Of a stretch of 64,000 bases of DNA, positions 1 through 64,000 are shown in pieces (positions within the stretch are counted from its first letter, which is position 1; the number at the start of each line of letters is the position of its first letter). The notes under the pieces are model-generated. The model ran no database searches and was not told the origin of the DNA. It saw only the letters and a list, made by a program, of their open reading frames with translations. The DNA lies in NCBI GenBank assembly GCA_965222115.1, contig CBDCTJ010000007.1, forward strand, positions 2,368,001-2,432,000, written 5' to 3'. This DNA is from Planctomycetota bacterium. GTDB taxonomy: Bacteria; Planctomycetota; PLA2; JAEUHO01. The translations under genes and the position numbers were made by a program.

Positions 1-20
1 TAGGTAGTTGTCTCGTACCC

Positions 21-1808
21 TTGGGCGTGGCCGGCGTGTCAGTCGTTGGCGTCTCATCGGCAGTTGCCGACGAACAGCAGCTTCCGCGCGACAACCCATT
101 GCCACCACCCATTATCCGCAAGTCCGGTTCAAACCATGCAAACAGAGACTGGAGCGGCGCCTCCCCGGGTGTTAACTCCACGGGCGTTACATCTACGGGC
201 GTTACATCTACGGGCGTTACATCTACGGACAATGCCCCCCCGGCCGAGAGGTCGGCTGCAGACGCAGCGTTCAGCAAGCGTGATCGCTCCAACTCAGCGG
301 GAGACTCCGACTCGGAACGTGATGAGCCCGTCACTCAACTTGTGGGCGACACGGTTACGCGTTCGGTGCCCGACGATGCGCTACACCTTACGCTTGAAGA
401 AGTGTTGCGTATGGGCGTTCAGAAGAACCTATCCCTGCAGTCATCGGCGTATGGCGTCCCGATAGCCGACCGTCAATGGATCGCCGCGGATGCAGGCTTT
501 GACATGTTGCTGACGGGAAGTTTCGAAGTCGGTCGCAATGAAACTCCCGCAACATCGGCGTTCTTTGGTACGTCGGTCGTCGAGGAGGACGCCGTTCGTG
601 CACGTGCAGGCCTTTCACGCCGGCTTCGAAGTGGCGGCAGCGTATCGTTGATGTATCGTGCGGATCGGTTGGAGACAAACAACCAGTTCAACTCCATCAA
701 CCCCGCGTGGACCAATGGTCTTACATACGAAGTTACCCAACCCTTACTACGGGGTGCGGGCGTTGTTGCACTCAACGATGTACGGCGCGCGCAGAACAAC
801 ATTCGCGCGGCGAAGGCCATCCATCGTCAACAGTTGGAACGCATCCTGCTGGCGATTGTCGAGACCTATTGGGAATTGGTCTATGCGCAGGAATCCTTGG
901 AAGCACGCGTGCAATCGGAACAAGTCGCGCGCGAGTTGTTGACCGATGCGCAGGCGCGCTTGGATGCAGAACTCGGCACGCCGCTCGATACGGCGGAGGC
1001 GCGGGCCGGCGTCGAGGCCCGTCGTAGCGAACGACTTGCCGCCGAAAACATTCGTGATGGCCTTGCGGATCGGTTGCGCGCACTCATTATGCCGTTTCAG
1101 GGATCGGCAGAGGATACGGTGGTGATCATTCCGCGTGAGCGCGCGTCCGATCGCGCGCCGCAGCTTCCGGCGTCAACGAGCGCCGATCGATTGGTGCGAC
1201 TCGCGTTTTCTGCACGACCGGAGTTGCGTGAGCAACGAGCGGCACTTGCCAATACCGGGCTCGACATTCAGCGCGCGCGCGATGCCATGCGACCGTCCTT
1301 GAATGTGGTGGGACGCGTTGGCACGCAGGGGTTGGACACCACCGTGGGTCCGTCGCTCTCGGATGCCGCGCGCGGTAAGGCCTTGTCGGCGAGCATCGGT
1401 GTTGAGTACTCGATGTACGTTGGCAATCGGGCCGCGCGCGCGAACTGGCACATCTCAACCTGGCGCCGCAGGCAAGTGGAGCTTGGTATCGACGAACTAC
1501 GCAATCAAGTCGTTGTTGAAGTCCGGGGTGCGCTCCGAGAACTTGCCACGGCGCGGGCTCAGCGAAATGCAGCGCAAGCAGAGGTCACAGCCGCGAAAGA
1601 AGGGCTAACTGGCGAGCGCGCCCGGCTTCGCGAAGGGCGTTCCACACCGTTTCGTGTGCTTCAGAAAGAAGATCAGCTTACGGCAGCCCGCACCCGCCTT
1701 GCTCGCGCGGCGACCACGGCACTAACCGCCGAAGCGCGTGTGTGGAAGGCGACCGGTTCCCTCGCGCAGTCATTACGTATCGCGCCGGACGTATTGCCCG
1801 GTTCGTAG
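21..1808 (+). CDS. TolC-family outer membrane efflux protein
   Basis: 595-aa ORF with OEP-type segments (LTLEEVLRMGVQKNLSL, QPLLRG, IVETYWELVYA, RPEL, VRGALREL, GRSTPFRVLQ). The N-terminus is low-complexity and the start is uncertain. Confidence 0.8.
   Translation: MGVAGVSVVGVSSAVADEQQLPRDNPLPPPIIRKSGSNHANRDWSGASPGVNSTGVTSTGVTSTGVTSTDNAPPAERSAADAAFSKRDRSNSAGDSDSERDEPVTQLVGDTVTRSVPDDALHLTLEEVLRMGVQKNLSLQSSAYGVPIADRQWIAADAGFDMLLTGSFEVGRNETPATSAFFGTSVVEEDAVRARAGLSRRLRSGGSVSLMYRADRLETNNQFNSINPAWTNGLTYEVTQPLLRGAGVVALNDVRRAQNNIRAAKAIHRQQLERILLAIVETYWELVYAQESLEARVQSEQVARELLTDAQARLDAELGTPLDTAEARAGVEARRSERLAAENIRDGLADRLRALIMPFQGSAEDTVVIIPRERASDRAPQLPASTSADRLVRLAFSARPELREQRAALANTGLDIQRARDAMRPSLNVVGRVGTQGLDTTVGPSLSDAARGKALSASIGVEYSMYVGNRAARANWHISTWRRRQVELGIDELRNQVVVEVRGALRELATARAQRNAAQAEVTAAKEGLTGERARLREGRSTPFRVLQKEDQLTAARTRLARAATTALTAEARVWKATGSLAQSLRIAPDVLPGS
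165..228 (+). repeat. 15-bp in-frame tandem repeat (TGVTS)
   Basis: ACGGGCGTTACATCT x3 plus one degenerate unit, inside the disordered N-terminus of the TolC ORF. Confidence 0.9.
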
Positions 1809-1971
1809 ACCACCGAAACACCACGACGCACGAACAATCGCGGGAAGCGGGTTCGCTCGCGCCTACGATAGTGCGATGATGAATTCTGGATGCGTCAACG
1901 CACGATCTCCGTCGAGGGGCGATGGCCACCTCCGCGCCAGGCGCTTGTGCGGCGTGGCGATTCGGGGCGCC

Positions 1972-4023
1972 GTGCGGTATCTCATATTGTCCATCGTGCT
2001 GGCACTTGGTGCATGTGGCGACAGCCCATCGGAGCAACCGGCGTTGACCAACCATGACGCTGATCCGCAGCAAGCCCAACCTCCCGTCGCCACGCATGAC
2101 GCGCCACAGGACGCTACGCAACATGGCGTCAAGCGAGCGGTACCCGAACGCAGCGAAACCGAGCTTTCATCCGTCAGCAACGAATCCAAAGTCAGGTACA
2201 ACCTTGAACGAATTTCGCGCGGTCCGGAGAGAACGACGGGGCTGATTATTCCTCATTTGCATAAGCGATCGCTGGCCATGGCACAGACCGACCTGGCCGC
2301 GCTACCTGATGAAACGCTCAAGCAACTCGCGCGTCCCGAGATTCAGGCACGGTTTTTCGGTCCCCATGTTCACGTCTTGGATGGCTGGTTTGCCATGATC
2401 AACGTGATCGCGCAGCTCACGATGGTGCGCCGGGTGCCGCCCGACGTTGTGCGTGCTTGGGCCGAACCCGCATTGACGCCCGCGAGGAAACGCGAGGGGT
2501 CGCTCTTGGTGTTCCGTAGACGAGCGACGGAGTTGATCGTTACGGCGCGAGACCCCTCGTTGGCCGGGCTGTTACTTCGTTTTTTGAAGAATGACCCGGG
2601 GGATCGTCGCATTGGACCGATCGCACTGTCGGCGTTGGTGTCCTATGGATCACCTTGGGCAGAACGCGCCTTGCAGGTTGCATATCGATCGGGTGGTCCG
2701 GTCCTTTGGAAGAACGCCGCCACGTTGATTGCACGAGCGGCGGGTCCAACGCTGGATTACGACACGATGGATCGCCTTGCATGGTGGTCTCATCTCGTCG
2801 AGACGTCGGCACCTCCGTTGACGCGATCCCTACCGCAGTTCAAGGTGTTTTCGTGGGACAACCGTCGTGCGTGGACCGATCCGATGGTGTTGCGTGTGGC
2901 GCAGGAGGGATTCCAAGAACGAAGCGTTCCTACGCATCCTTTGCCACGTTCGAACTCGGGGTGGCAATCACGCCGATTTCATGAGACGGCTTCGGTAGCA
3001 GTGCACGGACTCTTGTTGAGTGGGAAGGAACCTGCCGCACGAACGCGATGCCGATTGGCGCGACACGATCCACCGTTGCCGGTCTACCTCAATTCCGTGG
3101 ATGCCGATCTAACGCTCAAGGGCATCGACGACTTGCTCTACTATCGCGCCTTGCACTGCATGATGGGACAGCCGACTACGGAAAACGGTGAGCGGAGCGA
3201 TCCCGTCGAGCAACTGTTGATGGCCATTGGGCCCGACCGAGAGAAATTCGCCGCCACACCGAAGTTGGTGATTGAGCTTGTTCAGTCCGTACCGAATCCT
3301 TCGACCGATGAGCGCGCCAAGCGCGCACTTTTCAAAGTGATGGAAACATTGCGTCCACTTACCACGTGGGGGCCTTCAGTTCAGGCGGCCTACGATGCCC
3401 TTGAACCCGTCGCGCCGGAGCGCGACGAGCGGCTGAAGCAGATGTTGATTGGGGATGATGCAACCGATCTGTCCAAGCGGTCGGCGCTGCATGCAATTCG
3501 CCGCGACTTGCGCCCCGAGTATGCGTCGATGCTGTTGGCGTTTCACGATCGCCAAGTGCCCGAACAGCAACCGGCGATTCGTCGCATGCTGATTCCACTC
3601 TTTGCCAAGCGCGACGGAATTGAACCCGAGCTATTCGACAGATTTTTGGTTAGGCACATCGGATGGATCAATGCCGCGCCCGCCAAAGAAATGTCACTCA
3701 TGGCGAGCAGTTTGTTGGACTTTGGTGAGTCAGGTATCGCTGCATTCGTCCAGGGACTTCTGGGGCCCCATCGCATGGCATACATCACCGCATGGCCCCA
3801 GCACAAACCGCATCCTGTCGGCCTAAAGCTCGCACGAGCGCTTATGAACCCCATCGATCGCTCTACGCCGCACCAGGAAATCACGTTCGCATTGACATTG
3901 GCGTATCTGACGTTTCCGGCGGAGGCGGCCCCCGTGCTTGTGAGTCTCGGCGAACGACTCGGCGACAAGCACGAGGAGGCTGTCCAGTCCGTCATTCACC
4001 GCATACGTCGCCGCGCGAAGTAG
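1972..4023 (+). CDS. Hypothetical lipoprotein, alpha-helical/HEAT-like
   Basis: The GTG start gives VRYLILSIVLALGAC (lipobox) followed by a long helical body. The ORF is open from 1738. Confidence 0.55.
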   Translation: MRYLILSIVLALGACGDSPSEQPALTNHDADPQQAQPPVATHDAPQDATQHGVKRAVPERSETELSSVSNESKVRYNLERISRGPERTTGLIIPHLHKRSLAMAQTDLAALPDETLKQLARPEIQARFFGPHVHVLDGWFAMINVIAQLTMVRRVPPDVVRAWAEPALTPARKREGSLLVFRRRATELIVTARDPSLAGLLLRFLKNDPGDRRIGPIALSALVSYGSPWAERALQVAYRSGGPVLWKNAATLIARAAGPTLDYDTMDRLAWWSHLVETSAPPLTRSLPQFKVFSWDNRRAWTDPMVLRVAQEGFQERSVPTHPLPRSNSGWQSRRFHETASVAVHGLLLSGKEPAARTRCRLARHDPPLPVYLNSVDADLTLKGIDDLLYYRALHCMMGQPTTENGERSDPVEQLLMAIGPDREKFAATPKLVIELVQSVPNPSTDERAKRALFKVMETLRPLTTWGPSVQAAYDALEPVAPERDERLKQMLIGDDATDLSKRSALHAIRRDLRPEYASMLLAFHDRQVPEQQPAIRRMLIPLFAKRDGIEPELFDRFLVRHIGWINAAPAKEMSLMASSLLDFGESGIAAFVQGLLGPHRMAYITAWPQHKPHPVGLKLARALMNPIDRSTPHQEITFALTLAYLTFPAEAAPVLVSLGERLGDKHEEAVQSVIHRIRRRAK

Positions 4024-4232
4024 CAACGTTTTCATCCTGAGCATCCAGCGCTACTGACACCTTCCCCGTTTCCTTCCCGCTACTGAATCAATGTCCTGGA
4101 CTTGAACCGGAGCATGGCTGCATAGGTCCGTGCTTCGCAGGAGACAAGGAACGGATCCGGAAAACGTTCCAGTTTCAGGTGACCGCGCAATAGACATGGT
4201 GCCCCACCATTCCGTCGGTATGCTCTCTGCCG

Positions 4233-4715
4233 ATGGAGCGCCCCCAATCGACCACCGAAGCCACTTCTGCGTCGAGCGAATCGCGTTACGGCGCGGTTGA
4301 GCGGCGTCAGCAACCCACCAAAATGCTCTCGCGTTGGTCCTTCAAAGGCCGGCGAATCGGTGGGCGACGCGATGGCGAGCGGGACTACATCTATGTGGAT
4401 CGACCGGGGGGGTGGATGGCGTTGGCGTTCACCGCATTGTTGGCCCTTTCCCTCCTCGACGCATGGTTTACGCTCGATCTGATTCGCAGCGGCGCCACCG
4501 AAGCCAATCCTGTCATGCGCGCCGCCCTCACTCTGGGTAATCACGCATTCGTACTCATTAAGACTGTGATAACAATATTCGCGGTGGGTTTTCTTTGTCT
4601 CCATAAGAACTGGCCATTGGGTCGGCTTTGCATGATGTTGGCGCTATATGGATACAGCGTTTTGATTCTCTATCATCTCTACGCCCAGCAATTGGTTTCG
4701 TCTGCGCCTGCGTAA
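4233..4715 (+). CDS. DUF5658-like membrane protein
   Basis: LSLLDAWFT...GATEANPVM...K motif with about 3 TM helices; N-terminal RRxxxRR and YVDR. Confidence 0.6.
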   Translation: MERPQSTTEATSASSESRYGAVERRQQPTKMLSRWSFKGRRIGGRRDGERDYIYVDRPGGWMALAFTALLALSLLDAWFTLDLIRSGATEANPVMRAALTLGNHAFVLIKTVITIFAVGFLCLHKNWPLGRLCMMLALYGYSVLILYHLYAQQLVSSAPA

Positions 4716-4879
4716 CTTCTTCTGTAACTGAATCCTTTTCCCAACCTGTTCCTGTCTCTTCTACGAGAAGGCATGAACACTGACGGTCAACCACCCAGAA
4801 CAAGTTCAGGCGACAGATTCAGTGAGAGATTCGGACACGGGAAATGAGGAACGCACAGAAGACGTAGACGCAAATCACG

Positions 4880-5689
4880 CTATGCAAACGACTGCGATTC
4901 ATCTTCCGCATGTCTCCGGACGAAGAAGATTGCGAGACCCACGAAGAAGATGGGGATGCTTATGAACTGACTCGTGCTCAGGAAGCCGTCAATCACCATG
5001 CCTCGCGCCACGTCATCGCCGCGCCAGACCTCCACAATGGATCGACCGACGGCGTAGAGCATGAGAAATAGACCGGCGACCCGTCCGGGCTTGAGTCCGC
5101 GGCGCATAAAGAGTGAGAGAATGATGAATAGCAGAAGGCCATGCAGGCTGTGATAGAGCTGCGCCGGGTGAAGCTCAACGCCAATGAGATGATTGGGAAC
5201 TTGGGTGTATTCGTGCGGCGGAAACTTCACGGCCCATGGAAGTCCTTCGGCGGGCTTGCCAAAATTTTCGCCGCCTAGAAAGCTCGCGAAGCGACCCACG
5301 AAGATGGCGAGACACGCACCCAAACTCATGATGTCGAGCAGTGCCCACCCGTTCCATTTGGTTCGTCGTGGCAACGTCCACGCGAGATAGAGCAAGCAGG
5401 CAATCAGGCCACCGTAGTAAACCAGCCCGCCCTTCCACACTTCAAAGAGCTGCATGGGATTCTTGGCATGCTCTTCATAGTTGATCAATACATAGAGTAA
5501 CCGTGCGCCAGCGAGGCCGATAAAGAGCAGGATGAAGCACAGGTTCATCACGCGCTCGCCGTCTAACCCAAGCGTCTTGACCGCTCGACGTTGGACATAA
5601 ATCGAGCTCACCAAAAATGCCAACACGATGAATGCGCCAAAGGCATAGATCTTGATCGACTCGCTGATCTCAAAGAGAACCGGATACAC
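4880..5689 (-). CDS. lgt: Prolipoprotein diacylglyceryl transferase
   Basis: MYPVLF start, GARLLYV, WKGGLVYYGG, GRFASFLGGENFG, HPAQLY, RSIVEVWRGD, STSQ. Confidence 0.93.
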   Translation of the reverse strand: MYPVLFEISESIKIYAFGAFIVLAFLVSSIYVQRRAVKTLGLDGERVMNLCFILLFIGLAGARLLYVLINYEEHAKNPMQLFEVWKGGLVYYGGLIACLLYLAWTLPRRTKWNGWALLDIMSLGACLAIFVGRFASFLGGENFGKPAEGLPWAVKFPPHEYTQVPNHLIGVELHPAQLYHSLHGLLLFIILSLFMRRGLKPGRVAGLFLMLYAVGRSIVEVWRGDDVARGMVIDGFLSTSQFISIPIFFVGLAIFFVRRHAEDESQSFA

Positions 5690-5749
5690 GGTCGATCTCC
5701 TTCATTCGCTCGCGGACATGATTCGAAACGTCGCCAGGAGTTATTGGTG

Positions 5750-6130
5750 TTATTCGAGCCCGGCCTCGTAGGCACCCAAGTCCACAAAGTCGCCAGTGGC
5801 ACCCGGATCGTTGGCCTTGATTTTGAATAACCAACCGCTTTCGAAGCAGTCGTTGGTGAGGGGCGTTTGGTCGTCGGCCAAGCCTTCATTGGTCTCAATG
5901 ACCTCGCCGTCGAAGGGTGCGTAGATTTCACCGACGGCTTTCACGCTCTCGACCTCGCATATGGACTCGCCCGCTTCTACGTCCTGACCCACGTCGGGGA
6001 GATCCACAAAAACCAGTTCGCCAAGGTGTTCCACGGCAAAGTCGGTAAGACCGACAGTGGCCACGTCACCTTCGAGTCGAATCCACTCGTGAGTTTTGGT
6101 GTAGAGGACGTCGTCGGGGCGATCGGCCAT
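5750..6130 (-). CDS. gcvH: Glycine cleavage system H protein
   Basis: YTKTHEW, VGLTDFA, lipoyl-Lys motif ESVKA, GWLFKI; AAAGGAG RBS before the ATG at 6130. Confidence 0.95.
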   Translation of the reverse strand: MADRPDDVLYTKTHEWIRLEGDVATVGLTDFAVEHLGELVFVDLPDVGQDVEAGESICEVESVKAVGEIYAPFDGEVIETNEGLADDQTPLTNDCFESGWLFKIKANDPGATGDFVDLGAYEAGLE

Positions 6131-6279
6131 GGCGGCTCCTTTGGTTGATGGCATGCTTTGGGTTTCGCACGGGGGCGAGGGACAGCGACGAGGTCGAAAC
6201 CCCGTCGGATGTGCGGCGCGCATCGTAGCCGCTTCCGAGCCCGCGACCAGTCCCAACTTGCGGGCGATTCGGTGTGGAA

Positions 6280-7374
6280 TTACGCGCGGGGGCGCTTGTA
6301 AAAGGGGGCAGGCACCACCGTCATGGGCTGTCGCTTGCCGCGGTGATCGACATCGAGCGTGGCGCCCACCGGAGCACACCCGGCCTTTACCAAAATGCGC
6401 GCAATGCGTTTGCCCACTGTGGGACTGATGCCGCCGCTCGTGACTTCGCCGATCTCATCATCCCCACGATACACCTTGCACCCATGGCGCGGCACACGAC
6501 CACCCTCTTGTGCCAGAGAGGCCGCTTCTCTCGCGAGACCCTCGGCCTTGCGAGCCTTCAATGCAGGAATGCCGATGGTGTCTTCCAACGATAGGTCCAC
6601 ACCAAAGGCGAGGTCGGCTTCAAGCGGATCGATGGATTCGTTTATCTCCTGCCCATAGAGCGGCATGCCCGCTTCCAGGCGCAGTACGTCTCGCGCGCCC
6701 AACCCAATGGGCTGAAGTCCTTTGTCGCTTCCCGACGAAAGAAGTGCGTCCCAGACGCTGCGCGCATGCTGCTTGTCGAAGAACAATTCAAATCCGTCTT
6801 CGCCCGTATAACCCGTGCGCGCGATGAGCGTGGGTTGATCACAGATGATGGCGTTGGCGAAGCGGTAGTATTTGAGGCGAGATAGATTCACGTTGCAGTG
6901 CGGTTGAAGTACGGCTTCAGAAATCTTGCCTTGCAGGGCAATCATGGCCTGCACATCCGAGACGTTGAGTACATCGGCGTCGGCATTCATGCCCGTGGCC
7001 GCATCACGCACCCAGGCAAAATCCTTGTCGCGCCCGGTTGCGTTGACCACAATATGTACGACATCCGTATCGCGATAAACGAGTACGTCATCAATTGGAT
7101 AGCCGTCTTCATTCAGCAGAAAGCCGTACTTGGCTCGGCCCACGCGCAATCGTTCCAGATTGCCACTAAACACACGCTCAACAACGTCTTCGCGTGCAGG
7201 ACCGCGAACTTCCAGGCGCCCCATATGACACAAGTCAAAGATGCCGCCGGTTTCGCGTGTGCAGGTGGTCTCTTCCAAGATGCCGGTGTACTGGACGGGC
7301 ATGTCCCAGCCGAAGAAGTCGACGAATCGGGCACCCGCGGCTTGGTGGGCGTCAAAGAGGGGTGTGCGGTTCAT
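6280..7374 (-). CDS. gcvT: Glycine cleavage system T protein (aminomethyltransferase)
   Basis: RTPLF, FFGWDMPVQY, FDLCHMG, ARTGYTGEDGFE, GLGARDVLRLEAGMPLYG. Confidence 0.95.
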   Translation of the reverse strand: MNRTPLFDAHQAAGARFVDFFGWDMPVQYTGILEETTCTRETGGIFDLCHMGRLEVRGPAREDVVERVFSGNLERLRVGRAKYGFLLNEDGYPIDDVLVYRDTDVVHIVVNATGRDKDFAWVRDAATGMNADADVLNVSDVQAMIALQGKISEAVLQPHCNVNLSRLKYYRFANAIICDQPTLIARTGYTGEDGFELFFDKQHARSVWDALLSSGSDKGLQPIGLGARDVLRLEAGMPLYGQEINESIDPLEADLAFGVDLSLEDTIGIPALKARKAEGLAREAASLAQEGGRVPRHGCKVYRGDDEIGEVTSGGISPTVGKRIARILVKAGCAPVGATLDVDHRGKRQPMTVVPAPFYKRPRA

Positions 7375-7462
7375 GCCAATCGGGCTCCATCGATCTCTGA
7401 AGTGGAAGCGTGGCACGCGCCGCGCCGAAAGGGAAGCCATCGCGGGGGCGCGTATGAGGTTG

Positions 7463-9223
7463 CTACTTTTCCGACTCCGAACTAGAGCGGGATCGGCCTC
7501 CGGTGGCTTTGGCAAGCGCCGTCATGAACTTCTTGTCGGCTCCCTTTTCTCCGATCAGAACGGTATTGATATGCACCTGCCTGAAACGGTTGAGCGCTGG
7601 GAACTCTTGAAGGATGCGAAAATCGCGGTCGAGGCGCCCGCGACTGGGTCGGCCATCCGAAAGCAGAATGACGGTGTCGACCTCTTCGTGGATCGCAGCC
7701 TCCAGCGGCTCCACAAAGGCACCCCAGCCCACCGCCTCCTGTTTGCGAAGCCAGCCGAGGGCCTTCTTCTTGTTGGCGCCGGAGGCCGGGCGAATCTTGC
7801 CCAGCGCGCGCGTGAGCTTGGCCTTTGGCGGATGGTCACTTGGGTAGCGGTACACAAACACATCGAACGCCACATCCTTGTCGAATGCCTCAAGCGTCTT
7901 GGCAAACTCCTCACGGAGTACATCGAGTTTCGTGCGTGCGTCTCGCTTGCTCGCGGCATCGCGCATGGAGCCGCTCAAGTCAAAGACGAATACGAGTTGC
8001 TTGCTGCGTAACGGCACGTCGAAAAACGACACGCTGCCGCCCATTTTGTTGGATTTGCCACGCTCCCTTGGATCACGAAATGCAATACGACCGTGGCGAT
8101 CGATCTCGGGACGCGCGTCCAACTCGAGTCTGTCCTTCTGCGCGTTCCACCACGCCTGCCACAGGTCGGGATCGTCGCCCAGGGCTTTGCCCGAGATGGT
8201 TTCCAACGCGCGCTGTGCGTCGTCGCTCAATCGTCCGGTTTCTGCGCCCAGTCGCGCAATGAGCAACGGAACGACGTCTGGCTGCCAAACACGCAATGCG
8301 GCAAGTATTGCCGCGGAACGCACGCGCCACGACGTGTCGGAAAGCAACGAAACAAGCACGGGCATGCCTGCGCCCGGCCATGTCAAGCACTCAAGACGGC
8401 AGGGAAACACATCCGCCAAAGCAATGCGCACTTCCTCATGCGGCGACGCCAACGCCTTTGCTACGTCGTTTTTTGAGAGGCCATCACAAAGCTCCAACCC
8501 GCGTACCGCTCCGGCCTGTGCCAAGGGGTGAACGGCGGACTGCAAATGACCTCGCAGGATGGCGGTTACCGTTTCGGGCTCTTCAACTTTGCCCGCCGCA
8601 CGCGCGAGCCAAAAATTGGCGACGCCAGCCTTCTTACCGATTCGATCGGAAAAGCGAGGTGCCTTCGCATCCCACGAACCACTCAGGCGTAGCGCCATAC
8701 GCGCCCACGTTGTGAGTACCGCAGGGTGTTTCTCTTTAGGAAAACGAGCACGCATGGCGTCGAAGAAGTCTCTGCGCCCCGCCAACCCCAGCGCAGTGAC
8801 AAGGCCACACCGCACATGAGGTTCTTTGTGGGCGAGCCCCTTCTTCCACATCCACGTGCGCACATCGCGCGCCCGTGCGGCCTCCCCTTTGCGTTTGCCA
8901 CCTGCCATTCGAATCCATGCGCTCACAACGTGATCATGGATGTGCTCATACGGATCGTCCATGAGTTCCAACAATGCTTTGGCGGCTTCCGGCGTGCCCA
9001 ACTTGGCAATCGCGCGCATGGACTTCAAGCGTTCACGTTGCTTGAAGGGTTCTCGCGCATGGGTCGCGATGTCTTTTAGCAACCGGTCGATTTCATTCGT
9101 ACGTGCGTCCGCGACACGTGGCACGGCCGAAAGGCCATAGACACCGATTGCAAGTAAGAACAGGCACGTACCTAGGCGAAAGCCTCTCGGCGACGTGCTC
9201 GTGCGAATCGTTCGTCGGTCCAT
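7463..9223 (-). CDS. Secreted HEAT-repeat plus VWA domain protein
   Basis: Signal peptide, HEAT-like repeats (WRVRSAA), MIDAS motif VFVFDLSGSM and LLSDGRPS. Confidence 0.8.
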   Translation of the reverse strand: MDRRTIRTSTSPRGFRLGTCLFLLAIGVYGLSAVPRVADARTNEIDRLLKDIATHAREPFKQRERLKSMRAIAKLGTPEAAKALLELMDDPYEHIHDHVVSAWIRMAGGKRKGEAARARDVRTWMWKKGLAHKEPHVRCGLVTALGLAGRRDFFDAMRARFPKEKHPAVLTTWARMALRLSGSWDAKAPRFSDRIGKKAGVANFWLARAAGKVEEPETVTAILRGHLQSAVHPLAQAGAVRGLELCDGLSKNDVAKALASPHEEVRIALADVFPCRLECLTWPGAGMPVLVSLLSDTSWRVRSAAILAALRVWQPDVVPLLIARLGAETGRLSDDAQRALETISGKALGDDPDLWQAWWNAQKDRLELDARPEIDRHGRIAFRDPRERGKSNKMGGSVSFFDVPLRSKQLVFVFDLSGSMRDAASKRDARTKLDVLREEFAKTLEAFDKDVAFDVFVYRYPSDHPPKAKLTRALGKIRPASGANKKKALGWLRKQEAVGWGAFVEPLEAAIHEEVDTVILLSDGRPSRGRLDRDFRILQEFPALNRFRQVHINTVLIGEKGADKKFMTALAKATGGRSRSSSESEK

Positions 9224-9315
9224 GGCCGAATCATACCGGGATGGCTATCGAGTCGGGGTCGTTGGCGCATGGGGATGCATATGGATTGCGTGAGTGGCCT
9301 TGGGGATTGCGAGCG

Positions 9316-11628
9316 CTACTTCGGGGCGATGACGAGGCGAAACACGAGCGCTTTGTCCTTCGTATTGGCGTCCACCGCCGTACGGCCGTCGAGTGATGCG
9401 CGCGTGAGCAGTCCTCGAGGATGGTGCTTGAGCACGTAGGCGCCTGCTGCGTCGGTAACGAGCTCCCCGTCGGCACGGGTGACCAACTGAGCGATCCCCA
9501 TGGGGGAGCGCGCTCCGAGCCTCGCGGGTCGCGCCGTGCCGTCGCGGCGCGCGCCGTTGCGCCCAAAGAACACATCACTTCCGGGTTGGTCTAGGTAGTC
9601 CTCGCCCGCCATACGTCGCCATTCGGCTTCCGTGGGAAGTCGATAGGGGAGTTCCTCAATCGATGCGCGCCATGCGGCATAGGCCGCCGCATCGTGCGGT
9701 CGAATGCCCCGTACCGGGCGAGATCGCGCATCGGCTGTGGCCAGCCACATTTTCGTACCGCTTCGATCGCGCTCGAATCCACTTGGGGGCACGCGGCTTC
9801 GGCGCTCCGCATCGTCCTCGATCTCCGCAAGCCACGCTTCGTAGTCGGAGTTGGTAATGAGATCGACGCTTGCAACGAAGGGTTGTGGCGCGTTCGGTTT
9901 CCCCGGATGGTTGTTCGCAGGATTGTTGGTCGCAGGTATCCACACCATGCCCTCGGGATGCGGAACGATGGAGGCGCCAAAATGCAATGCCGGAGGCACC
10001 GACGTTTCGCGCCCTGGAGCACAGAGCACCATGAGATCGATGCGCGCGCCCGAAATCCGAAAGATCCCTGGCGGAAGTGTCAATACATCGAGGCTGCGCA
10101 CGGCGTACTGCTCCTTCGGAAACTGCACACTCGCGTCAACGGCCTTCACTTTCCCCGTAACGGTTCCGTTTGAATTGGCTATTGGCTCCGGTTTCCACAT
10201 GGCTTGAAGCGATTCGACACGGCTCACCAACTCATCACGGTGTGCGCCTGCAGGGAGCCCCTCGATTTTTTTTGCCGCGACTTCCGTTTCGTTACGCACA
10301 GCTTGGATGGCGTGCATCCATGCACGCGCGCTTCCGTTCTTAAGTGTGTCGATGTTTCGTAGGGCGGTCCAACGTTCATCGAGGTCCGTCAGTTGTGTGC
10401 TGGCGTCATCCGTTCGCAAGTCGTCGGAGTGGGGCTCGCGAGCCAGGAACACCATGCCGAGCACAAGGCCCGTCGCTACGCCAGCCAACGTGCCAAGGAT
10501 GCGGGAACGATTGCGCCGCAGCCAACGAAACGCGCGATCCAGCGTGGCCGATCCCGCGCCACCTTCTACCACAGCGCGCGCGGTTTGACCGCGCAACCAC
10601 CGTTGGAGATCTTCCTTGAGCGCGCCGGCCGTTGCGTAGCGTTCATCGGGCTGTACGGCCATGGCCTTATTGACGATGGCGCTCAGTGAGGATCCCATCA
10701 CTTCCGGCAGCGGTGGATACACACCCTTGCGCGCATCGCTCAACATATCGTCTTGGGTGCGAAAGTCGGGCGCTTCGAGTTGTTCGCGACGTTTGGTGTA
10801 GCCGCGTGCCTTGGCGAGTTCGCCGGCAGCTTCGGCTTTGGCCTCGGCCTTCTTGAGTGCTTCGACGCGTTCGGCAACGTCTTTCTTGCTAAACGGCGAT
10901 GCACGACCGATGGGCGGCTCAGCAGAATAGACATAGCGAATCAAATTGCCAAGACCCCACACGTCGGTGCGTGGATCGACATTCGCGGCGGCTTGCTCGG
11001 GTGAAAGAAAGCGTGGCGTTCCCACGATCTTTCGAGCTGCGGGGACTTCATCCATGGCGCGGCAAATGCCGAAGTCGATGACATACGCACGGCGCGTGCG
11101 CACGTCGATCAATATGTTTTCCGGTTTGATGTCGCGGTGTTGAATCTTGTACGTCTGATTGGCCGCGTGAATCCCGTCGATGACCGGCAAGATCACATCG
11201 GCGATCAACTGCTTGGGATCGGCCCATCGCCGGAGGCGGGGATACGTACTTGCGAGTTTTCCGTTTTGGGCCAGCTCAACGACCACGTCGAGCGTGACGG
11301 GTTCGTAAACCAACTCCATGACGAAGTAGGGGCGTTCGGGATTGAGCCAGCCCCGATCATAGACCGGCATGACATGCTCATGGCGAATCGCAGCTTCGGC
11401 TTCGCACTCAGCCAAGAAGCGCTCCCGCAGTGATTCAGGAATGCCATCCGCCAACAATTTGAGCGCAACGAAGCGATTGGTCTGCTCGTCAAAGGCGCGA
11501 TACACGGTACCCATACCGCCGCGGCCAACGGGCTCTTCGATGCGATAGCGTCCGAGCGTAGAACCGGCAGGCAAGTCGTCCTTTTGCCGCTTGAGTCCGC
11601 CGGTGGATGCATCGATGGTCGTGCTCAT
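9316..11628 (-). CDS. Ser/Thr protein kinase with TM and C-terminal FGE-sulfatase-like domain
   Basis: GRGGMGTVY, VALK, HRDIKPEN, DFG, GTPRFLSPEQ; one TM helix; ITNSDY...DAAAYAAW...YRLPTEAEW...FRLV. Confidence 0.85.
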   Translation of the reverse strand: MSTTIDASTGGLKRQKDDLPAGSTLGRYRIEEPVGRGGMGTVYRAFDEQTNRFVALKLLADGIPESLRERFLAECEAEAAIRHEHVMPVYDRGWLNPERPYFVMELVYEPVTLDVVVELAQNGKLASTYPRLRRWADPKQLIADVILPVIDGIHAANQTYKIQHRDIKPENILIDVRTRRAYVIDFGICRAMDEVPAARKIVGTPRFLSPEQAAANVDPRTDVWGLGNLIRYVYSAEPPIGRASPFSKKDVAERVEALKKAEAKAEAAGELAKARGYTKRREQLEAPDFRTQDDMLSDARKGVYPPLPEVMGSSLSAIVNKAMAVQPDERYATAGALKEDLQRWLRGQTARAVVEGGAGSATLDRAFRWLRRNRSRILGTLAGVATGLVLGMVFLAREPHSDDLRTDDASTQLTDLDERWTALRNIDTLKNGSARAWMHAIQAVRNETEVAAKKIEGLPAGAHRDELVSRVESLQAMWKPEPIANSNGTVTGKVKAVDASVQFPKEQYAVRSLDVLTLPPGIFRISGARIDLMVLCAPGRETSVPPALHFGASIVPHPEGMVWIPATNNPANNHPGKPNAPQPFVASVDLITNSDYEAWLAEIEDDAERRSRVPPSGFERDRSGTKMWLATADARSRPVRGIRPHDAAAYAAWRASIEELPYRLPTEAEWRRMAGEDYLDQPGSDVFFGRNGARRDGTARPARLGARSPMGIAQLVTRADGELVTDAAGAYVLKHHPRGLLTRASLDGRTAVDANTKDKALVFRLVIAPK

Positions 11629-11665
11629 TGCCGTAAAGCCTATCGCAAGTTGCGATGACGATCAT

Positions 11666-11890
11666 CTAACGCTCCAGCGTGGTCACCCTGCCGGGCTTGA
11701 CCTCGACTTCGTGGCGTGTTGTGCGCCCATGTTCCTGGCACTTGATCTCTACGACGTACGTGCCCGCCGAAAGTCGCTCACACGCCCACACCGGCTCCGC
11801 CGTGTTTGGTTGCAGCACGTCTGGTTGCAGCACGTCTCGTTGCAGCACAATGAACTCATCGAGTCCTGCGCGCGTTGCACGAACGTTCAC
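11666..11890 (-). pseudogene. Possible gene fragment (carboxypeptidase-regulatory/PEGA-like C-terminus)
   Basis: 74 aa ending LSAGTYVVEI...EVEVKPGRVTTL; contains a 15-bp x3 repeat (VLQ units); lies directly after the tRNA-Leu 3' end. Confidence 0.3.
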
Positions 11891-11930
11891 GAATGAAGTG
11901 TCAACGGCCTTTACGACGTAGAAGGGATCG

Positions 11931-12017
11931 TGGTGCGAGAGGGGGGACTCGAACCCCCAATCCCTTTCGGGAACCAGATCCTAAATCTGGCGCGTCTGCC
12001 AATTCCGCCACTCTCGC
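11931..12017 (-). tRNA. tRNA-Leu(TAG)
   Basis: GCGAGAGTGGCGGAATTGGCAGACGCG-CCAGA-TTTAGGA-TCTGG, long variable arm, GGTTCGAGTCC, CTCTCGCACCA. Confidence 0.97.
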
Positions 12018-12039
12018 GTGGGTGGGGCATTCTATCCCA

Positions 12040-12186
12040 TGCGCCAAATTTACCTGGTATTTGTGACGCATCCATGGCGCGGCGGGCCGGAAACGGCGAG
12101 TGGTTCGCGGTGCGCCAAGAATACCTGGTTTCTTTGGCGCATAGAGAAGGCGCCGTGCGCCAGGAATACCAGGTATTTGTGGCGCG
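12040..12186. repeat. Three 31-bp dyad repeats TGCGCCA-N4-TACCWGGTA-N4-TGGCGCA
   Basis: Copies at 12040-12070, 12111-12141 and 12156-12186, between the folE stop and tRNA-Leu. Confidence 0.85.
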
Positions 12187-12762
12187 CTAGCGGCGGATGA
12201 TCTCGAGGAACTCTTGACGCGTTTTGGGGTCACTGCGAAACGTCCCGAGCATACAGGATGTGACCGTCGAGCTGTTTTGCTTGTTGACGCCGCGCATCAT
12301 CATGCAGAGATGTTGGGCTTCGATAATGACGCCAGCGCCGCGGGGATTGAGAGCCTCGGCAATCGCTTCAGCGACTTGCGTAGTGAGGCGTTCTTGGACC
12401 TGGAGGCGACGGGCAAAGACATCGACGACGCGGGCGAGTTTGCTCAAGCCCACGATCTTCTTGCGCGGTAGGTACGCAACGTGAGCACGGCCGAAAAAGG
12501 GGAGCATGTGATGCTCGCAGAGGCTGTAGAGTTCAATGTCCTTTACGACCACCATTTCATCGGTATCGCTTTCGAACACTGCCGCGTTCAAGACGTCGTG
12601 GGCATTGCTCTCATAGCCGTGCGTCAAGAACTTGAGGCTCTTTGCAACGCGCAACGGCGTCCGACGCAATCCTTCTCGTTCTGGATCTTCACCGATGCCA
12701 TTGAGCAGGCGGGTCACCGCCGAAAGCATGGCTTCGGGCGGTGTAGAAGCGTTTTCATCCAT
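12187..12762 (-). CDS. folE: GTP cyclohydrolase I
   Basis: [56 protein letters not shown]. Confidence 0.96.
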
Positions 12763-12911
12763 GGTCGATTGATCCTCATGAACGCGTGAGTGGCACGTTG
12801 TATCGCGCGCAGGGCGGATTCGCTTGCGGGATTGCTGCCGATCGGTCGATTTACGCCGCGATCGGCGAGTAGCTTCTTGCTGCCAAGCCCGCTCGCACGC
12901 ACCATGCGCCC

Positions 12912-13790
12912 ATGGCCGCATCCGTCTCCGTTCGCGCCGAACTTCTCTTTAGCGCGCGTTGTGGTCGACCGCCCCAGGGAAGTGTGTTCGCTCCGGGGCG
13001 CGCTGTACTCATGCGTCGGGCAGATGCCGAAGCGGGCGATGAACTTCTCGTCGCGCCCACGGCCCAAGGGATTTCAGCCGTTTGGGGGATACGCCCCGAT
13101 CGCCGTGTTGCCGTGTGGGCCATGGATCAGCGTGCCAAAGATCACTTTTCGCATGGCGAAACAACACGTTCGGGCCGTCTTTGGGCCGATCTTGCTCGCG
13201 GTGCGGCCGCGCGACTGGATAACCAAGGTTGGCGGCCGCCCGGCATCGACATGGTTGTGATTGGTGACTTGCCTCAGAAAATGGGCCTCGCTTCATCTAC
13301 CGCGTACACCGCTGCCATTCTTCGGAGCTTTTACGCAGCGATCGAAGAGTCGCGTTCGGCGAACGATCTCGCGCGCGATATTGGATGGGTCGAGCGGCAC
13401 TGGGGAGGTCCTTCGGTGTACGACATCGACGCGCACATGCTTGCACGTGAACCCAACTCGTTTGTACACGTGCGTCCCGGCATGTCGTTTGATGATCTCA
13501 AATCGTGGCCCTTGACCCACCGTGTTCGCGGCCATCTGACGAAAACGGTTCGTCCCGACTTTGATGACGATGCAGAGGGGCTGAACCGCGCAATGCAAGC
13601 GCTCGCACAAAACGACATGGACGCTCTATTCGACGTGATCAAGCAGACGACATCTACAGTGCTGGGTTCCGATGCATCGTTATCGGCCATGCGCGAGGCG
13701 TTACGGGAAGAACCTCACGTTCAAGCGGTTCGCGTCCATCCCGTGGGGCAACAGTCAGGACTCATCGAAATCTCGCTTCCCGCTTCGTAG
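12912..13790 (+). CDS. GHMP-kinase family protein (galactokinase-like, divergent)
   Basis: APGRAVL and the ATP-binding loop [12 protein letters not shown]; C-terminal half poorly conserved. Confidence 0.6.
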
Positions 13791-13875
13791 CGAATCTCGC
13801 CGCTATTTCCGCGCCAGACGCTTGCTTGTCCATCGTTTAGGCTAGACGCACTCGCGCTAGGTATGGAGGCAAACG

Positions 13876-16800
13876 ATGCGCATCGCGGCTTTCACACTCA
13901 TTGCCTTGGTGGCCTGCGGATTACTCGCCTGGGTGCTCTTGGGTGACCCGATTGCGGAAGAGTCTCACGACCATGCCGTTGCGACGAAAGAGCTGGGCAC
14001 CGATGCATCGCAGCCTGTACTTCACGGGCAAAATCCACACGAGACTCCGAATGAACGCTCGAAGACCGATCACGCGAACTGCAAGATCCACGTTACGGTT
14101 CGTGACTCAGATGGCGCGCCTGCTGCTGGTGTGGCGGTGGAGGTACGTAGCTTCATCAAGCCGTCTCACGATGCGAGTCAGAAGGACGCGCGCGTCCAGC
14201 AAAGGGATTCCATCGAATCTCTGGTTCGCGACGCCCTATCCGGCGCTAGCAAAGCGACGTACGTAGTCGCGGCCGGAGTTTCCGATGGCGACGGCCGTAT
14301 CACGTTCGATGTTTGCAGGGGAAGGCGGGTCTGGATTCAAGCCAAACCCACACCGCCACTCGTTAGCCCACGCCGATGGATTCTTTGGCCACGTGAGCAA
14401 ACGTCTTCAAAGAACGTAACGTTGGTGCTTGCCCGGGGCGCAGCGATTGAGGGTCAAATAGTTTCTCGGAATGGGAGCTACGCAGGCACGCGCTTCTCTG
14501 TGTCTGGCAAGAGTGGTTGGACGCATCAAGGAACGTGCGATCCAGAGACCGGCACCTTTCAAATCGCTCATGCGCCTTCCGATTCGCTCACCTTTCATGT
14601 AACGACCGGGGAAGGGCGCAACTACGGCGGATTCGATTTTTCTCCTCCGTTCAAAGGGCCCTTGAGAATTCAACTTCCCAGTGGCACCGCGAGCCTGCGG
14701 ATCGTGGCAACCAATGAAGCGGGATCACCCGTTGCTAATGCCGCAGTCCACGCACGAGTTTCTTCGGGCGATGCAGCAAATCCGTTTCACACTAGACTGG
14801 CCGGTTTGACGGATGACATGGGCGTCGCGCTGTGGAAGAACGCGTCCGCGGGAAGACTGTCACTAGTTATGGCCGCCTGCGAGTCGTACGTGCCTTATGT
14901 GTCCCATATGCGAACGGGACAAGGCGCCACCAAACTCACCGAAGGACAGATCACGTCCGTACCCGTCACACTCTCTCAAGGCGGTTCCATCGAGGGCGTT
15001 GTGACGCGCGTTTCGGACAGTGCTGTGCTCTCGAACGCAACGATTCTGCTACGCTCCATCGAACGAAAACATGAGTCGCCGATCTCAACACGGTCCGATG
15101 AACAAGGCCGTTTTCGTTTCGAGATGGTGGGACTCGGCTCCTACATCCTCTTTGGCCAGCACAAGCACTACTTCGATCCGAGCGTTGAGGGGCTCCCGGT
15201 GGTCCCTTTTTCTTCGCAACGGACACCTGCGGTTCCAAGCCACTTAGTTGTTTCGCTCACCGCCAATGATCGAACGGTTACGAAGAACATCGCGCTCAAG
15301 GCCGGTGCCACGTTGGCTGGGCGTGTCCTCGATGAGCACGATCATCCAGTTGAGGGGGCTCGAATCACGATTGAAGACGTGGGCATTCCCAAGGACGTGT
15401 TGCGTTCGTGGGGTGGCTTTATGACCTTCTCGCCTCAAGGTCAGACGACATCGGACGCCGAAGGTCGCTTCGCATTGGTGGGGCTGGCGCCGCGCAGTAA
15501 CTGGCAGCTCTACGCCGTTGCCGATGGCTATGCGGGTACGGCGAGCGATCCTGTGTCTCTCCAAGACGGTCCACGTGATGACGTGATTTTGCGAGTCGTC
15601 CGCGGTGCAGAGATACACGGGCACGTCGTAGATGGACATGGCAAGCCCCTGGTGGGCGTTCGAGTCCTGCTAAGCGGAAATGTCAAATTAGTCAGTGGAG
15701 AGAGGTTTGCCGTAAGTGGAGCGCATGGGGAATTCTCCTTTAGGGGGCTGGCACCCGAAGCCTATGCACTCAAGGTATTTGTGAATAGACGACTGAAAAC
15801 ATGGCCGGTCGATACCCTATCGCTCGGCGAGCACCGCAGCGGTGTAAAGGTCATCATCAAGAAGGCGAAGGCGCTCACGGGAACACTGCAAACGACAAGC
15901 GGAGATCCCTTGGCAAATACTGAAGTCGCGTTGTTGTTCATTGGCACCACCAACACGTCGCCATTCGTCAAGGGCCTAACCGATGAGCACGGTCGGTTTC
16001 GGCTTGAGAGCGACCATAAGGGGAACGCAACGCTTTACGTATTGATTGGTGGGGACATGAAACCCGTTGGCCCTCCTGTTCCTGTCCCATTCCAAGACGA
16101 GGTTTTCACGTTTGATCCGCCGAAAACGACGCGGCTTTCGGGGCAGGTGAAGCGTTCCGATGAAGGGGGGATAGGATCTTTCACGTTGAACGTGCGCGAA
16201 AAGGGCGGCGGTCATCCTCGAACCTATTCGATCGATGGCACGGAGTTTTCGGTTGAATACACAGGAGAGGCGCCGATTCTAATCGATGTACTTCATGTGA
16301 AAGACGAACGAGGTTTGCTTACTGCATTCCTTAGTCTCGATGAGCTGGTTGAAGATCCCACGAAACCGATTCAGATCGCGCTCCGACAGGGCGCCACCGT
16401 CTCCGGGAAGGCGCTCGACGAGCAGGGCAGCGGTGTTGCCGGCGTGCTGGTGCGCCACGGTCAACTATCGGCTGTGAGTGCACAGGATGGGTCGTGGACA
16501 CTCACCGGCATGCCCGTTCGCTCCGGTCACACGCGCGTGTCCCTTGAAGTAGTCGTTCCACCTGGCTTTGTCCCTGTGCCGAGGTTCTCCGCAAAGGTGG
16601 AAGACAACGACGTGGAGATCCGTCTCAAGCAGGGGCTGATGATTCGTGGGCGTGTCGTGCTTCCCAAGGGCATTGCCACTCATGCCATCAACCTAACGGC
16701 TTCGTTTGCGGATGGCAACACGGGCATTGAGAAGAAGGTCAGTTCCAAGGCAAGTCCCACCGGCGTATTTGAAATCGGCGGTTTCCCGGCGGGTGAGCAT

Positions 16801-17661
16801 GTGAAGCTTCAAGTAGAGCCTGTTCAATCTGACGTTTCAGGTGATGTGCTGCTTGATGCGACATTGACCAATATAGTGCCCGGGACTGAGGATCTCGTCG
16901 TGCGCTTGCAGCTCGGCGTGACGATTGCGGGGACGATTGTGGACCATGCTGGGAGTCCGCTCACCAATGTTGCGGTTCGTCTTGCGGGCAAGTCGCGCGT
17001 ATGGACAACGAGCAATCGCGCTGGCAAATTCCGGTTGCTCGGCGTTCCGCCGGGGGCGTCTGCATTGTCCGTAGTCAAAGGGGCGGGCAATCGGTTGATA
17101 CCAGACGTTTCGGTGCGTGCGCCGTCAAGCGATGTACGAATTGTTGTTCCGAATCGAGCGCGCATTTCGGGGAGCCTTATGGGCGCAGACGACGGCGGCA
17201 CGTGGTCGCTTCGCGCCTACAACGCAACTGCACATGAAGAGGGCACAATCGGACACACGCCCATCAACGAAGACGGATCATGGACGACCCCGTTGCTCGG
17301 GATGAACACCAAGTGGCTCATTGTTGCGACATCATCGAAGCGTCGGAACGATCGCTATGCCGTTGCGGGTCCAGTTGATGCAGGGGCAACGGGCGTCGTC
17401 CTCACGGTGAAACAGGGCAAGGCCATTCAAGGTCGAGTGGAGATTGCAGGGAAGGGATCGCGTGCGTTCGTTGAGGCCGAAGGGCGCGGGTGGCGTTCAC
17501 ATACATATGCCCGTGCCAACGGAGAATTCACATTATTGGGATTGCCCCCGGGAACCTATGTCGTCAAGGCGCGCGACATGGTTGGCAATTTTCGAGGGCA
17601 GTCGAATGATATCGCCGCGGGCGCTACCGATGTGCTTGTGACTCTACACTCATCAAGGTGA
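13876..17661 (+). CDS. Large carboxypeptidase-regulatory-like domain repeat protein
   Basis: N-terminal TM anchor; many repeats of type GxVxDxxGxPxxGAxV...TDxxGxF.LxGL.PGxY. Confidence 0.8.
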   Translation: MRIAAFTLIALVACGLLAWVLLGDPIAEESHDHAVATKELGTDASQPVLHGQNPHETPNERSKTDHANCKIHVTVRDSDGAPAAGVAVEVRSFIKPSHDASQKDARVQQRDSIESLVRDALSGASKATYVVAAGVSDGDGRITFDVCRGRRVWIQAKPTPPLVSPRRWILWPREQTSSKNVTLVLARGAAIEGQIVSRNGSYAGTRFSVSGKSGWTHQGTCDPETGTFQIAHAPSDSLTFHVTTGEGRNYGGFDFSPPFKGPLRIQLPSGTASLRIVATNEAGSPVANAAVHARVSSGDAANPFHTRLAGLTDDMGVALWKNASAGRLSLVMAACESYVPYVSHMRTGQGATKLTEGQITSVPVTLSQGGSIEGVVTRVSDSAVLSNATILLRSIERKHESPISTRSDEQGRFRFEMVGLGSYILFGQHKHYFDPSVEGLPVVPFSSQRTPAVPSHLVVSLTANDRTVTKNIALKAGATLAGRVLDEHDHPVEGARITIEDVGIPKDVLRSWGGFMTFSPQGQTTSDAEGRFALVGLAPRSNWQLYAVADGYAGTASDPVSLQDGPRDDVILRVVRGAEIHGHVVDGHGKPLVGVRVLLSGNVKLVSGERFAVSGAHGEFSFRGLAPEAYALKVFVNRRLKTWPVDTLSLGEHRSGVKVIIKKAKALTGTLQTTSGDPLANTEVALLFIGTTNTSPFVKGLTDEHGRFRLESDHKGNATLYVLIGGDMKPVGPPVPVPFQDEVFTFDPPKTTRLSGQVKRSDEGGIGSFTLNVREKGGGHPRTYSIDGTEFSVEYTGEAPILIDVLHVKDERGLLTAFLSLDELVEDPTKPIQIALRQGATVSGKALDEQGSGVAGVLVRHGQLSAVSAQDGSWTLTGMPVRSGHTRVSLEVVVPPGFVPVPRFSAKVEDNDVEIRLKQGLMIRGRVVLPKGIATHAINLTASFADGNTGIEKKVSSKASPTGVFEIGGFPAGEHVKLQVEPVQSDVSGDVLLDATLTNIVPGTEDLVVRLQLGVTIAGTIVDHAGSPLTNVAVRLAGKSRVWTTSNRAGKFRLLGVPPGASALSVVKGAGNRLIPDVSVRAPSSDVRIVVPNRARISGSLMGADDGGTWSLRAYNATAHEEGTIGHTPINEDGSWTTPLLGMNTKWLIVATSSKRRNDRYAVAGPVDAGATGVVLTVKQGKAIQGRVEIAGKGSRAFVEAEGRGWRSHTYARANGEFTLLGLPPGTYVVKARDMVGNFRGQSNDIAAGATDVLVTLHSSR

Positions 17662-17674
17662 GCGAATGTATTCG

Positions 17675-19099
17675 TTAGGCGTGCTCTGTGGCCACAGGCT
17701 CCACCACCGACGGTTGATTGGTGAAGGTGAGATAGGCCAGTTTCTCACACTTCTTCATGAGTAGCACGTAGCCTACGACGAGGCTGATGAATGCAGCGGC
17801 GGCATAGCCCAAGCCATATGCCGACGGGCCCGCGTAGATGCCTGCGATCGCGAAACCTGTATTGGCCACAAGGAATGTGACCGTCGTCGCGAGTGCAGTT
17901 CCACGCAAGTCGAGGTAGAGCTGAATCAGAATGGTGATCAGCAAAAGAACATGGAAAAAGGCGCCCACGCAGCAACAGCGAAACGTGGTGACCATGGCGT
18001 CGGGAAGTTTGAGCCACGCGATGATGTTGGGCGCGAAGACTAACGCGAGCAGTGTGATTGCACCCTGAATGCGGAGAATGCGCACGGTGCCATTGCGCAA
18101 GTCGGCCAGCATGGATTCGCGGCGCTCGCGGATAGCGTTGAGCGGGAAGTCTCGCAGGATACTTCCATAAAACGAGCGGTAGTGTTCGTAGAACGACGTT
18201 TCAACCAGGACAAGATTGACTGCCAATGCAGGAATAACTGTCAGGTACGCAAAGAACCGACATGTATCGTAGGTGGGGTGAAAGTGGATCAACGTGTGAA
18301 TCATTTGACCGTCGGAAAACCACACAATGATCTCGTCAATCCAAATGGCAATGTTGTATGTGAGGCCGACCAACGCGAGACGCGGGTATGTCTTGAGGCT
18401 CTTCAGAATGCTCATGTCGGGGCGCCCACCCACTGAGGTTTGGTGAACCACCGCACGGACGAGCAGTACTAGCGTGAGTCCGGCACCCATTGTGTAGCCA
18501 ACCAATAGGCCTGTAGCGCTATCGATGCGGATACTCGTGAGTTTGAAGACATTGAAGCCAAGTACCGCCACGCCAGCGAGCGAAACCACGCACCCCCATG
18601 CAAAGGCCGCCACGATGGCGTTGAAGTCTTTTGTCGCGCTGAGCCAGATGAGGGCCTGCCAGGTGAGACTTGTAATCACATAGAGAAGAATCGTGGCAAT
18701 GGCGAGGTGAACAGGAAGCGCGGCGACGATGCAAAACACCACTCCAATGAGTAGTTGAATGCCCGCAATGGCAATCGCGCCGGTGGAGAAAGCCGGAAGT
18801 AGCCGGTCGTACTCGCGCGCATAGAGCAAATCGGCGGTGCGGCGCGTAAACGACATCTGTGCGAGGCCTACGACGATCAAGCTGAATGCGAAGCAATACG
18901 TCACGAGCGTTCGAAACAACTGAAAGTCGTGTCGGTCAGCGAATAGAGGTGCGAATGCGGTTAGTGCGCTCAATGTGATGATTGTCATTACCCAGGGCCC
19001 GGCGGCAATTAGGCCCGCCGACCCGTATCCACGCACGCGTGACACGAGATCGCCTTCGCTCGTCATCAAGCGGCGCAGTTCAAAGCCAATACCCGCCAT
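17675..19099 (-). CDS. pelG: Pel exopolysaccharide transporter PelG
   Basis: Diagnostic N-terminus MAGIGFELR...AGPW, TRRTADLLY, IWIDEIIVW, ETSFYEHY; multi-TM. Confidence 0.92.
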   Translation of the reverse strand: MAGIGFELRRLMTSEGDLVSRVRGYGSAGLIAAGPWVMTIITLSALTAFAPLFADRHDFQLFRTLVTYCFAFSLIVVGLAQMSFTRRTADLLYAREYDRLLPAFSTGAIAIAGIQLLIGVVFCIVAALPVHLAIATILLYVITSLTWQALIWLSATKDFNAIVAAFAWGCVVSLAGVAVLGFNVFKLTSIRIDSATGLLVGYTMGAGLTLVLLVRAVVHQTSVGGRPDMSILKSLKTYPRLALVGLTYNIAIWIDEIIVWFSDGQMIHTLIHFHPTYDTCRFFAYLTVIPALAVNLVLVETSFYEHYRSFYGSILRDFPLNAIRERRESMLADLRNGTVRILRIQGAITLLALVFAPNIIAWLKLPDAMVTTFRCCCVGAFFHVLLLITILIQLYLDLRGTALATTVTFLVANTGFAIAGIYAGPSAYGLGYAAAAFISLVVGYVLLMKKCEKLAYLTFTNQPSVVEPVATEHA

Positions 19100-19100
19100 G

Positions 19101-20618
19101 CTAGGAGGCCTCCGCAGCGGCAAAGACGTGTCGCTTGTAGATCGATTCGTAGCGCGCGACCATGTCACGCTCGTCGTAACGTTCGCGGACGCGGGCGCTC
19201 ATGCATGCACCCATACGCGCAAGACGCGGCCGGTCTTCCACGAGCGTTTCAATGGCGCCCGCCAAAGCATCGGGCGACGCAATCGGAACAACGAGCCCAC
19301 CCTCGCCGCGCGCCTTTTCTTCCGGCGTGTCTCCCATGAGCAACTCGGAACACGAGCCCACATCGGTTGCCACCGTGGGAATGCCAAATGCCCCAGCTTC
19401 TAGAATCACGAGCGGTTGCGCTTCAGAAATGCTGCTCAGCACGCACAAATCAATCTTTGGATATTCCTCCAATACATTGACGCGCCCCTCGAACACGACG
19501 TGATCGTCAAGTCGCAACATGGTTCGCAGTGACTCGCAATCGGCCACGTATTCGGGATCCTCGTCATAGGGGCCCATGACGCGAAAGGTCACGTTGGGAT
19601 ATCGATCGAGTACGAGGCGCGCCGTGCGAAGCAACGTGCGAATGTCTTTGATGGGGCACACACGGCCCACGAAGCCCACCACGAAGGGATCCGTTGGCTT
19701 CGTCTTGGTGTTCTTTGGCGTTGGTGCAGCACCAAAGCGGCTCAGATCAATCCCGTTTGGCACCACATGGATCTTTTCGGCGGGCGCGCCATCGCGCATC
19801 TGAAGCTCGGCGTTGCCTTGATAGAGTGTATAGATATCGTCCGCCGCGCGGTAGCACTCGCGGCTCATCATCGCGAACTGACGCATCCAGAATCGCTTGA
19901 AGTAGGGGGCCTCTCGAGATGTCACATTCACGCTGGCCGGCCCGTCCGGAATCCACGTTGCGCGCTGAATATCGATGCGACGTTCCTTGGCATAGATACC
20001 GTGCTCGGTGAGCACCATGGGACGACCCGTAGCGGCCACCGCACCCGCGGCAAGCACGCCAGCATAGCCGGTACACACCGTGTGAAACATGCGCGCATCA
20101 GGAAGCGGCGCCGTCAAGACGTTGAGGAAGGGCAGCAGTGCAAATCGCCACGTCCAAAAGAACTGCAAGAGACCCTCGCGCGACGCTTCTTCGCGATAGG
20201 TTTCGAGCATGACGTCCCACCCTTCAGGGGAGTTGAGGAGGGCGAGCTTGAGTTGCTCAATATTCGCTTCTTCATTGACCGCGCGAAAGAAGTTGTCAAA
20301 GGCACCTACGTCGTCGTCGCGCAACTGCGTCATGAGACGCTGAAACGTCTCAATCGTTTCACGCCACTTTCCAGCCGGCACGGAGTACATGTCCGATTCT
20401 GTGGCTGCGTGCTGCAAATAGACTTCACGAACGCCCACTACGTTGTCGGGCAATGTGTAGCGGTGGCCTTTGGGGTAGTAGTCGGGCTTCGGGCTCAAAT
20501 GCACAATCGTAAACGTGAGATCGTTGAGCTTGGTTACGAGGCGATGAACCCATGAGGACACGCCTCCGGTGACAAACGGATAGGTTCCTTCCAAAATCAG
20601 GCAGACGTCGGCACTCAT
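19101..20618 (-). CDS. pelF: GT4 glycosyltransferase PelF
   Basis: DVCLILEGTYPFVTGGVSSW, TGYAG, LTEHGIYAKER, GRVCPIKDI, SISEAQPLVILE. Confidence 0.93.
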   Translation of the reverse strand: MSADVCLILEGTYPFVTGGVSSWVHRLVTKLNDLTFTIVHLSPKPDYYPKGHRYTLPDNVVGVREVYLQHAATESDMYSVPAGKWRETIETFQRLMTQLRDDDVGAFDNFFRAVNEEANIEQLKLALLNSPEGWDVMLETYREEASREGLLQFFWTWRFALLPFLNVLTAPLPDARMFHTVCTGYAGVLAAGAVAATGRPMVLTEHGIYAKERRIDIQRATWIPDGPASVNVTSREAPYFKRFWMRQFAMMSRECYRAADDIYTLYQGNAELQMRDGAPAEKIHVVPNGIDLSRFGAAPTPKNTKTKPTDPFVVGFVGRVCPIKDIRTLLRTARLVLDRYPNVTFRVMGPYDEDPEYVADCESLRTMLRLDDHVVFEGRVNVLEEYPKIDLCVLSSISEAQPLVILEAGAFGIPTVATDVGSCSELLMGDTPEEKARGEGGLVVPIASPDALAGAIETLVEDRPRLARMGACMSARVRERYDERDMVARYESIYKRHVFAAAEAS

Positions 20619-21562
20619 GCAACGCGCTCCCGTTCTGCGGTCGCTGCGAAGGAGAGCCACACGGGAACGTGTGCACCCGCCTCGTTCAGCGAGCGATGAA
20701 TGGCGCGCACACGATCAAAGTCTCGCCTTTCAATGGCTTCCGCGGCATCGCGAATCGATTCGCGAACTTCGTCGGACTCGTGCCCCTTGTTTACGGGGGC
20801 CATGGGCGTTGATGACAAGCCTGCCTGTTGACGCAATGACTCTTCCATGTGCCAGCGCGCGCTACGCGAATCGAGTACGCCCGACGTGGCCAACGAGCGA
20901 TGGGCATCGCTGAGTTCGGCCTGGACTTGTAGGTCGCCGGGCCGTTCGCCCAACGACTGCGTACAGGCGTGGATGCGCGCCAGGTACTGATCTTCGGCTT
21001 GCGTGATCTGTGCGTGGGCGAACAGCGCGACTTCGGCGTCGGGCAACGTCAGACAACGGCGTAGCAACGCCATGTGTTTGGGTTGACCCAGCTTTGCCAG
21101 CTTCCGGAGCGCATTGCGTTTGTGGTCCGGCGTGCCGTGCTCAAGGATGGCCGCGAAACTCTCTGCGTCACACATGGCCGCTAGGTCGCGGTCGGGTTGC
21201 CCCGTGAACAAGCTCCGTCGCGGACGCATGTCGTGGCTCTCAAGGACTTCATCGTGGAACTGTCGAAGCGTGTGTCCCGCTTCGGCGAAGCGCGTGCCGA
21301 GCGAGCGGCGACCCACGAGCGCGAGGAGGGCACCTATGAGCGGGACACTAAACGTCATAAGGCCGTCGATATGCAACTCGACGCTGTGTTGGCGTGCCAC
21401 ACGTAACGAGGGTGGCACCCACAACATGAGTAGTGTCGCTACGCAATGCACCAACAAGGCGGCTATCTGTAGCCACCCACTGCTCGATGTGACCAACGCG
21501 AGCGCGACCAGTTCGAGCACAATGGCAACAAAGCAGTTGCCTACGATCATGGCGCGTGCCAT
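20615..21562 (-). CDS. pelE: PelE-like membrane protein (TM helices plus HEAT/TPR)
   Basis: N-terminal TMs, KRNALRKL...LLRRCL..PDAEVALFA; lies between pelD and pelF with overlapping start/stop codons. Confidence 0.7.
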   Translation of the reverse strand: MARAMIVGNCFVAIVLELVALALVTSSSGWLQIAALLVHCVATLLMLWVPPSLRVARQHSVELHIDGLMTFSVPLIGALLALVGRRSLGTRFAEAGHTLRQFHDEVLESHDMRPRRSLFTGQPDRDLAAMCDAESFAAILEHGTPDHKRNALRKLAKLGQPKHMALLRRCLTLPDAEVALFAHAQITQAEDQYLARIHACTQSLGERPGDLQVQAELSDAHRSLATSGVLDSRSARWHMEESLRQQAGLSSTPMAPVNKGHESDEVRESIRDAAEAIERRDFDRVRAIHRSLNEAGAHVPVWLSFAATAERERVA

Positions 21563-23310
21563 CAGCTGAGAATTCCAAGCAGCTTTAAGTGATGATCCGC
21601 GTGAGTGCCTGTCGTGCCCAGTGTGTGGCGCTTGACGTGGAAATCGCCCGGTCTGGCGTCGACCATGGCATCGGTTAGGAATTCAATGCAGCGTGCAACC
21701 GCGGTGTCGGTGCCGTTTGCATCGGTCGCCGGAAGTAGCAATACAAGTGTGTTGGATTCCAGCATGAAGACACCATCCGATGGACGTAAGGAAGCCGCGA
21801 GCGCAGGGAGCGTTTCCGATTGTGTGTCTTCGCTAGCAACGTGCCGTGATTCGATGAGTACGAGTTGGCAAGGGTCGCCTGTAGTCGAGGCCACGCTCGT
21901 TTCCATCGGAATGCGCCGCAGCAGTCCATCCAGATCGCCGACGCGACCGTGGTGCGGAATCGAAACCGGGCATGCGGGATCGAGATTCATCGTCGAGCGC
22001 AAGCGGAATTCGCGATCGAGCTCGTCGAGCATGGCATACGCATCAGGCGTGGTGGGCTCGAGGCGCGTGGCACGTACGGAACACTCAAGTCGCGCATCGG
22101 ACTTCTCAGTCCACGTGCGATTTACCGAGCGCAGCGCCTCATCGCCCTCCGTGAGGACAATCACATAACAGCCCGGATGACCGAATCGATAGAGCGTCTT
22201 GCCATGAAAGTCGGAGGCAAGCAAGTGACGAAGTTCGCGGTCGAGTGCGGTCTGAGCACCCGCGGACCCATGGCGCCACCCGTCGGCATGAATCGCCACA
22301 ACGGCCAGCGAAGTTCCGTACCGTTCCGCTCGGTGCGTTTCAACATGCAAGCGCTCACCAAACTCGTCTTGGGACGCAATCACCAACGGAGGATGGGCAT
22401 CGGTTGCGCTTGACGGGTGGCGAGTCTGGTTGGCGTCCAGTGAAGTTTCGGCCCACTCCGCAATGCCGAAGAATACGGAAGCGGATTCGGGACTGAGTTG
22501 TTGCGTAGGTACTTCATCGACGCAGAGCAAAGCGCCTATGCGTCCTTCGCGCGTGCGCAAGGGCGCAACAAACAAGGGATCGGTGGCGCCAAGAACGCCG
22601 TGCACTTCAAATGCCTTGAGCGGTCGCTCGCGTTTGAGTGCCTGGGCGAGCACCCGGCTTTCGGAGAGCTTCGGGGCGCGCATCTTCAGGTCTTCGTGGG
22701 TCCAGCCATCGTGCTTGGCAACGGTCAAGGTGCCATCGGTTGCTACGTCGATCACCGACGACTTGGTGGCGCCGCAGTGCTTGCGCACAAGACGAAGTAC
22801 GAGCGCAAAGGGATCCTCGACGCCCTCGCGTTCTAATTGGGTCGTGGAATCGAATGCACTGGCGACGTGGACAGGCAGTTCTTCAATGCGCTCCTTGAGT
22901 CGCGCATTGGCCTCTAGCAGTACATCGCGTTCGTAGCCAAGCCGCGCTGCAGTGCGCGAGGCGGTTTGCAGCTTCGTTTCAACGCGCCGAAAGGTGGATG
23001 CGTGGGCATCGTGAATCTCGCCTACCAAGAATGCACCACCAAAGAAGCAGAGCAACGGAAGCGGATCGGACAAGAGTGTCGTGAACGCGAGTGGTGCACT
23101 CATGCCGTCGGCCATCAGGCCCAGGCTTTGGATTGTCAGTCCAATGACGGCGGTCAACATACCCACCACAGTGCCATGGGCGGCGGCCATGCCGAGGATG
23201 ATCAGCCAGTACGGGTGGGGATACACCCCGTAGAGACCCAGCGGCGAGCTTCCAACGGCAAGCTCAATGAGAATTGATACGGTGTAGAGAAACCCAATGT
23301 CGCGCAACAC
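21562..23310 (-). CDS. pelD: PelD-like c-di-GMP receptor (TMs, GAF, degenerate GGDEF domains)
   Basis: PHPYWLIIL...AAHG TM region, coiled coil, GAF-like segment, RPSD I-site. Start placed at GTG 23310 because the longer ORF (to 23541) overlaps pelB. Confidence 0.72.
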   Translation of the reverse strand: MLRDIGFLYTVSILIELAVGSSPLGLYGVYPHPYWLIILGMAAAHGTVVGMLTAVIGLTIQSLGLMADGMSAPLAFTTLLSDPLPLLCFFGGAFLVGEIHDAHASTFRRVETKLQTASRTAARLGYERDVLLEANARLKERIEELPVHVASAFDSTTQLEREGVEDPFALVLRLVRKHCGATKSSVIDVATDGTLTVAKHDGWTHEDLKMRAPKLSESRVLAQALKRERPLKAFEVHGVLGATDPLFVAPLRTREGRIGALLCVDEVPTQQLSPESASVFFGIAEWAETSLDANQTRHPSSATDAHPPLVIASQDEFGERLHVETHRAERYGTSLAVVAIHADGWRHGSAGAQTALDRELRHLLASDFHGKTLYRFGHPGCYVIVLTEGDEALRSVNRTWTEKSDARLECSVRATRLEPTTPDAYAMLDELDREFRLRSTMNLDPACPVSIPHHGRVGDLDGLLRRIPMETSVASTTGDPCQLVLIESRHVASEDTQSETLPALAASLRPSDGVFMLESNTLVLLLPATDANGTDTAVARCIEFLTDAMVDARPGDFHVKRHTLGTTGTHADHHLKLLGILS

Positions 23311-23350
23311 AGACAGGGAACTCTGAGATCGGCCGTGCGTGCTGGCGGGG

Positions 23351-26300
23351 TTACCAGAACCAGTCGAAGAAGATTGAGACGTGTCCGAAGTCGCCGTCTT
23401 GGAACTCGCTATTGGAGCCGTAGCCGAACGTCGCCCGGACGCGGGCACACCGGTGGAGTTGCCATTCAAGTCCGCCTTCAAGACCCCAGAGGAGTCCTGC
23501 GGCATGCGGGTCAAACCCTGCGTAGAATTCGGCTGTCGCATCCACCACCTGCGCCAAGCGACGCTTCGCCCGAAGCCCCGCCGTTAGGAAGTCCGTCCGC
23601 TTGCCCAACGGAAGAACTTCGGCTAAGCGCCTATCGTCAAGGTGGCGCGTGGCGCTGTAGTTCAGGCGTACTGAAAGCTCGCAGGGCAGCTCAAATAGCC
23701 GACGACCGGCCTCAACCGACCAACTCGCCCAGCCATCCCACGCCAAACCGTGCCCGGGCACATGTGCACCAAAGCGATCAAACGACGCGGTGGCATGCAG
23801 CCAATAACAAGTGTCAAACTCGCGGTGTACGGTCGCACGAACGCCACGCTTACGTCCGCCCAATGCTGGCGCGGCACCCGTTTCGTCCATGATCGTGTCG
23901 TAGTGGCCCTCAAGTGACAGTGACCAGTACGGTAACGAACCCGTCGTCGTAATCGATGCGCGGACACCGGCATCGGGACCACGGACGCGGTCGTCATAGA
24001 CATCCGCGCCAATCATTGCCCACGTTGTTCCATGGATGCGGTAGTGCAGGTCGGTTTGTAGTTGCCAAAAATCGTCACCGATCTTGTTGCCCGGTGTTCC
24101 GGTTGCGATGCCCTCCGTGCTGGCTTGCGTGCCACTCACAACGGCCCGCAGTCGGTCTATAAGCAACGGCACTGTCGCACTGATCCCCGTATACGAAGTG
24201 CGATCATCCGCGGCGAATCGATGCCGTGAAAATGCGGTTGCTGTTCGCTCCGTATCGAAGAGGTTGGATCGTAGTTGACGCCGCGTTTCATTGCTATCGG
24301 GCGCCAGTGCAAGCTGTCGCGCATACATGCGCGATGCCGCCTGCACCCGTCCGCTGTATTGAAGGGCGGTGGCATATTCGCCCCAGAAATTTGGCGCAGG
24401 CGGGGGCCCCGTTCGAATGACCCGTTTCAGTACCTCTGCGGCGTCGGCCGGACGGTGCTCATGGAGTTTCAAGTTGGCATCTTGCCGAAGGAGTCGGCGG
24501 TTCTCCGGTTCCAACTGCGACGCTTCACGCCAAACGCGGCGCGCCGCGGAAAAGCGTTCATTGCCTATTAGGCCGTCTACGAGATCCAGTGGAATCGCTA
24601 TCTCGTCTGGATGTTTGGCTCGCAACTCGCGAAAGCGACGACACCCTTCGGCTTCGGGACCAAGGCGCATTAGGCAACGGGCAAGAGTCGTCTCTTCGCC
24701 AATCGATCGATCCGAAAGCGCGCGCTGCGCTGCGAGCGCAACGCGAAAGTGCCGCTTCGCCAATGTGCGATGCCTCAGCGACCAGTAGTTTTCGCCAAGC
24801 AGGTAGCGGACTTGACCGCGTGCACGCCTTTCGTCCTCCTTCAATTCATGAGGCGCAATGGCAAGGCGAAGCTTGAGGTAGGGAATCGCCATTCGTGGAC
24901 GCCCCACGACACCGTAGGCTTCTCCCAGTCGGCGTAGTACGAGTCCATCTCTTGGCTGGGTGACGAGCAAGGCCTTGTATATAGGCACAGCTTGGGCAAC
25001 GCGGTCGGCTGTGACGAGGACTTCGGCGTATCGAATGTGGTCCGTTCGTGTGGCATCCGGTTCTTCATAGAGAGTGCGCCATACTCGAACCGCGTCGTCC
25101 ACTCGCTTTGCATCGACCAACGCACCGGCGTACTCACGTCGGTCATCGCGTGTGGCGTCCCGATGGCGAACGAGGCGCTCGTAGACCGCTACCATCTCCT
25201 CGTTTCGTTTTGCAGCAAGCAAGGCCGCCAGCAACCGGCGAAAATCACTGCGCGTGGCATCGGGTCGGCGCGCGCGAGCCTGAAGCAACGCGATCGCTTC
25301 GGGCAAACGCTTCAGTTCTTCAAGCGCGGTGATGTAGCGCGCAATATCCTCTTCGTTGGCATCGGCACGGTGGGCACGAGTTTGCAAGTAGGGTAACGCC
25401 TCGGCGTAGGCTTTGGTGCCTTCCAGCGCGTAGAGGTAACGGTCCAGCGCGTCCTTTTGACTCGGATTGGCACGAAATTGTTTCCGCACCAGCGGCAGCG
25501 CCTCGTGAAAGGACTCGTTGTCGAGGAGCGCTTGGACATAACGTTCTGCGTCTTCGGATGTGTCGCCTGACGCATCAGCTAAGGCGCGCAGCAGCGGAAG
25601 TGCCTCGTCGCCGCGGTCATCTGCGCCATACAGTGACGCCAAGGCTCGCATATTGCTGACATCCTGAGGCGCCACCCGAAATAAGGCCTCGCGTGCTTCA
25701 ATCTTCAGGGCGCTGTCATCCGTCCACGTGGCGCGCTTGACCCAATCGCGAATGGCGTCCTCATCGCCGTTCTCAGCCAAAGCACGCGCGCGCTCCAGCG
25801 CAGCCGCTCGTTTCGGATCCTTGGCGTCAAGGTGAAACAAGCGCTCCTTACGGACCTGTTCACTGTCGGGAAATCGTTTGGCGAGGGCGTCAAACAGGGA
25901 CTCAAGATCGTCGTCTTCCACTATGTCGCGGTGTACGTAGAGCAGATCAATACCTTGTTCCGGCGTGGTCGCTTCATGGGCGAGCAATCGCTCAACGTTT
26001 TGCATAGCCTGTTCGGACGATAGTTTGGCCGCAGACAAGTAATCCGCGAGTCGTAGATAGTCGTCGGCACGCTCGATCGCAGCGTAGGTGTCTCGGTAGA
26101 TTGCGCTTGCCTTCTCTACATCCTGTGATGCAAGGTGAAGATTGGCCAATCGCACTCGCAGGCGTTGCTTCGACGCCCCGTCTTCTACAACTGCCAACTC
26201 CTTGGTGAGCAGCACGCGCAATTTGTCTCGATCGTCGGTCTTTAGGTAGAGGTCCAGCAACTCATCGGCGTAGCGAACGGAATCGCTTCCAGCGAAGGTT

Positions 26301-27676
26301 CCCCTCGGATACGCGTCATATAGCGATTTGAGAATGTCGCCCGCGCGATCAAGGCGCAGGTCCTGCAACGCGATACGATAGGCGTCCTCTTTCCAGGGAC
26401 GCGGATTGTTATCTTGCGACCACGCGACTCGATAGAAGTCGAGTGCAGCGTCGATATTGCCCGCTGACAACGCCACATGAATCGCTAACTTGATGTGTTC
26501 CTCACTCGGCTGTGCGGCGACCAATCGTCGTGCATGGGCGAGAGCAACAGAAAACTTCACTTGCGCCATGAGGGCGACGACGAGACGCTTGCGCTGCGCG
26601 ATGGTCAGCGCCTCGTCCGGTAAGCGCCGCAGGGCGTCTGCCTCTTCATGGGTTCGTGACAACCAGCCGGCCACGGTTGCGCGCCGCTCCAACAATTTGC
26701 GATCGAGCCTTGCGATACTGACGCCGAGTAACAGAAACGCGCTGTGCTGTTCTTCGTTTTCAATATGTGCCGCGCTCAGACGATCAATGACGCGCCGTGA
26801 CGGACGGGATGCGTAGGCGCGGTGCAGCCAACGAAGCCTCGCGCGCATACGGTTTGCGGCACGAAACTTCGCTGCCATGGCGAGCGAGGCTGCTTCGCGT
26901 TCACTCGCGTCAAGCGTGTCCCATGCGCGCAGAATGGTGGCCGCTGCCCGATCTGCCGGTTCCGGGAGGTTTGTGAGGTCGGGCGACTTCACGGGTGTGT
27001 CGCTTGGCAGGGCAAAGAACTGTTCCGTCCACGTACGCTGAACGGTATCGGCGCTTGCTGCAATCAGTTGCGTAGCGAGCACGTCGGTGGTGAGCGTCCC
27101 GGGTTGTGGGGGCGAAGACACCATGGCTACAAGTTGATCAAGTTGCTTTGACGCGGCGTCACGTTCTTGATTCCACGCATCGGCGGCGGGGTGTTCTGAC
27201 GATACGGTGTCGCGAGGGCGAGTGAGCGCGGACGAGAGCCACGCTCGAATGGTCGCAATAGTCTCCTGTTGGCTCAAAGTCTCGTCAACGCCATCAAGCG
27301 TCTGCAGCGCTTTGCGTACATCACCGGTGGCTTTGGTTTCGGCGATCACTTCCCCGACTCGCTTGCTGAGTATTTCTTCGGGCGATGGCGTGACGGGGTC
27401 TGGCGAGTTCGCGTCGGGATCCTCGGGGAGTGGATCCAATTTTGATGAATTGGAGTCCGTTGAAGTATCGGTCTCGGTGTCTTTGGGATCTACTGTCGTC
27501 GGATCGGAGCCTGCGTCGTCGCTCGTTGGCGGATCGATCGATTCACCGGTATGCGTAACGGGCGCTGGTTCGGGCTCGGTTGGCGGCGTCGTACTGCGCG
27601 TGCTTAAGTAGAGCAGCAAGAGTACGCCCACGCCCAACGTCAAGAAGATCATGGCTTCTTGCCAGGTGAGCCTCAC
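23351..27676 (-). CDS. pelB: PelB-like TPR plus outer-membrane beta-barrel porin
   Basis: 1441 aa: N-terminal hydrophobic segment, P/T/D-rich linker, long TPR-like array, beta-strand C-terminus ending FFDWFW; follows pelA. Confidence 0.72.
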   Translation of the reverse strand: MRLTWQEAMIFLTLGVGVLLLLYLSTRSTTPPTEPEPAPVTHTGESIDPPTSDDAGSDPTTVDPKDTETDTSTDSNSSKLDPLPEDPDANSPDPVTPSPEEILSKRVGEVIAETKATGDVRKALQTLDGVDETLSQQETIATIRAWLSSALTRPRDTVSSEHPAADAWNQERDAASKQLDQLVAMVSSPPQPGTLTTDVLATQLIAASADTVQRTWTEQFFALPSDTPVKSPDLTNLPEPADRAAATILRAWDTLDASEREAASLAMAAKFRAANRMRARLRWLHRAYASRPSRRVIDRLSAAHIENEEQHSAFLLLGVSIARLDRKLLERRATVAGWLSRTHEEADALRRLPDEALTIAQRKRLVVALMAQVKFSVALAHARRLVAAQPSEEHIKLAIHVALSAGNIDAALDFYRVAWSQDNNPRPWKEDAYRIALQDLRLDRAGDILKSLYDAYPRGTFAGSDSVRYADELLDLYLKTDDRDKLRVLLTKELAVVEDGASKQRLRVRLANLHLASQDVEKASAIYRDTYAAIERADDYLRLADYLSAAKLSSEQAMQNVERLLAHEATTPEQGIDLLYVHRDIVEDDDLESLFDALAKRFPDSEQVRKERLFHLDAKDPKRAAALERARALAENGDEDAIRDWVKRATWTDDSALKIEAREALFRVAPQDVSNMRALASLYGADDRGDEALPLLRALADASGDTSEDAERYVQALLDNESFHEALPLVRKQFRANPSQKDALDRYLYALEGTKAYAEALPYLQTRAHRADANEEDIARYITALEELKRLPEAIALLQARARRPDATRSDFRRLLAALLAAKRNEEMVAVYERLVRHRDATRDDRREYAGALVDAKRVDDAVRVWRTLYEEPDATRTDHIRYAEVLVTADRVAQAVPIYKALLVTQPRDGLVLRRLGEAYGVVGRPRMAIPYLKLRLAIAPHELKEDERRARGQVRYLLGENYWSLRHRTLAKRHFRVALAAQRALSDRSIGEETTLARCLMRLGPEAEGCRRFRELRAKHPDEIAIPLDLVDGLIGNERFSAARRVWREASQLEPENRRLLRQDANLKLHEHRPADAAEVLKRVIRTGPPPAPNFWGEYATALQYSGRVQAASRMYARQLALAPDSNETRRQLRSNLFDTERTATAFSRHRFAADDRTSYTGISATVPLLIDRLRAVVSGTQASTEGIATGTPGNKIGDDFWQLQTDLHYRIHGTTWAMIGADVYDDRVRGPDAGVRASITTTGSLPYWSLSLEGHYDTIMDETGAAPALGGRKRGVRATVHREFDTCYWLHATASFDRFGAHVPGHGLAWDGWASWSVEAGRRLFELPCELSVRLNYSATRHLDDRRLAEVLPLGKRTDFLTAGLRAKRRLAQVVDATAEFYAGFDPHAAGLLWGLEGGLEWQLHRCARVRATFGYGSNSEFQDGDFGHVSIFFDWFW

Positions 27677-29847
27677 GTTGTTCGGACCTCTATCTGCTCA
27701 ACAGGACCCTTGGGGCGGTGTATCGAGACGCGTCCGTCCTCGTCGACGGTCTCCTGCCCATGTTCGATGCCACCAATCAAGACGCTGACCGTTGCACCCG
27801 GAACGAGTCCCGCCACCACAATCAGGCGCGCGAAGGTAGCCTCACTCGTGAACGCGGCCCCATTTGGGAGCAGGCGTACGTCTCGCAACAGATGATTGGA
27901 TTGTTCGATGTAAGGCCTCGATGGCGGCGAATCCCTTAACACAATGCGACCCTTGGATGCACCAAGGCTCACGAAGAGGCGCCCGCGCATTACCCGTTGG
28001 CCGATTACGCCCTCGCTCGCTCCGATGTCTACGTGCTGATCGGCGTGTTCGAAACGAAGGGTGCGGCAGTGGTCAAATCCCTTGAACGTCCAGCCCGTGG
28101 ATGTTCGGGCCAGCGCCGCGTTGCGTGCAGCGATCACGGCTTTCGCGTAGTCCGACGCGCGCACAACGATGGTCTCTTCCACGAAAGCAAAGCGCCGAAT
28201 GAGGCGCTTGAGTGCGTCCATACGCGCCTTGCGTTCAACGCTGTAGAAGTGCGCATAAATGTTGGCGGGCTTGAGAATCCGGTCGCGTGCGGTCGCGGTG
28301 AGGGTCTTGGCGATATGGAAAAATGCCCCTGGATTGGTTGAGAAAAATCCAGGAAAATGGTTCTCGTTTGCGGCACCTACATAGACCTGCACGGCCTTGC
28401 CTCGCACACGCGCCCACGGTGACACGTAGCCCAGCGAGTTGTAGGCCGGGTCCACGCGAAAGCCACCCCCGTTGAGATTCCACCGCCCCAGTCGATCGGC
28501 GGCAAGGATGGCCGCTTCGGGTGGCTCACAGTCTCCGGACCACAGCAAGCCCTCGCAACGTTTGCCTGGTGCAAGCAAGTACTTTTCGATAAACGCGATC
28601 GATTCCGTGACCTCACTTACGTACGTGCGATCGAAACCTTTGGGCGGATCGAATCCGTATTCCGTGTTCGCTTTGCCGTGGTGTTCGCCATGCGGCGTGG
28701 TTCCGCGTGCATCGTGTTGCGCATCGGGTTTATGCCACACGAATGGGTGTGTCACGGTGTGGGATGCGGCCTCGACTTCGGGTCTCGTCAATAGGCGCTT
28801 GGCAATGCGCATGGTCTTGGTGCTGGTGGGGGGCGTCATCGTGTCTGTGAGACTGGCCACAATGACACTTAGCGTTTGAGGGATCTGAAACGTGTCGCAG
28901 ATCTCTTGTTCCCACACGAGACCGCAGCACTCGTCGGGCTTTCCTCGCGCTGTTGATATCGACTCAAAGCCGTCGCCGTCCACGTGGAGGAAAAACTTGC
29001 GCCTTCCTAATCGAACACTTGGATCGGGGGCAGGCACATCGTCGAGGGCGAGCGCCTCTTGAAAAAACGTGAAGAGGTTGAGAAAGAGCCGACGATCGTT
29101 TCGATCTCCACCAATTTTGCAAATCCACGGCGCGAGGGCGATGCCGCCCCACGGTCCAGTCACCACCGGCATGCGCACATCTTCCGGTCGTTTCCGATCC
29201 TGCGTTCGTAGCCATACGCGATTGTCCGCTCCGACGCTTGTGGGCCCCTGCAATGTCACCAAGTGACTCGGATTGCCTTCAACGGTGTGTAGACCTCGTT
29301 CCGTAAATGCAACCGATACCCGTGCCAGCCCCGCAGCGTAGCCTGAACGATGCTTGAGTCCCATGTGTTTGAGATGCGCGTTTAGCGCTGCCCATTCGGC
29401 GGCGTCCGGAGGTACGTCCAACAGCGGTTCAAGTTGTTGGAGGTGAAGGATCTTCAGTTGGCGTTTGCGCACTTGAGCGAGCCATGGCCAGAGTGATTTG
29501 GGCACAGGCTTATCGCCGTCAAACCATGTAACAACGCCGCGAACCTCGTCGAGCCAGGATTCCGGTGGGAGTCCCTTGTCAATATTCCAAAGTCGAATGG
29601 TGATACCGAGATAGTTGAGCGGCATCTCAATGATCTGAGCCGCGTTGCAATAGATCTCGTTGTGCCGCACCGTGGGATTGAAACGCGTGAGTACGATCAC
29701 TTCGCGCTTGAGTGGCGTAGCCTTAGCTCCTGCGTCATCAGGCTCTGAAGGGATTGCCGATGCCTTGGTGGCGACCCCACCGAGCGCCACTGCAAAGACA
29801 AGTGCCGATGCACCGATCACCTGATAGGTCATGCGCCGCGACTTCAA
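27673..29847 (-). CDS. pelA: PelA deacetylase-only variant
   Basis: EMPLNYLG, PAPDPSVRLGRR..FLHVDGDGF, ASHTVTHPF, WSGDC, NLNGG, KPANIYAHFYS; no N-terminal glycoside hydrolase domain. Confidence 0.85.
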   Translation of the reverse strand: MKSRRMTYQVIGASALVFAVALGGVATKASAIPSEPDDAGAKATPLKREVIVLTRFNPTVRHNEIYCNAAQIIEMPLNYLGITIRLWNIDKGLPPESWLDEVRGVVTWFDGDKPVPKSLWPWLAQVRKRQLKILHLQQLEPLLDVPPDAAEWAALNAHLKHMGLKHRSGYAAGLARVSVAFTERGLHTVEGNPSHLVTLQGPTSVGADNRVWLRTQDRKRPEDVRMPVVTGPWGGIALAPWICKIGGDRNDRRLFLNLFTFFQEALALDDVPAPDPSVRLGRRKFFLHVDGDGFESISTARGKPDECCGLVWEQEICDTFQIPQTLSVIVASLTDTMTPPTSTKTMRIAKRLLTRPEVEAASHTVTHPFVWHKPDAQHDARGTTPHGEHHGKANTEYGFDPPKGFDRTYVSEVTESIAFIEKYLLAPGKRCEGLLWSGDCEPPEAAILAADRLGRWNLNGGGFRVDPAYNSLGYVSPWARVRGKAVQVYVGAANENHFPGFFSTNPGAFFHIAKTLTATARDRILKPANIYAHFYSVERKARMDALKRLIRRFAFVEETIVVRASDYAKAVIAARNAALARTSTGWTFKGFDHCRTLRFEHADQHVDIGASEGVIGQRVMRGRLFVSLGASKGRIVLRDSPPSRPYIEQSNHLLRDVRLLPNGAAFTSEATFARLIVVAGLVPGATVSVLIGGIEHGQETVDEDGRVSIHRPKGPVEQIEVRTT

Positions 29848-29989
29848 CGCCCGTCGCCCTCCGTCTGTGCCCGTCCCGCCGGCAGTCGGATTTCGCCTGC
29901 ACGCGGCGTTCTACGCAACCCCCGTAGAACGAAGGCGAATGGTAGTGCCTTCCAGATATGGGCAGGGATGACAAATGGGGTGTGGCGAG

Positions 29990-30382
29990 CTACGCCGAAG
30001 CGTTTTGGATGAGTTTCGCCATTGCGGAAAGGTCTTCATGCTTCGACGGTGTGCCTGCGGGTGGGGGAAAGTCCTCGATGCCATCCGTGGGAATGAGGTG
30101 AATGTGTACGTGGGGCACTTCGTAGCCCACCACCATCACAACGACGCGGGCCGCATTTGTAGCGCGTTTGACTAGTCCTTGCACGCGTCGCGCAGCCTCC
30201 CAGAGCCGGGCATAGGCGGTCGGCTCCATGTCGAAGAGGTATTCCGTCTCTTGCTTTGGAATCACCAGTGTGTGGCCCGGCCGAATAGGTCGAATATCGA
30301 GGAACGCTAAGTGATCATCGTCTTCGTAGACGCGATGACAAGGGATCTCACCGCGCACGATCTTTGTAAACAGACTCGCCAT
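29990..30382 (-). CDS. HIT family protein
   Basis: FTKIVRGEIP, AFLDIRP, GHTLVIPK, histidine triad HVHIHL. Confidence 0.93.
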   Translation of the reverse strand: MASLFTKIVRGEIPCHRVYEDDDHLAFLDIRPIRPGHTLVIPKQETEYLFDMEPTAYARLWEAARRVQGLVKRATNAARVVVMVVGYEVPHVHIHLIPTDGIEDFPPPAGTPSKHEDLSAMAKLIQNASA

Positions 30383-30432
30383 CGCCGGACCGTACCAGCA
30401 TGCGCGGTCGTTGCCATTGCGGGGCGAAGTCC

Positions 30433-30891
30433 CTACGTACTCAGCGGCGCGTTGCCATCGGGCGATGTGGGGGCGTGCAAACTGGGGTGCGAGATGGGGG
30501 TGCGGTCGCTAAAGCCCTTGTCGGCGGGATGCCACCAGCACACACGGTCTTCGCCGAGCCGCCATGAGAGGTAGGCCGGTTCCCCATCGATCAATGTGGG
30601 GAAGTCAACGAGGCCCAATTCCAAGTCTCGCACTTCAAGTCCGAGTTCTGCCAACTCGTGAAGGTAGCCTTCGATGCGATCGGAATACATGGTGACTTCT
30701 TCGCGAAGCTCTTCAATGCGATCGCTCGAATCCTCCGTGGCATCGAGTGCCATTTCCAAGGCGCGGCGCTCGCGTCCCGCGGCGCGCAAATGGCGAAAGT
30801 CATCCACGATGTCGCAAACAATGGAGCGAACCAGTGGCAAAACTTGGTGCGATTCGTCGATCGTGAAAAGTGTGCGTACGGCCGTAGGCAT
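30433..30891 (-). CDS. DUF2203 family protein
   Basis: FTIDE...LP, GLVDFP, YLSWRLGE..V.WWH..GFSDR; GGAGGG RBS. Confidence 0.8.
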   Translation of the reverse strand: MPTAVRTLFTIDESHQVLPLVRSIVCDIVDDFRHLRAAGRERRALEMALDATEDSSDRIEELREEVTMYSDRIEGYLHELAELGLEVRDLELGLVDFPTLIDGEPAYLSWRLGEDRVCWWHPADKGFSDRTPISHPSLHAPTSPDGNAPLST

Positions 30892-31110
30892 CCGTCCCTC
30901 CCTCATGCCTCCGCCCAAGCAGGCGCCGGCCCAAGCGGCACCAGCCCGTCCCTCCACGAGCTGGCGCCGCCGTCTACGCAAGGGAATCGGCTCCCGTGCC
31001 CGTCTTCTTGGTCCAGCGCCCGGTTATTTCGGCTTCACCGATCGTCGCGACGGTTCCGCGCGGTCATCGTCGCGTCACGGTTTGGTCTGAACGATGCAAG
31101 AAGCGGCGTG

Positions 31111-31968
31111 TTAGCCCGTCGAAAGGGTCACTTCGATGTCATCGGAGACCAAGTCGCGCAGCATGCCACGCACAATTGCGCGGATGCCGATGGGAGATGC
31201 ATCGGGGCGACTCACGAGGGGGCGCGTTGCAATCTCGACGACTCGATCGCGATGCGCCACAAAGCGAACCTCTTGTCCAAGTGCCCGGGCGTGTGGGACG
31301 GCAATGGCCTTCACGATGCGCGCAATGCCATCACGTTCATCGGTTCGACCGATGCGCATGGGTCGGCGCGACTGCGGCGACCACGTTTCGTGAATAAGCT
31401 GCAAGAGTTCGGGGCGGCAGCTTCGACATCCTCGATAGGCACCCGCTTTGTCGGCGATCGCTTCGGGCGTACGTGCTCCCGCATGTACCGCGGCGCGAAT
31501 GGTCTTATCGCCAATGCCAATGCATCGACACACCAACAGGCCACGGCCATCTGCGTCGCCGGGTCCGTCCTCATCGCTGGCGCCTACCGCCCGACGAATC
31601 GCCTCCACAACCATCGTTGCACCGCGAACGACGGCAGCGGGGAATACGTGATCGTGTTCTGTGCCGCGCAATAATGACAGTAGGTCCTGTGCGCGGATGC
31701 GCACGGCGGCAGAGCTTGGAGCGTGGCGCAAGGAGAACAGCGCGATACTGAGTGGTGCGCGGGCACCTACGCCGCCAACGACGACACCGCCAACTTGCTC
31801 AATGACGCCATCGGGCTCAATGCCGCCTTCAAAATTGAAGGACACGCGTACACCCATGCCACCAATCATGCTGCCGGCTTGTCCAATGGCGTTTGCGTCG
31901 TCGAGATCGCCGAATCCAACGGGATCCACAAGGTGTGAGATATACGGTGCGGGGAGCGAAGCGGCCAC
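31111..31968 (-). CDS. NifU-like protein retaining only the central BFD-type [2Fe-2S] motif
   Basis: IscU-like N-domain, VCRC...GCRSC central motif, Nfu-like C-domain; both outer domains lack Cys. Confidence 0.7.
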   Translation of the reverse strand: MAASLPAPYISHLVDPVGFGDLDDANAIGQAGSMIGGMGVRVSFNFEGGIEPDGVIEQVGGVVVGGVGARAPLSIALFSLRHAPSSAAVRIRAQDLLSLLRGTEHDHVFPAAVVRGATMVVEAIRRAVGASDEDGPGDADGRGLLVCRCIGIGDKTIRAAVHAGARTPEAIADKAGAYRGCRSCRPELLQLIHETWSPQSRRPMRIGRTDERDGIARIVKAIAVPHARALGQEVRFVAHRDRVVEIATRPLVSRPDASPIGIRAIVRGMLRDLVSDDIEVTLSTG

Positions 31969-31973
31969 CTGAA

Positions 31974-33425
31974 CTAGTTTGCATCCACGGATGACGAGAT
32001 GGCGGGCCGGTTGGGTTCTGGGACAGGCTCAGGGAGCACTTTACCCGGATTCAATATGCCCGTGGGATCCCATGCGTGCTTGATGGCGCGCATTATGCGA
32101 ATTGCAGTTTCATTTCGACAAAGTGACAAATACCGGCTCTGGGCACAACCCACGCCGTGTTCTCCGGTAATGGTCCCGCCGAGCGATACCGCAAGCTTAA
32201 AGATGGCCTCAATGGCCGGGCGCAAGCGTTTCTCGCGCATCGCGCGATCCGGCGTATCCGTCAAGACGTTCACATGAATGTTACCGTCGCCCGCATGGCC
32301 ATACGAAATCTGTCGAATCTTGTACTTTGCGGCAATGCGACGCACGCCGCGGAGCAGTGCGGGCACTTGACTAGGCGGTACGGCGGTGTCGCACTCGATG
32401 TAGGCCGCCTGATTCTTCACCGCCTCGCCCAAACACGTACGAACACGCCAAAGTTCACGCTCCTTTTGTGGCGTGTCGGGTATGAGTGCGTCGAGGGCAC
32501 CGTGTTCCATCAACAACCCACCCACGCGCATGAGCGTTTGTTCAACCGAGTCCTCATCAAAGCCGTCGATCTCGAGTAATATCTGTGCTTCGGAATCGGA
32601 GTAGGGAACCGAGCGGCCCAAGTGTTCTTCAGCGGCCAACAATGCAGCGCGTTCTACTAATTCGAGCGCCGCTGGCGTTACTCGCGATTTGTACACTTCG
32701 ACAAGTGCTTTCGCAGCGGTGTCTAAGTCATCAAAAGCCGCAAGTAGTGAACGCCTGTGCGTGGGATGGGGAATCAAGCGCAGCGTGGCCTCGGTGACCA
32801 CTGCCAATGTGCCTTCACTACCGACAAGCAACTGGGTCAGATTGTAGCCCGCCACATCTTTGCGCAATTTGCCACCGGTGCGTACGACGCTGCCCGAGGC
32901 GGTGACGGCCTCAAGCGAAAGCACATAATCTTTCGTCAAGCCATACTTCACGCAGTGGGGGCCGCCGCTGTTCTCAGCAATGTTTCCGCCAATCATGCAC
33001 GAACCCGAACTCGCTGGATCCGGAGGGTAGTAGAGGCCGCGCTCCGCGACCTCTCGCTGCAGCTCGCCGGTAATCACGCCAGGTTGAACGCGACACATGA
33101 GATTGGCTTCGTCGATTTCCAGAATGCGGTTCATCCGCTGTACAGAGAGCACAATGCCGCCAAATACAGGCAGCGCGCCGCCAGAGAGCCCCGTGCCCGC
33201 ACCGCGTGGCGTAACGGGTAGTCCATACGTGTGTGCCAGCTTGAGAATGGCCGCGACTTCCTGCGTTGCTTCGGGGAAAACGACAACTTCAGGGCGATAC
33301 GCCAAGTCCTCGGTTTCGTCGCGACCGTGAATCGCAAGCGTGGCCTCGTCCACTATGCAGCGCTCACCGAGAAGTTCGCGGAGCGCGTGTAGGTGATCCT
33401 GGGTGACGGGTGGAAACGAACGCAT
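31974..33425 (-). CDS. glcD: FAD-linked oxidase, glycolate oxidase GlcD type
   Basis: PRGAGTGLSGG, YPPDPAS, GGNIAENSGGP..VKYG, GSEGTL, GHAGDGNIH, GEHGVG, LNPGK. Confidence 0.85.
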   Translation of the reverse strand: MRSFPPVTQDHLHALRELLGERCIVDEATLAIHGRDETEDLAYRPEVVVFPEATQEVAAILKLAHTYGLPVTPRGAGTGLSGGALPVFGGIVLSVQRMNRILEIDEANLMCRVQPGVITGELQREVAERGLYYPPDPASSGSCMIGGNIAENSGGPHCVKYGLTKDYVLSLEAVTASGSVVRTGGKLRKDVAGYNLTQLLVGSEGTLAVVTEATLRLIPHPTHRRSLLAAFDDLDTAAKALVEVYKSRVTPAALELVERAALLAAEEHLGRSVPYSDSEAQILLEIDGFDEDSVEQTLMRVGGLLMEHGALDALIPDTPQKERELWRVRTCLGEAVKNQAAYIECDTAVPPSQVPALLRGVRRIAAKYKIRQISYGHAGDGNIHVNVLTDTPDRAMREKRLRPAIEAIFKLAVSLGGTITGEHGVGCAQSRYLSLCRNETAIRIMRAIKHAWDPTGILNPGKVLPEPVPEPNRPAISSSVDAN

Positions 33426-33504
33426 ACCACTATTCTCTAACCGCCCTCAAGCCAGTGCGGAGAAAAACGGCTGCCTCTGGCATCATTTCGTGCACGGAGG
33501 TGCT

Positions 33505-35757
33505 ATGGATCGACGCAGCGTGTCGCGAGTTCTTTGGACGACTGTGCTTCTGTGTGCGTGTACTTCGCCCAGACCGGCGCGAGCCAAAGATGAAGCGACC
33601 AAACCCGGTCCCTGCCCCTTAGAGCAAGCGCTCGCAAAGGCAGGCCTCACCGTGGATGACCTCGGCTACCGGCCTCCTGCTCATTTTGCGCGCTATCCCC
33701 ATCCGGAAACGACGCCGCATGTGATGCCGTTCTTTGAGGATCTCTTTGCCCGTCCTCTCGACACGTACGAGTTCACGCGCACATTGGGCAACGTTGTCGA
33801 AGATGAGCTGACGCCACAGGCACTTACGGCACAGCCCAAGAAGCCCGGTACCGGCGAAACGCTGTTTCGACTTGGTGTATCGCTTGCAACCGAACGTCGA
33901 ATCGGGGGCTTTCGCCGCTTCAAGGTAAACCTGCCTCCTAAGGCACCTAAAGAAGCGCCGCTTCAAAAGGCGCTGGCGAAGTGGGGTGTCGAGGACGTCG
34001 CTGAGGTGGCGGATCTTGTCCCCGGGAACATTCGGCGCGCACTGGCGCTCACCCTACTGGAACTTCACGACGCTAAGATATGGATCGATCGAGGATTGCG
34101 ACGCGTTACGCCCAAGCAAAGATCCGAACTGTATCGACTCATGCCCGACACAGCCGAACACACCCCGGACGGAACCCAATACGATTCCGTCGTCGATGAC
34201 ATTGCCGATGTAGTCGACGAACACTCGTTGTGGTACGGATGCTTGAAGGCCCTTCAGTCCAGTCAGAATACGCGTCGTCGTCTGGCGGCATTGAATCTTA
34301 CGAAGATGGAACTTGGGCTTCTGTATGTGACGATCCCAACACTCGCGGGTCCCATTGTGTTGAGCAATATTCCAACAAAGGGTGCACCGAAGCGGGCGCC
34401 ACTGCTTTGGATCCACTGGCAAGAACACCCGATGGCACCGCGCTCGCCGCTTGGTGCTACCGACGCCACGCGGAACCTGAGCGTTGCGGTGCTGATGCCG
34501 CCACTTGAGTCATCGAAAGATTCGTCCGAACCAGAATCGACGCCCCCCATGAAGGAAGAATCCACCACATCGCACGAGTCACGTCCCGTTGCACGAGGCG
34601 TATTGGGCTGTGGGATTGTCTACGCCGCGGGCGATGTTTCTCAACAATGGGCAAGTTCGTCGTGGGGCCTTGGCGCGGGGTTCTTTGGCTTGGGTGCGCT
34701 AATCGATGAGGGTGGAAACGACACGTACGAGATTCCCGGCCAGGGACAGGGTGCGGCGTTCTTTGGTGCCGGATTGCTGCTGGATGCCGCTGGAGATGAT
34801 TCCTACAACTTGCGCAAGGGGGATGGCCAGGGGTTTGGCGGACCCAATGGCATCGGCATACTTGCCGATCGTTCTGGCAACGATCGTTACTACAGCGAGC
34901 CCTTGGCATCCAAAGCCGGGCGTGCCGACTATCACTCAAAGAACAAGATTGCCGTTAGCAATGCACAAGGCGTTGGATCCGGGCGACGTGGCGACATAAG
35001 CGACGGGCATAACTGGGCCGGTGGCTTGGGCGCGCTGATTGATGTAGACGGAGACGACCACTACGTCGCTGGCAACTTCTCGCAAGGATTGGGATACTGG
35101 TATGGCACGGGATTGATGTGGGATGGCGGAGGTGACGACAAGTATCACAGTGTGTACTTCACACAGGGCTCCGGCGCACATTTCGCCATTGGCGCATTGA
35201 TCGACGAGGGCGGCAATGACGAACACATCTTGAGCGAAACCGGCGGCGCGGGACTTGCGTTTGGTTGGGACTTGGTGAACGCGATTCTGATTGACCGTGG
35301 CAATGGCAATGATCGTTATGAGGCCAAGAAGATTTCCATTGGCGTAGCCGAGGTGCGCAGCAACGCCATCTTTATCGATGAAGGCGGCGACGACGTCTAC
35401 GTCATGAACGCCAAAGGCAAGGGCTTTGGTGATGTGGACGATCGGGCTTCTTACAAGAAACCGCGCCGCGACTCGGTGCTTCACTTTCGCTTGCCTCAAG
35501 CAGCCCTGTTCATGGATTTGGGCGGCTCGGATACCTACCTTCGGCGACCCAAGCCCGCCAAAGACGCCAAACCCGATGATCCGGCAAAGGAAGACACGGC
35601 TGATAAACTTGCGGGCGATGGCCGCACGTGGCATCTGCGTGCGAAAGACGAGCACGCGTTAGGCGGATTTAACTGTTGCGTAGCAGTGGACGGTGAAATG
35701 AACGCAAACTGGCTAGGGTTTCTGCGCGCGTGGCCTAGGCGAGTGGGGGTCAAATGA
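33505..35757 (+). CDS. Secreted protein with Gly-rich GxLxDxxGxDxY repeats
   Basis: GGAGG RBS, signal-like N-terminus, about 9 repeats such as GALIDEGGNDTY and GLLLDAAGDDSY. Confidence 0.7.
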   Translation: MDRRSVSRVLWTTVLLCACTSPRPARAKDEATKPGPCPLEQALAKAGLTVDDLGYRPPAHFARYPHPETTPHVMPFFEDLFARPLDTYEFTRTLGNVVEDELTPQALTAQPKKPGTGETLFRLGVSLATERRIGGFRRFKVNLPPKAPKEAPLQKALAKWGVEDVAEVADLVPGNIRRALALTLLELHDAKIWIDRGLRRVTPKQRSELYRLMPDTAEHTPDGTQYDSVVDDIADVVDEHSLWYGCLKALQSSQNTRRRLAALNLTKMELGLLYVTIPTLAGPIVLSNIPTKGAPKRAPLLWIHWQEHPMAPRSPLGATDATRNLSVAVLMPPLESSKDSSEPESTPPMKEESTTSHESRPVARGVLGCGIVYAAGDVSQQWASSSWGLGAGFFGLGALIDEGGNDTYEIPGQGQGAAFFGAGLLLDAAGDDSYNLRKGDGQGFGGPNGIGILADRSGNDRYYSEPLASKAGRADYHSKNKIAVSNAQGVGSGRRGDISDGHNWAGGLGALIDVDGDDHYVAGNFSQGLGYWYGTGLMWDGGGDDKYHSVYFTQGSGAHFAIGALIDEGGNDEHILSETGGAGLAFGWDLVNAILIDRGNGNDRYEAKKISIGVAEVRSNAIFIDEGGDDVYVMNAKGKGFGDVDDRASYKKPRRDSVLHFRLPQAALFMDLGGSDTYLRRPKPAKDAKPDDPAKEDTADKLAGDGRTWHLRAKDEHALGGFNCCVAVDGEMNANWLGFLRAWPRRVGVK

Positions 35758-35880
35758 CGTTCCCATGCCTACTTACCTATAGTCCCAAGCACGTTTCACG
35801 CAGACCGCCAACCGATTGGACTCACGCGATTCCATAGTGTAGGACATGAAGCACCCCACCTCGATCCGGAGCGTTCGACC

Positions 35881-36327
35881 ATGAAGATGACACTCGAGAC
35901 TTTCATCAAAGGCACACCCGAAGCGGTCTTTCGTGCCGGCACCGACTTCGCCAATATGGCCGATCACATCGACGGCATCACGAAGGTCGAAATGCTCACC
36001 CAAGGCGACGTCGGCGTGGGCACCAAGTTCAAAGAGACACGCAAAATGATGGGTAAAGAAGCCACCGAGGAGATGGAAGTTACCGCCTTCGACCCCCCGC
36101 GCTCGTACACGCTGGAGGCCGATAGCTGCGGCGCACGATTCACTAGCACATTTGTCTTGACGCCCAAGGATGACGGGACCCATGTGGCGCTCAATATCAG
36201 TTCAAAGGCACAGTCGTGCATGGCGATCGCGTTCGCGCCCCTAGGCTTCCTGATGAAGGGCACAATGAAGAAGATGATTCAGAAGGATTTGGATAACTTG
36301 AAGAGGAACGTTGAAGGTGGGGTGTAG
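35881..36327 (+). CDS. SRPBCC (polyketide cyclase/dehydrase-like) protein
   Basis: GVGTKFKETR, VTAFDPP, C-terminal helix DLDNLK. Confidence 0.85.
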   Translation: MKMTLETFIKGTPEAVFRAGTDFANMADHIDGITKVEMLTQGDVGVGTKFKETRKMMGKEATEEMEVTAFDPPRSYTLEADSCGARFTSTFVLTPKDDGTHVALNISSKAQSCMAIAFAPLGFLMKGTMKKMIQKDLDNLKRNVEGGV

Positions 36328-36415
36328 GGTTAGGAGAAAGAGGAAGATTCAGATTCAGTGAAGGGGTTGGCGTCTCAAACGTGCACGCGCTTTGAGACGT
36401 TACCTCTTCGGATAC

Positions 36416-37120
36416 CTATTCGGACGACGGACAAAGATCCGACAGCGGACACTCTCCACACTTCGGCCTTCTCGCAATGCAAATCGCGCGGCCGTGATGA
36501 ATCAACATATGGCTCAACTCAATCCACGTGTCTTGCGGATGCAGCTTCATCAGATCAAGTTCAATATGAACGGGTGAGTCTTTCTTGGTCCAACCAAGTA
36601 GCGTGCTGATGCGCTTTACGTGGGTATCGACAACCACGCCGTCGGCTAGCTCCCAGATCACGCCGCGGACCACGTTGGCGGTCTTTCGCGCAACGCCCGG
36701 AAGGGTGAGGAGATCGTTCATGGCTTGGGGGATCTCGCCGCCGTAGTGTTCGGAGACGCGAGTGGCCATGCCAACAAGGCTCTTGGCTTTGTTGCGAAAG
36801 AAGCCGGTGCTGCGAATGACGTCTTCTACCTCAATGAGATCGGCGCGGGCGAGCGCGGTCGGTGTGGGCCAGCGGTGAAAGAGTTGCGGCGTAACCATGT
36901 TCACGCGTTCGTCGGTACATTGAGCACTCAAGATGGTGGCGGCTGTCAATTCGAATGCGTTGCGGTGGTGGAGGGCGCACTCGACATCGGGGTAGGTCTG
37001 TTTGAGTTGGGCGACGACTTTAGCGGCCTTTGCTTTAGAGGCGGCGGTGACACGACGTCCCCGATAGGCGCCCTTTGACTTCTTCGCCTTGCGCTTCTTT
37101 CGTGATGTGCGCTTCTTCAC
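36416..37120 (-). CDS. nth: Endonuclease III
   Basis: ILSAQCTDERVN, HhH LPGVARKTANVV, VVDTHV, CIARRPKCGECPLSDLC 4Fe-4S motif; GTG start overlaps the upstream stop; basic N-terminal tail. Confidence 0.95.
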   Translation of the reverse strand: MKKRTSRKKRKAKKSKGAYRGRRVTAASKAKAAKVVAQLKQTYPDVECALHHRNAFELTAATILSAQCTDERVNMVTPQLFHRWPTPTALARADLIEVEDVIRSTGFFRNKAKSLVGMATRVSEHYGGEIPQAMNDLLTLPGVARKTANVVRGVIWELADGVVVDTHVKRISTLLGWTKKDSPVHIELDLMKLHPQDTWIELSHMLIHHGRAICIARRPKCGECPLSDLCPSSE

Positions 37121-38523
37121 GAGCCGGGTCCTCGTGGCGTGGTGAGCCACTTGGTGAATGTTGCGGCATTCCACGTGGAGATGACCGAACGTCGTTCCCA
37201 ACCACCGCGCCGTGCCTGTCCCACCGATAGCAACACGTCGTCAAGTGTGCTCGCGTCGTAAGCCTGGGTCATGGGGAGCATTTTGACGCCGAGCTCTTTG
37301 GCAAGGCGATGCCACCATTCTCCGGGCACGAAGCGACCTGGATCACTCATGAGGCCGATTGCGACGTCGCCCCTGGCGCAGTAAGCAAGGACGGATTCCC
37401 AATCGTTCCAAGACTCAAGTTGCGCGCGCAAGGGAATTGCCAGTACGCGGACACGATGATGGGAACACGCCTTGACAAATAGACTGGTGAGCGATGATTC
37501 TTCGTGAGGTTCAAGCGATTCAAGTTCCGCCATGCCGGGCAAAGATTTCGTTTCGAACGACACGTCGCCACTCTTGTCGATTGCGACTAGCTCCAGACGA
37601 ACTGTGGTAAACGACTCTTCGCCCTCGGTGACAGGTTCTACGTGATCCATGGGATTAGGTTCGGGGCCGTCGTGCTCATTGTAGCGATCGGCGAACATTG
37701 CCCATGCGTAGCCCTCGGACCGAATCTGTGGCACGAGGAACGAGTCTTCGAATGCACCATTGCCACGCGTGGTCTGAACATTAGCAAAGCCCTGAATATC
37801 GCGCATGGTTACAAGGTCGTCCGGATTCGTGCAAAGCATTGGCCACTCGCGACACTCCGGCGGAACAATGGGCAGGTCCATGGCAGCGAGCATGGACTCT
37901 TCGCTCCCGATCCCCTTGGCCTCAACCGTATGCTCCCCGACAACGGACTCAATGAACGTGTTCGGTCCCGTTGTTACAACGAGTGTGCGGAAAAATGCCT
38001 CCGGATCCTCGTCAAGCACAGTCAGCGCTACTGGAAGACCAATGTGCGACACGGCACGAGAGACGCCATCGCGGGGGTGTTCGACTGAGTGCCACATGGG
38101 GAGTTGGTCGAATGCTTGCTGGACCGCCTTCACGTCATGGCCTGTGGCGAGCAGTTCGAGCACGGCAACGCGCGGAGCCATGCAACGAACTGCGCCGGTA
38201 ATTGCAAGACGCAACACGCTCAGCTCCGTCTGCAGGCCCGAGAATATGTCTGACGCGACGGAGCGCGCATTGCGAAGTGCAAAGGTCGTGCGTCCCCAAG
38301 CCTGCTCGGCGAGCGCCTGTTGCAATCGAATCTGGAGATTGACAGGATCGAGGCTGTCGTCCTCAAGGTTCATCCGTCGGAACTGATGCTGGTGACAGGC
38401 GCGTTCGACGTCCTCGACGCTGTCGATAGCAAGCCGCGAGGCGATCTTGCGCCATAGGGCGGCGGAAACCTCGCATGCCTCGGCAATGAGCAAACAGTCG
38501 TCGGTGGTGTCGGCGGGGGGCAC
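37117..38523 (-). CDS. Degenerate PolX/PHP-like protein
   Basis: LAIDSVEDVERAC, ITGAVR, TTGP, EESMLAAMDLPIVPPECRE, DLVTMRDIQG, GQARRGGW..VISTW; catalytic motifs eroded. Confidence 0.72.
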   Translation of the reverse strand: MPPADTTDDCLLIAEACEVSAALWRKIASRLAIDSVEDVERACHQHQFRRMNLEDDSLDPVNLQIRLQQALAEQAWGRTTFALRNARSVASDIFSGLQTELSVLRLAITGAVRCMAPRVAVLELLATGHDVKAVQQAFDQLPMWHSVEHPRDGVSRAVSHIGLPVALTVLDEDPEAFFRTLVVTTGPNTFIESVVGEHTVEAKGIGSEESMLAAMDLPIVPPECREWPMLCTNPDDLVTMRDIQGFANVQTTRGNGAFEDSFLVPQIRSEGYAWAMFADRYNEHDGPEPNPMDHVEPVTEGEESFTTVRLELVAIDKSGDVSFETKSLPGMAELESLEPHEESSLTSLFVKACSHHRVRVLAIPLRAQLESWNDWESVLAYCARGDVAIGLMSDPGRFVPGEWWHRLAKELGVKMLPMTQAYDASTLDDVLLSVGQARRGGWERRSVISTWNAATFTKWLTTPRGPGS

Positions 38524-38593
38524 GCCGAAATCCTACCGCTGGATTCGGTCGGGATCTGCGGCGATTCGCATCGGGTCTAACTAGAATGCCGGT

Positions 38594-39325
38594 ATGCGTC
38601 TTCGAACCGACATCGTAATTGCAGCGGTCATCGTCCTCTTGTGTGCGTGGGCAGTTGCCAAGCAGTTTGGCTATGACCCCTTTAGCGATGGCCGGCCAGA
38701 TCCCATAGAAGTAGGAGCCACGCTCGACATGACCCAAATGCTCATGGACGTGGCCGATAAGCCGCAACCCGTGGCGCTGAACGAACTTGCCGGGAAGAAG
38801 GCCACCGTGTTTTATAGTTGGAGCACGTTCTGTCCCTGCGTAGCTGCATTGGAGCCCCGTATTCATGGGCTCTACGCCAAGTTCAATGAGCAGAAGAACG
38901 GCGTATCGTGGATCGCCATTGCCGGTGAACCGAAGGACACCCGCGAGAGCGTCCGAAAGCTCATGGGCGAGATACGGTCCTGCCAATACATGCTGCTCGA
39001 CCCCCGGCAGGATGTGTGCGCTCAACTTGGTTTCAAGGAAGCCGTGCAAGTTGTCGTCGTTGACGCATCGGGCAAGCTGCTCTATCGCGGCGCGTTGGAT
39101 GACGACTACGAGAAACCCACGCGGCACTATCTCGACGAGATCTTGACGGCCATCGTGGCCGACAAACCCCTGCCCTATACGAGCACCGAGCGGGTCTACG
39201 GATGCGCCTTCGACGATCCCGCATCGTGCGAACTCTATGAGGAAGGCATCGTGCCCGCGGATGCGAAGCCCACGAAGCAGTCTGCTCCGACGAACAACGA
39301 CTCCTCGACGAAGAAGCCTTCATAG
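38594..39325 (+). CDS. Membrane-anchored thioredoxin/redoxin-fold protein
   Basis: N-terminal TM, WSTFCPCV, YRGALDD, YGC. Confidence 0.75.
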   Translation: MRLRTDIVIAAVIVLLCAWAVAKQFGYDPFSDGRPDPIEVGATLDMTQMLMDVADKPQPVALNELAGKKATVFYSWSTFCPCVAALEPRIHGLYAKFNEQKNGVSWIAIAGEPKDTRESVRKLMGEIRSCQYMLLDPRQDVCAQLGFKEAVQVVVVDASGKLLYRGALDDDYEKPTRHYLDEILTAIVADKPLPYTSTERVYGCAFDDPASCELYEEGIVPADAKPTKQSAPTNNDSSTKKPS

Positions 39326-39595
39326 AACGGCCAATCCTCGCGGGCAGGCGAATCCGCCGACATCTACGAATCGGCGCCAATTTCGCACAGAATTCCTTGT
39401 TTCACCACACGAGCGATCGTCCGTTGCACCGTGCCACTTCGTTATGGCCGCGCTAGCAACTCGCTGATTCCGGGCCGACAGAAACGCCCGCGACGCATGC
39501 GACCTGCGCACTAGAGCCAGACCGTCCCCGCTGGTACGTTACGCCTTCCAGAGGTTGGTGGCGCCGAGTGTCGGCGCGGGTCGCGGAGTAGTCGA

Positions 39596-41050
39596 TTGGT
39601 TAAGATTCCTGTTGGAATCCCTGTAGTCATTGCCGCCGTAGGGACGGATCCGCGTTTCGCCAAACTGGTGACGCGCTATCTGCTCTCCGCCGCATTTTGG
39701 CTGTTGCTGGGGAGCGCGCTCGGGCTGTTGGCCGCATTCAAACTCGTTCATCCCGATCTCCTCGGGGATGTCGCATGGTTAAACTTCGGGCGCATTCGTC
39801 CGGCGCACGTCATGACGGTGCTCTTTGGATGGGCCTCGCTGGCGCTTGTCGGTCTTTCGTTTTACGTCATCGTTAAGTGTGCGTGGCTGCCAACCCACAA
39901 GCCGCTAGGCAGCGTCGAGCGTATGATGGCCAATGCGGCGCTCGTCCTTTGGAACCTTGGAGTGGCCATTGGCATGGTTGTCATGTTGGGCGGCGACCTG
40001 AATGCTGGGCGTGAATATCGCGTCTATCCCATCTACGCCATGGCGCCCATCTTCATTGGCGCTGCCCTGATTGGCATCATCTTCTATCGATGCCTTGCGC
40101 GACGCGCCGTCAAGACAATCTACATCTCGGCGTGGTTCATTTTGGCGTCGTGTTTCTGGGTGGCGGTCACGGTGTTCATGGGGTACCAGCCGTGGTGGCG
40201 CACCGGCATTGCCGATCGCATCGTGGATGGCTTCTATATTCACAATGCTGTGGGCATGTGGTTTACGCCCTTGGCCGTTGGCCTCACGTACTACGCCCTG
40301 CCCAAGCTCCTCAACAAGCCGATTTACTCGTACGCACTCGGTGTGCTCGGCTTCTTTACACACATTCTCTTCTATACCGTGATCGGCACCCACCACTACG
40401 TCCACTCGCCCGTGCCCGTGTGGATGCAGTCGATGGCCGTCATCTTTAGCGTGGCCATGATCGTTCCCGTGTGGGCAAGCACCGGCAACTTCCTGCTCAC
40501 CATGAAGGGCGAGCGTGTTGCCATCAGCCATAGCTACTCGCTCCCGTTCTTTGTGATTGGCGTGATTGGCTATGCCTTGGCGTCGCTTCAAGGGACGGCC
40601 GAGTCGCTACCGGAAGTTCAGGAGACGCTGCACCTCACACACTACACGGTGGGGCACGCCCACTTCGCGCTCTACGCCTTTGTGAGCTTCTTGGTGTGGG
40701 GTTGCATTTACGGACTGGTTCCGCGCATGACCGGGCGCGAGCCGCCCGTGTTGCTCGTGGGCGTCCACTTCTGGCTGGCACTGGCGGGCATCATCATCTA
40801 TGTCGTCGGTCTGTGCTGGGGCGGCCATAAACAAGGCGGTTCGTGGGTTGAAGGCGAGCCCTTTATCGAATCCGTTCGATCCGTTGCACCGCACATGGTT
40901 TGGCGCGCCGTTGGAGGCGTTTTGATGACTGCCTCACACGTGGTGTTCGTGGCCTGCCTTTGGCGCATGCGGCCGGGCGCACTCACCATGGCGTTTGGTG
41001 CCGAAGGCGGTGAGTCAACGATGGCGGGTCCCAGCGGAGCAGCATCGTGA
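39596..41050 (+). CDS. ccoN: cbb3-type (family C) heme-copper oxidase subunit I
   Basis: FGRIRPAH, GREY, YIHNAVG, PIYSY.L, FY.VIGTHHY, VGHAH; all six His ligands present. Confidence 0.9.
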   Translation: MVKIPVGIPVVIAAVGTDPRFAKLVTRYLLSAAFWLLLGSALGLLAAFKLVHPDLLGDVAWLNFGRIRPAHVMTVLFGWASLALVGLSFYVIVKCAWLPTHKPLGSVERMMANAALVLWNLGVAIGMVVMLGGDLNAGREYRVYPIYAMAPIFIGAALIGIIFYRCLARRAVKTIYISAWFILASCFWVAVTVFMGYQPWWRTGIADRIVDGFYIHNAVGMWFTPLAVGLTYYALPKLLNKPIYSYALGVLGFFTHILFYTVIGTHHYVHSPVPVWMQSMAVIFSVAMIVPVWASTGNFLLTMKGERVAISHSYSLPFFVIGVIGYALASLQGTAESLPEVQETLHLTHYTVGHAHFALYAFVSFLVWGCIYGLVPRMTGREPPVLLVGVHFWLALAGIIIYVVGLCWGGHKQGGSWVEGEPFIESVRSVAPHMVWRAVGGVLMTASHVVFVACLWRMRPGALTMAFGAEGGESTMAGPSGAAS

Positions 41051-41754
41051 TTTTCGATATGCATAAGAGCCATCGCTTCGTGTTCTGGGCTCCAGCGCTG
41101 CTCTATTCGGTGTTGGTCTTGGTGGTGGCGGTGATTCCCGCGATCAGCGCGAAGGACCTGGAGTCAAAGCAACCCAAGCCCGAGACGTCTGAACTCGTGG
41201 CGAAGGGGCGCGAGCTGTATCTCAGCTACAACTGCGTGTGCTGTCATTCTCAGCAGATTCGCGGCGACTGGCATAAGCGCTACAAGACCGGTGGAGGCTG
41301 GGTTACGCCGGTTCTCACCGCCGATGCCATTTATTCGCGGCAGCGTGCTTCCGATGCGAAAGATTATCTGCACCAAGATCCGCCGCTGCTTGGTACGCAG
41401 CGAACCGGTCCCGATTTGACGAATGTGGGCGACCGATTGCCCGGGGCACAGTGGCACTACTGGCATCTCTATGATCCACGTTCGGTATCGCCCGATTCCA
41501 TCATGCCGCCCTATCGCTTCTTGTTCACCACCGAAGAACCCCCCGCGTCGGAGGTTGGAAACTACGACCGCGTAGACGTGATCGACGGCTTGGGCGTGAA
41601 AGGTGGCAAATTATGGGCCAAGCCGGAGGCAAAGGCGCTCGTGGAATACCTCTTGGATCTGCGCAACAAGGATCCGAGTGAAGAAACGTTGGGGACCGAC
41701 GACGGCACCGCACCCAATAAGGGCGACGCGCCCAATAGCAATGGAGGGAAGTAA
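41047..41754 (+). CDS. ccoO: cbb3-type oxidase subunit II
   Basis: TM, GRELY..NCVCCHSQQIR, LLGTQRTGPDL, HLYDPRSVSPDSIMP. Confidence 0.9.
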   Translation: MIFDMHKSHRFVFWAPALLYSVLVLVVAVIPAISAKDLESKQPKPETSELVAKGRELYLSYNCVCCHSQQIRGDWHKRYKTGGGWVTPVLTADAIYSRQRASDAKDYLHQDPPLLGTQRTGPDLTNVGDRLPGAQWHYWHLYDPRSVSPDSIMPPYRFLFTTEEPPASEVGNYDRVDVIDGLGVKGGKLWAKPEAKALVEYLLDLRNKDPSEETLGTDDGTAPNKGDAPNSNGGK

Positions 41755-42035
41755 TGTTGCTGGCCGTGCAACACGCATTCGCCGGTAGCCCTTTCGCTGG
41801 CGGTCATGTTCATCCGTCCTGGGAGTCCTTTGGCGCCTTGGAATGGACGGTGATTGGGTTAGCAGGCCTCATCACGGCGTGGTCCATCTGGAAGTGTGTG
41901 AGCTACACGATCCGACCCGGCGAAGACGATCCCGCACACATCAAACACGGCATTTTGAATGACAGCGTTGCCATTGATGCAACACTCAGGCAAGTAGAAG
42001 TTACACGTACGAGTGACACGAGGTGCGCACCATGA
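41754..42035 (+). CDS. Small membrane protein in the cbb3 cluster
   Basis: 93 aa, one TM, RPGE.DP.HIK..IL; overlaps the stop and start codons of both neighbours. Confidence 0.6.
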   Translation: MLLAVQHAFAGSPFAGGHVHPSWESFGALEWTVIGLAGLITAWSIWKCVSYTIRPGEDDPAHIKHGILNDSVAIDATLRQVEVTRTSDTRCAP

Positions 42036-44233
42036 CGACGTCACCTATTCCCGACAAATCCGACATCAAGATCTATCTCGATGACTCTACGGAACCGTTT
42101 AAGACCGCCCAGCCGCCCGTTCGTTTTCCATTCTCCACCATCAACTTGCCCGACGGTCCTCACGTACTTCGTATTGAAGCGAGCAACGGTCTCGCGCCGC
42201 CATCCGTCAAGGAGATTCCGTTTCGCGTGCGGAATGGCGTGGCGCTAAGTGTGTCCGGTCTTGAACCGGAGCAGACGATTGGTGGTCAAGTCGAGCTCAT
42301 TGTCAATGCCTATGCGGGCAACACCGAAGTCGACTTTGAACCCGGTAAGGCCGAAACGCCGCGCCCCGTTCCCACCTGGGCGTGGGTCGTCTTGCTTGGC
42401 ATCACCGCATGGTCGCTCTTTTACATGTTCAATCCCAACCGTCCACCGCGTGAAGCCGCTGCGGCGTTGCGACGCCCATCGTGGGAAATGGGCAAGCAGG
42501 TCTATGTCAATACGTGTGCTAGGTGCCACGGCGAAGATGGACTCGGCCGCAAGAGTTCGGTGGGGGATAAGGGCGTCGCGCGCCTGCGCGAAACACCCAC
42601 GCTTGCCGTAGCGCAGACTCCGTTTCGACTGCTCAAGAAGGTTTCCATGGGGGTCCACGGCACGCAAATGCCTGCGTGGGGCCAACTTTTGAGCAACGAG
42701 GAAATCGTATCGGTTGTCAACTATGTGCGTACCAGTTGGGGACACGACGCATCCACGATTGTGCTCGACAAGCGTCATCCCCCCGAGGGTATTGAAGAAC
42801 TCGAGGCTCGGCTGGCGCAGGCCATGAAACACAAAGACGCGGAGGAAATGGGGCAGTGCTGCTGGCCCAAGACCACGCGCCCCGCGCTCTACCGCACTGA
42901 CTTGCCAAAGGGCGGCGTCAATGGCACGCGCGATGTGGCAAAGGCATGGAATTCATACTTCAAAGCACTCTGCGATGGTCGCATTGAAGACTTCCAACTG
43001 CTCGAAACGCGCTACGACTACGAGCCCGAGACGGTACACCACGAGCGCGCGCGGGTGGTTGCTATGGGGCGTATCTATCTTTCGACGGTGACCGACTCTG
43101 GCAAACTCGAGCACAAGCGCGGCAGCTTTATTCGTGTGTATGGCCGCAATGGCAAGGATTGGTTCCTTGAGTTTGATTTCGCGGACATACCGATGGCGAT
43201 TGGATGTGAGCCCGATGCCGTGGCCGATGGCGTGGTGCACGCAACACCGGGTAGCGGTACCCCGACCTCAGGCAGCACATCAACGTCCCAGCCTCCCGCT
43301 GCGCATGGCGCACTCAGTTACGAGAATGTGCAGAATCTATTTCGCGCGTTGGAGCCCAATCCCCAAGACGCGCCCCACGATGCGTTCTGGAATCTTCCCT
43401 ACAAGGAATTCGTTGAACTTGTGTTCCCCGAATCCTGGGACGACTTCGACAACAAGATCAAAATGATCAAGGTGGGGGACGGTGCGAATTCCAACTTGAT
43501 TCGCGCGTTGCGTGATGGTCGCGGCATTGTCGTCGACCTTCCCGGTGGCAAGACTAAGACGATCAATATCTCGCGTATGCCCAAGGGCGCGAAGCCCATG
43601 CCCGCCGAAGACATCGACGCCATATCCAAATGGATCGATGCAGGGTGTCCGGAACATGCGTCGGCAGGCAGTGTTGCGCCGAAGGACTCCGGACCGGGCG
43701 GCGTGCCGAAAGATCCAGGTACGACACGTGGACCCGCGCCAGGCCAACCGGTTGGATTTGCCGACGTCATCGCAGCGTTCAAGCGACTCAAGGGCAGCCC
43801 ACAAGATGCAGGCCACGAGGCATTTTGGGAACGCGGCTATGCCGACTTTGTGTCGCTCAAGTTTCCCTTCTCCTGGGACGACCCCGACTTGCAGATCCGA
43901 ATGATTGAGCCCTGGAATGCAGCGGGCTCCAACATGATTCGAGCACTTCGGGACGGAAAGGGCATCGTGGTCATAAAGGACGACGGGAAAACCATCACGA
44001 GGGACATTCCGCGTATGCCCAAGAACAGTCCGCCCATGCCCGAGGCCGACATTCAGATGATTGAGCGCTGGATCAACGCTGGCTGTCCCGAGAAGCCTGG
44101 TGGTAAGCCATTTGCGCCAAAGCCCGGCGGCTCGGGTACGAGCAAAGGCCGCGACGTCTCCGATCAACCTAGCGAGTCGGGCGGAGCGAATCCGGCGCCG
44201 AACGAGTCGTTCCCAGAGCCGGACAAGAAGTAG
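42032..44233 (+). CDS. Multidomain cytochrome c (Ig-like, TM, CxxCH, NTF2-like, two Cys-less cytochrome-like repeats)
   Basis: CARCH...MPAW class I cytochrome c; internal duplication of about 115 aa at ~43313-43655 and ~43751-44093. Confidence 0.75.
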   Translation: MTTSPIPDKSDIKIYLDDSTEPFKTAQPPVRFPFSTINLPDGPHVLRIEASNGLAPPSVKEIPFRVRNGVALSVSGLEPEQTIGGQVELIVNAYAGNTEVDFEPGKAETPRPVPTWAWVVLLGITAWSLFYMFNPNRPPREAAAALRRPSWEMGKQVYVNTCARCHGEDGLGRKSSVGDKGVARLRETPTLAVAQTPFRLLKKVSMGVHGTQMPAWGQLLSNEEIVSVVNYVRTSWGHDASTIVLDKRHPPEGIEELEARLAQAMKHKDAEEMGQCCWPKTTRPALYRTDLPKGGVNGTRDVAKAWNSYFKALCDGRIEDFQLLETRYDYEPETVHHERARVVAMGRIYLSTVTDSGKLEHKRGSFIRVYGRNGKDWFLEFDFADIPMAIGCEPDAVADGVVHATPGSGTPTSGSTSTSQPPAAHGALSYENVQNLFRALEPNPQDAPHDAFWNLPYKEFVELVFPESWDDFDNKIKMIKVGDGANSNLIRALRDGRGIVVDLPGGKTKTINISRMPKGAKPMPAEDIDAISKWIDAGCPEHASAGSVAPKDSGPGGVPKDPGTTRGPAPGQPVGFADVIAAFKRLKGSPQDAGHEAFWERGYADFVSLKFPFSWDDPDLQIRMIEPWNAAGSNMIRALRDGKGIVVIKDDGKTITRDIPRMPKNSPPMPEADIQMIERWINAGCPEKPGGKPFAPKPGGSGTSKGRDVSDQPSESGGANPAPNESFPEPDKK

Positions 44234-44365
44234 CGCCTCGTTGGGCGTGGAATTCCGGCTTCCGATCTGAGTTTCGTGCGTGCTCCGGTCATTCACTTCG
44301 CTTGGCAATCCCGCCCGCCCGGGTATCTTCTCCCCCCGCGCTTGACGCGCCAATCAAACACACAC

Positions 44366-44439
44366 GCCCGCTTAGCTCAGTTGGTTAGAGCAACGGATTC
44401 TTAATCCGTGGGTCCGGGGTTCGAGTCCCTGAGCGGGTA
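44366..44439 (+). tRNA. tRNA-Lys(CTT)
   Basis: GCCCGCTTAGCTCAGTTGGTTAGAGCA-ACGGA-TTCTTAA-TCCGT...GGTTCGAGTCC...AGCGGGTA; CCA not encoded. Confidence 0.96.
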
Positions 44440-44440
44440 C
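44397..44440 (+). repeat. attL core (tRNA-Lys 3' half)
   Basis: ATTCTTAATCCGTGGGTCCGGGGTTCGAGTCCCTGAGCGGGTAC. Confidence 0.92.
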
Positions 44441-44531
44441 TTTCCATAGCGCAAATAATGGCCTTTCTGCTGCTGTCCCTCCTGTGCTCCAAACTTCATC
44501 GGGGCAGATATCGGGGCAGAAAGGACCTCCG

Positions 44532-45584
44532 ATGGCATGGATCGAGTGGCACACAACCAAAGAGGGGCAACGCACTGCAACTGTGCGCTGGCGATTCAAA
44601 GACGGCACAAAGGGACGCGAGGCGTTAGGAGTCATTGGCGCCAAGCGCGCTGAGATGTATCGCACGCATGCCGAGAAGCGATACGAAGGCAAAGACCCCG
44701 CATTGCTCCATCAAACCGACGCGAGCCTCTCGCTTGGTCTGTTCCTTGCGCATATGCGGGCCACGGATGTTTCGAGTGAGACCGTCGGCTACTACAAGGG
44801 GAAACTCACACCCGTGGTTGACGCACTTGGCCTGCGCTGGCAGTCGTGGTCGCCGCTTGCGATCGAACGGTTCTTGATGCGACGAGACTGCTCGCCGGCT
44901 ACGAAACGAAAGACGCTTGGCGCCATCCGACGCTTCGTGAGATGGGCCGAGCGAAACGGCGCGCCCGTGCACGACATGACCGATGGCGTGAGTTTGCCAA
45001 AGTCCAAGCCGGTCATTCGCGAGTACTTAACGCTCGAGCAAGTTCAAAGCGTTATCGCTGAAGCAGAGGGCCATGCGTGGCTTCAGGCGCCGGTTGCGCT
45101 GGCTGCATACGCTGGATTGTCGCTAGGCGATCTACGGTCTCTCGACTGGTCTGAGGTCGATCTCGAGAAGAACGTGATCCGACGAGTACGCGACAAGACG
45201 GGCGAGCGCATGCTCACGCCGCTCATTCCACAGCTCGTTGCCATCCTCCGGCGCGAGTGGATGCGACAGGGGCGGCCCGCTGAAGGATCTGTATGCTCTG
45301 AGTTTCCGCGCAGCAAGAGCAGCGCGGGGAAAGCGCTGCGCGCGCTCCAGGTCGCCGCGGGTATCTCTGACGCCCCCAAGGGTCAGAACGGCTGGCACCG
45401 CTACCGCCGCTCCGTTGCTACGACACTCCACAAGCTCAAGGTTCCCGGCCCGATTATTGGGCAAGTGCTCTCACATGCCCCTGACTCGATGATGTGGGCA
45501 AAGTACGTCGTGGTTGACGAGGACGACGTCGTAGAAGCCATGGAGAAGCTGGGGCGTGAGGTTGAGCGGGTGGCTGGGGGATAG
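44532..45584 (+). CDS. Tyrosine recombinase/integrase
   Basis: YAGLSLGDLRSLDW, RDKT, WHRYRRS, LSH, KY; immediately downstream of the tRNA. Confidence 0.88.
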   Translation: MAWIEWHTTKEGQRTATVRWRFKDGTKGREALGVIGAKRAEMYRTHAEKRYEGKDPALLHQTDASLSLGLFLAHMRATDVSSETVGYYKGKLTPVVDALGLRWQSWSPLAIERFLMRRDCSPATKRKTLGAIRRFVRWAERNGAPVHDMTDGVSLPKSKPVIREYLTLEQVQSVIAEAEGHAWLQAPVALAAYAGLSLGDLRSLDWSEVDLEKNVIRRVRDKTGERMLTPLIPQLVAILRREWMRQGRPAEGSVCSEFPRSKSSAGKALRALQVAAGISDAPKGQNGWHRYRRSVATTLHKLKVPGPIIGQVLSHAPDSMMWAKYVVVDEDDVVEAMEKLGREVERVAGG

Positions 45585-46162
45585 TCACCCTACACTTCCC
45601 GCGCACCGCGGCACTCCCATCCAGGCCTTGACTGGAGCGCAACCCAAAGGGATCTCTTCCGCCTCGCCTAGCCAGGGTGGCGAGGACGGCTCGGGCTCTG
45701 CCGCTGCGGTGTGGCTGCTGTGCTCGATGCTCAGCGGCAATCCGCTACGCTCTGCGCCAAGTAACATGATCTGCATGCTATGAGAGTATCCGCGTCACGG
45801 CGAATCGAGCCCATTCGAGGGCGAGCGCCCCGATCATGTCCTCCAGTTGACACCTTGCGTTTCATACGTGCGTGCAGATTAGATCAAGATGGTCGAGAGA
45901 GCGCACTGTCGGTCCATGAAGGTCTCCGGGGATGTCGCTCTCGACCGCCCCGCCAGCCTGTCGCTACAATTCGATCCCTTTCAGCGGATATGACCGCGCG
46001 ACATCGCGCCTCGCCCTCTATTCCCGAATCAGATAATGACGGATAAATTGCATCTGAATCCTCCATTGGATTAGATTGCACGGCTTGCAAGGCCATTATT
46101 TGGGATATGAGCCGCATTAGCCGCTTTCCAAGACAATTATTTTTAAGATAGGGTTTTTCTTG

Positions 46163-46191
46163 TTGCATATCTAGTTGGGATAGCGTACGAT
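46163..46191 (+). promoter_or_regulatory. sigma70-like promoter for the wHTH gene
   Basis: TTGCAT-N17-TACGAT in an AT-rich stretch, followed by a GGGAGG RBS. Confidence 0.55.
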
Positions 46192-46226
46192 GATCAATCA
46201 TAGGACCCGGAATAGGGAGGTTTCCC

Positions 46227-46730
46227 ATGCCGCTTGATGATCTCGATCGCCAGCAAATCCGAAAATTCGAAGCGCGAATGGAGTTGGCTTTAGCGGAGTT
46301 GCGCAAATGGCAGACCGCCATCAATGCCGTTCATGAGGCAGCGGACGAGAAGCCTCCCTATGACCTTCAGGATTCAGTGAGGGGTGTGGAAGAAAGGAGC
46401 GTTGGCGTAGGCTACGGGCGTGGCGAATTCCATGGGAAGCCTCTCGCCACCGTCGTCAAGCGGATTATCAGGGATCAAGGCCCGATGAGCGCGCACGAGT
46501 TGTACGAAATCATGGAAGGCGGCGGATTCGACTTTGGGGATAGCTCGGAAGGTAAGGCGCTCCATGGACTGAAAATCAGCCTGGGCAAGAATCGAGCTTT
46601 CACGAAGATGCCCAATGGCTTCTACAACATCGCCACTGAGGGTGTTAAACGCCGCAAGACCGTCAAACGCGTGCGAATAGGAGCGGATAAGGACAACGAC
46701 GAAGAGGAGGGGGCGCATGAGAGCGTGTAG
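46227..46730 (+). CDS. Coiled-coil plus winged-helix (HARE-HTH-like) protein
   Basis: KPLATVVKRII..GPMSAHELYE.M..GG...LKISL...F.KMPNG.Y; strong RBS. Confidence 0.65.
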   Translation: MPLDDLDRQQIRKFEARMELALAELRKWQTAINAVHEAADEKPPYDLQDSVRGVEERSVGVGYGRGEFHGKPLATVVKRIIRDQGPMSAHELYEIMEGGGFDFGDSSEGKALHGLKISLGKNRAFTKMPNGFYNIATEGVKRRKTVKRVRIGADKDNDEEEGAHESV

Positions 46731-46751
46731 GGGCGCGTCGAGCGTCCTCTG

Positions 46752-46930
46752 AAAAGAGCGGGGCGGGACAGCGAAACCCACCAGCCCGGAAAGCGACGGG
46801 AAGTACCGCCGCCCCGCTCAACTCGACGCGAGGAGTGGCCGTTTAAGCAGCCGCTCCTCACCAAACCTCTCAGTGTTGCCGCTCCCACTGGGAGTCCGCA
46901 TGAATACACCGATTTGGCTCGTACGTACCA
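46752..46930 (-). ncRNA. Candidate small RNA of about 180 nt
   Basis: Minus-strand TTGACA-N17-TAGTCT (46965-46937), internal hairpins, 11-bp closing stem GAGCGGGGCGG/CCGCCCCGCTC followed by TTTT. Confidence 0.45.
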
Positions 46931-46999
46931 GTATAGAGACTAATTCGGCTGTTTGGCGGTGTCAAGAGAGCGGCTCTCTCATTCTTGGAGCCAAATACA

Positions 47000-47140
47000 A
47001 TGGCAAAGCCAAAGTTGAATAGCCGCAAAGCCCCAAAGGGCAAACGACTCATCTTTCGGCCCTGGATCACGCACCCAACTACAGGGAAACGGATCTATCC
47101 ACGCAACGGCAAAGTCTTCCCAATTTGGATTGATGACTAA
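47000..47140 (+). CDS. 46-aa basic microprotein (absent from the ORF track)
   Basis: MAKPKLNSRKAPKGKRLIFRPWITHPTTGKRIYPRNGKVFPIWIDD; TTGGAG RBS; downstream terminator. Confidence 0.7.
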   Translation: MAKPKLNSRKAPKGKRLIFRPWITHPTTGKRIYPRNGKVFPIWIDD

Positions 47141-47180
47141 GCCAATCACGTCGCACACTTCATAGTGCGACGACGTATCT

Positions 47181-47238
47181 ACAGCGTCGCCCCGTATGGC
47201 AAGTGAGGGCTTGCGTGCGCGGGGCGGCGCTGTCTTTT
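47181..47238 (+). terminator. Intrinsic terminator-like stem
   Basis: ACAGCGTCGCCCCG...CGGGGCGGCGCTGT followed by CTTTT. Confidence 0.55.
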
Positions 47239-47553
47239 ACGCCCTACGCATTACCCGGTCCGCGAACACATGGATCAGGCGGCCTCTCGCCTTGCGGGGA
47301 CCACGTGTGTCGCTCTTCGTTCGCACCCTGATTCTTCGAATCCGATTTTCCTGGCGGACTCCACGCATGAATTACGAAGATCAATTAGAGCACTTCGCTA
47401 AAGCGCGAGATTGGCGTCATTTAGTGTGCAAGATTTGTGTTCGCTTAAGAATTCCTGGCGGACTCTGGGTGTGGTTTGCGAGGTAGGGGGTGTGGGGAAT
47501 GCGTAAGGACGCGCGACCCGTGAATCTAGCAACTTTGGTATAGGAGAATCGGT

Positions 47554-47940
47554 ATGCGTGTAGAGAACCGAAAGTGGAACAATGCGATGATGGGCACAAG
47601 CAACGCCTGGGCGAACCTGCCCACCCCGATGGAGTTGGAGGTTGACGGAGAAGGAAACAACTTGCTCGTTTTCGTCAACTTGTCAAGGGTGCAAAACAAC
47701 TCAAGAAATAGGAATGTCAGTTTTCGATTGGTCGTGGACGGCGCGCCGATCGCGCATGTAAATACCGGCGACGCAAGTCACTGGGGCTACGACGCGCTTT
47801 CTTTTCACGGGTATACCCGCGTCGGTAACGGGCATGTGCACGTGGAGGTCCAATACTACACGCAAGGTGGAACCGTGATTTGGTATGACAACAATGATGG
47901 AAGGCAAGAGCGCCTCTTGACTGCCGTTCGCTTCGGCTAG
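47554..47940 (+). CDS. Hypothetical all-beta protein (128 aa)
   Basis: TAGGAG RBS; alternating beta pattern (FRLVVDG, GHVHVEVQY) like a small jelly-roll domain. Confidence 0.65.
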   Translation: MRVENRKWNNAMMGTSNAWANLPTPMELEVDGEGNNLLVFVNLSRVQNNSRNRNVSFRLVVDGAPIAHVNTGDASHWGYDALSFHGYTRVGNGHVHVEVQYYTQGGTVIWYDNNDGRQERLLTAVRFG

Positions 47941-48116
47941 ATATCGAGGCTTCCGCAGGGCCTCCACGTCCACCACGTGGGGGCTCTCTTCGTTTCGGTG
48001 CTTGGTGAATCGGCCGCACGTGGGGCATGTCGCAACTGAAAATGCCCGTGGGCAAGCGGCTGTCGGACGCAAGTACGAAAGAGCGCCGCCCACGGACATG
48101 AATCTAGTTGACTCAT

Positions 48117-48269
48117 CTAGGGCTCTACGCCATTGCCTCCACATCGAGAGCAGCGTCCAGAGCCATAGCACGTGCCACACGAGCCAGGGCCTGAACCGTT
48201 GTCACCCGTTCCGAAGCAAGATCCCTGGCACTTGCCGATGCCGTCGCAATGTTGACATCGTCCAGCCAT
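48117..48269 (-). CDS. 50-aa DnaJ-type zinc-finger microprotein
   Basis: CQHCDGIG, CQGSCFGTG, CGTCYGSG, CSRCGGNG; AAGGAGG RBS. Confidence 0.75.
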   Translation of the reverse strand: MAGRCQHCDGIGKCQGSCFGTGDNGSGPGSCGTCYGSGRCSRCGGNGVEP

Positions 48270-48286
48270 TTCAGCCTCCTTTCTCA

Positions 48287-48475
48287 CTAGCAGGGCGCGC
48301 CGGTTGAGTACCAATCGCCATAGTTGACGTCAGTGACTCGTGAACTCCCGTCGTCATAGTGGGTCACCGTTGTGACGACCTTCCGCCTGTGCAGTGTTTG
48401 GGCATTCGTTGAACTGTCGTGCCTGCACTCAGTTTGATACTCGGTGCGGTGCTCTTTACGGACTTCTTCGGCCAT
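48287..48475 (-). CDS. 62-aa hypothetical protein
   Basis: TAGGAG RBS; co-oriented with the zinc-finger ORF and 17 bp upstream of it. Confidence 0.6.
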   Translation of the reverse strand: MAEEVRKEHRTEYQTECRHDSSTNAQTLHRRKVVTTVTHYDDGSSRVTDVNYGDWYSTGAPC

Positions 48476-48689
48476 TGCATTCTCCTAATTGCAGCTCACT
48501 TGAGTCGCTACTAGGATGAACGCAATTGGGGTTGGGTTCGCCTCATGGGAATTGACAGACGGATGTGAGTCGCCTTCTCGACATCGCGACTTGAGTTCTC
48601 GTATGGTGTCCATTGACTTGCGGTTTCATCTTCTATGCGCCGCGAGACTGGTGAACCGGCGCGCATGGAGAGAGGGTAGTGATCTTCTC

Positions 48690-48854
48690 CTACTTGGGAG
48701 CGCGCAAAGCGAACACGAAGTAAATCAAACTCGCCGCAAGAAACACGATGTTCACTGTCCTCGCAAACGGCGGCGCACCTTTAGGCCAAATCTGGCCGGC
48801 GAGCACGACGACGTTGAGCAGCAGGAGAATGGGGATGAGTGCTCGGTTCTTCAT
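48690..48854 (-). CDS. 54-aa two-TM microprotein
   Basis: MKNRALIPILLLLNVVVLAGQIWPKGAPPFARTVNIVFLAASLIYFVF; AAGGA RBS. Confidence 0.65.
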   Translation of the reverse strand: MKNRALIPILLLLNVVVLAGQIWPKGAPPFARTVNIVFLAASLIYFVFALRAPK

Positions 48855-48945
48855 TTGGGTTGGTCCTTGGGGGGTGTAACGCGTTGGCGGGTTGCCACAC
48901 GCTTGGTGAATCGGCCGAGCATGGAGAGAGGGTGGCGTGAGAGAG

Positions 48946-49320
48946 TTAAAACGAAGACGCAATCACAACGGCGAGCATACAAATCAACCCGGCGGTCACG
49001 AGTGCCGATGCAACCTTGTAGAGCCTCGTTCGTTTGTTGACAAGCTCGACGCTCGGATTCCAGTCAACTTGAAGAACGACTATAGAGGGAATACAGGAAG
49101 CGAAAAACAGGAGTGTGGAACATAGGCGGAGCGCGGAAGCGGCATCTTGAACGCCTCCGGCAGCGAATGGAATCGAGTTAAGCACCATTACCAGGGATGC
49201 CAGCTGGAGGAGCGCAGAGCACTTAGCGTCTAGAATGTTGAGTTGCTTATAGAGGCGCTTCTCGGCAGCGGCGGTATTGAAGACCGGTTGGCTATCTGGC
49301 GTTTGATCGTTCAACGTCAC
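48946..49320 (-). CDS. Three-TM membrane protein
   Basis: GGGAG before GTG; LNILDAKCSALL...K..LYK.A pattern. Confidence 0.6.
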   Translation of the reverse strand: MTLNDQTPDSQPVFNTAAAEKRLYKQLNILDAKCSALLQLASLVMVLNSIPFAAGGVQDAASALRLCSTLLFFASCIPSIVVLQVDWNPSVELVNKRTRLYKVASALVTAGLICMLAVVIASSF

Positions 49321-49452
49321 ACTCCCAGTTGCCTGAGGCTCAAATCGTTCGTGGCCTGTCTCGTCGGACTACCGTCCTGCCCCGTCACCCTCGCGGGTAA
49401 TTCCACTCCTAACACGTGACAATGCCACTGAAAGCAAGCGTCATGAGGATAC

Positions 49453-49788
49453 TCATGCTCTCGCGGGTGACCGTGCGGACTTGTGTCCGAGCCAGGCTGA
49501 AAGGACAAGCCCGCAGGCACCAGCGATTGCCCAGTAGATCGAAGATGTCTTGAGTTCAGCCGCATCATTAAACATCGTTTGGACTCGAGGAGGTGACTTG
49601 TATATGGTAGTAGGTGGATATCTGGTCCCCCGGGAATACCGGCCACTCCTAGCATGCTCAAGCGACCGTATGGCATCAAGAGTGATAGCCTTGACCCTGA
49701 AATCCTCTGATTTTTGATATTTAGCGTTTGCCTTCCACATCATGAACATCGAGCCTAGAAAGAGCAGGCCCACAAGCATCATGCGCAT
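49453..49788 (-). CDS. Two-TM hypothetical protein
   Basis: AAAGGAG RBS; hydrophobic helices at both termini. Confidence 0.55.
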   Translation of the reverse strand: MRMMLVGLLFLGSMFMMWKANAKYQKSEDFRVKAITLDAIRSLEHARSGRYSRGTRYPPTTIYKSPPRVQTMFNDAAELKTSSIYWAIAGACGLVLSAWLGHKSARSPARA

Positions 49789-50892
49789 CGAGTCTCCTTT
49801 GCTTGTTCCTTGTTCTGTTTTCGTAGGTGGCGAAGTTCTATCGCCTTCGCGGGCCACTCATTATTGAAACGCTCGACGCGTGTGAATCTCAATACTCAAA
49901 CAAAGGCAGGAGCGTCGCCAACCTGCACATCGCCCCTTGAAGCCATCAGCCTGGTGCGGATGATTCCCGTAAGCATTGGCGGCGAGTATAGGTCGCAGGC
50001 TAGTGAACGGCGCCGCAGTTTTTGAAGTTGTAGCCCCACGAATTTTTACCCTTTGGGAACTGGGTGTTGAAAACCAGCCTCTCCGAATGAGCAATTGACT
50101 TTGCTCCTGAAGTGTTTGTGAAATTGCCTTTCTCATGAACACGACCGTCGCGTTCTTGGCCAGTATAGCGTCAGAAGCATGCGCTTCCACAAACATGCAG
50201 AAACAGATGGCCACGCTCCGACGCGAGTGCGAGTGACGGACGCACTTCGACGTCTCGCGACAGTGGAAGCCAAGGCAGATCGAAACGCCGACGAGGACTT
50301 CAAGCGCCACGAAGCCGAGCAGATGCTGGAGCGGATTGACGCGAGACTTAGGGCTCTAGAGGCAAATTCAAAAATAGCGTCGATACGCACGTTGTGGAGC
50401 GTAGAGTGGATGCTGACGCTGGTGGCTGCTTCTGGGGCGTAAGAGTTCCCCATCCACCACGATTGCTTGCATTCGACCAGGGGAGATCCCCACCGGTGTC
50501 ACTGTTGGGGTAGAGTGTGTGTTGACGCCCTCGGCTGCCCAATGGCGTAAGACCTAATCCCCTAACCCGAATCTCTCGAGATTCGTTTTCATGAAGGTCC
50601 CCGGGGGTGTCGCTAATCGCACGACATGCGATCGTCAATGTTGTGCTGTCGCAACCGGCAAAGCGGCTGTATAAGGCGAAGTGGGCGAAGACTAATATGG
50701 ACGCGGCTCCGCTACCTGCTCTCATGCGCGCGATGTCCGGCGGTTGCTTGTCCACACCAAGCAACTGGATCTTCCATTCCGCACACCGAGTTTCGATCTA
50801 CGCTCATTCAAAGAAGGTCCCCATCGGCATCATCTTCCCGCGCTACGCGCCCAACACAACTCCGACGAGGTGACTCCGTTACATGCCTTGGT

Positions 50893-52485
50893 TCACCTTT
50901 TTGCAGGCGATTCGCTCTCAGCTTCGCAGGGACCACCTTGCCGCTGCTCCCTGTAGTAATCAAGCCATGTTCTATCTATGTCAAGGGCCTCACCGCTGCG
51001 CAGGGGGACGTCAAACGGCGGGAGCCCGCCGGGCCTGATTGAGACGAAGTCCAGCATGCGCGGGCCTGCATATGGCAGCCAGCCTTGCGCGAGCGCACGT
51101 TTTAGAAATGCCCTGCCCTCTGATGACTCATAGGGAAGAGGTCTGTAGCCTCTGGTCAGTTTGTCGTAGCGATCGTCAAAGTACCCGACGATCGAAACCA
51201 ATGGGCGCGAGGAAAGTTTGTGGTTTCTCCAACAATTGATTGTGTGAATTCGAGACCCTACCTCTTTGTCATGTAGGTCATCTTGACTGTCCTGTTTGCG
51301 GACATTTTCGATACTCGCAGTTAATATGGATTTACCTCTCAATTTGAATCGCCTTGCAACTGGTAGATTGACCATGTGGGGCCATTCCCTGCATTCGCCA
51401 CTTGCGGCTTGCCTGTTTCTGAATTTCTCGCAACTGGTTGAGCTGAGATCATCACCCCAGCAATCAGCTTCCCAAACTCCCTCAAGGCTAATCCAATCCA
51501 CAGAACGCAAGAGAGCATTTCTGGTGTTCTCATCCGCGCTTTTGAACTCGCGACCGTTACTTCCGCAGAGTGGATATGAGTTGACAAGGCTCCAGGGGTT
51601 CTGAACACAAACCACGAAGTCCTTGGATTCGTTTCGCGCGCGGGCCGTCTTCGCCAGCTCAACCACGAGGCGAGCCATATTGCTCACTCCCTGATCGCGG
51701 CATCTTTCATACAATTTGCTCGCTGCTTTCTTCGCTTTCTCTTGATCATTCGCGTCCTCATAAAGATCTTTCAAGTATTCAAGGACGAGCGCCTGCTTTA
51801 CTCGATTGCCATTGGTGTCTGGTGTGGCTCCCTTCTTCTCAGGCTCATACATCCACCAGCTATAGTCAGCAATGCCGTTGATGTTGTCAAGAAACACGCC
51901 GTCAAATCCAGCCTTTATAATTTCATGAAGATAGGATGGTCCGGTTCGTGGTTCACCTTTTGATTTGCGATCTCCGAGTAAAATGCGCAGCCATTCCGAA
52001 TGATTCGGATCCATGTAAAATTCTTTGTGCGTACTATCTGACCAGCTGCTTGGCATCAGTACGCCAGTTGCGAGAGACTTGGGAAACTTACTTGTGCCAA
52101 AGAACTTCTTTTTCAGGTGCTCCTTGTTCTTGGAAGCCGTCCAATAATCCCGCCAGGTTTCGCAGCACCCTACATTTAGATATGCAATGACGAGTCCATC
52201 ATTGTTGCGAAGGAATTTTCGATACAACTCGACGGACGAGTTTTCTTTGCCATTGATCGCGTCGTCAGGATCAATAACGACGACGTCGTAGTGGCCCTTG
52301 ACGCGTTCGAGCTTCGATGGGCGGGGAGTGTCTAGTATTGAGGCCCATGCCATCGCGTTACGAACCTGTGCTCGCTTGCCTGCTACTTTAGCTTGCTGGT
52401 CGTCAGCAGCGGCTTTCGGGCTAGCGGCCACCAAAAGCGCGATCGCCAAAATTGACACTCGCCGAATTCCTACGCCCATAATCAT
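50893..52485 (-). CDS. Secreted endo-alpha-1,4-polygalactosaminidase-like glycoside hydrolase (GH114/GH166, TM1410-type)
   Basis: Signal peptide; YDVVVIDP, IAYLNVG..E.WRDYW, YMDP...W, AGFDGVFLDN, QN, ISLEG. Confidence 0.78.
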   Translation of the reverse strand: MIMGVGIRRVSILAIALLVAASPKAAADDQQAKVAGKRAQVRNAMAWASILDTPRPSKLERVKGHYDVVVIDPDDAINGKENSSVELYRKFLRNNDGLVIAYLNVGCCETWRDYWTASKNKEHLKKKFFGTSKFPKSLATGVLMPSSWSDSTHKEFYMDPNHSEWLRILLGDRKSKGEPRTGPSYLHEIIKAGFDGVFLDNINGIADYSWWMYEPEKKGATPDTNGNRVKQALVLEYLKDLYEDANDQEKAKKAASKLYERCRDQGVSNMARLVVELAKTARARNESKDFVVCVQNPWSLVNSYPLCGSNGREFKSADENTRNALLRSVDWISLEGVWEADCWGDDLSSTSCEKFRNRQAASGECREWPHMVNLPVARRFKLRGKSILTASIENVRKQDSQDDLHDKEVGSRIHTINCWRNHKLSSRPLVSIVGYFDDRYDKLTRGYRPLPYESSEGRAFLKRALAQGWLPYAGPRMLDFVSIRPGGLPPFDVPLRSGEALDIDRTWLDYYREQRQGGPCEAESESPAKR

Positions 52486-52725
52486 CCTCCACGCTGTTCT
52501 GGTTCAAACTTGAACCCGCCAAGTTAGGGCTCTCGCGTGCGTGGTCAAGTTGGCTACGCAATCGCTCACCCAGTCGCGCGGGCTGGCCATCGGGGCATCT
52601 CATCGAGGCAACACCTCCAGAAACGGCGATTGGCGCGACTTTGCGTGTGTTGACAGTTAGCGCCAAACGGCTAGTATTAGCCACAAATCCTCATTTTAAG
52701 GGTGCGGCAGAATAGCCATTTTCGA

Positions 52726-52769
52726 ATTCTTAATCCGTGGGTCCGAGGTTCGAGTCCCTGAGCGGGTAC
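52726..52769 (+). repeat. attR core
   Basis: ATTCTTAATCCGTGGGTCCGAGGTTCGAGTCCCTGAGCGGGTAC; 43/44 identical to attL. Confidence 0.92.
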
Positions 52770-52888
52770 GTGTTTATTTAATCAAGGGGCAAAGCCCCTT
52801 ACGCTTCAGACTTGGACTGCGTCGCGTCGCGACTTCTCCAAGATCTGAAGCTATCCCCGTGTGGGCAGTTCGACGCGGATTGTGATTT

Positions 52889-52942
52889 GGCCCTTCGATG
52901 CGCACTGCGTGGATCTTCGATCCACTAGTGCTTACTCAGGAT
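52889..52942 (-). repeat. Inverted partial copy of the structured repeat
   Basis: GGCCCTTCGATGCGCACTGC-hairpin-GTGCTTACTCAGGAT, a reverse-complement match to 53149-53202. Confidence 0.8.
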
Positions 52943-53080
52943 CTACGATTTCATCGGGTCTTCGACCCTCGAAATCTCCGACACGCGCCTAGAGCAATCT
53001 ATACCTTCTTTAGTCGTGGTCACGCGTAGGTGGAGACTCGTGCATGTCACACTTGGTGAAGCGCGTTGGACTCAAGCACC

Positions 53081-53230
53081 GCAACCTGTCATGTTTCAAT
53101 TCTCAGGAGGCGGATTGAATGTCCAAGGGCAAAGCACTTGGACGTGAAATCCTGAGTAAGCACAAGCGGATCTCTGATCCGTGCAGTGCGCATCGAAGGG
53201 CCGATCTGGAGGTCTCGTGTGTCCTCAAGT
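53081..53230 (+). repeat. 150-bp structured repeat, copy A
   Basis: Ungapped match to 56056-56205; three stacked hairpins. Confidence 0.88.
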
Positions 53231-53372
53231 TGTGAAGTTCGAGACACGGTTAGAGGCGTAAATTGAGTTATTGAACGCGGACTTGAACGATTCCATTGAA
53301 TGGAGTACATCGCGGCACGGTATACCAGAGTGTGGAAGCCTTCATCTGGCGGTCTACATACGGAGAAGTTCT

Positions 53373-53870
53373 TTGAGTCGGGCAGTCGGTTTCGCATCGC
53401 TTGGAATCGTCCTACTAGCCATCGTAGTTGGGGCTAATGCGCTTCGCCAAACGAGGCAATCGGACTCACTGTCAGTCGCATTTGGAGAGCCTGTCAAACT
53501 CTACTTCCGTTCGGAATTCATGATCCCCGTCGAATCTGGTGGAGAACCCCCGGTTGATTTCGAATGGCGACTTCACGTAACGTTTCTCGCGGATGGGACG
53601 TTCGCCTATCACTGGGTTCCGGGCTCCGACGCATCCGTTCGTGAAGGGGAATTGTATGGAACGTGGCAACTACGTCGTCTCGGCGAAGGCGGCGTGACCA
53701 CTTGGTATCTCATGAGTCGCCCGAATGGCCGGGAATTGAACGCTCAGACGCATGAATGGCCAGTAGTCACTCAAGGCGTCGATGGACGAACGTGGTTCGT
53801 TCCGGTGCTCGACGTTGAACGGGGCGAACTCGAAACGAAGCGAACCTGGGCTATTCGAAGAAAACGGTAG
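53373..53870 (+). CDS. Hypothetical membrane-anchored beta-rich protein
   Basis: N-terminal TM, LHVTFLADGTF, GTWQL; TTG start after GGAG (ORF open from 53271). Confidence 0.5.
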   Translation: MSRAVGFASLGIVLLAIVVGANALRQTRQSDSLSVAFGEPVKLYFRSEFMIPVESGGEPPVDFEWRLHVTFLADGTFAYHWVPGSDASVREGELYGTWQLRRLGEGGVTTWYLMSRPNGRELNAQTHEWPVVTQGVDGRTWFVPVLDVERGELETKRTWAIRRKR

Positions 53871-54002
53871 GGGGTATTGTGCAGCGGTGCCATCCACGGA
53901 AGTTGAGCAAGGTGGCGGGCGAAACGCTGGTCATTTGGGCGCTCGTTGACTTCGGTACAGCTAGGAGGTAATGTGGCGCGCTACATCCGTGGGGTCCCAC
54001 TT

Positions 54003-55964
54003 TCACTCATCGTTCAATTCAATATCTACGACGTGGCGTTCCCCAGCTCGAAGCGTCACTGATTGAGTAGACTTCGGGTGAACAAAGCCTGTTGAGAAGC
54101 CTACCGAGTAAGTCCCTTCGGCGATGTCAGCAATCTCAACGCTTCCGCCCTTGAGATCCTTGCTCCACGACCAGGGTTCGGTGTTCGTGCTTAGTGAATG
54201 GCGCTCTTTGGACCAGATCACCGTGCCGCGTGCAGTCTTTACTAAGGTCCCCTGCTTCATGATTCGGACGAGGAGCGTGGCGCCTTTTCTTAACCTGAAC
54301 GTACGGCGGTATGGCGTTGCGGAAGCATCGAGGGAGTCGGAGATCTCCTTTTCAACGTATCCGGGCGCACTTGCTGAAATTTCCACCGGACCGGCTCTGA
54401 ACGTGCCCCGAAAGATGCCGGTTGGGCGCTCGCGGTTGGCTTCGTTACCTTCCGATCCCCAGGAGGTTACTTCTTCTGGGCGTTCGACGGAATACGACAC
54501 CCATACTTCTGCTTTAGGAATGGGCTTGCGCGTGTCCGAATCCACGACATGGACTTCCATGGAAACTGGTGGTGGGACTTCCAGTCGCAGTCCTGCGATG
54601 TCGTCGGGCACTCGGACGTACCAGGACTGGCCAAATGGATACACCGTAATCATGTAGAGTCCACGCGGTACATCCTGCCACTCGATGGGCCAATGGGATC
54701 CCTGTTCCCGCGTGTCGAGCAAACACTCACGATCAATCCAATCATTATCGTCAAGCGCACCCTCCATCCGGATACGGCTTGGTCTGCGTCCCCAAGCTGA
54801 TGGAACGATCAGCTCACCGCGGACGTCGTGCATTGAATCGGAGTCTTGAGGAGGAATGTTGATGGATGCGTCTACCGCTTGTCCGGCATGCACCTCGACG
54901 TCCTGCTGGGCCCACACCTCAGAAATGAACAAGTCCGAGTCTCTGCCCACAAGCACTTGCCATGTACCGGGTCGCAGGCCGGACACTCGGAAGTGATCGT
55001 TATCCACTTTGACCAATTCGCCAGAGCGCAACATTTTGGCCCTTTTGTCATTCAGCATCTCGGATTCGACACCATCCATCACCCGCGCGATGCGGATCGC
55101 GTAGGGCGGGAGTGCCTTTGGGCAGATTACTTCTACGTTCAATCCGCCGCCCACCTTCAGCGAAACGTCTATGACTTCGACATCGGGCGAAGCTTCGACA
55201 CGCGCCCAGGCGCAATCGGGTGCACGAACCCACCAAGACGTTGGACGATTCGTACGTGGCAATTTGATCGATCCGCTTTCGTCGGCGGCGCGGCGTTTGC
55301 CTTCAAGGGAAGCGGCTGATGGTGTGGGAAACTCTCTGCAGTACTCATCGGATCCAGACATGCAGTAGGCGTATGCGTCGGCACGAGCGTTGCCGCGTTC
55401 GTCCGTGACCGAAAGGACGGTCTTGTCCACGACGCGGACAACAATTTCGAAAAGACCTGGTCCGATTCGCTTGGCCTCTTTGGAGTGATTGTCCGACACC
55501 CGTCCATCTAAAGTCATCGCATGGACTTCGTATCGCTTCGCCGTTACGGGTAGGGCAACCTTGGCGTACCGACGAATTCTTAGCCAGAACTTGTTGTTGA
55601 CGTCATCATCCGCTACCAGCGAGACGAGAATGTTCCATGGCTTAACGCCGGACCCCACGAAGCGAACTTTTACGCGTGGGCTTGTGTCGGTTGGTGGGTT
55701 GGCGGGCAGTTTGGTGACGGCGGTCTCTATGACCCCTGACTCTACGACCTCGGTTTCGACTATCGGATTCGAGCTGCGATCTCCTGTACCAATCAAGAGC
55801 GGGGCTTCATCGTGCTGAGTTTCGTTGGTCTCCGATTGCATGGATACAGCGTTTTCGGGCGCCCGCCCTGATCGGTCACTCATTGCAAGCCATACAATGA
55901 CCCCTGCAGCTATGGCTGTAAGTGTCCATCCCACCAGCCGCGAACGATCAAGTCGCGTATCCAT
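54003..55964 (-). CDS. Carboxypeptidase-regulatory-like domain protein
   Basis: GAGGAG RBS, N-terminal TM, GLRPGTWQV, VVDSDTRKPIPKAEV, SAPGY. Confidence 0.7.
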   Translation of the reverse strand: MDTRLDRSRLVGWTLTAIAAGVIVWLAMSDRSGRAPENAVSMQSETNETQHDEAPLLIGTGDRSSNPIVETEVVESGVIETAVTKLPANPPTDTSPRVKVRFVGSGVKPWNILVSLVADDDVNNKFWLRIRRYAKVALPVTAKRYEVHAMTLDGRVSDNHSKEAKRIGPGLFEIVVRVVDKTVLSVTDERGNARADAYAYCMSGSDEYCREFPTPSAASLEGKRRAADESGSIKLPRTNRPTSWWVRAPDCAWARVEASPDVEVIDVSLKVGGGLNVEVICPKALPPYAIRIARVMDGVESEMLNDKRAKMLRSGELVKVDNDHFRVSGLRPGTWQVLVGRDSDLFISEVWAQQDVEVHAGQAVDASINIPPQDSDSMHDVRGELIVPSAWGRRPSRIRMEGALDDNDWIDRECLLDTREQGSHWPIEWQDVPRGLYMITVYPFGQSWYVRVPDDIAGLRLEVPPPVSMEVHVVDSDTRKPIPKAEVWVSYSVERPEEVTSWGSEGNEANRERPTGIFRGTFRAGPVEISASAPGYVEKEISDSLDASATPYRRTFRLRKGATLLVRIMKQGTLVKTARGTVIWSKERHSLSTNTEPWSWSKDLKGGSVEIADIAEGTYSVGFSTGFVHPKSTQSVTLRAGERHVVDIELNDE

Positions 55965-56055
55965 GCTTCGCTCCTCGAAGTCGCGATGATAGCACGAGCG
56001 ACACGGCTTGTAGTTTGGCGAAATACACCTTGTAACGTCGAACTTGTTTGGTCCT

Positions 56056-56205
56056 GCAACCTGTTGCGCTTCAATTCTCGAGAATCGTGTTGAATGTCCA
56101 AGGGAACAGCCCTTGGACGTGAAATCCTGAGTAAGCTCAAGCGGATCTTTGATCCGCAAAGGGCGCATCGAAGGGCCGATCTAGAATGAGTGTGTGTCCT
56201 CAAGT
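56056..56205 (+). repeat. 150-bp structured repeat, copy B
   Basis: Direct repeat of 53081-53230 at an offset of 2975 bp. Confidence 0.88.
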
Positions 56206-56228
56206 AGAGACTCGCGACGCAAATTCAC

Positions 56229-57068
56229 CTACTTCTCCAGCGTCAACTCAATGCGCGTAACGCCCCGCAACTCTATGTTCTTCTCACCGCCGACCGTGCG
56301 ATAGATAAACTGGCCGCGGCGATTCAGCATGATCGTCGGAACGACGCCTGTGCGTGCATCGAGTAGCGCCTTACTAACAGTGATGTCGTCGCCATCGGCA
56401 GTGATGAGGCGTGCTAAGGCAATCGCGCGAGACTCGACAAGGTCGAGCACATCGGCGAGGTGATAGCCACGTCGCTTTCGGCGCGAATTTGGATTTCCTT
56501 TCTTCGAGCGATCGGTGGCTGGTGTTTGCGAGAGTTCGAACGGCTTGAGTTGATTCATCTGATCGGAGGTCAAGCGCTGCGGCTGTTCACTGAGCGTGAC
56601 GACTTCGAGTGACTTGGCGTCCTTGTTTGGCTTGGCTTGAGGCACGGTTCGGATATGGATCGACGTTGCCGCGTAGAGCGCGAGCGATGGTTTCTTGATG
56701 AGACGGCGTACTTCCTCGGTGAGTTCAGGTCGATCCCGGCGAAAGATCCCCAAGGCGGGACGTCCGCCATCATCAAGAAACAGTATGACATCTTGATCTC
56801 GATAGCGTTTCGCTGGTTCTTCGATGCGCAAGACACGCGAGGGACTCCTGGCCTCTAGTACAAGCCACGTCTTGTAATCTGGTAGCCCTTTGGCGATCGC
56901 CTCATTCAAATGCAGTCGAGGGTGAAGCGCCTCGGCGCTCAGCAACGCACGTTCGTTGCCATCTAGGAGGACTCGCAGCGTTCCATTCGACGTGGGCATC
57001 GGAGCCGAGTTGTCGCCGCATGCGGTGAGCACCAGCCCGGCAAGAATGAATGAGAGTTGTCTAAACAC
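56229..57068 (-). CDS. Hypothetical lipoprotein
   Basis: The GTG start gives FRQLSFILAGLVLTAC (lipobox). Confidence 0.55.
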   Translation of the reverse strand: MFRQLSFILAGLVLTACGDNSAPMPTSNGTLRVLLDGNERALLSAEALHPRLHLNEAIAKGLPDYKTWLVLEARSPSRVLRIEEPAKRYRDQDVILFLDDGGRPALGIFRRDRPELTEEVRRLIKKPSLALYAATSIHIRTVPQAKPNKDAKSLEVVTLSEQPQRLTSDQMNQLKPFELSQTPATDRSKKGNPNSRRKRRGYHLADVLDLVESRAIALARLITADGDDITVSKALLDARTGVVPTIMLNRRGQFIYRTVGGEKNIELRGVTRIELTLEK

Positions 57069-57229
57069 GTTCGTCCTCGCTCCCAGACGCCGCCCAACGG
57101 GCCCGTTCGATCTCAATCGTAGCGCACTGCGTTGAATTGGCGCCAGGAGGGCAAGTGCTTTCAAATCTGAAAAAATGCTGTATAGTTTGGGTCGCACATG
57201 AGCGCGTCGTGGCACGCCTGGAGGATCCA

Positions 57230-58870
57230 ATGAAGTTCTTATTGCGTCTATTGTGTATCCCAGCTTTCGCGCTTTCACTCGCCGCTTGCGGCGGCGGGGG
57301 CGGTGGAAACAACGCGACGCCTCCCGGGCAGCAGATCGCGGTGCTCGATGTTGATATCGCGGCCGGCACGGTAACCGTGACCAGTCCTGCGAGTCATCTA
57401 GTTGTTACGGGAACGTCGACCGACGATGGCGGTGGCAATGCCACGGTGAATCTCTCGGTATTGAGCAACTTTCCACGCTTGCTATTCAATTTGAAGGCGC
57501 TCGTAACGTCGCTCAGCGACGGGACCACCGCGGGCGACGGCGATTTTGCCGGCGATCCGTACGTCTACTTCGGACCCAACGCGCTTGCGCCAGCGGCCAC
57601 CGAGTCGAGTTCGCTGACCATTACGGGACTTGGTGGCACCACCTTCAGCATGACCGTTGAGTGGGTGGACCATCCCATGGTGTTTGTGCCCGGCGACAAC
57701 AACGGTGGAGGCCCGATCCTTGCCATGGACTCATCAGGGACTGGCGAGAACAACCCGATCGATACCGACGCATTCGCGCTTCATGCAGGAGGAAACGCGG
57801 GCAATCAAGGCGGGGCCGTGTCCCCAGACGGCCGCTTTCTTTACCTGGCGCCAAGAAATCAGCCCGGCATCATCACGGTCGATCTTACGACCATGACCCC
57901 CGTGATGGGTGCCGACTTGACTGGTGGCACGATCGCGTTCGACGCCACAGGTTCAGTAGGTTTCCTTGATGACGTCATCATGTCGCCCGATGGGCAGTTC
58001 CTTTATGCGCTCCTGACGGAGGGATGTCATTCCGGCGGCAGTTTTGGGGGCGACGTCGATGGACATGGCGGTGCATCCCTCGTGGCACCTTCGGATGTTC
58101 ATATTGTAAAGCTCAATCGCGTGACACAGGCAGAGGTTGGACGTGCCACGTTGGCGACAGCCCTCCCGCTTGTTGATGGCAATTCTCCAACGGGCAAGGG
58201 ACTCAGTCTCTCACCTTCGGGTACGCGGCTCGCGGCATGCATACGAGAGGGTGGGATGGTGTACGTTGTGGACGCCGCAACAATGACTATCTTTGATGCA
58301 GACCTCGTTACGGCGGGGACGCAGGGATTTGACACGACCAGCATTGGGAATCGGCCGCGCAGGACGGTTTTCCGCGACGACAACAGTGTGCTCGTCGCCC
58401 TCTCAGGCGATGGGGATTCGAGTGGCGGTACACACGACTCAACAATGTTGACGATCGATGTTGCCGCTCGCACCGTTGGGTCCTTGGCGCCGGCGGCGGA
58501 GTACGCCGGGACGTACACATACAACTACATCGGTGCCGTTCGCAGGCACCCGGATGGGCGCATGTTCATCTTTCACCCCTACAATGACAACTTCCCCTGT
58601 GTAGCTGCCTATGATTTCGGCGCAAACATGTGGACGACCGCGTTTGACAATCCAGACTCGTTCGATACGGCGGGCGCGTGCTTCAGTCCCGACGGATCAA
58701 GGGTGTATATATACGTCCGACGAGGTCTCACAGACGTTGAAGACTCTTTGGTGATCCTCGATGCCGATACCTTGCTCATCGAGCCCATGGAGGCGACCGG
58801 TGATGACGAAGTGCTAACCCAAGGCACGAACACGCCCTACGGCCACACCTGCATCGTGACGCCGTTCTAG
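57230..58870 (+). CDS. Lipoprotein with beta-propeller (YVTN/lactonase-like) repeats
   Basis: GGAGG RBS, LAAC lipobox, repeated SPDGRFLY, SPDGQFLY and SPDGSRVY blades. Confidence 0.75.
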   Translation: MKFLLRLLCIPAFALSLAACGGGGGGNNATPPGQQIAVLDVDIAAGTVTVTSPASHLVVTGTSTDDGGGNATVNLSVLSNFPRLLFNLKALVTSLSDGTTAGDGDFAGDPYVYFGPNALAPAATESSSLTITGLGGTTFSMTVEWVDHPMVFVPGDNNGGGPILAMDSSGTGENNPIDTDAFALHAGGNAGNQGGAVSPDGRFLYLAPRNQPGIITVDLTTMTPVMGADLTGGTIAFDATGSVGFLDDVIMSPDGQFLYALLTEGCHSGGSFGGDVDGHGGASLVAPSDVHIVKLNRVTQAEVGRATLATALPLVDGNSPTGKGLSLSPSGTRLAACIREGGMVYVVDAATMTIFDADLVTAGTQGFDTTSIGNRPRRTVFRDDNSVLVALSGDGDSSGGTHDSTMLTIDVAARTVGSLAPAAEYAGTYTYNYIGAVRRHPDGRMFIFHPYNDNFPCVAAYDFGANMWTTAFDNPDSFDTAGACFSPDGSRVYIYVRRGLTDVEDSLVILDADTLLIEPMEATGDDEVLTQGTNTPYGHTCIVTPF

Positions 58871-58891
58871 TGATTCGTCAAAGACGAATCA
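58871..58891 (+). terminator. Hairpin after the beta-propeller gene
   Basis: Perfect stem TGATTCGTC-AAA-GACGAATCA with a weak U-tract. Confidence 0.4.
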
Positions 58892-59543
58892 GTAAGTTGT
58901 GTTCTTCTCACGCGTGGAGTTTCGAGTAGAGCTCTTGAGCTTGGTCCGCGCCTTCGTCGGCGCGACCATTTGCCGTCTTGGCATCCAAGATGTCCTCGCG
59001 CACACTCTCGCGAAACGTTCGCTTGAGCAAATCATCAACTACACCCGCGATGGGTACAGCCACCGGCCCCAACCGGCCTCAACCGGCGCGCAACGAGGTT
59101 AGCACCGGGCACCGCGGGTTCATCTCGTCACGAAAGAATCTTGCGCATTACTAGAATTGCCGGCTTACCAGGTTGTATCAATCCTGCAATCCCTCCGCGC
59201 CACATGCCGTTGCCCGTTTCGTAAGGCGCGGCGCCAAAGATCTCTGCAAGCGATGCGCGTTCCAATTCTGAACTTAGCGGTGTGACATTCGCCTGGCGAC
59301 AGCAAATTGGCGCGATTCACTTCGACTAAGCAGCGGGTGAGCCCTCGCACACGCCCACTTGCAAGCCCAACGTCCGCTAAGAATGGGCGCCTGCCGTGGA
59401 TTGTAAACGTACGTGTTTCGATTCATGTACTGCACGTAAAGGGGTGTGAGGACCACCGGCCGTCGAAAACGCCGTCCTGGTAGGTTTCGCAACCATTCGA
59501 AGATGACGGTGCGAATTGACGGTTCGCCTAGGAGGTTCAGACT

Positions 59544-60587
59544 GTGGCATACGCACGCTTGGTTTCATTGGTTGTGCTGACGTTCGCGTTCAGTTTGCCC
59601 CATGCGGGTTGTGGAGGCAGCAGCGACACGATTACGCTTCAAGGTTCGGGCGCTAGCTTTCCCGCGCCGATCTACTCGCGCTGGTTTAAAGAGTACAACC
59701 GCGCCAATCCCGACGTGCGCGTCAACTACCAATCGGTGGGTTCAGGAGCCGGCGTTAAGGCGTTCATCGCTGAGCAAACCGATTTCGGCGCAAGCGACGC
59801 GGCGATGAAGGACGGTGAGATTGCGCAGGTCAAACGCGGTGCCGTGTTGCTTCCTATGACCGCTGGAAGCATCGTGTTGGCCTACAACCTTCCGGGTGTG
59901 AAGGAACTAAAGTTATCCCGCGATGCATACTCGGGCATCTTCCTTGGCAAGATAAAGAACTGGAACGATCCGAAGATCACGGAATCCAATCCAGGCCTGT
60001 CGCTCCCGGATCAATCGATCACGATTGTTCGCCGTTCGGATGGCAGTGGGACCACCTACGTGTTCACCAAGCACCTCGCCGAGATCAGTGCGGCGTGGCG
60101 CGCGGGCCCGGGGGTCGGCAAATCGATCAGTTGGCTTGGCAACAATGTAGGTGGCAAGAAGAACGACGGCGTTGCGGCACTCCTGAAACAGACCGAAGGT
60201 TCCATCGGTTACGTGGAGTACGGATTCGCGGTATCTACGAGTCTCTCCATGGCGTCCCTAGAGAACAAGGACGGCCACTACATTCATCCCTCTCCGGAGA
60301 CAGCACAGGCAGCCCTCGCCAACGTCACGCTACCCAGCAACATGATTGCCTGGGTTTCGGACCCATCGGGTGCGAACTCCTATCCGATCGTGACCTACAC
60401 ATGGATGTTGATCTACAAGCAGTACGCCGATGCCAAGAAAGTCAAGGCGCTCAAGCAAGTCCTCAAGTGGTGCTTGAACGACGGTCAAAAGTTGGCCAAT
60501 GAACTTCACTACATCCCGCTTCCCCGAAACGTGGTCGAGGTTGTGAGTCGGGCGGTGGATGGCATTGCCACGGGGGCTAGCAGCTAA
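59544..60587 (+). CDS. pstS: Phosphate ABC transporter substrate-binding protein
   Basis: GSGASFPAPIY, YQSVGSGAG, DFGASD, RRSDGSGTT, SIGYVE, YPIVTYTW. Confidence 0.96.
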   Translation: MAYARLVSLVVLTFAFSLPHAGCGGSSDTITLQGSGASFPAPIYSRWFKEYNRANPDVRVNYQSVGSGAGVKAFIAEQTDFGASDAAMKDGEIAQVKRGAVLLPMTAGSIVLAYNLPGVKELKLSRDAYSGIFLGKIKNWNDPKITESNPGLSLPDQSITIVRRSDGSGTTYVFTKHLAEISAAWRAGPGVGKSISWLGNNVGGKKNDGVAALLKQTEGSIGYVEYGFAVSTSLSMASLENKDGHYIHPSPETAQAALANVTLPSNMIAWVSDPSGANSYPIVTYTWMLIYKQYADAKKVKALKQVLKWCLNDGQKLANELHYIPLPRNVVEVVSRAVDGIATGASS

Positions 60588-61562
60588 GTGAATGTCTCTT
60601 CACCCGTAGCTGCCGTTACGCGGGGGTACGCGCGACCGCCCACGTCGCGCGAACTCATTGTTGATCGGTTCTTTCGAGGTCTCGCCCGAGCGTTCGCGGC
60701 AGGTACGATCTTACTCCTTGGCTGGATCATCTTTGTGATTGGCAAGGAAGCAGCGCCGGCGGTATCGCGTTACGGAACCGACTTTCTTACCGGAACCACA
60801 TGGGATCCTACGCGTGAGCAGTTCAGTATTCTCCCCGAGATTCACGGCACGCTCTATACCTCGATCTTTGGTCTCCTGCTCGGTGGGTTTCTCGGGGTTA
60901 TCACGGCGATCTTTCTGAGTCAGGGATTCTTGGGCCCGCGCCTCGAGCGAATCATGAAGAACGTCGTCGAGCTCTTGGCGGCGATTCCCAGCGTAGTGTA
61001 CGGACTCTGGGGCATCTTCTTCGTGATTCCGGCTGTCAAGCCGGGCGCCGATTGGCTCCACGAGCACTTTGGTTGGTTTCCTCTCTTCAACACCGAACTT
61101 GTTGGCCCAGGCTTCCTTCCCGCGTCGCTTGTATTGGCCATCATGATTCTTCCAACCGTGACGGCGATCTCACGCGAGGCGATGGTCGCCGTGCCGCCGA
61201 AGTTGAAAGAGGCATCCTTTGGCCTGGGCGCGACGCGGTGGGAAACCATCCGCAAGGTCGTGTTGCCCACATCGGCGACCGGTGTGTTCGGTGCGCTAGT
61301 CCTTGGCTTTGGCCGCGCGCTCGGCGAGACGATGGCACTGGCCATGCTCGTCGGCAACGATAACGTGCTCAGTTTCTCTTTGTTCTCTCCCGGAAACACG
61401 CTGTCCGCGCTACTTGCAAACTACTTCCCTGAAGCAAACGCCGTAGAGGTTGGTGCCCTCATGTACGCGGCGCTTGTGTTGTTGCTCATTACGTTGGCCG
61501 TCAACATCGTGGGATCACTCATCATGCTGCGTGCCGGTCGCAATCTAAAGGGGGTGCGGTGA
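60588..61562 (+). CDS. pstC: Phosphate ABC transporter permease
   Basis: ELLAAIPSVVYGLWG, LAIMILP, LGATRWE, GRALGETMA. Confidence 0.95.
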   Translation: MNVSSPVAAVTRGYARPPTSRELIVDRFFRGLARAFAAGTILLLGWIIFVIGKEAAPAVSRYGTDFLTGTTWDPTREQFSILPEIHGTLYTSIFGLLLGGFLGVITAIFLSQGFLGPRLERIMKNVVELLAAIPSVVYGLWGIFFVIPAVKPGADWLHEHFGWFPLFNTELVGPGFLPASLVLAIMILPTVTAISREAMVAVPPKLKEASFGLGATRWETIRKVVLPTSATGVFGALVLGFGRALGETMALAMLVGNDNVLSFSLFSPGNTLSALLANYFPEANAVEVGALMYAALVLLLITLAVNIVGSLIMLRAGRNLKGVR

Positions 61563-62431
61563 GTAACGCGGGTCCCGATTTGGTAAAGACACTCAAGAAT
61601 CCGCGTACGTTTTCGAGCGCGTTTCTGTCTGTCATGGCAACAGGCCTGAGCCTCGTGGCACTTTTGCCACTGCTGTGCGTGCTCTACATGTTGATTACGA
61701 AGGGTTCCTCGGCCATCAGTGCGGGCCTCTTTACGGAGTTGCCTCCGGCTGCAGGTATGGATGGCGGCGGCATTGGGAATGCCATAGTCGGTACGCTGGT
61801 GATGACCGGTATTGCGTCGTTGCTCTCAATTCCCTTTGGAATCTTGGCGGCCGTATTTCTGTCGGAGTACGGAGGGACCTCAAAATTCGCAGGTGCCGTT
61901 CGTTTCGCCGCCAAAGTGCTTACGGGATTGCCATCCATTTTGGCTGGTGTCTTTGCCTATGCCATTGTCGTGGTCACGATGGGGTCCTTTAGCGCTCTGG
62001 CCGGGGGAGTGGCATTGGCCGTACTCATGTTGCCAACGGTGCTGCTCACTGCCGAAGAAGCGATTCGGATGGTGCCCAACAAGATGCGCGAAGCAGCGGT
62101 CGGCATGGGGTGCACAAAGGCACAGACCGTGCTCAAAGTTGTTTTACCAACGGCAACACCCGGCATTTTGACCGGTGTCATGTTGGCGGTTGCACGTTCC
62201 ATGGGCGAAACGGCACCGCTGCTCTTGACGGCGTTGTTCTCCGACTACTGGTTCTCCGGTGATGTGAGTGAGCCTGCGGCGTCTTTGGCAGTGCTGATCT
62301 ACAACTTCTCCGGTAGCCCATTTGAGAATCAAATCAATTTGGCGTGGGCCGCTGCGTTGGTGTTGGTCGCCTTGGTATTGGTGATCAATATCGTGGGCCA
62401 ACTGTTCACAAGCAAGCAGGCGGTTCGGTGA
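61559..62431 (+). CDS. pstA: Phosphate ABC transporter permease
   Basis: GGIGNAIVGT, LSEY, GLPSILAG, ARSMGETAPLL. Confidence 0.95.
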   Translation: MSNAGPDLVKTLKNPRTFSSAFLSVMATGLSLVALLPLLCVLYMLITKGSSAISAGLFTELPPAAGMDGGGIGNAIVGTLVMTGIASLLSIPFGILAAVFLSEYGGTSKFAGAVRFAAKVLTGLPSILAGVFAYAIVVVTMGSFSALAGGVALAVLMLPTVLLTAEEAIRMVPNKMREAAVGMGCTKAQTVLKVVLPTATPGILTGVMLAVARSMGETAPLLLTALFSDYWFSGDVSEPAASLAVLIYNFSGSPFENQINLAWAAALVLVALVLVINIVGQLFTSKQAVR

Positions 62432-62454
62432 CCGGAACTGCAGTAGGAGATCCC

Positions 62455-62557
62455 ATGGTGACGAATGTCGTGAATGCCCCTGAGCCGCCCGTTGCGCCCA
62501 GCGACCAAGCCTTCGCGCTTGAGGCCGACATGAAGAAACTCTATTACGGGAAATTCC
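62455..62557 (+). pseudogene. pstB: pstB 5' fragment, interrupted by ISL3 (frame resumes after the IS, continuing past the window end)
   Basis: Follows pstA with an AGGAGA RBS. Removing the IS and one TSD copy restores ...LYYGKFLAVR, a typical PstB N-terminal motif. Confidence 0.85.
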
Positions 62558-63980
62558 GGCTCTACTGCTCTTTGTGTGGGTCGTACATTTGCGATTTCTT
62601 GTCCTGCCGCCCCTAAGAGGGCGCGGACGGCAGGAAAAGAAATGATGTTTGTTAGAACAGGCTGTCACAACCTAGAGGTGCCCACGGGACTCATGTTTCT
62701 TTGTTGGTTACGAAATCGACAAATCAACAGAGGAGCCCCATGCGCGCCACCACGTTATTGCATCGGATGATCGATGTCCCGGGGATGTACGTCCGATCGG
62801 TAGATTTTTCGCTGCGTGGCGTGATCGCCACGGTGTCTCCGCGCCATCGCCTGCCTCGTTGCAGTGGGTGTGGGGAAAGGGCCCCGGGCTACGATCGGCT
62901 GAGATCTAGGTTTTGGCGCCACCTGGGGATCGGTTCTACGCGAGTGTGGTTCAGATACTCACCGCGTCGCGTGAACTGCTCCCGTTGCGGCGTGCGAGCC
63001 GAGCAAGTGCCGTGGGCTGAGGCTCAGAGCCGATTCACAAAGGATTTCGAGGAAATGGTGGCGTACTTAGTTCGAACGACGGACAAGACGCAGGTCTCAG
63101 TCCAAATGGGCGTGACGTGGCGAACGGTTGGTTCCATCGTCACGCGTGTCGTCGCGAAACGCCAGGATCCCGACCGACTCTCGAATCTGCGCTGGATTGG
63201 CATGGATGAGTTCAGCCATCTTCGCGGACACAACTTCATTACGTTGGTTGTCGATCACGATCGTCGCCGCGTGGTGTGGGCAGCCGAAGGGAAGGATTCA
63301 GCGACGCTACGCAAGTTTTTCGAAGAGATATCGCCGGAGGACGCTGCCAAGATCGAAGGTGTAACGACGGATCTGGCGGGATGGAACCGCAAAGCCATTG
63401 CGACACACATCCCTCAAGCCCAAGTTGTATTCGATCGCTTTCACATCCAGAAGCTAGCAGGCGTGGCACTCGATGAAGTACGCCGCGAACAGCTACGAGA
63501 ACTTCGAGGCACTGATCAAGGTCGGTTCATTTTCTACTCGCGTTACGCAATCCTAAAGAACTACTGTGACCTCGATTCGAAGCAGCGGACCAAGCTCAGC
63601 GAGATCGAGCGGACGAACAAGAAGCTGTATCGCGCTTATCTCCTAAAGGAGTCGCTTGGTGCGGCACTGGATTACCTTCAACCGAAGCGAGCTCGGCGCG
63701 CCCTTCGTGAGTGGCTGGCTTGGGCGTCGCGATCCAAACTCAAACAGTTCGTGCGATTGGCCAAAACGCTTCGGGAGCACTTCGATGGCATCATCGCCTA
63801 CATCAGTTGCCGCATGACCAACGGCATCGTGGAAGGCATCAACAATCGGCTCCGCATGGTGGCTCGACGAGCATACGGATTTCACAGCGCCAAGGCGCTG
63901 ATCTCTATGTTGTTCCTGTGCAACGGCGGCATCGAACTCCATCCGAAGTTGCCATGACCCACATGAAGAGCAGGAGACTC
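62558..63980 (+). mobile_element. ISL3-family insertion sequence, 1423 bp
   Basis: 25-bp imperfect IRs (GGCTCTACTGCTCTTTGTGTGGGTC vs GAGTCTCCTGCTCTTCATGTGGGTC); 8-bp TSD GAAATTCC at 62550-62557 and 63981-63988. Confidence 0.93.
62740..63957 (+). CDS. ISL3-family transposase
   Basis: CSGC...C..C zinc finger, VPWA...RFT, GMDE, VTTD, FDRFH, TNGIVEGINN...RAYGF. Confidence 0.93.
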   Translation: MRATTLLHRMIDVPGMYVRSVDFSLRGVIATVSPRHRLPRCSGCGERAPGYDRLRSRFWRHLGIGSTRVWFRYSPRRVNCSRCGVRAEQVPWAEAQSRFTKDFEEMVAYLVRTTDKTQVSVQMGVTWRTVGSIVTRVVAKRQDPDRLSNLRWIGMDEFSHLRGHNFITLVVDHDRRRVVWAAEGKDSATLRKFFEEISPEDAAKIEGVTTDLAGWNRKAIATHIPQAQVVFDRFHIQKLAGVALDEVRREQLRELRGTDQGRFIFYSRYAILKNYCDLDSKQRTKLSEIERTNKKLYRAYLLKESLGAALDYLQPKRARRALREWLAWASRSKLKQFVRLAKTLREHFDGIIAYISCRMTNGIVEGINNRLRMVARRAYGFHSAKALISMLFLCNGGIELHPKLP

Positions 63981-64000
63981 GAAATTCCTGGCGGTTCGAG

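Follow-up and report, generated by a model that had tools for sequence, protein, structure and literature searches.

Why should short, unrelated genes in a bacterial genome be trailed at an exact distance by the same short repeat, and does such punctuation mark a system that captures genes? The question is raised by a cluster of six ORFs (47554-49788) from an uncultured planctomycete, lying in a window of 64,000 nt (the whole stretch of DNA that was analysed, to which all coordinates refer). A first-pass annotation had taken the cluster for a non-integron gene-capture system in which a target site is duplicated with every gene acquired, so that an accessory or defence array builds up. What is new here is that the repeat, on sequence grounds, is the start of a SRAP gene once it is read on the gene strand.

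The host setting of the cluster is an ordinary 8.3-kb integrated island. A tRNA-Lys(CTT) gene (44366..44440, + strand; ARAGORN; Rfam tRNA, 69.6 bits) contributes its 3' 47 nt as attL (44394-44440, +), and a direct-repeat copy of this 3' end (45/47 identical) forms attR at the far border (52723..52769, +); an integrase gene beside a tRNA gene and a 3'-end direct repeat at the far border, by which tRNA islands are recognized, are both present. The integrase (44484..45584, +; 366 aa) is a tyrosine recombinase of phage type (PF00589, 8.5e-12; phrog_1, 1.1e-31). Among NCBIfam models it matched only those of XerA/XerC/XerD type, at 33-52 bits where the cut-offs are 220-335, and no integron-integrase model was among these matches, in agreement with the earlier remark that it is not recognisably an IntI. 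In run X1 the island (44411-52755) was recovered as a separate 8345-nt contig that ends at the repeats. In 4/4 relatives examined, tRNA-Lys comes after the ortholog of the left-flank gene, and neither this integrase nor p530 lies within 3-7 kb; the right-flank genes, too, were not found. Searches with Pfam, PHROGs and NCBIfam found no second recombinase in the island, and the integrase lies 2.5 kb from the small-gene cluster, convergent to it, at the tRNA att site.

Two further island genes lie outside the cluster. The product of p167 (46227..46730, +) has, in a predicted model (pLDDT 87), a long N-terminal helix and a winged-helix domain; it has 284 homologues at E<=1e-3, and its Foldseek matches, all weak (E 0.05-0.4), are mostly to winged-helix DNA-binding domains (forkhead, RNAP delta N-domain, IclR, MecI), and it is a possible DNA-binding protein of the island. 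The other, p530 (50893..52485, −), is cargo encoding a putative secreted glycoside hydrolase of GH114/TM1410-like type (PF03537, 3.7e-5; TIGR01370, 3e-12, both scores falling under the curated cut-offs). Just outside attR the host genome carries members of an abundant repeat family of ~54 nt.

The six ORFs of the cluster (50-128 aa) each have an SD-like motif 2-11 nt upstream, and all-against-all BLASTP gave no pair at E<1, as the first description of unrelated genes with their own ribosome-binding sites had it; paralogy of p124 and p54 was considered and rejected (BLASTP E = 27). Five of the ORFs run on the minus strand. In the order of transcription these are p111 (49453-49788; strong SD AAGGAG), with hydrophobic ends and no repeat copy after its stop; p124 (48946-49320; SD GGGAG), by hydropathy a membrane protein with 3 hydrophobic segments; p54 (48690-48854; SD AAGGA), by hydropathy a small membrane protein with two TM segments, situated between repeat copies C and B; p62 (48287-48475; SD AGGAGA), a small soluble ORF whose sole family match is marginal (phrog_8391, E 0.0099, function unassigned); and, 17 nt downstream of p62, p50 (48117-48269; strong SD AAGGAGG), a Cys/Gly-rich mini-protein with CxxCxGxG-like repeats, which is alternatively listed as a 65-aa TTG ORF reaching 48314. 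The p50 motif presumably resembles DnaJ zinc fingers; no Pfam or NCBIfam family matched the protein. Convergent with these genes is p128 (47554-47940, +; SD AGGAGA), with a hairpin terminator 3' of it at 47957-47987 in a terminator scan. The coding score supports p54 (best, 0.22), p124 and p128, is borderline for p62 (0.037), and is weak for p111 (-0.055) and for the Cys-rich ORF in its 65-aa form; the codon use of p54 is the most host-like. Both p128 and p124 are ORFans that retrieved only themselves from a set of 5.8e9 proteins, p124 being found in 0/39 genomes of the order as well. The p128 protein is all-beta, with ESM features resembling the Bc2l-C N-terminal lectin domain (score 0.96; model pLDDT 52), and for p124 the ESM lead, to Pycsar TM effectors, reaches only 0.89-0.90. 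None of the 11 island proteins matched a PADLOC defence family (0/11, E<=0.01), a result that does not bear out a defence array.

The repeat occurs in three copies, all in the orientation of these genes. Copy C, the full 33-mer (48901-48933 in + coordinates, − strand), begins after the p124 stop, and copy B (48646-48677, −), which matches C at 28/33 aligned positions with one 1-nt deletion, begins after the p54 stop. As first noted, the spacer from stop to repeat is exactly 12 nt in both cases (TAA CTCTCTCACGCC for p124, TAG GAGAAGATCACT for p54). The 17-bp core that had been placed beyond the 'zinc-finger' gene pair is likewise real: within copy A (47986..48032, −), 84 nt past the p50 stop and so beyond the Cys-rich p62-p50 pair, positions 48000-48016 are identical to half of copy C (17/17). 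Allowing <=3 mismatches, the 33-mer found 0 matches in 100 shuffles, and blastn-short found no further copy in the 4.55-Mb genome. Membership in a host REP/MITE family was rejected, the 33-mer not being part of the ~54-nt family outside attR, and a 14/16 match at 53048-53063 was dismissed on finding that it does not extend. Between copies, the B-C segment measures 256 bp and the A-C segment 901 bp. By eye, the 33-mer and the att sequence share only words of <=5 nt.

What, then, is the element? On the gene strand it consists of an 11-nt leader, an ATG and about six codons for x-G-R-F-T-K and, judged by these letters, it is the first 33 bp of a SRAP/YedK-family gene, not a regulatory box or an attC-like site. 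Copy C is the leader ACCCTCTCTCC followed by ATG CTC GGC CGA TTC ACC AAG C, which translates as MLGRFTKR. Copy B has the leader ACCCTCTCTCC, ATG and CGC, and then the 1-nt deletion, such that M-R-(G)-R-F-T appears only after frame correction. Copy A translates as T-C-G-R-F-T-K-H-R-N-E-E (TCGRFTKHRNEE), with ACG at the position expected for ATG. The hallmark N-terminus of SRAP/YedK proteins is MCGRF, and 27 planctomycete SRAP genes begin MCGR[FY]. The genome has one SRAP gene (PF02586, 1.4e-67, profile positions 1-213), which begins MCGRFTKHLTHEE and whose first bases agree with copy A at 21/23 nt. A six-frame translation of the genome (9.1 million residues) has CGRFTKH at 2 sites, copy A and the real SRAP start, and GRFTK at 7, 3 of these in repeat copies or SRAP start sites. 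All three starts are inactivated, by a changed Cys2 (C), a frameshift (B) and ATG>ACG (A). No SRAP body was matched after copy A (Pfam, 106-aa continuation) or in the stub at copy C, and tblastn with the genome's SRAP protein aligned 17 residues at copy A and 14 at copy C only. The stub ORF at copy C, 23 codons long, terminates in an ATGA that overlaps the p54 start. SRAP genes are accessory in this order, being present in 0/39 other genomes compared with 135/400 genomes of the phylum, and one report counts them among 'extra' prophage genes (PMC5537653).

The copies are mosaics of two blocks. Copy C agrees with copy A at 17/17 nt in the codon block and with copy B at 15/15 nt in the leader block (the last 15 nt of B in + coordinates), whereas in the other half C and A differ at 10/16 positions (the 16 nt next to the identical block matching at 6/16; Fisher p 9e-5) and C and B at 5/17 (p 0.046). 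Leader and codon blocks join at codon 2, which reads CTC, CGC or TGC among the copies. Such blocks would be as expected of recombinant junctions. Around the copies, Smith-Waterman comparison of 60- and 150-nt flanks gave scores within those of shuffles.

Could the element nevertheless be a selected cis-acting site at gene ends, that is, a stoperator-type roadblock, an operator or a convergent antisense promoter, perhaps bound by p167, with a likeness to SRAP that is incidental or co-opted? Stoperators, as described in one account (PMC9283540), are 13-mers that lack symmetry, occupy the short gaps between genes and are oriented with transcription. Here too orientation follows transcription, two copies have identical stop spacing, a 12-nt core (TGGTGAAYCGGC) is exact in the three copies and at no other site in 64 kb, and the island encodes a likely winged-helix protein in p167. 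The conserved blocks, however, are leader, ATG and SRAP codons, which a binding site leaves unexplained; the conservation is blocky with no common centre, copy A lies beyond the terminator-like hairpins of both convergent units, and no extra core sites occur near the regulator or integrase promoters. Nor does RNA structure help: whichever strand of the three copies is folded, the result does not surpass shuffles (z -0.65 to -0.98), with one exception on the + strand around copy A (z -2.77) that is due to the p128 terminator. An RNA element was rejected on these folds and on Rfam matches at E<=1, which comprised the tRNA above its gathering score and two matches far below theirs. We consider a cis-acting site very unlikely.

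The active capture platform first proposed would have a recombinase repeatedly inserting small cassettes at a specific site, which can now be identified as the start of a SRAP gene, yielding an accessory or defence array. Some known systems come close to its anatomy. Integron arrays and CALINs are described as short promoter-less genes in one orientation, each with a near recombination-site repeat, and CALIN arrays can lack an adjacent integrase (PMC4889954 / bioRxiv 10.1101/030866; PMC9024848). The present cluster shares with them its short same-orientation genes closely trailed by a repeat. It differs in having no IntI and no attC anatomy, the repeat being a gene start and not a folded palindromic site; taking attC sites as imperfect palindromes of ~57-141 bp with R'' (RYYYAAC) and R' (GTTRRRY) ends and a hairpin fold, we found no R''...R' pair with 35-135 nt spacing on either strand between 47500 and 49900 (shuffles average 0.33), and the earlier statement that an attC signature is missing stands. 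In Acinetobacter plasmids, small accessory modules carry short conserved 28-bp dif sites while the recombinase is encoded elsewhere (PMC6449649, PMC13141974). The island likewise has small accessory gene segments bounded by short conserved repeats. At pdif sites XerC and XerD arms surround a spacer and orientation alternates, a Xer/dif-type site comprising two inverted 11-bp arms around a 6-bp spacer. The 33-mer, unlike these, shows on inspection no inverted arms and no inverted-repeat core of tyrosine-recombinase type, its only dyad being the 8-bp palindrome TCGGCCGA, and its copies are all direct.

A working platform should also be seen elsewhere, as the first proposal itself required. In its favour are stubs that stand between unrelated small genes and point one way, the mosaic blocks, and two stubs set 12 nt after stops; against it stand the following results. 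The 33-mer was not found in genome, metagenome and viral contig collections, in 400 other Planctomycetota genomes or in the 39 genomes of the order. Around 27 planctomycete SRAP genes (27/30 with a placeable start) there were 0 stubs within 1.5 kb, and near 13 p54 homologue loci also 0; the SRAP 5' end is therefore not marked as a general target. The island integrase had no tblastn match (E<=0.01) near 30 SRAP loci. Five islands with the nearest integrases contain no comparable array, the repeats in the island of the nearest relative being coding paralogues. The best integrase relatives in the order (31-42% identity) sit at tRNA-Phe, -His, -Leu and -Glu with no cargo in common, and a related-locus search for islands through the integrase came back empty. 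Homologues of p167 were placed at two metagenome loci and in three genomes, two of them beside tRNA-Thr; no match to the island integrase occurred at these loci, and p167 led to no related islands in viral contigs. Island-covering contigs from 4 runs of 1 study, a kind of assembly that drops rare variants, include no form that lacks a segment between copies and show no joints between them. With the repeat absent from every collection searched, p124 and p128 being ORFans, no PADLOC matches and decayed copies, nothing points to a working or general capture system, and we hold such a platform to be very unlikely.

Decayed copies of a SRAP start inside an ordinary island thus have the look of old insertion scars and not of a working gene-capture system. 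We propose, with a probability of roughly one half, that the stubs are fossil junction scars, left as small segments piled up at the 5' end of a SRAP gene that the island formerly carried. The repeat, its geometry, its SRAP-start identity, the island borders and the absence of the repeat elsewhere are all observed; the mechanism of insertion, the order of events and the enzyme are inferred. The island would once have carried a SRAP gene; the p62-p50 pair and p54 may have inserted successively at its 5' end, through recombination in the first few codons, with each insertion leaving a duplicated stub, as happens with gene-end-targeting elements. Copy A would then be the remnant of the SRAP gene start itself and copies B and C the stubs further upstream, the SRAP body having presumably been lost where the convergent p128 now ends. 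Since duplicated stubs between unrelated genes are what gene-end insertion leaves, the earlier notion of a target site duplicated at every acquisition describes the anatomy fairly; it goes too far as a description of a functioning process, there being no recombinase that can be assigned to these sites, only dead copies, and a target gene whose body is gone. The array is now a fossil, and nothing indicates continuing recombination.

This scar model has its own difficulties. It rests on three copies at one locus of one genome; the island's one integrase works at the tRNA, and the stubs have no recombinase linked to them; SRAP homology past copy A is short, with Pfam silent on the 106-aa continuation; and the model does not predict that two unrelated genes should have the same 12-nt spacing, which would have to be a coincidence, roughly estimated at ~1 in 60 to 1 in 180 for random positions in gaps of 91 and 214 nt. 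Homologous or illegitimate recombination, moreover, could give the same picture without a site-specific enzyme. The copies might accordingly be passive debris, scars that local duplication or recombination (unequal, homologous or illegitimate) left at the SRAP start, where neither a site-specific enzyme nor mobile cassettes took part. Every copy is inactive and no SRAP body remains, no recombinase has been assigned, the 4 runs show no variants, no parallel was found elsewhere, and a codon 2 junction that differs among copies is untidy for site-specific exchange, all of which such debris accommodates. Yet from the very edges of the 33-mer outwards the flanks are not related, so a larger duplicated unit is not visible; homologous recombination would have had very little to work with in blocks of 15-17 bp; and three copies in the same orientation after different gene sets call for several independent events. 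We regard passive debris as a somewhat unlikely alternative.

If the stubs are insertion scars, known elements offer partial models. SXT/R391 at prfC and the dusA-specific islands enter the 5' end of a target gene and supply a replacement start. The present stubs resemble theirs in that a copy of the target start is duplicated at a border, and in keeping the leader, ATG, first codons and gene orientation. Elements of the SXT/R391 and dusA type are 10-100 kb long, bring their own integrase and leave the target gene intact. The segments here, by contrast, measure 0.25-0.65 kb and have no recombinase, the SRAP target was itself island cargo and has been destroyed, and the collections searched contain no second instance of SRAP-start stubs. 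There is also a likeness to the CIME-type tandem accretion of segments at an att site, in which repeated target-gene ends separate recombinase-less segments. In the literature available to us, consulted as partial texts, no description was found of SRAP/yedK as an island integration target. It is a tentative and rather improbable extension of the scar model that the stubs are att-type scars of undescribed miniature, recombinase-less cassettes that insert into the first codons of SRAP/YedK genes on mobile elements, an integron-like stacking with a gene start as docking site, here preserved as a fossil in a planctomycete tRNA island.

Were the scar model correct, it would mean that the start of an accessory gene inside a mobile island can dock very small, stacked gene segments, and it would supply one more case of cassettes stacked at a gene end, here at a 5' end and within an island. 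At present the evidence amounts to one decayed locus, carrying ORFan cargo, in a single metagenome-assembled genome, and it is chiefly of practical use: 'punctuation' repeats that follow stop codons ought to be read as protein on the gene strand before anyone calls them regulatory or recombination motifs.

The one cargo gene with relatives in other genomes is p54, whose homologues occur in G034 (2 copies), G026 and G015, in 22 further clusters and in 13/400 genomes of the phylum; its two closest relatives, at 81% identity, lie on contigs of 82 and 170 kb. A p54 3' UTR shared with these relatives was considered as a source of the repeat and rejected, flanks at 4 homologue loci not being significantly similar to those in the island (in each of 32 comparisons, more than 4 of 400 shuffles reached the observed score). 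The word TGGCGAA(A)TCGG, absent at the other two loci, lies in the opposite orientation upstream of both p54 copies in G034.

The six short ORFs at 47554–49788, numbered here by length in amino acids, comprise one on the plus strand (p128, 47554–47940) and five on the minus strand (the Cys-rich p50, 48117–48269; p62, 48287–48475; p54, 48690–48854; p124, 48946–49320; p111, 49453–49788). As the first-pass annotation had it, they are unrelated to one another (no pair at E < 1 in BLASTP of all pairs), and a Shine–Dalgarno-like motif precedes each of the six. Codon statistics are gene-like for p54, p124 and p128, borderline for p62, and weak for p111 and p50. No small ORF has a match in Pfam, NCBIfam or PADLOC, the sole PHROG match is a marginal one for p62 (phrog_8391, E 0.0099), and p124 and p128 have zero relatives in a set of 5.8 billion proteins. 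Upstream of p128 lies a 14-nt exact direct repeat, TTCCTGGCGGACTC (47348–47361 and 47452–47465, 104 nt apart), which may be a chance occurrence (at least two matches in 15 of 100 shuffles) or a regulatory pair.

Three copies of a 33-bp repeat, all on the minus strand, lie between these genes. Copy C (48901–48933) is the 33-mer originally described; copy B (48646–48677) agrees with it in 28 of the 33 aligned positions, lacks one base and is identical over its final 15 nt. Copy A (48000–48016), the 17-bp core that had been noticed beyond the Cys-rich pair, matches the other half of copy C at 17/17, while its neighbouring 16 nt match at 6/16. Copies C and B do start exactly 12 nt past a stop codon (those of p124 and p54), the two 12-nt spacers being unrelated, and copy A lies 84 nt past the p50 stop. 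The repeat far exceeds its chance expectation in a shuffle comparison; in a scan of the 64-kb window its 12-nt core is exact at the three copies only, and blastn-short found no fourth copy in the 4.55-Mb genome.

On sequence grounds we identify this ‘punctuation’ element as the opening 33 bp of an SRAP gene. The copy-A region has a weak blastn match (21/23 nt) elsewhere in the genome, at the start codon of a gene for a full-length SRAP/YedK-family protein (PF02586, 1.4e-67) with the N-terminus MCGRFTKHLTHEE. Read on the gene strand, copy C is ACCCTCTCTCC ATG CTC GGC CGA TTC ACC AAG C (M-L-G-R-F-T-K), copy B has copy C's leader and ATG followed by CGC and a 1-nt deletion, and copy A is ACG TGC GGC CGA TTC ACC AAG CAC CGA AAC GAA GAG, which translates as T-C-G-R-F-T-K-H-R-N-E-E. 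A six-frame translation of the genome, 9.1 million residues in all, contains CGRFTKH in two places, the true SRAP start and copy A, and GRFTK in seven, three of them at repeat copies or the SRAP start; an MCGR[FY] N-terminus is found in 27/27 other planctomycete SRAP genes with a placeable start. All three copies are inactivated, by Cys2 to Leu (C), Cys2 to Arg plus a frameshift (B) and ATG to ACG (A). A Pfam scan of the continuation found no SRAP body downstream of copy A, where SRAP similarity stops at about the position of p128, which is convergent, and of the p128 terminator. A 23-codon stub ORF running from copy C (48855–48922) ends in an ATGA that overlaps the p54 start codon, and could be coupled to p54 translation.

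SRAP is accessory in this lineage: the source genome has it, as do 135 of 400 genomes in the phylum, but all 39 further genomes searched from its order lack it. The single SRAP gene of the source genome (G000:C7:1560923–1561615; L042:1024–1716) lies in a lower-GC stretch beside a GNAT acetyltransferase, and was probably acquired horizontally, given its absence from those 39 genomes.

The copies are mosaics, in that the codon block of C is common to A (17/17) and its leader block to B (15/15), the non-shared halves diverge (Fisher p 9e-5 and 0.046), and the two blocks join at codon 2; their flanks are unrelated right up to the 33-mer edge. Duplicated gene-end stubs that keep the gene's orientation and stand between unrelated segments are what is left when a segment inserts by recombining within the end of a gene. 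We infer a four-step history consistent with the data, in which p124 would have been followed by an SRAP gene, a p62–p50 segment would have entered that gene's first codons, p54 would have entered the upstream stub, and the SRAP body would have been lost afterwards. A separate origin of the p54 segment fits its having, alone among the small segments, relatives in other genomes, and the codon use closest to the host. The p54 family consists of conserved ~54-aa proteins with two TM segments (consensus approximately LNVVVL.GQ.WPE.APPFAR), found in 13/400 further genomes of the phylum and, within the large protein set, in 22 clusters; in one genome, G034, two copies (L003/L007) are separated by 1.9 kb, and further homologues lie at L076–L088.

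Among the closest known things are elements such as SXT (at prfC) and dusA islands, whose target is the 5' end of a gene and which duplicate the start of that gene; our locus resembles them in its scars only. A narrow keyword search, which is weak evidence of absence, found no paper naming SRAP genes as a target of integration. The same picture as from the insertion history could come from a small number of recombination events that were illegitimate or used short homology. Neither version explains the equal 12-nt spacing, which copies C and B would share by chance at an estimated ~1 in 60 to 1 in 180. That spacing after stop codons is the strongest point in favour of a functional site associated with gene 3' ends, for example a putative transcription roadblock comparable to the stoperators of mycobacteriophages (PMC9283540), but such a site does not account for conserved blocks that consist of a leader, an ATG and SRAP codons.

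We regard the locus as a fossil array within an ordinary island. The first-pass annotation had proposed a non-integron capture system that duplicates its target site with each acquisition to build an accessory or defence array. Its observation is confirmed, and gene-start stubs between unrelated genes partly support the duplication; an active capture or defence system is unsupported. For generality or activity of the array we found no support, and no defence family was found. A gapped repeat pattern was absent from the genome, metagenome and viral contig collections, a stricter version of it was absent from a further 400 genomes of the phylum, and 39 genomes of the order contained no match to the 33-mer at three mismatches or fewer. 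Taken alone, these absences carry little weight, as the genes around the repeat are themselves ORFans. Stubs were absent from the 1.5 kb around 27 SRAP genes and from the surroundings of 13 p54 homologues, and the five islands with the nearest integrases (31–42% identity) have no shared cargo and no intergenic repeat arrays. In contigs from four runs of one study the island is unchanged, with no joint between copies, although rare forms could escape contigs. Integron/CALIN arrays (PMC4889954, PMC9024848) and Acinetobacter dif modules (PMC6449649) are also among the closest known things, yet the locus lacks their defining features; as reported earlier, neither attC anatomy at the cluster nor an IntI was found. 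The island with the closest integrase (42% identity; 9.8 kb, L023:1209–11045, G013:C39) lies at tRNA-Phe, has att repeats of 45 nt that match perfectly, and carries a tandem pair of paralogous ~111–116-aa genes together with a perfect tandem duplication of 176 nt; its repeats are these coding paralogues and the tandem duplication.

The cluster sits within an 8.3-kb integrated island that has the defining features of a tRNA island, with tRNA-Lys(CTT) at 44366–44440, a tyrosine integrase (PF00589, phrog_1) at 44484–45584, and a 47-nt copy of the tRNA-Lys 3' end at the far border (52723–52769). In 4/4 relatives examined the left-flank gene orthologue is followed by tRNA-Lys without the island integrase, the right flank being non-syntenic there. 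Other cargo includes p530, a GH114/TM1410-like protein, and p167 (46227–46730), with a predicted long N-terminal helix and winged-helix domain; among 284 p167 homologues, one directly adjoins tRNA-Thr(CGT) on each of two unrelated contigs (L029, L034). Two fragments at G000:C3:323174–323489, with 70–82% identity to the island integrase, are probably what is left of a sister element. Just beyond attR, a 54-nt inverted repeat (87% complementary; 52889–52942 and 53149–53202) belongs to a genome-wide family with >40 blastn matches on contigs C1, C3, C5 and C7, probably a REP/MITE-like host element. Downstream of p530, a ~105-nt stretch (50732–50837) has an 88% copy at G000:C1:16180–16285, ~100 nt from a member of the same 54-nt family.
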